From Paraspadella gotoi (Eukaryota > Animalia > Chaetognatha), in NCBI GenBank assembly GCA_051294375.1, contig CM119267.1, forward strand, positions 22,011,486 through 22,075,485: a DNA stretch of 64,000 nucleotides. Reading direction: 5' to 3'. Made by a program: the position numbers and the translations under genes. This document shows, one piece after another, positions 1 through 64,000 of this stretch. How positions within the stretch are numbered: the first letter of the stretch is position 1; every line of letters starts with the position of its first letter. The notes under the pieces are model-generated. The model was not told the DNA's origin, ran no database searches, and was given only the letters and a program-made list of their open reading frames with translations.

Positions 1-106
<106 letters not shown>

Positions 107-118
107 CTCTATCCTCAC

Positions 119-774
119 CTTCTCCACCGACTTTCTCAACCGCACCTCCATCCCATTTCGCCTCCCGACGCCGAACTCGACCGGCGCTCTTCTAAAAGAC
201 GCCGTCTCGCAAACCCTCGACCGCGCGGCGTCGAAGGCGCCGTAAATGACGAAGAGAGACGCGGCTTCGGAGGCGTTGTGAATCTCGGCGCCGAAGACGA
301 TCTCTTCGTCGAGGATGGAACCGGCGCCGACGAGGGACGAGTTGGCGTCGGCGGCGTCGGAGCAGAAGGAGATCGCGGGGTAGAGTTGGAATGAAGAGGG
401 CGTTAGGTCTTTGAAGTTGAGAACAAAGTGCGTTTCGCCCCTCAGCAGATCCTTAAGCTCAAGCGTAAGTAAAATCCAAAAACCGATGCCTGCAAATAGA
501 ATCTCTAATTAGTCTAATTAGTGAACGAGAGGATTTAAGTTTCCATAAGTAAAAAAAAAAGACAAGTTAGGGGATTAAAATACCCTTACCCGAGATGCCG
601 CCTGTCGTGTTAAGAATTTAGCATATGGGACTCACCGGCTGAGAAGACGATGATGAACCACATCGCTCGATTGCATTGACTCCTCTCTTCCTCGATCGTG
701 TGAACGAAGCCGTGACAAGACCACACCTTGTATAAGCGCTTGGTCGCATCCATTAAGTACTCGAAGAATGCCAT
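119..774 (-). CDS. DEG/ENaC (ASIC/pickpocket-like) channel paralogue A, 5' exons (774-636, possible 12-nt microexon 601-590, 489-119); gene continues left of the window
   Basis: Spliced translation MAFFEYLMDATKRLYKVWSCHGFVHTIEEERSQCNRAMWFIIVFSAG|IGFWILLTLELKDLL...QLYPAISFC...VCETASF...EFGVGRRNGMEVRL. This shows the pre-TM1 HG motif, W-initiated TM1, an FPAVTxC-like motif and a GxxNGL-like strand, with GTGAGT/GTGAGG donors. Confidence 0.72.
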
Positions 775-1485
775 TTTGTTTTCACTAAAGTATGATTCGG
801 GAAAAAATAGAGGAAATTCTTCGGGATCACTGGAAGGACAACGTTGTAAATTTTATGTGGATCAAACGTTTTTTTGTGCTTTTTTTTTCTCTCTGTTTTT
901 ATTTTTTTCTCGTCAAGTCAAACAAAAGTCGGTCATTAAAAAAAAAAGAGGAAAAAAGGAAAGTAGAAAAGAAGAGGAATCTAGAGTAAACAGTTTTATC
1001 TAGTTTATCACGCGAGCGGTGTTAATATCCGCCGAGTTTCGCCCCGGGTGGCTTCGCTGCAAAGAATTAAAAAAGAGTCGATACCTGCTTTTCTAGCTAC
1101 GTGACTCGCAATAGAGCTAATACATTATGTTTAATTACAACAAATATACATAGTTCCTCACCTTTCTNNNNNNNNNNNNNNNNNNNNNNNNNCTAGCTTT
1201 TTTATCTTTTTTAACTTTTGGGCGGATTTGACTCAGTGACATTGCCTATGAATCATAGTAATTGTACTTCGTTGAGTAAAGCCATTATTCTTATATTCAT
1301 ACAACAAATCAAAGTTTTTTCAAACAATGCTTTATTGCTTTATTGCTTTATTGCTTCATTCACTTTAAAACCGTACTATCCTCGCACTCCGATCGATGAT
1401 TCAATAAAATCTTCACGAATTAGTTCAATCCTCCATTTTGTCGCGTCCACAATTGAGCTTAATTCTCCGCATCCTCCTCTTATCC

Positions 1486-1850
1486 AACACCCACTCCTCC
1501 CACCTTCACGCCTCCACCTTCTCACCCCACTTCTTCTTACTCTACACCCACTCCTCCCACCTTCACGCCTCACCTCTCCAACCCCACCTTCTTCTTACTC
1601 ACACCCACTTCCTCCCACCTTCACGCCTCCCTTCTCCAACCCCACCTTCTTCTTACTCTACCACCCACTCCTCCCACTTCACGCCTCCACCTTCTCCAAC
1701 CCCACTTCTTCTACTCTACACCCACTCCTCCCCCTTCACGCCTCACCTTCTCAACACCCACCTTCTTTTCTTACTCTACCACCATCTCCCTCCCACCTTC
1801 ACGCCCCTCCCACCTTCTCCCAACCCGACCCCTCTTCCTCTTCCTCCACC
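1486..1850. repeat. ~60-bp CT-rich tandem repeat (about 6 degenerate units, CACCCACTCCTCCCACCTTCACGCCTCCACCTTCTCCAACCCCAC...)
   Basis: Repeated units are visible directly; the overlapping Pro/His-rich ORFs are by-products. Confidence 0.85.
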
Positions 1851-1854
1851 AAAC

Positions 1855-3679
1855 CATATATCTCGCAACTGCAAAACTCGAAAAATTTCCAAGGCGCTGA
1901 TGAGGAGACCGCCCACTAGAGACCCGCGTAGCCTCGACAGGCGGCGAAGAAGGCGCGGAAGGTTCGGGCCTGATGGGACCTACGGTTAAATGGATCATTT
2001 ACGTACTTTAAAAATATACATAAATTGCATCATATGTTAATTAAAGATTCATTAAAACCGTCAAGAGCGACTATTGGGGCGGAGGCAACTTCATTTCGCC
2101 CCCCCCCCATCCCAAAGGTCCGGGGTTCTAGCAGGACAGCATTTAAGTAGGACGGGCGCTACAGCCTGATTCAAAGCTCACGGATTGCTGTTTTAATGAA
2201 TGGTTTATTCCTGAATTCGTGACTGAAATACTGTCTCTTAATTCTGTTCCATTCGTATAGACACATATATAACTCGCGAATATAGCTTAGATTATGATAT
2301 CGACCCAGCCGCTCGGTAAGACACGTTCGAATTAGCGAGCGACGTAAAATAAGTGTTGTAATATCTAAGTAAATACATGAGAAATGACGGTCAAATGGTC
2401 AGAAAGGGATGGGTTATGTATCATAAAGAAGATAAAAGGTGATATAGTAAATATTGGTAAGGAGACTCGTATAAATGCTCTATTGTCATATCGATAGTAA
2501 GTTTGAACGAAGCAAACGAACACGGTAGAGTAGAATATACATACTGATTTATATAATGTACACGCAAAGTAATACATATCAGAAATCTCATAGTATAGAA
2601 AATGTTAGAATGTAGATGGTTAGACATTGGTTCACCGTTTGTCTTTATTCAAACTGCTTCCGATATAATTCGGACAAACTTCCCCGGTTCCGTTGTTTGA
2701 TTTCAAAATCTCTCTCTTTCGTTGTTGAATTCAAAGTCAAAATTTTCGTCGTCGTCGTCTTCATCGACATAATTCGTTTTCTCCGAATTTCTCAAGTGAA
2801 CTTTCATCGCGGACTGAATGAGACAAAAAGTAAAGATAACCTCACCCCTCACACGATTAGACCCTCAAAACCGCCCCTCATGACGACCTTTTCCCGCCGA
2901 AATATCCACAGACCCTTGCCTCTGCCGACGCCGAATTCGGTGGCGCCATTCATACGCACGACGTCGCATCCCGGCCACGCCCTCTCGTCTCTGAACGCCC
3001 CGAACCCGGCGCCAACGTCGGACGCGTCGATTTCCGCGCCGCCGAAGCGAACGACGCTCTCGATCGCCGGAGTCGACGAGCGGTTGCGGGGGCAGACGAT
3101 GACGGCGGGGAANNNNNNNNNNNNNNNNNNNNNNNNNNNNNNNNNNNNNNNNNNNNNNNNNNNNNNNNNNNNNNNNNNNNNNNNNNNNNNNNNNNNNNNN
3201 NNNNNNNNNNNNNNNNNNNNNNNNNNNNNNNNNNNNNNNNNNNNNNNNNNNNNNNNNNNNNNNNNNNNNNNNNNNNNNNNNNNNNNNNNNNNNNNNNNNN
3301 NNNNNNNNNNNNNNNNNNNNNNNNNNNNNNNNNNNNNNNNNNNNNNNNNNNNNNNNNNNNNNNNNNNNNTCAGTTTTGTACTCAAAATATGCATCAACTT
3401 AGTTTAAACTTTATATTGGTCCAAATACAAATACAAATACACAAATACACATAAAGTTTAAAATTTTCATTCTTAACTGGGCCAGTTTACTTCCCATTAA
3501 TATTAATACAAAACATTTATGATTCACTCACCCACGACGCTCATGACCGCGTACCACAAGACGCGCCTGACCGCGCTGTACTCGGCGTTTGCCACGTGAC
3601 CGTAACCGTGACACGACCACATCCGGTAGAACCGGAAGTGTTGATCGAGATGGGCGTCGACGCATGCGCGACAAGTCAT
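1855..3679 (-). CDS. DEG/ENaC channel paralogue B (exon 3679-3532; exon running out of the gap 3112 to ~2886; exon from ~2813; TM2 exon 1979-1855), with apparent frameshifts/stop
   Basis: RMWSCHGYGHVANAEYSAVRRVLWYAVMSVVG| has the same phase-1 intron as paralogue A. FPAVIVCP...EFGVGRGKGLWIF aligns with A. A TM2-like FFAACxGYAGL(L)VG..LISALEIFEF reads across small indels. Confidence 0.65.
2065..2240 (+). mobile_element. Degenerate copy of tRNA-derived SINE-like family 1
   Basis: Similar to 7770-7972 (GGAGGCAA..TCATT..CGCC, AAGGTCCGGGGTTCT, ACAGCCTGAT..AAGCTCA, TACTGTCTCTT). Confidence 0.55.
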
Positions 3680-4578
3680 GGCGTTTGTTTCGCAAAAGTC
3701 GGAATTCAATTTGGTTTTCGTAGTGGTCGCGTTAAATTACTTAGTTTATCGGTGGACACACAACAAGTGAAATCGATAGGGACACACAGTTTTTATTAGC
3801 TCAACTGTGTCATCAATCTATTTGTATATTAAAGGGGAAAAAAGAAAAAAAAACAATTACAAAATAAAGGTGTAATTGTTTTTTTTTTGTTGTTGTTGCT
3901 TTTTATTTTTTTTTGTATTTTTATCCGTTTTTGTAAAATTTTTATTTTGGTTATCCAACGGTATCCGCATCTAGCTAATTTTTTTGATTCGTACCTTTGA
4001 TTTATTAATTAAGGAAATTATTTTTTTTTTACTTTTTCCGTCTCAAATGTCCCCACGACGCGTGGGAACTTATTATCCGTCCGAAATAATTTAGGCCGAA
4101 AATATTTAGGGTGCCACGAAAAAAATTGTTCGACTGATTTCGTGTCGATTTCAAACGACATCNNNNNNNNNNNNNNNNNNNNNNNNNNNNNNNNNNNNNN
4201 NNNNNNNNNNNNNNNNNNNNNNNNNNNNNNNNNNNNNNNNNNNNNNNNNNNNNNNNNNNNNNNNNNNNNNNNNNNNNNNNNNNNNNNNNNNNNNNNNNNN
4301 NNNNNNNNNNNNNNNNNNNNNNNNNNNNNNNNNNNNNNNNNNNNNNNNNNNNNNNNNNNNNNNNNNNNNNNNNNNNNNNNNNNNNNNNNNNNNNNNNNNN
4401 NNNNNNNNNCTCTCTCTCTCTCACCCTCCCTTTTTCCCTCACTCTCTCTGCCTCTACTTCATACTTAGTCTTTCTCTCTTTGCTCTCGCTCCAGCAGTAT
4501 TTGTCAAAACGTGTCATCTGATCTCTCGGTACATAACGAGTAAATAAGTTAGCTTTTCATTTCATCCCTACCCGGATC

Positions 4579-4609
<31 letters not shown>

Positions 4610-4611
4610 TC

Positions 4612-4645
<34 letters not shown>

Positions 4646-4738
4646 TCTCTCTCTTTCTCTCTCCTCTCACCATTAATTTTTTATAACTGTTTATGACAGT
4701 ATCATAGTTATCATAGTTATCATACTTCCCTTTCCTAG

Positions 4739-40611
<35,873 letters not shown>

Positions 40612-41846
40612 ACTTTTACTTTACGCTATGTTTACTTAAATATACAAAAGTATCCACAACATTAGGTCGTTTTGTGGCTTGTTATCTTTTTTTTATCATT
40701 TACTCTATCCTGCTAGTTTATATTTTGATGTATCGGAAAATGTTTTGAGGTGTTTTCGATTTAAGTTTTTTTTTTCTTTTTTTTTTTCTAGAATTTAGGG
40801 CGAAATTCCAAGCAATTGAAAATAAGTTAGCTTAGCATTAAATTAGCATTCACCTCATATAAATTCGACTGAAGAGGGTCTGTTTTGTGAAATTTAAATA
40901 TTAATATTTTTAACTTAAAAGAGAAAAAAAATTTTATGTGTGTTTTCGTAGATTTAATGTGCTAAATATTTGACATAGAATGAAGTTTAAACTTCCGTTG
41001 TTTCGTAGTTGCTAACATATCATTGCGATTGGCTTATTCGTTGCAAAGTTTACCTTTCCGCGCATTTTGTGGACGCAAACGCTGACCAGTGACCAATGCA
41101 TAGTTTGGTCCGTTCTTGTTTGTCTTGGCTGTGATTATGCAATGATTATTTTTTTAATTCAGTCGTTTTATCACTTGCTGACGATTTGTTTTGCTTTATT
41201 AGTTTTTTCTCGACTCTTTAGCTAGCAACATTGATCGTTATCATACAATTAACATTTTTTTTATTGTGTGTAGTGGCTAGTACGTGTTAAAATTCATTAT
41301 TGTGTCGTCTTCCGATTACGAATAAAATATTTCATTCTAACGTTCCGAGCTTATTATGTTAGTTATAACAGTTATGAGAGCTAATGAAGGTGCGAGCTAG
41401 TTGTTGTATATTGGTTAATAGTATCCCTAGACATTTTTAAAGTAATTGAATTTAAAAAAGAAACGGTAATCCGAAAGGAAAATCTATCTCATGTGATGAG
41501 TCCAGGCATCTGTCGTCCAAGACTTGACGATTTCGAACTGAGAACGTAAACTCGTAGGGTTGAGCGTGCCATCATGTGGTCGCCCATGACAACCGAATAA
41601 CAACGACGACAATCGTAACCCGCATGCGATTTAGGCGTCAAATCGGGGTTCAGCGAACTCGGGGGAACCTGGTTTTGAGAAAAACCTTAGTCCGAATGTA
41701 TTTTTCCATATGTAAACCGTATGTAAACCGCAGTCTTTAAAAGAATTTTTGACTACTAAGTTTCGCTTTTTTCTTTTTTGTTGGTTTTTTTTTTTAACAA
41801 AACAAATTCGACAACAAAAAGTCGATAAAATACGAAAAATCGCGGG

Positions 41847-42113
41847 ATGGCGCGCACGAAACAGACGGCGCGCAAGTCGACCGGCGGGAAGGCGCCGCGG
41901 AAGCAATTGGCGACGCAGGCGGCGCGAAAAGTGCAGACGGCGCCGGGCAAAGGGGGCGCGGGGTCTGCGGGCGCCTTCGCTGGATCCGAGGCGAGAGTAG
42001 ATTTGGAGTTTGCGGAGACGGACGACTCGTTCGAACCGATCGTCGAGACGGTGACGACGCCTTTGGACGCGGACGGGTTCCCGTTGGCGGCGCTGAGGGA
42101 GACGGTCGACCGG
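41847..42113 (+). CDS. Roco exon 1: histone H3 N-terminal tail mimic without histone fold
   Basis: [28 protein letters not shown] equals H3 residues 1-27 except K23Q; then unrelated sequence and a CGG|GTCAGT phase-0 donor. Confidence 0.9.
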
Positions 42114-44328
42114 GTCAGTTTTTATTTAACTAATTTTAATTATTCGAAATAGTTTTTTTTTTTTACTAGATTTAAGGAGGCGACTATTTGTGACATAAAA
42201 GCACGGTATTTAGAGGAGAAACTATAATATTGTGGCGAAACCTAAATTCGCCACCCGTATAGCCATTCGCTTGGACAGCTTACTAGTAACTACTCTTTCA
42301 CCAACCGTGAGTTCCGGGTTCAATCCCATCACGGTCATGCTGGTTAAAGTGAGATGGTGTCGGCATAAACACGCCAGTGACATGGGGTGGTCACTGCAGG
42401 TCCAAAGCCCTGAGCGCCAGCTGTCGGGAGATGCCTTACACCCCAGGCATCACCCATGTCCCCCCGTAGCCCAGCTAATTTTCAACAAAATAGACCCAAA
42501 AAAATAAAAGACGTCGTTAGTAAACATACCCTTGGTAGAAATGACTAATTAAAACTAGAAAAAGCCGCAATATGCAAATTAGATTAAAATCATCACTGCT
42601 GTCGTCGCAGGTCAAGGGCGAGACACTGACCAGCGTGACGTTCCACGGCGCCAACAACGTCACCGACGCCGTCCTCGTCGCCTTCGCCCGCATGGAACTC
42701 GACTTCTCCAAGCTCCGAACTTTCTCCTGCCGAGCGGCGCCGCGTCTAACGGATTTCGGCGTCGCGGCGCTCCTCAAATACTCTGACATGAAGTCGGCGC
42801 GAGAGCTGAGAACGCTGGATTTCGGAGGCTGTCTCCGCTTGACGAACGAGTCGGTCAAATTCGCCGCCGCCTTCTTCGCCGCCCTCGACTTCCAATGTCA
42901 ATTAAAGTTCGACATGACGGCGGCGTTGGCGGACGGAACGTTGGGAGCGTCGCACGCGGGTTGCGCTACGCTGCCGTCCCTCGACGACGGCGCCGCTCCA
43001 ACGAAGCGTTCTCCGCGCAGGCGCACACTCTTTGTCTGTCCGCACGCGTCTGTCGAGACCTCTCTCTCGTGGCGTCTCGTCTTCGGAAATGACGCGACCG
43101 CCTTTCGCGTCGGCGTCGACGTTGTGGCGCACGATTGGATCGTCAAGCCGGATTTGAAAGTCAAGGTGGGAATAAATTAATAAATACATAAATAATTAGG
43201 TAAATAATAAATAAAGAAGTAATCAAATATGTAAATGGATAAAAATATAATATATAAAATATAAATATGAATGAATGAATGAATGAATGAATGAATGAAT
43301 GAATGAATGAATGAATGAATGAATGAATGTATATCCCCCTCTCCTCCCAAGATTGTCGAGGCCGACTTGGGTGGCGTCTTTCTCGACGTCACGTCTCCGC
43401 GTCACGTCTCTCACGTCGTCGTCGCCGCGGACCTTCGACGCTTGGAGAATCTCGAGACGCTCGTCCGCCACGCCAACCAGTGCGTCGCTTTCTTCGTCGA
43501 CAAGGTGCGTAAAACAGTGGCAATGATGATGGAGACGGAATCGTGAAGAGGAATGATAAAGTAAAGGCATTGGAGTTTTTACAAGTGGTTAAGTTTCGAC
43601 GATTTCTTTATATTTCTTAACAATTTCTTAATCCCCCTAGATAACAAATTATGTAGGGAGAATTAATAGGGAGTGGTCCTGCCATGGACTCTGGGAGAGA
43701 AAAAAACGAGACTTTGAGAGAGTCTTGATTGAAAGCGTGCCAGGCCATGTTATTATCTTGTCAAAGTCAAGGGCAAGATAGCAGATACGAAGCCTTTTTC
43801 TTTCATAACTTGAAACGATTTGTATACAAACGGTTAACTACTTTTGACCGAAATATAAACAACGCAATTCCTCAATAAAATGGTTTCCCCCATTTTTTTC
43901 CCGCCAGCTCTCAATCCCTCGAGCGGCCATCTTGAATCCCGGATTCGGCGACGCCGCCGACGCCCCCACGAAGCGCTACTTCGAGAGCGGCATCGGCACC
44001 AACGCCGCCTGGCGCAACGACGGCGTCCTCGAGTTCCAAGTCGGCCCCACGGTCTTGGCCGCACGTGAAATCGGCCCCATGGCCAACTTCACGTCCTGCG
44101 ATCCGCTGGTCGAGAATCACCCGGAGTTCGAGTTGATCGTCGAGGGGAGTCAAGGCGAGAAGGTCGACGTCTACTTCTCGTTATTGGTGGAACCCTGGGA
44201 ACAAATGTCGAGTCTCGTCGACTTCGCTTTATACGACGTTCGGCCCAACGAGAAAGTCGGCATCGGGCTGGAGGGCGTGGGGGAGTCATGGTGAGAGAGA
44301 CAGAGAGACAGGCATGAGAGAGAGAGGG

Positions 44329-44408
<80 letters not shown>

Positions 44409-44495
44409 TTAAAAAGGGATATTATTGAGGGAGCAACTGTATAACTACTAGTGTAACTATTGTACTTTTTAGGTAGAGAGAGAGAGAGAGGGAGA

Positions 44496-44549
<54 letters not shown>

Positions 44550-44559
44550 AGACTGATGG

Positions 44560-44611
<52 letters not shown>

Positions 44612-47600
44612 TGAAAGCATCGAAAAATCATTTTCTCCACTTGATTCATTTTATTCTCAGGCCCTCGCCCTTCGCAACGGGACAATAATTAAAAGCCAAA
44701 GAATTCAGGGTCAAGTTGGTTGGGGTCTTTTCGCGCGTTGCGAGATGGAAACGCCAAACCCCTGCGTCATCCCCGCCCACGTCGTTAACGCCGACGCCCC
44801 CTTCGGCGAAACCAACAAGTTCCACAGATTGAGACGCATCGAAGTTGGCTACACGAAATTGGCCAAGTTGCCCGACGAATCCTTCTCGCTCAACTCGTGG
44901 CGCCGCTCGACCAACAAAGACTTCTCCGCGACGAGCCGCTGGGTGCTTGGGGCGCACCTGTTGTTCGCGCGGACGGCGACCTTGGATCAGATAGAGAACG
45001 AGCTTCACAGCGTCTTGAAGGAGACTCAGCTGAGGCAGTTGATCCAGCGTCTAGACGTTTCCACGGTAACGACGGACGTCGCGACCCTGGTGGCCGAAAA
45101 GTTCTCGACTCACGACATCAACGATCAAAGCAGCTCGAAGGTAGGGCCTCTGGTCAATGCCCTCTACACCATCGCTGATGGCGTCGTCCAGTTGCTGTTA
45201 AGTCGGACTGCGGACGAAGAATGCGCTTACCTGAGAACGTTTTTCGATCGGCCTTACTATTCCGAGCCGCAGGCGAGATTTCGGAGGATCAGCTCGCATC
45301 AAACGCTAACTATGGACGGCGTCGTCGGCGTTACTAAGGACGCCGGTCTCGATCGAAAGGACGATGCCGGCGAATTCGGCTTCATCGATCGCGGCGCCCT
45401 GACTCCGAGATTTAATGGATTCGAGGCGCGAGTGGAAAAGGTGGGAAATTCTCTAGAATCTGGCGCGTTCGTGATGGGACTCAGTCGCCCGATGCGATCC
45501 AAGGGGCCCACTATTTTCGAGTACAACGCCGCCACCGGGGAAGTAACGATCAACGGCGTCGTCATGGACACCGTCGCTAAAGACGGAGTCCGCAAAGTTA
45601 CCTGCAATTCGATCAACGACGTCGTCTCCATCTACATCGAAGGAGCGGAAGGCAACAAAGTCGTCCTTTGCAAAAACTTCAAGCAAATATTTTCCGCCGA
45701 TTTGGAAATGAAGTGTTTTCCCAAGTCCAAAGGGATCGGCGCCGTCGTGCCTTACCTTTCCGTTCAAAATTCCGCCTTTCAAGTTCGTCTCCTCAACTAC
45801 CTCACGTCCGGATTTTCATCGACTTTGGTCGGTCGCACCAAAGGTCGCCAGATGCGCGTCGACTCCGCGACCGGAACCGTCGTCAATGAGAACGAGGGCT
45901 CGGGCGTCTACGTGAGCGACAAACCTTTATCTGAATGGAATCATACTTTTTCCTTTCACTTAAATTCGATAGAGGGCGTCAAAGTTGGACTAGTGCCACG
46001 CCCATTGATCGACGTGGAAGAGGATGGATCCTTTAGAGTTTCGATTAAAGACGCCGTGGCTGACGCCGGCTCCGCTGCTGCTGGCGCCGCTGATTCGGGC
46101 TCTCCACACTCGACGAAAAGCAGAAAGATAGAATTTAGTCTCGACTTAGAATCGCTTAATCATTGGGACTTTGTCAACGACGGCCGCGTGCGATTCGATG
46201 TCGATTTACCCTTGAAACTGAGCGTCGAGGGCGAATCGAAAGTCAAAGATTTGACGTGGAATGTGGAAGAGTCTTGGGTCCGAAACGAGGTTCTTTATCC
46301 CGCCATCTTCGTAGACAAAAAGGGCATCGGATTTAGTCTCGATAAAACCGTTCAACGCTTCGATTCCAACGAGATTAACGAAAAGATTTCCTCGCCCTTC
46401 AGCGCCGTGTTGATCGCGGACGGCGGCGTCGCCCCGGAGAGGATCGACGAGGCTCGCCGCGCCATCAAGAAGGCGTTGGCCGAGTGGGGACCGGCGGAGA
46501 ACGACCTCGCCGGAGAGGATAGAATCGACGGCGAAGCGGATGACCCGCCCGAGGAACTTTTTCTTCAAGAGAAAAAAGGAAAGATGTTGGATCGATCGCT
46601 TAGGATCGAGTGGATAAGGAAGAAGCTGAAAAAGGTCGAAGTGTCGATCCTGATTTCGGACAAAGACTTGAAGGAAGTGAAGAAGACGTCGAATCACGAA
46701 TTTTGGAAAAACAACAACAGCAACGATCTCACGTTGAGCGGATTGAGGAAGCGGCTCACCGCTGCCATGGACGGAGATTTCTCACAGACGGAGACCTTGA
46801 AGATCCTCGACAAACTCTGGGGACGATTGGATGAGAACGACCTCGACAAAAAGGTGCTGCAAAAGGCGGGAGTCAAAATCGAGCGGGCGGACAAACTAAT
46901 CCAACGGTTCGTCGATGATTTTCAATTCTCCCGCCGCGTGGGATTTCAACTCCTTCGTCACCTCCACGACCGCGGCAGGGTGATCCTCTTCGAAAACCTC
47001 GACCCCCCGAGCGTCGTCCTGGACGTCCAGTGGTTCGCCGGATTCCTCTCGGCGGCCTACTCGGCGCCGACGACCTACTCGGCCAATCCGGCCATCCCTT
47101 TTCTTTCCAGCGTTCCCGTCTTCAACAAATCAAACGAATTCTCTCGAGTCGATCTCCTCAAATCGCTCAAACTGGTCGTCGACGTCCCTCACCTCCGCCA
47201 AGTCGGACGAGATATTCCGCGCTTCACTGGCGTAAACCTCCACGCCCTGGAGGCGGACGAGGAGGCGTTGAAGGCGTTCCTTGCGCCTTACCCGGGTAAG
47301 TACGAGGCGCGGGCGACGTTCGGGCCGCAGGGCGCGGCGTCGGATAGGTGTCCAGTTCCGCCGACGTTTTGGTTCAAACTATTCGCCGTCTCCTTGGCGA
47401 CGGCCAAATTGGTCCACGCCTCAAAAGGCGGCGTCGTCGTGCGGCGCGGCTGCGTCGACGCCGTCGTTCGTCGCGACGACGCCGACTGCGTCGTCCTCGT
47501 CGTCCACACCTTCGTCGCGGACGACGTCGTCGCCGCGTTCGAGTCGGCCGTCGACGTTGGGGCGCACTTGTTGACTCTTTCGCCAGTCATGCAGGTTGGA

Positions 47601-48560
47601 ATAGGGGGGGTGCTAAAACGTTGTAAAAAATTGAAGCGAATTATTGTGTTCTTTAATCAAATTTGCGTATTGCAGTTACCATTTTTTTGTTTGAAAAAAT
47701 AATTTTAAGTTATGTTAACATTTTAAATTTAAAAGTAAAATATCGAATGAGATCTGTTTTTTTGTTTTCTTATTTTGGCATCTCCTTTTCTTTTTAGTTA
47801 TACATAGGTTGTAAAGAAAACTTTTCCTTTTAGTATTTTTCTTCTAATATTTTCGACTTGGAACTGTTATTTAAGTGTTTGAAATGTTTGAAAAAAATTA
47901 TTCTCATAATGCTATCCCTTTTATTTATACCGCACCTTTCTGAGTAATTATTATTAATTTATTACATTTATCATATATTTATTAAAAATAAACTGGCCAT
48001 TAATTATTATTGTACTGAGCATAAAGTTTATAAACTGAAAAAGGCTTCGCGTCGATTCTAAAAACAAATACATTATTAACCCCCCCCCCCAACCGCCAAC
48101 TCTGCCTTCACAGGCATTCTGGTCCGTCTTCGCCTCTCAATCCGAGACGATCGAGAGCCTCCTCGTGGAATGCGGCGTCTTCGACTTCCAACGCCTCGTC
48201 AACTCCTCGCGCCCGCCACCTCGCGGCCTCTTCGGCTTTTCCCGCATCCACTCGTGGACGCCGCGCCCCGGCGACGACGCCGACGTCTTCGTCTGCAGCC
48301 ACGGCGTCCACTGCGCCGCCGAGGGAGCCGTCTGCAAGCACGCCGTATTGACGCGCGTCGATGGAGGACGATGCGAGTGCGACGCCGAGCATGGCGCCCG
48401 CGCCCTCGTCTGTCGAGACTGCGGAATTTGTAGGCGATTCTGCGCGCCTCTGGTGGCGAAGATGCAAACGAGGCTACGGCCTGCGAATGTCGTCGGCGTC
48501 GAAACGAATCTCAAATTTATGTTCCGCGCTCATGATCGTAAGGAAGAAGAGAGAGAGAGG

Positions 48561-48607
<47 letters not shown>

Positions 48608-51600
48608 AAAGCAGTGTGATGTGATTTTTTTTCGTGGTTATTCATTTGTTTAAAATCACAAATTCACATCGCATCCAAATATTAAATCCTTTTAGTTCCG
48701 GCGACATTTCACTTGACTTTGATGGATTTCGCGATAGACACCGCAGGTGCGAACTTGTTGAAGATTTTGTAGTTGATATTGTTTTGGGGCGACTTACCAT
48801 AGGCCTTACCCATTGTTACTCTCCCTCCTCTAGCTTTTTTCCCTCAAATTGTTTTCCATTTTGTCAAGGTTGCGATCAAGTAACGTATCACGCGGCAAAC
48901 GTCGGCCAACAAGAAGCCAGTGTCGAACTCTGGTTGATCAATCAAAACGATACCAGGTGACTAAAAAAATTGTTTTCTTGTTAACGATATATATTCAATT
49001 AACAACTTACTCAATCTTTTCTATTTCACCCTCAGATCCCCAATCCGCGTTCTCCCCCCTTCCCCGGTTCTCTGTCCCCATCTACCCCTTGCCCTCCGCC
49101 TTTCTCGACTGCAGCAAGGGGCCGGAGAAGTCGACGGCCTTACGCTCGATCCGGGCAGCGGAGTTTCTGCGGAGATCCGCTTGAGGCGCGCGGGTGCTAG
49201 GGTCGAGGGCATCAAAAAGACAAATGCGCAATGGGGGAAGAGGTTAAAGAAAGAGTACGAGGAGGAAGTGCAAGGAGACGAGATTAGGGGTGAGAGATTA
49301 TGAAAAACCAATTTTTAAAAAAAATTACAGTAGAAATACGTATATAAAATATATATTTATAAAGTTATAAACATACATGCATGCATACATACATGCATTC
49401 CCTTTGTTCAATTTCGCCGCATAGTTTTTAAATTGATTACATGAAATTGGCACAACCAATAAAAAGATTATTCATTTATTTAAATAATAAGCTATCTTGC
49501 CCCTGACATTGGACTTGCAATGTTGGGTTTTTGGCCTCTTACATTTTACAAGATGATAGTATAGCAGGACTTTGCAAACATTAAATCGAGACTCTCACAC
49601 AGTCGAGTTTATTTACTCCAATTCTGGCTAAACTTAATTCTACCTTGTAATATGTTTTAAAATTCAACTTCCCCCGCCAAACCGTCCCAAGGCGCCTGGC
49701 CCCTCTCCGCCCACAGCCCCGGTTTCATTGTCCGCGTACTTGGCATCGACGCTCCCTCCAAACCGATCAACGGTCAGGAGATGTCACTCGGAGTCTCCAA
49801 CTCGCCCGTCGACGCCGAAATCTTTGGCGAAGGCGGCGCCGTTCGCGAAACGCTGGACAAGCTCGTCGTCTCGCTGGAGGAAGTGTATCCGGAAGCGTTG
49901 AAAGCCGGCGACGAGATCGAGTTTCGACTGCTCGGAGGCGGCGTAGGCGGCGTAGGCGGCGGCGGAGACAGGAACAATGACGACGTGGAATACGACGAAA
50001 CCCTTTATTACTTAGCTGAGGTGAATCCGACTTTTTGTATTGAGATAATTAGCGAGGGAGAAATTAAAATTAATCATGCGATCTAAACATCATGATGATA
50101 AAATATTAACTTCATTATACATTTTTTTATTAATTTTTATTGTTTTAATTAATTTTTATTGTTTTGATTAATTATTAATTTTTAATTTTTGATTTTTACG
50201 TTCGGAGCTGTTGGCTTACTTGTCTCCATTCCCTGAATTAAAACCAATTAATTAAAATAACGATTTCACTTTTATAATTTTTTTGCTAATCGTTAACCTG
50301 GGGAGACGTGACTAATTCGTCGATTGTCATCAACCTTTAAGGTCTCCGTCAACCGCGATATCGTAGAGACGCGGCGCGCCCTCAAGTCGGTCGTCGACGC
50401 CGCGGCGCCTCTCGGTCTCTTCCCCTGGATCGACGCCCCGCGCGATTTGACGCTGAGGATGTCGCGGTTGCGCCTCGACTCCGCCCAACGCCTCGTCGAC
50501 ATCGAGGAGGCCTTCGAGCTCGACGCCGAGATCGAGGGGGAGGTAAGGGGAATGGTGAATGTTGATTCGGGACGTTGGGGAGTGTATAATATAGATGTAT
50601 AATTTGTATATATGTATAGATGTATATATGTATAGATGTATATATAGATTTAATATTTAATACATTTATTTTCAAGATTTTGTTCGTTCAAGAATGATAT
50701 CCGATCGATTCTTAGCTTATGATCTTCACTCTCATTTTCATATCGCAGCACTAGGCAACTTGTACCTTTAATTTAAAAAATACTGAGAACAGTCTTTTTT
50801 ATGGGAAGCATTTTCAAACAAACAATACAAGGCTAGAGAAAACCCAACCCGAGAAAAGACGTCAACAATTTAGACTTGTATTCTCACACAACTCCAGACA
50901 ATGATAACGTCACGTTACCTAGGCTAAAATGTAATGATAAAACGTCACATAATGAATTCACACCATTTGCGCAACAGCCGATTCTCAGGCTCCTAATGCG
51001 GGCCTTTTAAATTCTGACGATCAATAACTAATCTTCACAATTCACAAAGAAATAACTTTCTTAAACCTTACCCCATCAAACCCCGCAGGAGGACGGGCGG
51101 ATTACGGGCATCGACGAGATTGTCGGCGTCTTCGATCCCTCGCCCTCGATCCAAGTGGAGATGTCGCTCGTCGTCGACGGCGTCGAGACGGACCTCGTGG
51201 GTGTGCCCGATGCTGAGTACAAACTCCTCGTCGTGAAGACAGATGCGAAGGTCGCAAAGGGGGGTGTGAAGGAAGGGAAAAGATGACCAATTGACCACAA
51301 TGACCAGTCAATCAATTTAACATATCAATTTATCAAATGGATCGATCTTCAGATCGAAGACTTCATCTCAGCCGATGGGGCCGTCGTTCCATCCCCGCCT
51401 CCCAAGGAAGACGCCGTCAAACTCCGCCTTTCGAAACCCATCGTCAACAGTTTCCACTTTCCGAGATTCGAGGCTGTCGACGACGAAAACGACGACGAAG
51501 ATAAAAACGAAGACGACGACGTCAAAAACGACGCCCACATCCAGAGTGACATCTTCAGCGTCCCTCGAGTCCTCTCCCCACGACATCCCCGCGGCTGCAT

Positions 51601-54600
51601 CGTCGCCCCGCTCTCCACTGAGACCCTCCGCCGATGCCTGTGGGAACTCCAGAACGAGACTCTCGAGGACGCGAAGCTATTGAATCATTCGCGACCGAAG
51701 AGAATTCCTCTTCCCTTTTCGATCCTCGTACCGGATTCCATCGGTCGACCGCCGACGTTGTCGAAGGTTTGATTTGGAAAAAGTTTCTAAAAAAGAGTTA
51801 AATACAAAAGCTCTTTTATATAAATTACTTACAGCTTAACTCCATAATTATCCCACATGTTCTCCCCCTTTTATTTGTCCTTATTAAGTTATTACTAATA
51901 ACAAATTTTTGTTGTATAAATTTATTTTTTTAATAAATTTTATCCGAAATTTGGAATGAAGTTATCTTTTAAGCTCTTAAGGGGACTAGGTTAGGAATTA
52001 TGGTAATAAATATGAAAAAAAATTAAGGTTAAATTAAGTTTACGGATTAAAGAACATAATTAAAACGCTTTCGGAAATTAATGCCCGACCATCGAGCAAT
52101 AAATAAATTACATTTTTCCCTCCACCAAATCAGGCGTTCACATTATCGTCCTTGCAATGGCATCTTCTCTGTCGTTTCCACATAGAGGACGCCGACGAAG
52201 ACGACGCCGCCATTTCCCGCTTGTCCAGCTTCCACCTGGCGGCCGAACCGCCCGTCGAACGACCCGATCTCGTCGACAAGAGCGTCTTTCTCGACGGGAA
52301 GCTCCGGACGATCTTCGTGTCGATGTGGAAGGCGATGGTGACGCTGCCGTCGGGAGGAGGAGGAGGAGGAGGAGGAGGAGGAGAAGAAGAAGAAGAAAAG
52401 GGAGGAAAAGAGAAAACTGAAGATGGTAAATGAAATTGATTGGAAAAGACTATATTCCATTTTTGAATATAAAACAATAGTAGTTAAAATGTTTCCATTT
52501 TATTTTTAAAATCTTAATTTATTTTGCTTAGTAAAATCATACCTACAATATGCAAACGAGATTCCAAATGAGATTCCTTTTTTAAAAATAAATAATATAT
52601 TGAGGCGTTTTCTACAAAATATCTTTTACTATCAATTAAATTTTATTAAACTTATTTTATGAAATATTAACAATAGGAAACGGGGATGACTCCTCTTCCT
52701 CCTCTTCCTCCATTTCCGTCTACACAAAAGAACAATTGGTCACCGACGCCTTGGAAATTTACGCCATCTGCCTCACGCTGGCGGACGTCGGTCGCGAGAG
52801 CGTGGAGGGCGTCTCGGAAGAAATCCCCTTCTTCCTCTGTCATGCCCACGAGTTGTTGAAGAGACGGTGAGGTGGTTAGATGGACGGATGTATCAATGGA
52901 TGGATGGATGAATGGAGTTATTGAACTATTTATGAATAAATGGATGAAGTTATAGAAGAGTTAATGAATGGGTTGATGAATGAAGGAAACGATTGAACAA
53001 TTGATGAATGGATGTATGTTAAATATTTTAGTTCTAAAAAATGAATGAATGAAATTTTGAAGTTGTCGTAAGCCTTCACCAATTTAAATAAACTAATATC
53101 AACATAACATTAAATAAAAACAAATCCTTCTCCCCATCTTCACCCAATCCAGACCCTCCGAAGGTGACGTGGACTTCTCCACTTTATCTCCTTACCAACG
53201 CAGCATCTTCGATCTCAACCTCTCGCCGGCGATGACCAAATCTCTGCCCGCCTCCGACTCCCAGGATCAACGGACCGAGTCTCTGGAAGCGGCCAAGCGG
53301 GAAGCGGCCGAGCGGGGCGACTCCAAACGGGTCGAGTTGCTCAAGAAAGATCTCCTCCGGGAGCACGTTGCGGCGGCGGAGCGGGCCTTCTTCCACGCCT
53401 TCCCCAATTTGCTTCGGATTCGCCTGGAGTTGGGCGCGGGCGGCGGCGAGGTGCCGCCCTTGAAGGCCCAGTTCTGCCCCATTCTCCGATCCTTCGCGGT
53501 TGCAGGGACCAATGAGGCGAACGACTTGGCAGAGTTTGACCTCAAGTTTTGGTACAACTCGTTCAATCCCGCGGAGACGGGGAAACTCAGCAAGATCCGC
53601 CGATTCGGCGTGACCAATCTGCCTCTGCAAAACGCCGACAACGACCACCTCACCAGCTGCATCGGGCTGACAAAGTTGGACCTTTCCAACTGCAAACTTT
53701 CCTTGCTGCCAGAAAGTCTCGGAAACTTGATAAAATTGGAATGGCTCGACGTCTCGGAGAATCCTCTGATGAAGCTTCCGGACAACTTGTCGAAATTGAG
53801 TCGGCTGAAGACGTTGAAGATCTCGGGTCTGCCGCAGATCGTGATGACGGGATCCTGTACCAAAGAGGCCTTCATGAAGTTTGTCCGCTCCTTCGCGATG
53901 ACCAAAGGGGTCTCGGTGGAATCGGCCGTGGAACTCTTCGAAGAGACCGACCTGGACAAGAACGGCGTCCTCAGTTTCTCTGAGATTGCCAAACTCAACG
54001 CTAAGATGTTCTTCGCCTTCCAAAGACTCGGTCTCGACAAGCGACCCGCCGACGCCCTCGGGGGTTTTCCTGCGCAAATTTTCTCGCTGACTAACCTGGA
54101 ACACCTCGACCTCTCCTTCCAAGGGATGTTCCGCGTTCCCCCAGAGATCTCTCGCCTGGTCAACCTCAAGAAGCTTGTACTAAAGCACTGCTCTCGCCTT
54201 CAAGAAGTCTCGCCAGAAGCTGGGGCCTTGACTAAGCTCGAGCAACTAGACCTGCGTCATTGTCCCAACCTGAAGACTCCTCCCCAAGAGGTCGTGTCCA
54301 AAGGCTTTAAATCCGTCTACGCCTACCTCAAACGACTCCAGGGATCCTTCGTGACCTGCCGTCGCACTAAACTCATGCTCGTCGGGACGGGCGGCGCGGG
54401 CAAGACGTCGTTGCTTCGGGCGTTGATGAGTCCGACTCGATCGACGGCGGGCACCGACAGAGAGAACATCACCGACGGGATCGACATTCATCGATGGGAG
54501 ATCGAAGCCAAAGACGGATCAAAGATTCAGTACAGCGCTTGGGACTTTGCAGGCCAAACTGTCTATTACAACACCCACCAATACTTTCTGACCAAGCGAG

Positions 54601-57600
54601 CCGTCTATTTGCTGCTGTGGACGACGCGGATCGGGTTCGAGCACGCCGGGCTGGACTTTTGGCTCAGCTCGATCGCCTGCCACGCCCCCAAGACGCCTGT
54701 GTTCGTCGTGGGCACTCATTGCGACAAGGTCAGCAAGACGGACTTGCCTCGGCAGGATCTCAAGACACGATATCCTCAGATCGTCGGATTCCATTTCGTC
54801 TCCAGCATCACTGGACTCGGGATCCAGCGGCTCCTCGACTCGATCACCGCTGAGACCCTCAAGCAGAAGTACATGGGAGAACAGATCCCGCGGGTGTATC
54901 TGGATTTGGAGGAAAGGCTCGTCAAGTCGCGTCTGAAGAGGAAGACCGTGGACTGGGAGACGGTCAAGGCGTTGGGTAACGAGGTAATGAGGACTTTAGG
55001 AGTGAAAGCCGTAAGTGGAATTTGTGTGTATTTACTTTTAAATTGAATTTTTATGAGCATTATGTTCAGTGGCAAAATGATATCCCTCGAGCCGGATTCG
55101 AACCAGCGACCTAAGGATATCTGCTGCGTTCCTACTACAGTCCTCCGCTCTACCAACTGAGCTATCAAGGGATTGCTATGAAAGGCGAAATTGGAAATTC
55201 CAATTCAATTCTAACCTATCTTATTATTATAATAATTAAAGTTAAAAATTTCTCATTTTTAAATAAGCGAATGAAAAAACTTTAAAATATGTAAGTTGTC
55301 GTCGCTGTCATCGTCGTCGTCGTAGTGGTCGTCCCCATTCTCCTCGAAAAGAGAAACGAAGATCTCGTCACACTGCCGCCAGCTGAAAATTTTTTCCTAT
55401 ACTTGCTATAGCGGACAGAACAAATGCAGCTTCCCATGTGGTCTAGTGGTTAGGATTCGGCGCTTTCACCGCCGCGGCCGGGGTTCGATTCCCCGCATGG
55501 GAGAATTTTTTTCATCCGAAAATAAATATTTTACATTTTACTATATATGTAATGATTATTTTCTAAAAAATTTCGACAGAAAATTTTATTTGTAATCCTC
55601 AACGAAAATAGTAAATTTATAGATTGTCAGGAATGGGATTCGAACCCACGCTCACATATGTGAACTGCGACCTGAACGCAGCGCCTTAGACCGCTCGGCC
55701 ATCCTGACACGGCTGTCAAGAAACAATGGATAATGGGATGATTTGAACTAGAGTTCCGGATAACGTGTAATTTTTTAGGAAATTCGCTTAACCGTTAAAA
55801 CTAACATTTTTTAACGGTTAACGTTAAGATCGTTAATTTTATAATTCAACTTTAAATTTAAAATATTAAGATTTAAAACAAATAAAGTATTTAATGGTAT
55901 TTTCTCTTTAACTCTGACTCTTGAATGCGCTGATAAAGACTTGAAACAGAGTCGAAACATGTCTATTTTTTATGTCAAATAAAATTGTTGTTGTAACAAA
56001 ACAAATATTTTTGCTAATCTCATAACACAACGAAACGAAAGGATACCATCAAATTCTAATTCTATATTTTGTTTTCTCTTTCTCTCTTTTGCTTTCTCTT
56101 TTTCTTCTCTACTTCTTCTATTCCCCATATTTTTTTTAGTTGTTAGTTTCTTAAACGCTTGTTTTCTGTTGTTAATCTTTCATAAACTATGACCAATGGT
56201 CATTGACCATAAATATAAATATGATTTTAATTTATTGATAGACTGGTTGATTTATCGATTGATCAAAATATTTATTGATTAATAAATATATTTTTTAGTT
56301 TAGTTAAAAAGTATATCATCATTATTCTTTTTTATATATCTTTTTTAAGATTCGTTCCTTCTATTTTTAATTTTTAAATTTTTTAAAATAATTTTTTTAT
56401 TTTGTTTTTATTCATTTTTTTCATTCATTCGGTTTTATTTCATTTGCTTCTTTGTTAATTTTAAAGAGGGAAAGAAAAAGAGAGAAAAAGTAAAATAAGA
56501 GGGATTATTTATTTTTAGCTAAATTGAATACATATTATTGCATGAAAGGGCAAAAAAAGGAAAAAGGTAAAAGCAAAGGGCGAAAAAAGGAGAAAAAGAA
56601 AGGAGAAAGAAAAAGGGGAAAAGTGAGAATGAAAAAGAAAGGAACAGGAGGAGATAAATAAAGGGGAAGAATGAATGTGGCGAATTCACGGAATCGCCAA
56701 CTTCCTTCAGACGGCGTTAAAGGCGTGAAGAATTCTTCGCGGCGTCGCGGGCTGCAACAGTTCGTCAGAACCACTTGGTTCTATAAAAATGTTCTAGAAC
56801 AAAGTTCTTGATTTGTTCACGGTTAAAATTGGTACCTTAATAAAATAATCAAAGCATATAGAATATTCTATATGCGTTAAAAAGCAATGGCAATAACAAG
56901 CAATAATATTAATCAATAAATATCAATAATAACAATTATTAAACGTTAACAAGGAAATAAATATTAACATTATGGAGATGTTGATCCACTTGGTAAAGAA
57001 GATTCTTTGTGAGTGAATAAAGAATAACATTGGTAAGGTTCTAAAAGAGGAACCATAAAACTTATGCTAGTGTACTCTAGCATCAATATAGTAAACATAA
57101 TGTTCTTTTGTTTTAACATGATTAAGTTTATATTTAGGGTAAGAATGGAATATCTATTTGATAAGTACCGAAGTGGTGAAAACCATAATGCATAGTTGCT
57201 GATTGAAAGGTCCCGGGATCGAATCGGGAAATCATTATTTTGCTTATTGATTTAAAGTGTTTATAATTATATATAAAACTTTGAAGACGAGTTTGTTTAT
57301 AATTGAAAATAGGCCTTCACTCTTGCTGAGCTGCTTTGGAAGGCGAAGAAGACGGGATCGAATCCCACATGAATAAGAGAGAGATGAGGATAGAAAAAAA
57401 AGGAGAAAATAACAAAGGAAAAAAGCAGGGAAAAATTGGAGAAGAGAGAGAGGGGTAAAAATATGGTGAGAAGGAGAGAGGAGAATAAGAGAGAACAGAA
57501 AAAAATAGTTTTTTTTTTTTAAATTTAAAGATTTCATACCAAAAAATGAAAAAAATCACATTTGAAAATTAACCGAATTTAACCGTTAAAATGAATATAT

Positions 57601-60518
57601 TAACGGTTAAGTTAAAATTATTTTTAACCGTTAATAACCGTTAACAGTTAACGGTTATCGGAACACTAATTTGAACCCAATTGAAATAGGAGATGAAAAT
57701 TTAAAAAATTTAAATGTTAATGTCTTAATCTTAAATCTCAGATCTTAAATCCAGGTGGGCGTGTCCGAGGAGAAGGACCTCAAAGACGCCGTCTCCTTCC
57801 TTCACGATCTCGGCTCCGTCCAATACTTCGACACTGAGTTCCTGCGCAACGTCCTCGTCGCCGACCCGCAGTGGATCGTCGACGTCATGGCCTGCGTCGT
57901 CTCGGTCAAGGATTCGCCCGTCCGCGAAGGGCGACTTCGTCACGAGGACATCCGAGTCGTCTGGAAGGACTTTCCCTCGGAGCTGCACGAGTGGCTCCTG
58001 CGGCTGACGGAAGAGTTCGACCTTACTTTTAGGTGAGAAGGATGTTAGGAAAGGCACTTTCGACGGCCGCACCCTAATCGTCGTGTGACCCTTATGCTTT
58101 GTCTCAGAATCCGAAGAGGTCCCGAGTTCTAACCTCAGTAAGGAAGTTCTTTGAAAAGAGAAATTCGCTATATTCACTGCAGATTTGTAAATAGACCGAT
58201 CAGAAACTATAGTTTTTAATCTCTTTTGGATCTGTGTGTCTATTGGTGGACCATACTATGTTAAATATATATATGTAGGAGACAATATCGCGGACAATCT
58301 GCATACCGCATAGCCGACAACATTTACCCTCCAACATATAGTATTATTAGTAAATAGAATTTATTAGGGAAAAAGATTTATACTATCCATTGAGAAACAA
58401 ACAAAAGCGCATCTTCAAAGAGGAGGAAAAAGAGAAAGAAGAAAATTTTTTTTAAAACAAAATCTCCCAAAAATTATTCATTATTAACTAATTAATAATA
58501 ATAAAAATCAGAGCCGTGACTTAAGACTCAGTCGGAGACTGGATCTCGTTTAATATTTACATACATCCTTTATATTTCGTACCCCGCCCCCCTCCAACCC
58601 CCCAATTAAGAGATCCCGAGCGGGCATTGAGTGTGATTCCCTGCATGCTGCCCGAACGGCCGCCCGACAATCTGGATGAAGAGTGGAGGAAAAACCTTGA
58701 GTCGGGCGTCGCTTCCGGCGTCGAGGGAAGGATCGCCTACGAATTCTCTTATCTCCCCGCGGGACTTTTTAATCGGACGCAGGTTATTGATCCTAAGAGG
58801 AATTCGGTTATGAGGGTAATTAAACAAAATTTGCTTGACCCGTCGTGCGAATTGCGAGTATTTTTGTGAAAACAAATGAATGAATTAAATAGATGAATAA
58901 ATAAATAAACCAGGTTGATCCCAGCTGGTTAAATAACAGAAGGAGCAGAGATATTGAAAAAGAGAGAGCGCGATCCTGGTTATGTGCCTCCTTCAAAGAC
59001 TCCGAACTTACCGATGTGACATTCATAGTGATTAATATTCATTGTGTATTTATAATTGATTCATTACTTGTTCCCTTTCCGTTAAGAGAGCATCGTGTCT
59101 CGGGTCTCGTGCTTCCCAGGCCCGGCCGGCGCCCGCCGGCATCGCCAACAACAATCCACCTCTAAATAAATCAATCAATCAATCAATCAATCCGTAAATG
59201 AATCAGGGAACGAATGAAACGATTTCCCCTCCCACTTTCACGCAAAGGTCCGTCTCTTCCAACTCAGCAGCAACTCCATGATCTGGAAGTCGGGATCTCT
59301 CCTTCACAAGAACGGACATCGCGCCCTTATGCGGCAGACCTCCTCTCGCCATCTCTCCGTCAAAGTCTTGGGTCCGCAGCCGGAAAACCTCATCCTCATT
59401 GTTCACGAGGTGATTGATTTTTGTGGTTGTGTCTTTGTCAAGCTGAATTTTTCGCGGCCTCCAGAATAAAAAACAAACAAGCGTTTATGACTTTGTGACT
59501 TTGTGACTTTTTCACTACCTGGCGAACTAATTTTAGATTCTCGCGCATTAAAATACTTGAAGTCAATGAATAAATAATAATATGTAACACGCATCACGTA
59601 ATTCGTAAATAAAATCTTGCTTTGATATCGTTGAGTAAAAATCCACTTCGGTAATTTTGAGTTTTTTTTTTTTTTTTTTTTTTTTGACAAAATATTTTTG
59701 CATAACATTTAACATTTAACAAAATAAGGGAATTTTGTCCCTTTAAAAGGATGGTAGTTTGGCGTCAGTCACTTGATAACTTCACCGAAGTTTTCTAAGT
59801 CGTCATGTTTTACTTTTTGTCTTCAAATTTGAAGACACAAAATCTCTGGATCTCATTTTCTCCCACCTTCAGGTCGTTGAAGGACTCGTGGAGGAATCCT
59901 TCTCGGGAATCCGGTACGAGTACAGCCTTCCATGTCCCGAGTGTCGGCGGACGGGGACTTACGATCCGGACATGATCAATTCCGCCCTCGTGCAAAAGGT
60001 GATGATGATGATGACGATGATGATAATGATGATGTAAATATCTTGACAGACGGCAGACTTAATTATTATTTTGGTGATATTAATTATAGTGATGAAACTG
60101 ATGATGATGTCGAAAACGGGGTTGATGCTTGCTTGCATGACAAAGTTTTTTTATCATTTAAATTTACAACGCTACTCTATCCATTTTACATTTTCTACTA
60201 ACGCCCATTCATTCTTATCCCAACAGGCTGTCGACTTTCGCGCCCCCTTCATTCAATGCCGCAAATACTTTCACACTCTGTCCATGGCGGAGATCAAAGG
60301 AGCGATGCCGACTTCGTCTGGATCGGAGTTCGACGCCCAGTTGGAGCGAACCGTCGACGAGTTGCAAGATCGGCACAAGGTCAGTTCGTCTTGAACTGGG
60401 GAGAGTTTTCGTGAAAGCGTCGAATATGAATGGGGCAGTTGGTAAAAAGTTTTTGTTTGTCTCGAATAGTGACATAATTTATTGCAAAATTCCTACGCCT
60501 ACCGACCCTACAGTTTAG

Positions 60519-60580
<62 letters not shown>

Positions 60581-62204
60581 TTCTGTCTCCCCCCTACCTC
60601 TCATAACAGAACCTCCAATACGACGTATACATCTCCCTCTGCACGGCGGACGGAAAGGATCGTCCGGAGGGGTCGCTGGATCCGGTGAGGTTGAGAGACG
60701 ACGTCGTCGCCGCAGGATTCACAGTTTACTTACCCGAGGAGAGCGACGCCGACGACGTTGAGAAAGAGATGATCATGATAAAGAATTGCAAGGTAAGGGC
60801 GAATTTAAGTAGAGTACCAAAATTTCATTTGCATATTGGGGTAAGCATATTAGATTGTTTTTAATTAATAACTTGACAAGGGTGAGGTCTCTCTTCCTAC
60901 ATTTCTTAAACTAACTTTAAAACTGATTTTTCCAGGTTCATTTTTCGTCTAACAGTTTTTACGCGTCGGGCCTAATGAAATGCATATAGTTAATAATATT
61001 TAGAAATCAGAAATGTATGTAGTGAGGCGGTGAAAAAGTGATAATTTTTTTTTCGCGCGTACTTGGCGGCGATATATGCCCCGAACGTACATAGCCAAAG
61101 GTTAACTATTATCTGCAGCTAAAAAACTTTAGTATCTTTATCTTTAGTATCTATCACAGTATCTTCTTTTGTAGCTTAATGTCATTGTACATACTATTTA
61201 TCATTTTATCTATTTACTTATCTATCTACCTATCGATCTAAATATCTATCTATTCTAATTTATCTATTATGGCAACAGCCGGGTTGCCTGTGATGCCCAT
61301 TGGGATGGGGCATCTCACTGTTGGCTTTGGGGGCTTCCGACCCTCAGTGACGCATCCAGTCACTGGCGCAGTTACCCTAGGACGGTCTCGCTTTGCCAAC
61401 GCAGAGGGAAGTCGTGAGGACTGTAGATGGAACACAACGCCTGGGGTGGTGTGTTCCCAATGGTATTGGTTAAACGACGGTGGACGTGAGGCGGTGTGAA
61501 TATACCGCCACACTATATCAATTTATCCATTTAACTATTCATCAATCTATCTATAAATCATTTTATCTATCTATATATCAATCAACCTATCTATCCCTCA
61601 GGTCTTCCTATTCCTCGCCTCCGACTCTTACGCCGCCGAGGATCGATGCCTCAAACTCTTCACTTTCGCCAAGAAGTTTCTCTCGAAGCCGCTGATGGTC
61701 GTGTTGGCGGCAAAGCGAGACCTCCTAGGATAACCGCGCCAGTGACTGGAACGTCATTGAGGGTCGGAAGCCCCAAAGCTAACAATGAGATGCCCCATCC
61801 CAACGGGCATCACAGGCAACCCGGCTGTTGCCATACACTAATCTTAATCTTTTTTCACATCCTTAACCTAATCACTAAACCAAATCCTTATAATTAATCC
61901 TAATAAGTAACCTAATTCTTTAACTAGGTATAAAGTTAGAACGCAAATAGGGTGCTTTTGAAAAATATCGCCCAAAAAAACCTTTGCGACGGCGTCGGCG
62001 CTGTTGTACCAACAATAACTGACGAAGCACTTGGGCGCGACCTCCGCCGCTCCACCTGACCCTTCCGCTCCTTTAGTCTTCAGCGTCAGCTGCTCCTTTA
62101 AATCGATCAATTTTTCGTCGTAGAGATTTTCGTTTCTATGAAATAATAAATTTTATAATAAATAATTTTCAGATTAAGAAGATTTTAATCATCACCAACT
62201 CTCT

Positions 62205-62256
<52 letters not shown>

Positions 62257-64000: not shown

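What the first reader, a model, noticed from the sequence alone, without database searches (positions are those of the whole stretch)
41847..42113. Histone H3 tail fused to the N-terminus of a giant LRR-ROC-COR-TIR protein
Seen: the first coding exon encodes [27 protein letters not shown] right after the initiator Met. It matches H3 at 26 of 27 residues, keeping K4, R8, K9, S10, T11, K14, K18 and K27 and a free N-terminal Ala after Met removal. It then diverges with no histone fold and splices in phase 0 into an LRR exon (42611) of a Roco gene. Known: short histone mimics exist (influenza NS1 ARSK, G9a automethylation site), and plant NLRs use integrated decoy domains. Inference: this may be an innate-immune-like receptor using an H3 tail as integrated decoy or sensor for chromatin-modifying or clipping enzymes, or as a PTM-regulated nuclear-targeting module, coupled to a GTPase switch and TIR output. 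I know of no described Roco protein with this architecture.
Basis: partly seen in the sequence, partly recalled or inferred. Interest (0 to 1): 0.92.

Follow-up and report, generated by a model that had tools for sequence, protein, structure and literature searches.

The report
Recurrent histone-H3 tail on Roco-TIR receptors
An animal gene for a predicted giant immune-type signalling protein begins with an almost exact copy of the histone H3 tail, spliced to the next exon in a public sequence run, and three related gene models in two clams and a worm begin the same way, likely by separate captures, so the tail likely serves as bait for enzymes that attack or read histones.

Summary
Confirmed and strengthened. 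41847-42113 encodes H3 residues 1-27 (26/27, K23Q) from the initiator Met, with no histone fold. A public contig joins exon 1 to exon 2. The last 12 codons of exon 1 already belong to the conserved N-terminal LRR cap of an unstudied animal Roco-TIR family. A 22-exon GT-AG model runs 3201 codons without a stop to the first TIR; only its first junction has RNA-type support. New here: 3 of 74 family members with an intact N-terminus (Mercenaria, Ylistrum, Owenia gene models) also start with ARTKQTAR; one clade is rejected (AU p=1.5e-5), so probably at least three captures. Residues 1-8 are invariant, K9 is not. The family also carries MBT, SPRY, PLAT or Rho-like add-ons, an invariant TIR glutamate and mostly a CaaX-like end. 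Best reading: integrated bait on a membrane-anchored GTPase-TIR sensor (0.45); rivals are a host docking or basic tag, and promoter capture. Function is untested. The scan earlier noted H3-tail fusions to other proteins (giant-virus ankyrins, a flagellate orphan), not to a Roco protein.

The parts
41847..41930 (+). Initiator Met plus histone H3 tail residues 1-27 (K23Q)
   Evidence: covered without difference by an X1 contig
41931..42077 (+). Decaying H3 28-35 likeness, then Gly/Ala-rich and acidic linker
42078..42113 (+). Start of the family's conserved N-terminal LRR cap (model aa 78-89), end of exon 1
   Evidence: subfamily HMM aligns model aa 78-413 across exons 1-4, E 4e-17
42114..42610 (+). 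Intron 1 (GT-AG, phase 0), with a dispersed repeat at about 42290-42470
42611..43165 (+). Exon 2: N-terminal LRR module
   Evidence: family HMM E 5e-7; spliced contig
43352..44276 (+). Exons 3 (43352-43504) and 4 (43908-44276; weak phase-0 donor, a stronger-looking donor at 44291 is out of phase)
   Evidence: unnamed homologue P0123 aligns across exons 3-5 in one stretch, E 1e-74
44661..47594 (+). Exon 5: likely SPRY-like beta domains, then a degenerate COR-like region
   Evidence: SPRY only as a lead (Atlas scores 0.83 for P0123)
48114..48537 (+). Exon 6: Cys-rich module shared with the family
48696..52866 (+). Exons 7-15, predicted from splice sites and frame only; little homology support
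53153..54983 (+). Exon 16: LRR, EF-hand-like insert, LRR, Roc GTPase (G1 and G3 motifs intact), start of COR
   Evidence: Pfam Roc E 4e-22
57755..60379 (+). Exons 17-21: COR-A and COR-B
60610..63751 (+). First TIR (60610-60792, continued in a duplicated exon at 61602 and 63574) and second TIR core with the Glu (63163-63308); order scrambled around assembly gaps, linker exon on the minus strand at 62134-61982

Best explanation
The H3 tail is the true N-terminus of a predicted Roco-TIR protein of over 3200 residues and likely works as an integrated bait on an innate-immune-type sensor. Shown: the tail is coded from the initiator Met, is spliced to the family's LRR module, and the same first eight residues open three other family gene models in separate parts of the tree. 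Inferred steps: (1) the Met is removed, leaving the free Ala1-Arg2-Thr3-Lys4 end that H3K4-region enzymes and readers need; (2) the protein sits on a cytoplasmic membrane through the family's CaaX-like end; (3) an enzyme or binder aimed at histone H3, most plausibly a pathogen effector on its way to the nucleus or a nuclear protein out of place, binds, modifies or clips the tail; (4) this releases autoinhibition or clusters the protein, the Roc-COR GTPase switch changes state, and the second TIR, which keeps the catalytic-position Glu, cleaves NAD+ or makes a nucleotide signal leading to defence or cell death.
For: Splice contig; open model; tail grafted in the same exon as the family's LRR cap. 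Recurrence: 3 of 74 family proteins with an intact N-terminus start with ARTKQTAR, next-best match anywhere in the 295 other stored proteins is 5 of 8; composition chance at a fixed site 4e-11. Tree needs 4 changes; one clade rejected, AU p=1.5e-5, the two clams alone p=1e-117 (40-row subset). In both clams the H3 piece replaces the 70-100 residue N-terminus of close relatives. Residues 1-8 identical in all four while residue 9 onward decays differently. The Owenia protein has a second, internal H3 15-27-like piece (10 of 13, chance 2e-7 per protein) and a Rho-like GTPase at its N-terminus, a common toxin target (recalled). Family members swap add-on domains: MBT, SPRY, PLAT, C2, SH3/chromo-like. 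TIR2 Glu in 83 of 83 proteins where the motif was found, aligning weakly with the WCxDEL Glu of RPP1 and Cat1 (E 0.4-0.7). Pathogen enzymes that modify the H3 tail exist (PMC12937675, passages).
Against: No ligand, localisation or activity was tested. 35 of 74 intact N-termini in the family are K/R-rich anyway, so a basic peptide may be all that is needed. The three relatives are database gene models whose first exons I could not check. Window and Owenia may share one origin (p=0.42). No background rate for H3 5'-end captures could be measured (one search was too insensitive: it missed two known cases), and other notes of this scan show such captures on unrelated proteins. The best-known effector site K14 (RomA, PMC12937675) is kept in only 2 of the 4 tails at the same place. 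Only junction 1 has transcript support; the exon 4 donor is weak and exons 7-15 rest on prediction. The CaaX end and an intact TIR1-TIR2 join are not visible for this gene.
Confidence: 0.45

Rival explanations
1. The tail is a docking or location tag read by the host's own proteins in normal physiology, not bait: for example a basic membrane- or importin-binding segment, a site for PHD/MBT readers, or an Ala-start motif for BIR-domain (IAP/survivin-type) proteins after Thr3 phosphorylation (recalled).
For: 35 of 74 intact N-termini are K/R-rich. Human H3 N-terminal mimics bind host PHD and Tudor readers (PMC8166343, abstract and section 12). 29 of 136 family proteins carry an MBT-type motif that aligns best with the second MBT repeat of L3MBTL3/L3MBTL1, and Ylistrum and Owenia have both an MBT paralogue and an H3-tail paralogue.
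Against: A generic basic tag would not need eight exact H3 residues at the exact N-terminus; a housekeeping docking site would be expected in orthologues, yet the closest relatives of each clam protein lack it.
Confidence: 0.27
2. Promoter and start-codon capture: histone H3 genes are many and mobile, a 5' piece landed in front of the gene, supplied a promoter and ATG, and the peptide rides along in a tolerant disordered end.
For: The family's N-terminus is low-complexity and freely replaced. Tails are cut at different lengths. Earlier notes of this scan describe a young viral H3 promoter-plus-tail capture (e1-5328585, unchecked here).
Against: Four cases in one family of about 75, with residues 1-8 invariant and later residues decayed; a second internal H3 piece in Owenia supplies no promoter; third-codon bases in the window's tail (11 of 12 G at Ala/Thr/Pro/Ser) match the rest of exon 1 (18 of 23) rather than standing out, which fits an old capture but proves nothing without this genome's H3 genes.
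Confidence: 0.18
3. The fusion is partly an artefact: exon 1-4 form a separate or truncated gene here, and the relatives' H3 starts are gene-prediction joins.
For: Exon 4's best-looking donor is out of phase; the assembly has single-base deletions and scrambled order near gaps; no transcript cover beyond exon 2 in the stretches laid.
Against: A phase-0 donor exists; P0123 spans exons 3-5 and P0122 exons 5-6 as single ORFs; full-length relatives match exons 1-4, 5-6 and 16-22 in the same order; the exon 1-2 join is seen directly.
Confidence: 0.1

Closest known systems
Trichoplax ROCO TRIADDRAFT_57945 and its unstudied animal family (PMC4104024, section 5 part 1 and figure legend read; the protein is hit P0174)
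   Same: Ras-like region N-terminal of LRR-Roc-COR-TIR; same family by Roc-COR homology and tree
[quoted passage not shown]
   Same: Met-Ala-Arg-x-Lys start that should leave a free H3-like N-terminus
   Different: Those are 4-residue motifs on mostly nuclear proteins; this is a 27-residue gene capture on a predicted membrane-anchored GTPase-TIR protein, repeated in a family
Integrated-decoy NLRs of plants and N-terminal tripwire sensors such as NLRP1/CARD8 (recalled)
   Same: Lineage-specific add-on that copies a host target, on an LRR plus NTPase switch plus TIR scaffold
   Different: Switch is Roc-COR, not NB-ARC/NACHT; no effector is known; the add-on is a disordered histone tail
Brown-algal LRR-ROCO candidate immune receptors (PMC11378527, passages)
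   Same: Roco proteins proposed as diversified immune receptors
   Different: Simple LRR-Roc-COR, diversity by LRR exon shuffling; no TIR pair, no histone piece mentioned

Membership tests
ROCO proteins | Roc GTPase directly followed by COR | tested here: met
   Pfam Roc E 4e-22, COR-A E 6e-22; COR-B region by family HMM
ROCO proteins | Intact P-loop and switch II motifs; multidomain context with LRRs | tested here: met
   translation of exon 16, Pfam LRRs
ROCO proteins | GTP binding and hydrolysis | not testable with these tools
   needs assay
LRRK/DAPK kinases | Protein kinase domain | tested here: not met
   none in the 11 window exons scanned, nor in the 11 homologues scanned whole; database names calling them kinases are transferred labels; the window gene's C-terminus is not visible
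Histone H3 and variants | Histone fold after the tail | tested here: not met
H3 N-terminal mimicry proteins | iM-Z-R-X-K at the very N-terminus | tested here: met
   definition from PMC8166343 section 12
H3 N-terminal mimicry proteins | K4 methylation and binding by PHD/Tudor readers | not testable with these tools
   needs peptide assays
Integrated-decoy NLR | NB-ARC or NACHT switch | tested here: not met
   switch is Roc-COR; so it may work like one but is not one
Integrated-decoy NLR | Lineage-restricted add-on copying a host protein, gained more than once | tested here: met
   rests on three unverified gene models plus this gene
Integrated-decoy NLR | A pathogen effector acts on the add-on and triggers signalling | not testable with these tools
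   no effector known
Enzymatic TIR (NADase) | Catalytic-position Glu in helix C | tested here: inconclusive
   Glu in the window's second TIR and in 83 of 83 motif hits; alignment to solved TIR NADases is weak (E 0.4-0.8); the catalytic role of that Glu is recalled

The most novel reading that the evidence does not exclude
Invertebrates have a family of membrane-anchored Roco-TIR guard receptors that repeatedly capture the histone H3 tail (and other toxin or effector targets such as a Rho-like GTPase) as bait, detecting chromatin-attacking enzymes in the cytoplasm before they reach the nucleus, possibly with MBT-bearing paralogues reading the methylated bait and the TIR pair firing an NAD+-cleaving response. 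It would be the first animal sensor built to guard the histone code.
Probability: 0.27. Interest if true: 0.93.

Novelty: new variant of a known kind. Interest (0 to 1): 0.78.

Why it matters
Pathogens that rewrite histone marks are well known, but a host receptor that uses a histone tail as bait did not turn up in my searches. Repeated capture of the same eight residues on one receptor family points to selection and gives a sharp test (which proteins bind or modify A1-R8, and does that switch on the TIR). It also exposes a large, nearly unstudied animal Roco-TIR family (placozoan, molluscs, annelids, nemerteans, brachiopod, flatworm, rotifers, a nematode, hemichordates, amphioxus) with swappable add-on domains.

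Tried and rejected
No whole genome is held, so the genome's own H3 genes could not be compared. The run search listed one holder, X1, RNA by guess only. In X1 no cover was seen beyond 42765 in the stretch to 44295; that is no evidence either way. No other H3 transcript was laid on the tail at 85% likeness, but human-like records are filtered out, so this says nothing firm. Search with residues 1-40 of P0047 among proteins of 1313-4181 aa returned only itself from 381 candidates and missed P0065 and P0151, so it gives no background rate. 80 of 251 metagenome loci with a Roc relative were read: no Met-started H3 tail and no match to the gene's 5' exons, but none was shown to reach a family N-terminus. 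The one-clade test on all 137 rows did not finish; it was run on 40 rows, 97 left out, keeping the close relatives of the four tailed rows. The window's own second-TIR fragment (48 aa) found no TIR in the PDB. The ESM Atlas could not be searched with exon 1. Paper searches: roco+tir+histone h3 tail 0 papers; 2 of 6 terms among H3-tail-like/decoy/roco protein/integrated domain 0 papers; searches listed nothing on this fusion (listings only, except four papers read in part and two checked for terms). Subscription journals are mostly outside the library and supplements were not opened, so a domain-architecture table could still list these proteins. No complex was predicted: methylation cannot be modelled and an MBT-peptide pair would pass or fail by likeness to solved structures. 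Rejected: untranscribed pseudogene fragment; upstream exon replacing the start; fusion to the upstream gene (UNC80-like, own stop near 40606-40608).

Full report
Observation. The window is animal DNA with GC-rich exons and AT-rich introns. Positions 41847-42113 give 89 residues. The first 27 after Met match histone H3.2 at 26 places (K23Q), likeness fades near G34, and nothing of the histone fold follows. An in-frame TAA 18 bases before the ATG, with no AG between, fixes the start, so Met removal would leave H3's own Ala-Arg-Thr-Lys end (rule quoted in PMC8166343, section 12).

Transcript evidence. The only listed run, X1, is held as contigs and labelled RNA by guess. One contig matches 41845-42066 exactly. 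A second has 14 letters that fit nothing in the intron and then matches 42610-42765; those letters are 42099-42112, found once in the window, right before the donor. This is the exon 1-exon 2 splice, at depth about 2 and with a short side below the tool's 31-letter bar. The unique parts of intron 1 have no cover. No other junction was covered in the stretches laid.

One gene with the Roc domain. A model of 22 exons, all GT-AG, runs 3201 codons without a stop from 41847 to the first TIR at 60792. A profile of 34 full-length relatives hits exon 2, the end of exon 5, exon 6, the Roc exon, COR and TIR exons in order. A profile of 16 proteins of the nearest (SPRY-bearing) subfamily aligns in one stretch from the last 12 codons of exon 1 through exon 4 (E 4e-17), so the tail is grafted onto the family's own first module inside one exon. 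Unnamed homologues bridge exons 3-5 (P0123) and 5-6 (P0122) as single ORFs. Weak points: the phase-0 donor of exon 4 is weak and a better-looking donor 14 bases on is out of phase; exons 7-15 have little homology support; beyond 61.6 kb the assembly is scrambled, with a duplicated TIR exon showing four single-base deletions and an inverted block, so the C-terminus cannot be read.

The family. Searches with the Roc exon (221 hits, 120 listed) and with a clam relative (151 hits, 120 listed) gave 136 proteins with a full Roc-COR match, from a placozoan, molluscs, annelids, nemerteans, a brachiopod, a flatworm, rotifers, a nematode, hemichordates and amphioxus. Common plan: LRR cap, degenerate GTPase/COR-like region, Cys-rich module, variable add-ons (SPRY, MBT, SH3/chromo-like, PLAT, C2), LRR, EF-hand-like insert, Roc, COR, two TIRs. 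105 of 136 have Cys four from the end (CaaX-like; prenylation inferred), and the second TIR has Glu in 83 of 83 proteins where the motif pattern matched, at the place of the WCxDEL Glu of RPP1 and Cat1 in weak alignments. The Trichoplax member was noted for its extra Ras-like domain in PMC4104024; I found no functional study.

Recurrence. Of 74 family proteins with Met start and an N-terminal LRR module (73 by profile, P0065 added by eye), three start with ARTKQTAR: P0047 (Mercenaria, XP_053405100.1), P0065 (Ylistrum, XP_060062845.1) and P0151 (Owenia, CAH1772675.1). No other of the 295 stored proteins exceeds 5 of 8 anywhere. Tails differ in length: 27+ residues here, 16 in Mercenaria, about 10 in Ylistrum, 8 exact plus a decayed stretch in Owenia; position 9 is K, Q, R or A. 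On a 137-row Roc-COR tree the label needs four changes. On a 40-row subset one clade is rejected (AU p=1.5e-5), as is the clam pair alone, while a shared origin for the window and Owenia is not rejected (p=0.42). The simplest reading is three or four gains; an ancestral tail lost many times is not formally excluded. In both clams the H3 piece stands where close relatives have 70-100 other residues before the same poly-proline stretch. Owenia adds a Rho-like GTPase right after the tail and a second, internal piece like H3 15-27 (10 of 13; 2e-7 per protein). These three are database gene models that I could not check against DNA or RNA.

Mechanism. Lineage-restricted, repeated capture of a much-attacked host peptide on an LRR-NTPase-TIR scaffold is the pattern of integrated decoys (recalled). 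Keeping only residues 1-8 and the exact N-terminal position points to proteins that read the free end and the R2-T3-K4 region, not to K9, K14 or K27. I therefore favour bait on a membrane-anchored sensor whose Roc-COR switch controls a TIR NADase (0.45). All steps after the sequence are inferred. Against it: almost half the family (35 of 74) has a K/R-rich N-terminus anyway; host readers could use the tail in normal signalling, and 29 of 136 members carry an MBT motif most like the second repeat of L3MBTL proteins, with both kinds of paralogue present in Ylistrum and Owenia (0.27); H3 5' ends may simply be captured often as promoters (0.18), and I could not measure that background; a partly wrong gene model remains possible (0.10).

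Known or new. It is a ROCO protein and meets the sequence rule for an H3 N-terminal mimic; it is not a histone, not an LRRK-type kinase and not an NLR. Ten paper searches showed no report of an H3 tail on a Roco or TIR protein, within a library that lacks most subscription journals. Papers seen: PMC8166343 (abstract, section 12), PMC4104024 (passages, section 5 part 1), PMC8195603, PMC11378527, PMC12937675 (passages), PMC6321704 (term check, no hits). Earlier notes of this scan report H3-tail fusions to ankyrins in giant viruses and to an orphan protein in a flagellate, unchecked here; none on this family.

Verdict. Real, spliced at its first junction, and recurrent in a poorly known animal receptor family; function untested. 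New variant of a known kind; interest 0.78.

Noticed in passing
window about 9190-40608 (+): Upstream neighbour is an UNC80-like gene (Pfam UNC80_C at 9190-9555 and 28930-29328), ending about 1.2 kb before the H3-tail ATG.
   Followed up: partly
window 39004-39220; 55083-55708: tRNA genes inside introns: two tRNA-Asp in the UNC80-like gene; tRNA-Glu, tRNA-Leu and a third, longer tRNA at 55083-55171 (-) that only Rfam called, in the intron after the Roc exon.
   Followed up: no
window 61268-64000: Assembly trouble or haplotype mix: TIR exon present twice (one copy cut by a repeat that also lies inverted at 61268-61397, one with four single-base deletions), 62175-62486 is an inverted copy of 63678-64000, three N gaps.
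   Followed up: partly
P0151 (Owenia), residues 21-189 and 1395-1407: N-terminal Rho/Rac-like GTPase and a second internal H3 15-27-like segment in the same protein.
   Followed up: partly
29 of 136 family proteins, e.g. P0140, P0148, P0026: Single (or double) MBT repeat keeping the D/F/W/Y positions of the methyl-lysine pocket (pocket residues recalled; alignment); the Trichoplax member also has chromo/Tudor-like hits.
   Followed up: partly
N-termini of P0051, P0044, P0079, P0065: Poly-proline followed by a short motif resembling an actin-binding WH2/thymosin segment (recalled likeness, seen).
   Followed up: no
window 42290-42470: High-copy dispersed repeat in intron 1, matched by many X1 contigs at depth in the thousands; no second copy in the window.
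   Followed up: no
L020-L080 (most rows): One metagenome assembly holds dozens of contigs with divergent AT-rich Roc-COR genes, a large Roco expansion in some eukaryote.
   Followed up: no

What the first reader, a model, noticed from the sequence alone, without database searches (positions are those of the whole stretch)
42611..52430. Cryptic first ROC-COR unit: a tandem 'double Roco' with a pseudo-GTPase
Seen: after three cysteine-containing-type LRRs comes [15 protein letters not shown]...GVDVVAHDW...IVEADLGG. This parallels [15 protein letters not shown]...GIDIHRW...WDFAGQ of the intact ROC but lacks the P-loop GK. Later, [13 protein letters not shown]...VVLDVQWF (~46950) parallels [11 protein letters not shown]...[15 protein letters not shown] parallels LPAGLFNR, and [10 protein letters not shown]...WHLLCRFH resembles COR C-terminal motifs. 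Known: Roco proteins act as dimers through ROC-COR. Inference: an internal duplication left one dead and one live G domain, possibly forming an intramolecular pseudo-dimer.
Basis: partly seen in the sequence, partly recalled or inferred. Interest (0 to 1): 0.7.

Follow-up and report, generated by a model that had tools for sequence, protein, structure and literature searches.

The report
Giant Roco hiding a dead GTPase
This animal-type gene is predicted to encode one giant Roco signalling protein (a relative of the Parkinson's protein LRRK2) that carries, ahead of its normal GTP-binding switch, a second, worn-down copy of that switch lacking the GTP-binding motifs; relatives across many invertebrates keep the same hidden copy, so it likely works as a built-in regulator of the live switch.

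Summary
Largely supported. All quoted motifs are in the window, in one in-phase GT-AG gene model (41847 to at least 60792, 3196+ aa) of the invertebrate LRR-EF-Roc-COR-TIR family. Pfam and self-BLAST see nothing upstream, but the N-terminal unit is family-wide: a COR profile built from N-terminal halves hits 103 of 103 live COR units, and a P-loop-less homolog folds confidently (pLDDT 90) into a Ras-like G domain matching LRRK2 Roc at Z 11.9. Trichoplax alone keeps the P-loop; 0 of 46 keep WDxxG. The window's own first COR is solid (97.8%); its pseudo-Roc is shown only through a nemertean bridge (Z 9.3) and is likely split by a ~700-aa SPRY-like insert. Not supported: [18 protein letters not shown] as COR. 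Untested: the cis pseudo-dimer. Extra: the predicted protein starts with a 27/28-identical histone H3 tail, as do two molluscan homologs. I found no description of the cryptic unit in nine literature searches.

The parts
41847..41930 (+). Histone H3 N-terminal tail copy (27 of 28 residues identical, K23 replaced by Q) at the predicted start of the protein; exon 41847-42113
   Evidence: tblastn with a stored H3, 96% over residues 1-28, no histone-fold remainder in the window; phase-0 GT-AG join to 42611; RNA-like contig covers 41845-42066 with 0 differences; join to exon 2 not seen directly
42620..42886 (+). About three cysteine-containing (FBXL-type) LRRs opening unit 1
   Evidence: family LRR profile E 5e-11; Trichoplax equivalent matches FBXL2 at Z 15.1, rmsd 1.8, 120 aligned
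43022..43504 (+). Pseudo-Roc, first part (predicted beta1-alpha1-beta2-beta3-beta4-alpha3); P-loop replaced by [15 protein letters not shown] replaced by VEADLG; intron 43166-43351 inside
   Evidence: aligns end to end with Tubulanus P0310 184-275, score 65, Z 9.3, 0 of 2000 shuffles, best of 167 proteins; P0310 matches the family pseudo-Roc profile (E 3e-5, HHalign 87%); not significant directly
43908..46382 (+). About 700-aa insert inside the pseudo-Roc; its second half is SPRY/Neuralized-like (lead only)
   Evidence: Atlas feature hits 0.92-0.93, 155-167 features shared; weak family-SPRY profile match E 0.005; no Pfam hit; a shorter beta-rich insert at the same point in P0310
46383..46721 (+). 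Pseudo-Roc, second part (likely beta5-alpha4-helix-beta6-alpha5)
   Evidence: Z 2.6 and 3.0 against two family profiles (2 and 0 of 120 shuffles; 12 tests run); not significant by HHalign
46845..48182 (+). First (degenerate) COR: COR-A about 46845-47306, COR-B about 47307-48182
   Evidence: HHalign 97.8%, E 8e-13 against family N-COR without the window protein; hmmsearch E 1e-8, 2e-7
48213..48497 (+). Cys/His-rich module after the first COR, shared with homologs (likely metal-binding)
   Evidence: 14 homolog hits at E<0.05; tblastn; covered by RNA-like contig
48696..52866 (+). About 660 aa unassigned linker exons, including the [10 protein letters not shown] (51704) and WHLLCRFH (52158) motifs; not COR
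   Evidence: no Pfam family, no COR profile match, no homolog match beyond one E 0.046 hit; four splice joints 48537-49692 seen in contigs
53586..54275 (+). LRR - EF-hand pair - LRR of unit 2
   Evidence: Pfam LRR_14, LRR_4, LRR_8 above cut-off; EF-hand_7 E 1e-4, below cut-off
54366..54839 (+). Intact Roc GTPase ([18 protein letters not shown])
   Evidence: Pfam Roc E 4e-22; motifs
54840..60304 (+). Live COR-A/COR-B over six exons
   Evidence: Pfam COR-A E 9e-22, COR-B E 2e-6; gene model
60616..63760 (+). TIR region; assembly is gapped and locally duplicated here, so the C terminus is not resolved
   Evidence: Pfam TIR_2 E 3e-5, below cut-off, at 63166-63306; family profile; duplicated blocks and N runs

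Best explanation
The window is predicted to encode one giant Roco protein in which a degenerate LRR-Roc-COR unit that lacks the GTP-binding motifs precedes an intact LRR-Roc-COR-TIR unit, and the dead unit likely works as a built-in, nucleotide-independent partner that would dock on the live Roc-COR and set its switch. Shown: the motifs, the open spliced frame, COR homology of the first unit, a Ras-like predicted fold for P-loop-less homologs, loss of G1 and G3, retention across placozoan, molluscan, annelid, rotifer, flatworm, nematode, nemertean and amphioxus proteins (my odds for this anatomy about 0.9). Inferred: one ancient duplication or paralogue fusion; no nucleotide binding by unit 1; an intracellular immune-type role with TIR output. 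Speculative step committed to: Roco proteins cycle between COR-B-mediated dimers and monomers, so a tethered dead Roc-COR would act as a permanent cis partner, holding the live GTPase and its TIRs off until a ligand bound to the variable modules (LRR, SPRY, MBT, H3-like tail) displaces it.
For: N-only COR profile hits 92 of 103 live units at E<1e-3, reversed controls 0, and 103 of 103 with the window protein left out. HHalign N-COR vs live COR 99.0%; N-Roc vs live Roc 90.7%, 81.9% without Trichoplax; reversed and cross controls 0.1-0.4%. Trichoplax unit 1 model: top Foldseek hits LRRK1, LRRK2, C. tepidum Roco, best E 2e-11; COR-B Z 12.2, rmsd 2.2, 114 aligned. P-loop-less Mactra unit, alignment without Trichoplax: pLDDT 90, pTM 0.87; all listed Foldseek and VIA hits are G-domain proteins, LRRK2 Z 11.9, rmsd 3.8, 171 aligned. 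Search of 1.84 billion proteins with the unit-1 profile: of 146 new hits 91 are unit-1-like and 55 ordinary Roco-like. Whole COR including COR-B is kept, with W-x-x-G...G among its best-conserved columns; COR-B is the dimer subdomain in CtRoco (PMC6337361, passages). N and C subtrees mirror each other in several clades.
Against: Unit 1 is only 17% identical between relatives against 54-64% for unit 2, which is loose for a fixed interface with a conserved partner. In the window protein a ~700-aa insert splits the pseudo-Roc and about 1150 aa separate the two units. The window's own pseudo-Roc fails direct profile tests and rests on one bridge picked after inspection. The Trichoplax model is low-confidence over its G domain (mean pLDDT 54.5, pTM 0.33). 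The unit-1 profile finds no Roco among PDB sequences at E<=10. No transcript joint was examined between 50150 and the live unit.
Confidence: 0.45

Rival explanations
1. The anatomy is right, but the dead unit does not touch the live Roc-COR: it is an independent sensor or scaffold platform (presenting LRR, SPRY, MBT or decoy modules) or it oligomerises with the dead unit of a second molecule.
For: Fast divergence of unit 1 (17% vs 54-64%); variable inserts inside its G domain (helical, dynein-stalk-like, SPRY-like); long variable linker; pseudo-GTPases elsewhere act as scaffolds (PMC10211241, passages).
Against: A complete COR, including the dimerising COR-B, is kept in register in 68 of 85 N-terminal halves; a plain scaffold would not obviously need it.
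Confidence: 0.35
2. Origin rival: unit 1 came from fusion of a different Roco paralogue (FBXL-type LRR, Roc, long spacer, COR, like the sea-anemone gene NG1), not from internal duplication.
For: Unit 1 has FBXL-type LRRs unlike those of unit 2; NG1 is described with FBXL-like LRR, Roc, a weak COR ~300 aa downstream and TIR_2 (PMC5094078, section 11), close to the ~270-310-aa LRR-to-COR gap of most unit-1 copies; the tree is unrooted.
Against: The N-COR profile scores the family's own live COR far higher than 11 other Rocos (median 34.9 vs 10.1 bits); no NG1 sequence was in that set.
Confidence: 0.3
3. In this organism the upstream exons form a separate gene, or a decaying remnant, not one protein with the live Roco.
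For: The window's unit 1 is among the most diverged; exon 52677-52866 has a modest acceptor; the 44276/44290-44661/44696 junction is ambiguous; no contig joint links the halves.
Against: All 22 modelled exons join in phase with GT-AG and no stop over 3196 codons, including a 2934-nt exon; both options at the ambiguous junction keep the frame; family profiles match in collinear order along the whole model; homologs of 2700-3300 aa hold both units in one annotated protein; four spliced joints appear in contigs.
Confidence: 0.1
4. The window's Roc-like stretch is a chance resemblance; only the COR is homologous.
For: Direct tests fail; Atlas gives only 0.75 for the part inside exon 2.
Against: Position between LRR and COR as in 45 homologs; end-to-end match to P0310, best of 167, Z 6.4 even against its whole N half, with the insert starting at the same residue.
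Confidence: 0.08

Closest known systems
Invertebrate LRR-(MBT/EF-hand)-Roc-COR-TIR Roco proteins (Trichoplax TRIADDRAFT_57945; Aplysia LOC101848126, listed as a putative TLR with ROCO)
   Same: Same C-terminal architecture, 40-52% identity over LRR-EF-Roc; these proteins carry the same cryptic unit 1. Architectures are described in PMC4104024 (figure legend and passages) and PMC9334734 (passages).
   Different: The passages seen name one Roc and one COR; none mentions an N-terminal dead Roc-COR. The window protein has no detectable MBT, has the SPRY-like module inside the pseudo-Roc, and begins with an H3 tail.
LRRK1/LRRK2 and Chlorobium tepidum Roco
   Same: LRR-Roc-COR order and fold; dimerisation through COR-B is the model for the proposed cis contact (PMC6337361, passages).
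   Different: One Roc-COR per chain; kinase or no effector instead of TIR; dimers form between two chains with two live G domains.
p190RhoGAP pseudoGTPase domains and CENP-M
   Same: Ras-like folds without working nucleotide motifs inside or beside signalling proteins (PMC10211241, passages).
   Different: Not Roc-COR, not paired with a live copy of the same module; that review has 0 occurrences of 'Roco' or 'LRRK'.
Sea-anemone NG1 (LRR-Roc-COR-TIR_2)
   Same: FBXL-like LRR, Roc, COR about 300 aa downstream (PMC5094078, section 11).
   Different: Described as a single Roc-COR with a detectable GTPase; sequence not compared here.
Unnamed 1285-aa protein P0320 with two intact Roc-COR units
   Same: Tandem Roc-COR in one chain (Pfam Roc, COR-A, COR-B each with 2 stretches).
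   Different: Both units keep P-loop and WDFGG, lie back to back, no TIR; one unnamed record only.

Membership tests
Roco family (unit 2) | Roc GTPase with G1, G3, G4 motifs followed by COR | tested here: met
   Pfam Roc E 4e-22, COR-A E 9e-22, COR-B E 2e-6; [18 protein letters not shown]
Invertebrate LRR-EF-Roc-COR-TIR Roco subfamily | LRR-EF-LRR-Roc-COR followed by TIR, with long N-terminal extension | tested here: met
   top hits 40-52% identical; collinear profile matches; TIR_2 E 3e-5 but below the Pfam cut-off and in a gapped region
Roc-COR tandem (unit 1) | COR homology downstream of a G domain | tested here: met
   window protein HHalign 97.8% to family N-COR; family N-COR 99.0% to live COR; COR-B fold Z 12.2
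Roc-COR tandem (unit 1) | Ras-like G-domain fold, family level | tested here: met
   Mactra P0028 268-493 model pLDDT 90; G-domain hits throughout, LRRK2 Z 11.9
Roc-COR tandem (unit 1) | Ras-like G-domain fold in the window's own protein | tested here: inconclusive
   direct profile tests negative; transitive link through P0310 positive; the spliced domain was not folded
Active Roc GTPase (unit 1) | P-loop GxxxxGK[ST] and switch II DxxG | tested here: not met
   absent in the window; in-place P-loop in 1 of 46 units (Trichoplax; a second regex hit lies outside the P-loop position), WDxxG in 0 of 46; no P-loop in 30 further units
PseudoGTPase | No nucleotide binding or hydrolysis in assay | not testable with these tools
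   inferred from motif loss only
Roco-type dimer formed in cis | COR-B/COR-B and Roc/Roc contact between the two units | not tested
   no complex model was obtained
Histone H3 | Histone-fold domain after the tail | tested here: not met
   only residues 1-28 match; no significant histone-fold match in the window

The most novel reading that the evidence does not exclude
An ancient, animal-wide class of 'double Roco' immune sensors in which a dead Roc-COR forms an intramolecular pseudo-dimer with the live one, a natural single-chain model of the Roco/LRRK2 dimer switch, and in which some members, including this one, display a near-perfect histone H3 tail as an integrated decoy or modification switch that trips TIR signalling when it is modified, clipped or bound.
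Probability: 0.2. Interest if true: 0.88.

Novelty: new variant of a known kind. Interest (0 to 1): 0.68.

Why it matters
Whether and how Roc-COR dimerisation controls GTPase activity is an open question for LRRK2 and all Roco proteins (PMC6337361, passages). A natural protein that tethers a nucleotide-dead Roc-COR to a live one makes that question directly testable in a single chain, and Trichoplax (P-loop kept, DxxG lost) marks an intermediate in the decay. It also re-annotates the 'empty' N-terminal half of a widespread, little-studied group of invertebrate TIR proteins, adds a pseudoGTPase class absent from the review consulted, and points to an H3-tail copy on a predicted immune GTPase.

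Tried and rejected
Pfam on 11 coding segments between 42611 and 52864: 0 families at E<=1. Live Roc and COR profiles against the window's N half: nothing significant. Trichoplax pseudo-Roc as iterative seed: finds only itself. Window pseudo-Roc against family profiles, also enlarged to 68 sequences and with the insert left out: not significant (best 2.5%, 1 of 60 shuffles as high). My first reading of CVAFFVDK as strand 5/G4 was dropped: P0310 places it at the end of helix 3. [18 protein letters not shown] as COR or third unit: rejected. Large exon 44661-47591: no homolog among 7978 candidates of 1711-4885 aa, only chance PDB hits. Unit-1 profile against PDB sequences: no Roco. Atlas on the exon-2 part of the pseudo-Roc: 0.75, uninformative. 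Complex prediction of unit 1 with unit 2 was not available, so there is no verdict on binding. No run on record as RNA was listed; one guessed-RNA run holds 0.27 of the words; its contigs do not cover 44101-47279, which is no evidence either way. The tree's outgroup did not load, so it is unrooted, and it is the quick method with long-branch warnings. Homolog search with exon 1 returned essentially histone records. Three look-ups of earlier scan findings returned nothing. Literature searches listed no paper describing a duplicated or dead Roc-COR or an H3-tailed Roco; subscription papers, figures and supplements were not seen and could hold such a description.
Full report
Setting and gene model. 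The window is eukaryotic, with GC-rich exons, AT-rich introns and tRNA genes. Joining 22 exons from 41847 to 60792 at GT-AG sites gives 3196 codons with no stop (sites). Contigs of one guessed-RNA run show four spliced joints (48537/48696, 48746/48869, 48956/49036, 49289/49692) and cover exon 1 (41845-42066, 0 differences) and the start of exon 2. The exon 1-2 join and the joins from 50020 to the live unit are predicted, not observed. One junction is ambiguous (donor 44276 or 44290; acceptor 44661 or 44696); both pairings keep the frame. The TIR-coding end lies in gapped, locally duplicated assembly.

Observation. All quoted motifs are present. The C-terminal unit is an ordinary LRR-EF-LRR-Roc-COR followed by TIR. 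Its best relatives are 'uncharacterized' invertebrate proteins of up to 3050 aa (340 hits among 7984 candidates, 120 listed); 20 of the 120 also match the upstream exons by tblastn at E<0.05, mostly at collinear positions.

Family-level test of COR. A live Roc-COR profile gave weak second hits in 18 of 85 N-terminal halves. An iterative profile grown from N-terminal halves alone covers 68 of 85 (the window protein entered during iteration, so its score there is circular). That profile hits 92 of 103 live units at E<1e-3, in register, and 0 reversed controls; rebuilt from 42 homologs without the window protein it hits 103 of 103, and 5 of 11 other Rocos (median 34.9 vs 10.1 bits). HHalign of N-COR with live COR gives 99.0%, controls under 0.4%. 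The window's residues 1190-1480 match the N-COR profile at 97.8%.

Family-level test of Roc. In 46 proteins (45 homologs plus the window) the FBXL-type LRR and N-COR occur in order. The stretch between them matches live Roc at 90.7%, or 81.9% without Trichoplax; by hmmsearch the signal is weak (6 of 103 at E<0.01, reversed 0). Trichoplax keeps a P-loop and a GTH motif in place but has ECTS for DxxG; no other unit has an in-place P-loop and 0 of 46 have WDxxG; 30 further units lack the P-loop too. A Lys at the start of strand 1 (93%) and a Glu at the G3 Asp position (88%) are conserved. A model of Trichoplax unit 1 is low-confidence (pLDDT 54.5), yet its top Foldseek hits are LRRK1, LRRK2 and CtRoco and its COR-B aligns with 3dpu at Z 12.2. 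A P-loop-less Mactra unit, folded from an alignment without Trichoplax, is confident (pLDDT 90, pTM 0.87) with six strands and five helices in Ras order plus a helical hairpin after helix 4; the listed hits are G-domain proteins in both searches (Arl13B Z 13.0, LRRK2 Z 11.9, M. barkeri Roco2 Z 11.6). An unbiased search of 1.84 billion proteins with a 12-sequence unit-1 profile gave 199 hits at E<=0.001; of the 146 new ones listed, 91 are unit-1-like and 55 ordinary Roco-like (two of these are family members; 38 of 55 show a P-loop or WDxxG), none is neither. The same profile finds no Roco among PDB sequences.

The window's own pseudo-Roc. Direct tests fail: HHalign 0.2-0.6% and Z 1.05 where five divergent relatives score 4.9-10.6. 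The large search supplied a bridge: Tubulanus P0310 (label). Window residues 228-325 align with its 184-275 end to end (score 65, Z 9.3, 0 of 2000 shuffles; best of 167 proteins; Z 6.4 against its whole N half), and P0310 matches the family pseudo-Roc profile (E 3e-5, 87%); BLASTP joins LRR and this stretch in one alignment (E 5e-7). I noticed P0310 by eye before testing. Both proteins break off after helix 3 into a beta-rich insert. In the window it is about 700 aa and partly SPRY-like (lead), and the remaining strand 5-helix 5 part likely lies at 1023-1135 (Z 2.6-3.0; not seen by HHalign). [10 protein letters not shown]...WHLLCRFH has no support as COR.

History. In a quick, unrooted tree of 22 N and 22 C CORs the two sets separate (SH-aLRT 99) and several subclades recur on both sides (long-branch warnings apply). 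This fits one ancient event with co-descent. Unit 1 evolves much faster (17% vs 54-64% mean identity among 40 proteins). Closeness to the family's own COR favours duplication; different LRR types and the description of anemone NG1 (PMC5094078, section 11) leave paralogue fusion open. One unnamed protein has two intact Roc-COR units in tandem, so such tandems arise.

Mechanism. Shown: anatomy and motif loss. From established knowledge: CtRoco dimerises mainly through the C-terminal COR subdomain with Roc-Roc contacts, and Roco proteins are proposed to cycle between dimer and monomer (PMC6337361, passages). Inferred: unit 1 binds no nucleotide, keeps a full COR, and so most likely serves as a tethered fixed partner that restrains the live GTPase and TIR output until a ligand engages the variable modules (0.45). 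The main rival is an independent scaffold or trans-oligomerisation role (0.35). No binding test was obtained.

H3 tail. The predicted first exon encodes 27 of the first 28 residues of histone H3 (K23 replaced by Q; K4, K9, S10, K14, K18, K27 kept), with no histone fold in the window. Two of 120 first-search proteins start the same way (Mercenaria P0055, Ylistrum P0081), none of 146 later ones; in the tree each pairs with a tail-less relative, so repeated gain, repeated loss or gene-model error are all possible. Many relatives carry MBT repeats, Trichoplax also chromo/Tudor-like hits; that MBT reads methyl-lysine is recalled. The window protein has no detectable MBT.

Literature. Nine searches. 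Seen as passages: PMC9334734, PMC11378527, PMC6337361, PMC4104024, PMC10211241, PMC8195603, PMC5094078 (plus section 11); the rest as listings only. These name the family's LRR/MBT/EF/Roc/COR/TIR domains with a single Roc-COR. None of the passages describes a dead N-terminal Roc-COR or an H3 tail. Figures, supplements and subscription papers (including Marin's Roco surveys, seen only as citations) were not read.

Verdict. A real, ancient, apparently unannotated variant of the Roco architecture. Observation partly confirmed, interpretation partly supported; new variant of a known kind; interest 0.68.

Noticed in passing
window 41847-41930: Predicted first exon starts with a near-perfect histone H3 tail (27/28, K23Q); two molluscan homologs (P0055, P0081) also start MARTKQTAR.
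   Followed up: partly
P0045 (Trichoplax) residues 187-295: Only family member found whose first unit keeps an in-place P-loop and GTH motif while lacking DxxG: an intermediate state of decay.
   Followed up: partly
P0320 (unnamed record, 1285 aa): LRR followed by two intact back-to-back Roc-COR units and a C-terminal hydrophobic segment: a double Roco with two live G domains.
   Followed up: partly
window 55083-55708: Three tRNA genes (55083-55171 minus, likely intron-containing; Glu 55431-55504; Leu 55624-55709 minus) inside the intron between live Roc and COR-A; two tRNA-Asp genes at 39004-39220.
   Followed up: no
window 42290-42467 (also near 43523-43811 and 49303-49591): Intronic stretches with very high contig depth and many variant contigs in run X1: high-copy repeats; the first is single-copy in the window with no Rfam match.
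   Followed up: partly
window 61200-64000: TIR exon present twice (61602 and 63575, second copy with single-base differences), a 323-bp inverted duplicate and N gaps: likely assembly artefact obscuring the C terminus.
   Followed up: partly
P0054, P0060, P0051, P0070, P0107: Relatives with a dynein-stalk-like (Pfam MT) helical insert within the pseudo-Roc region: the dead G domain tolerates different inserts.
   Followed up: no
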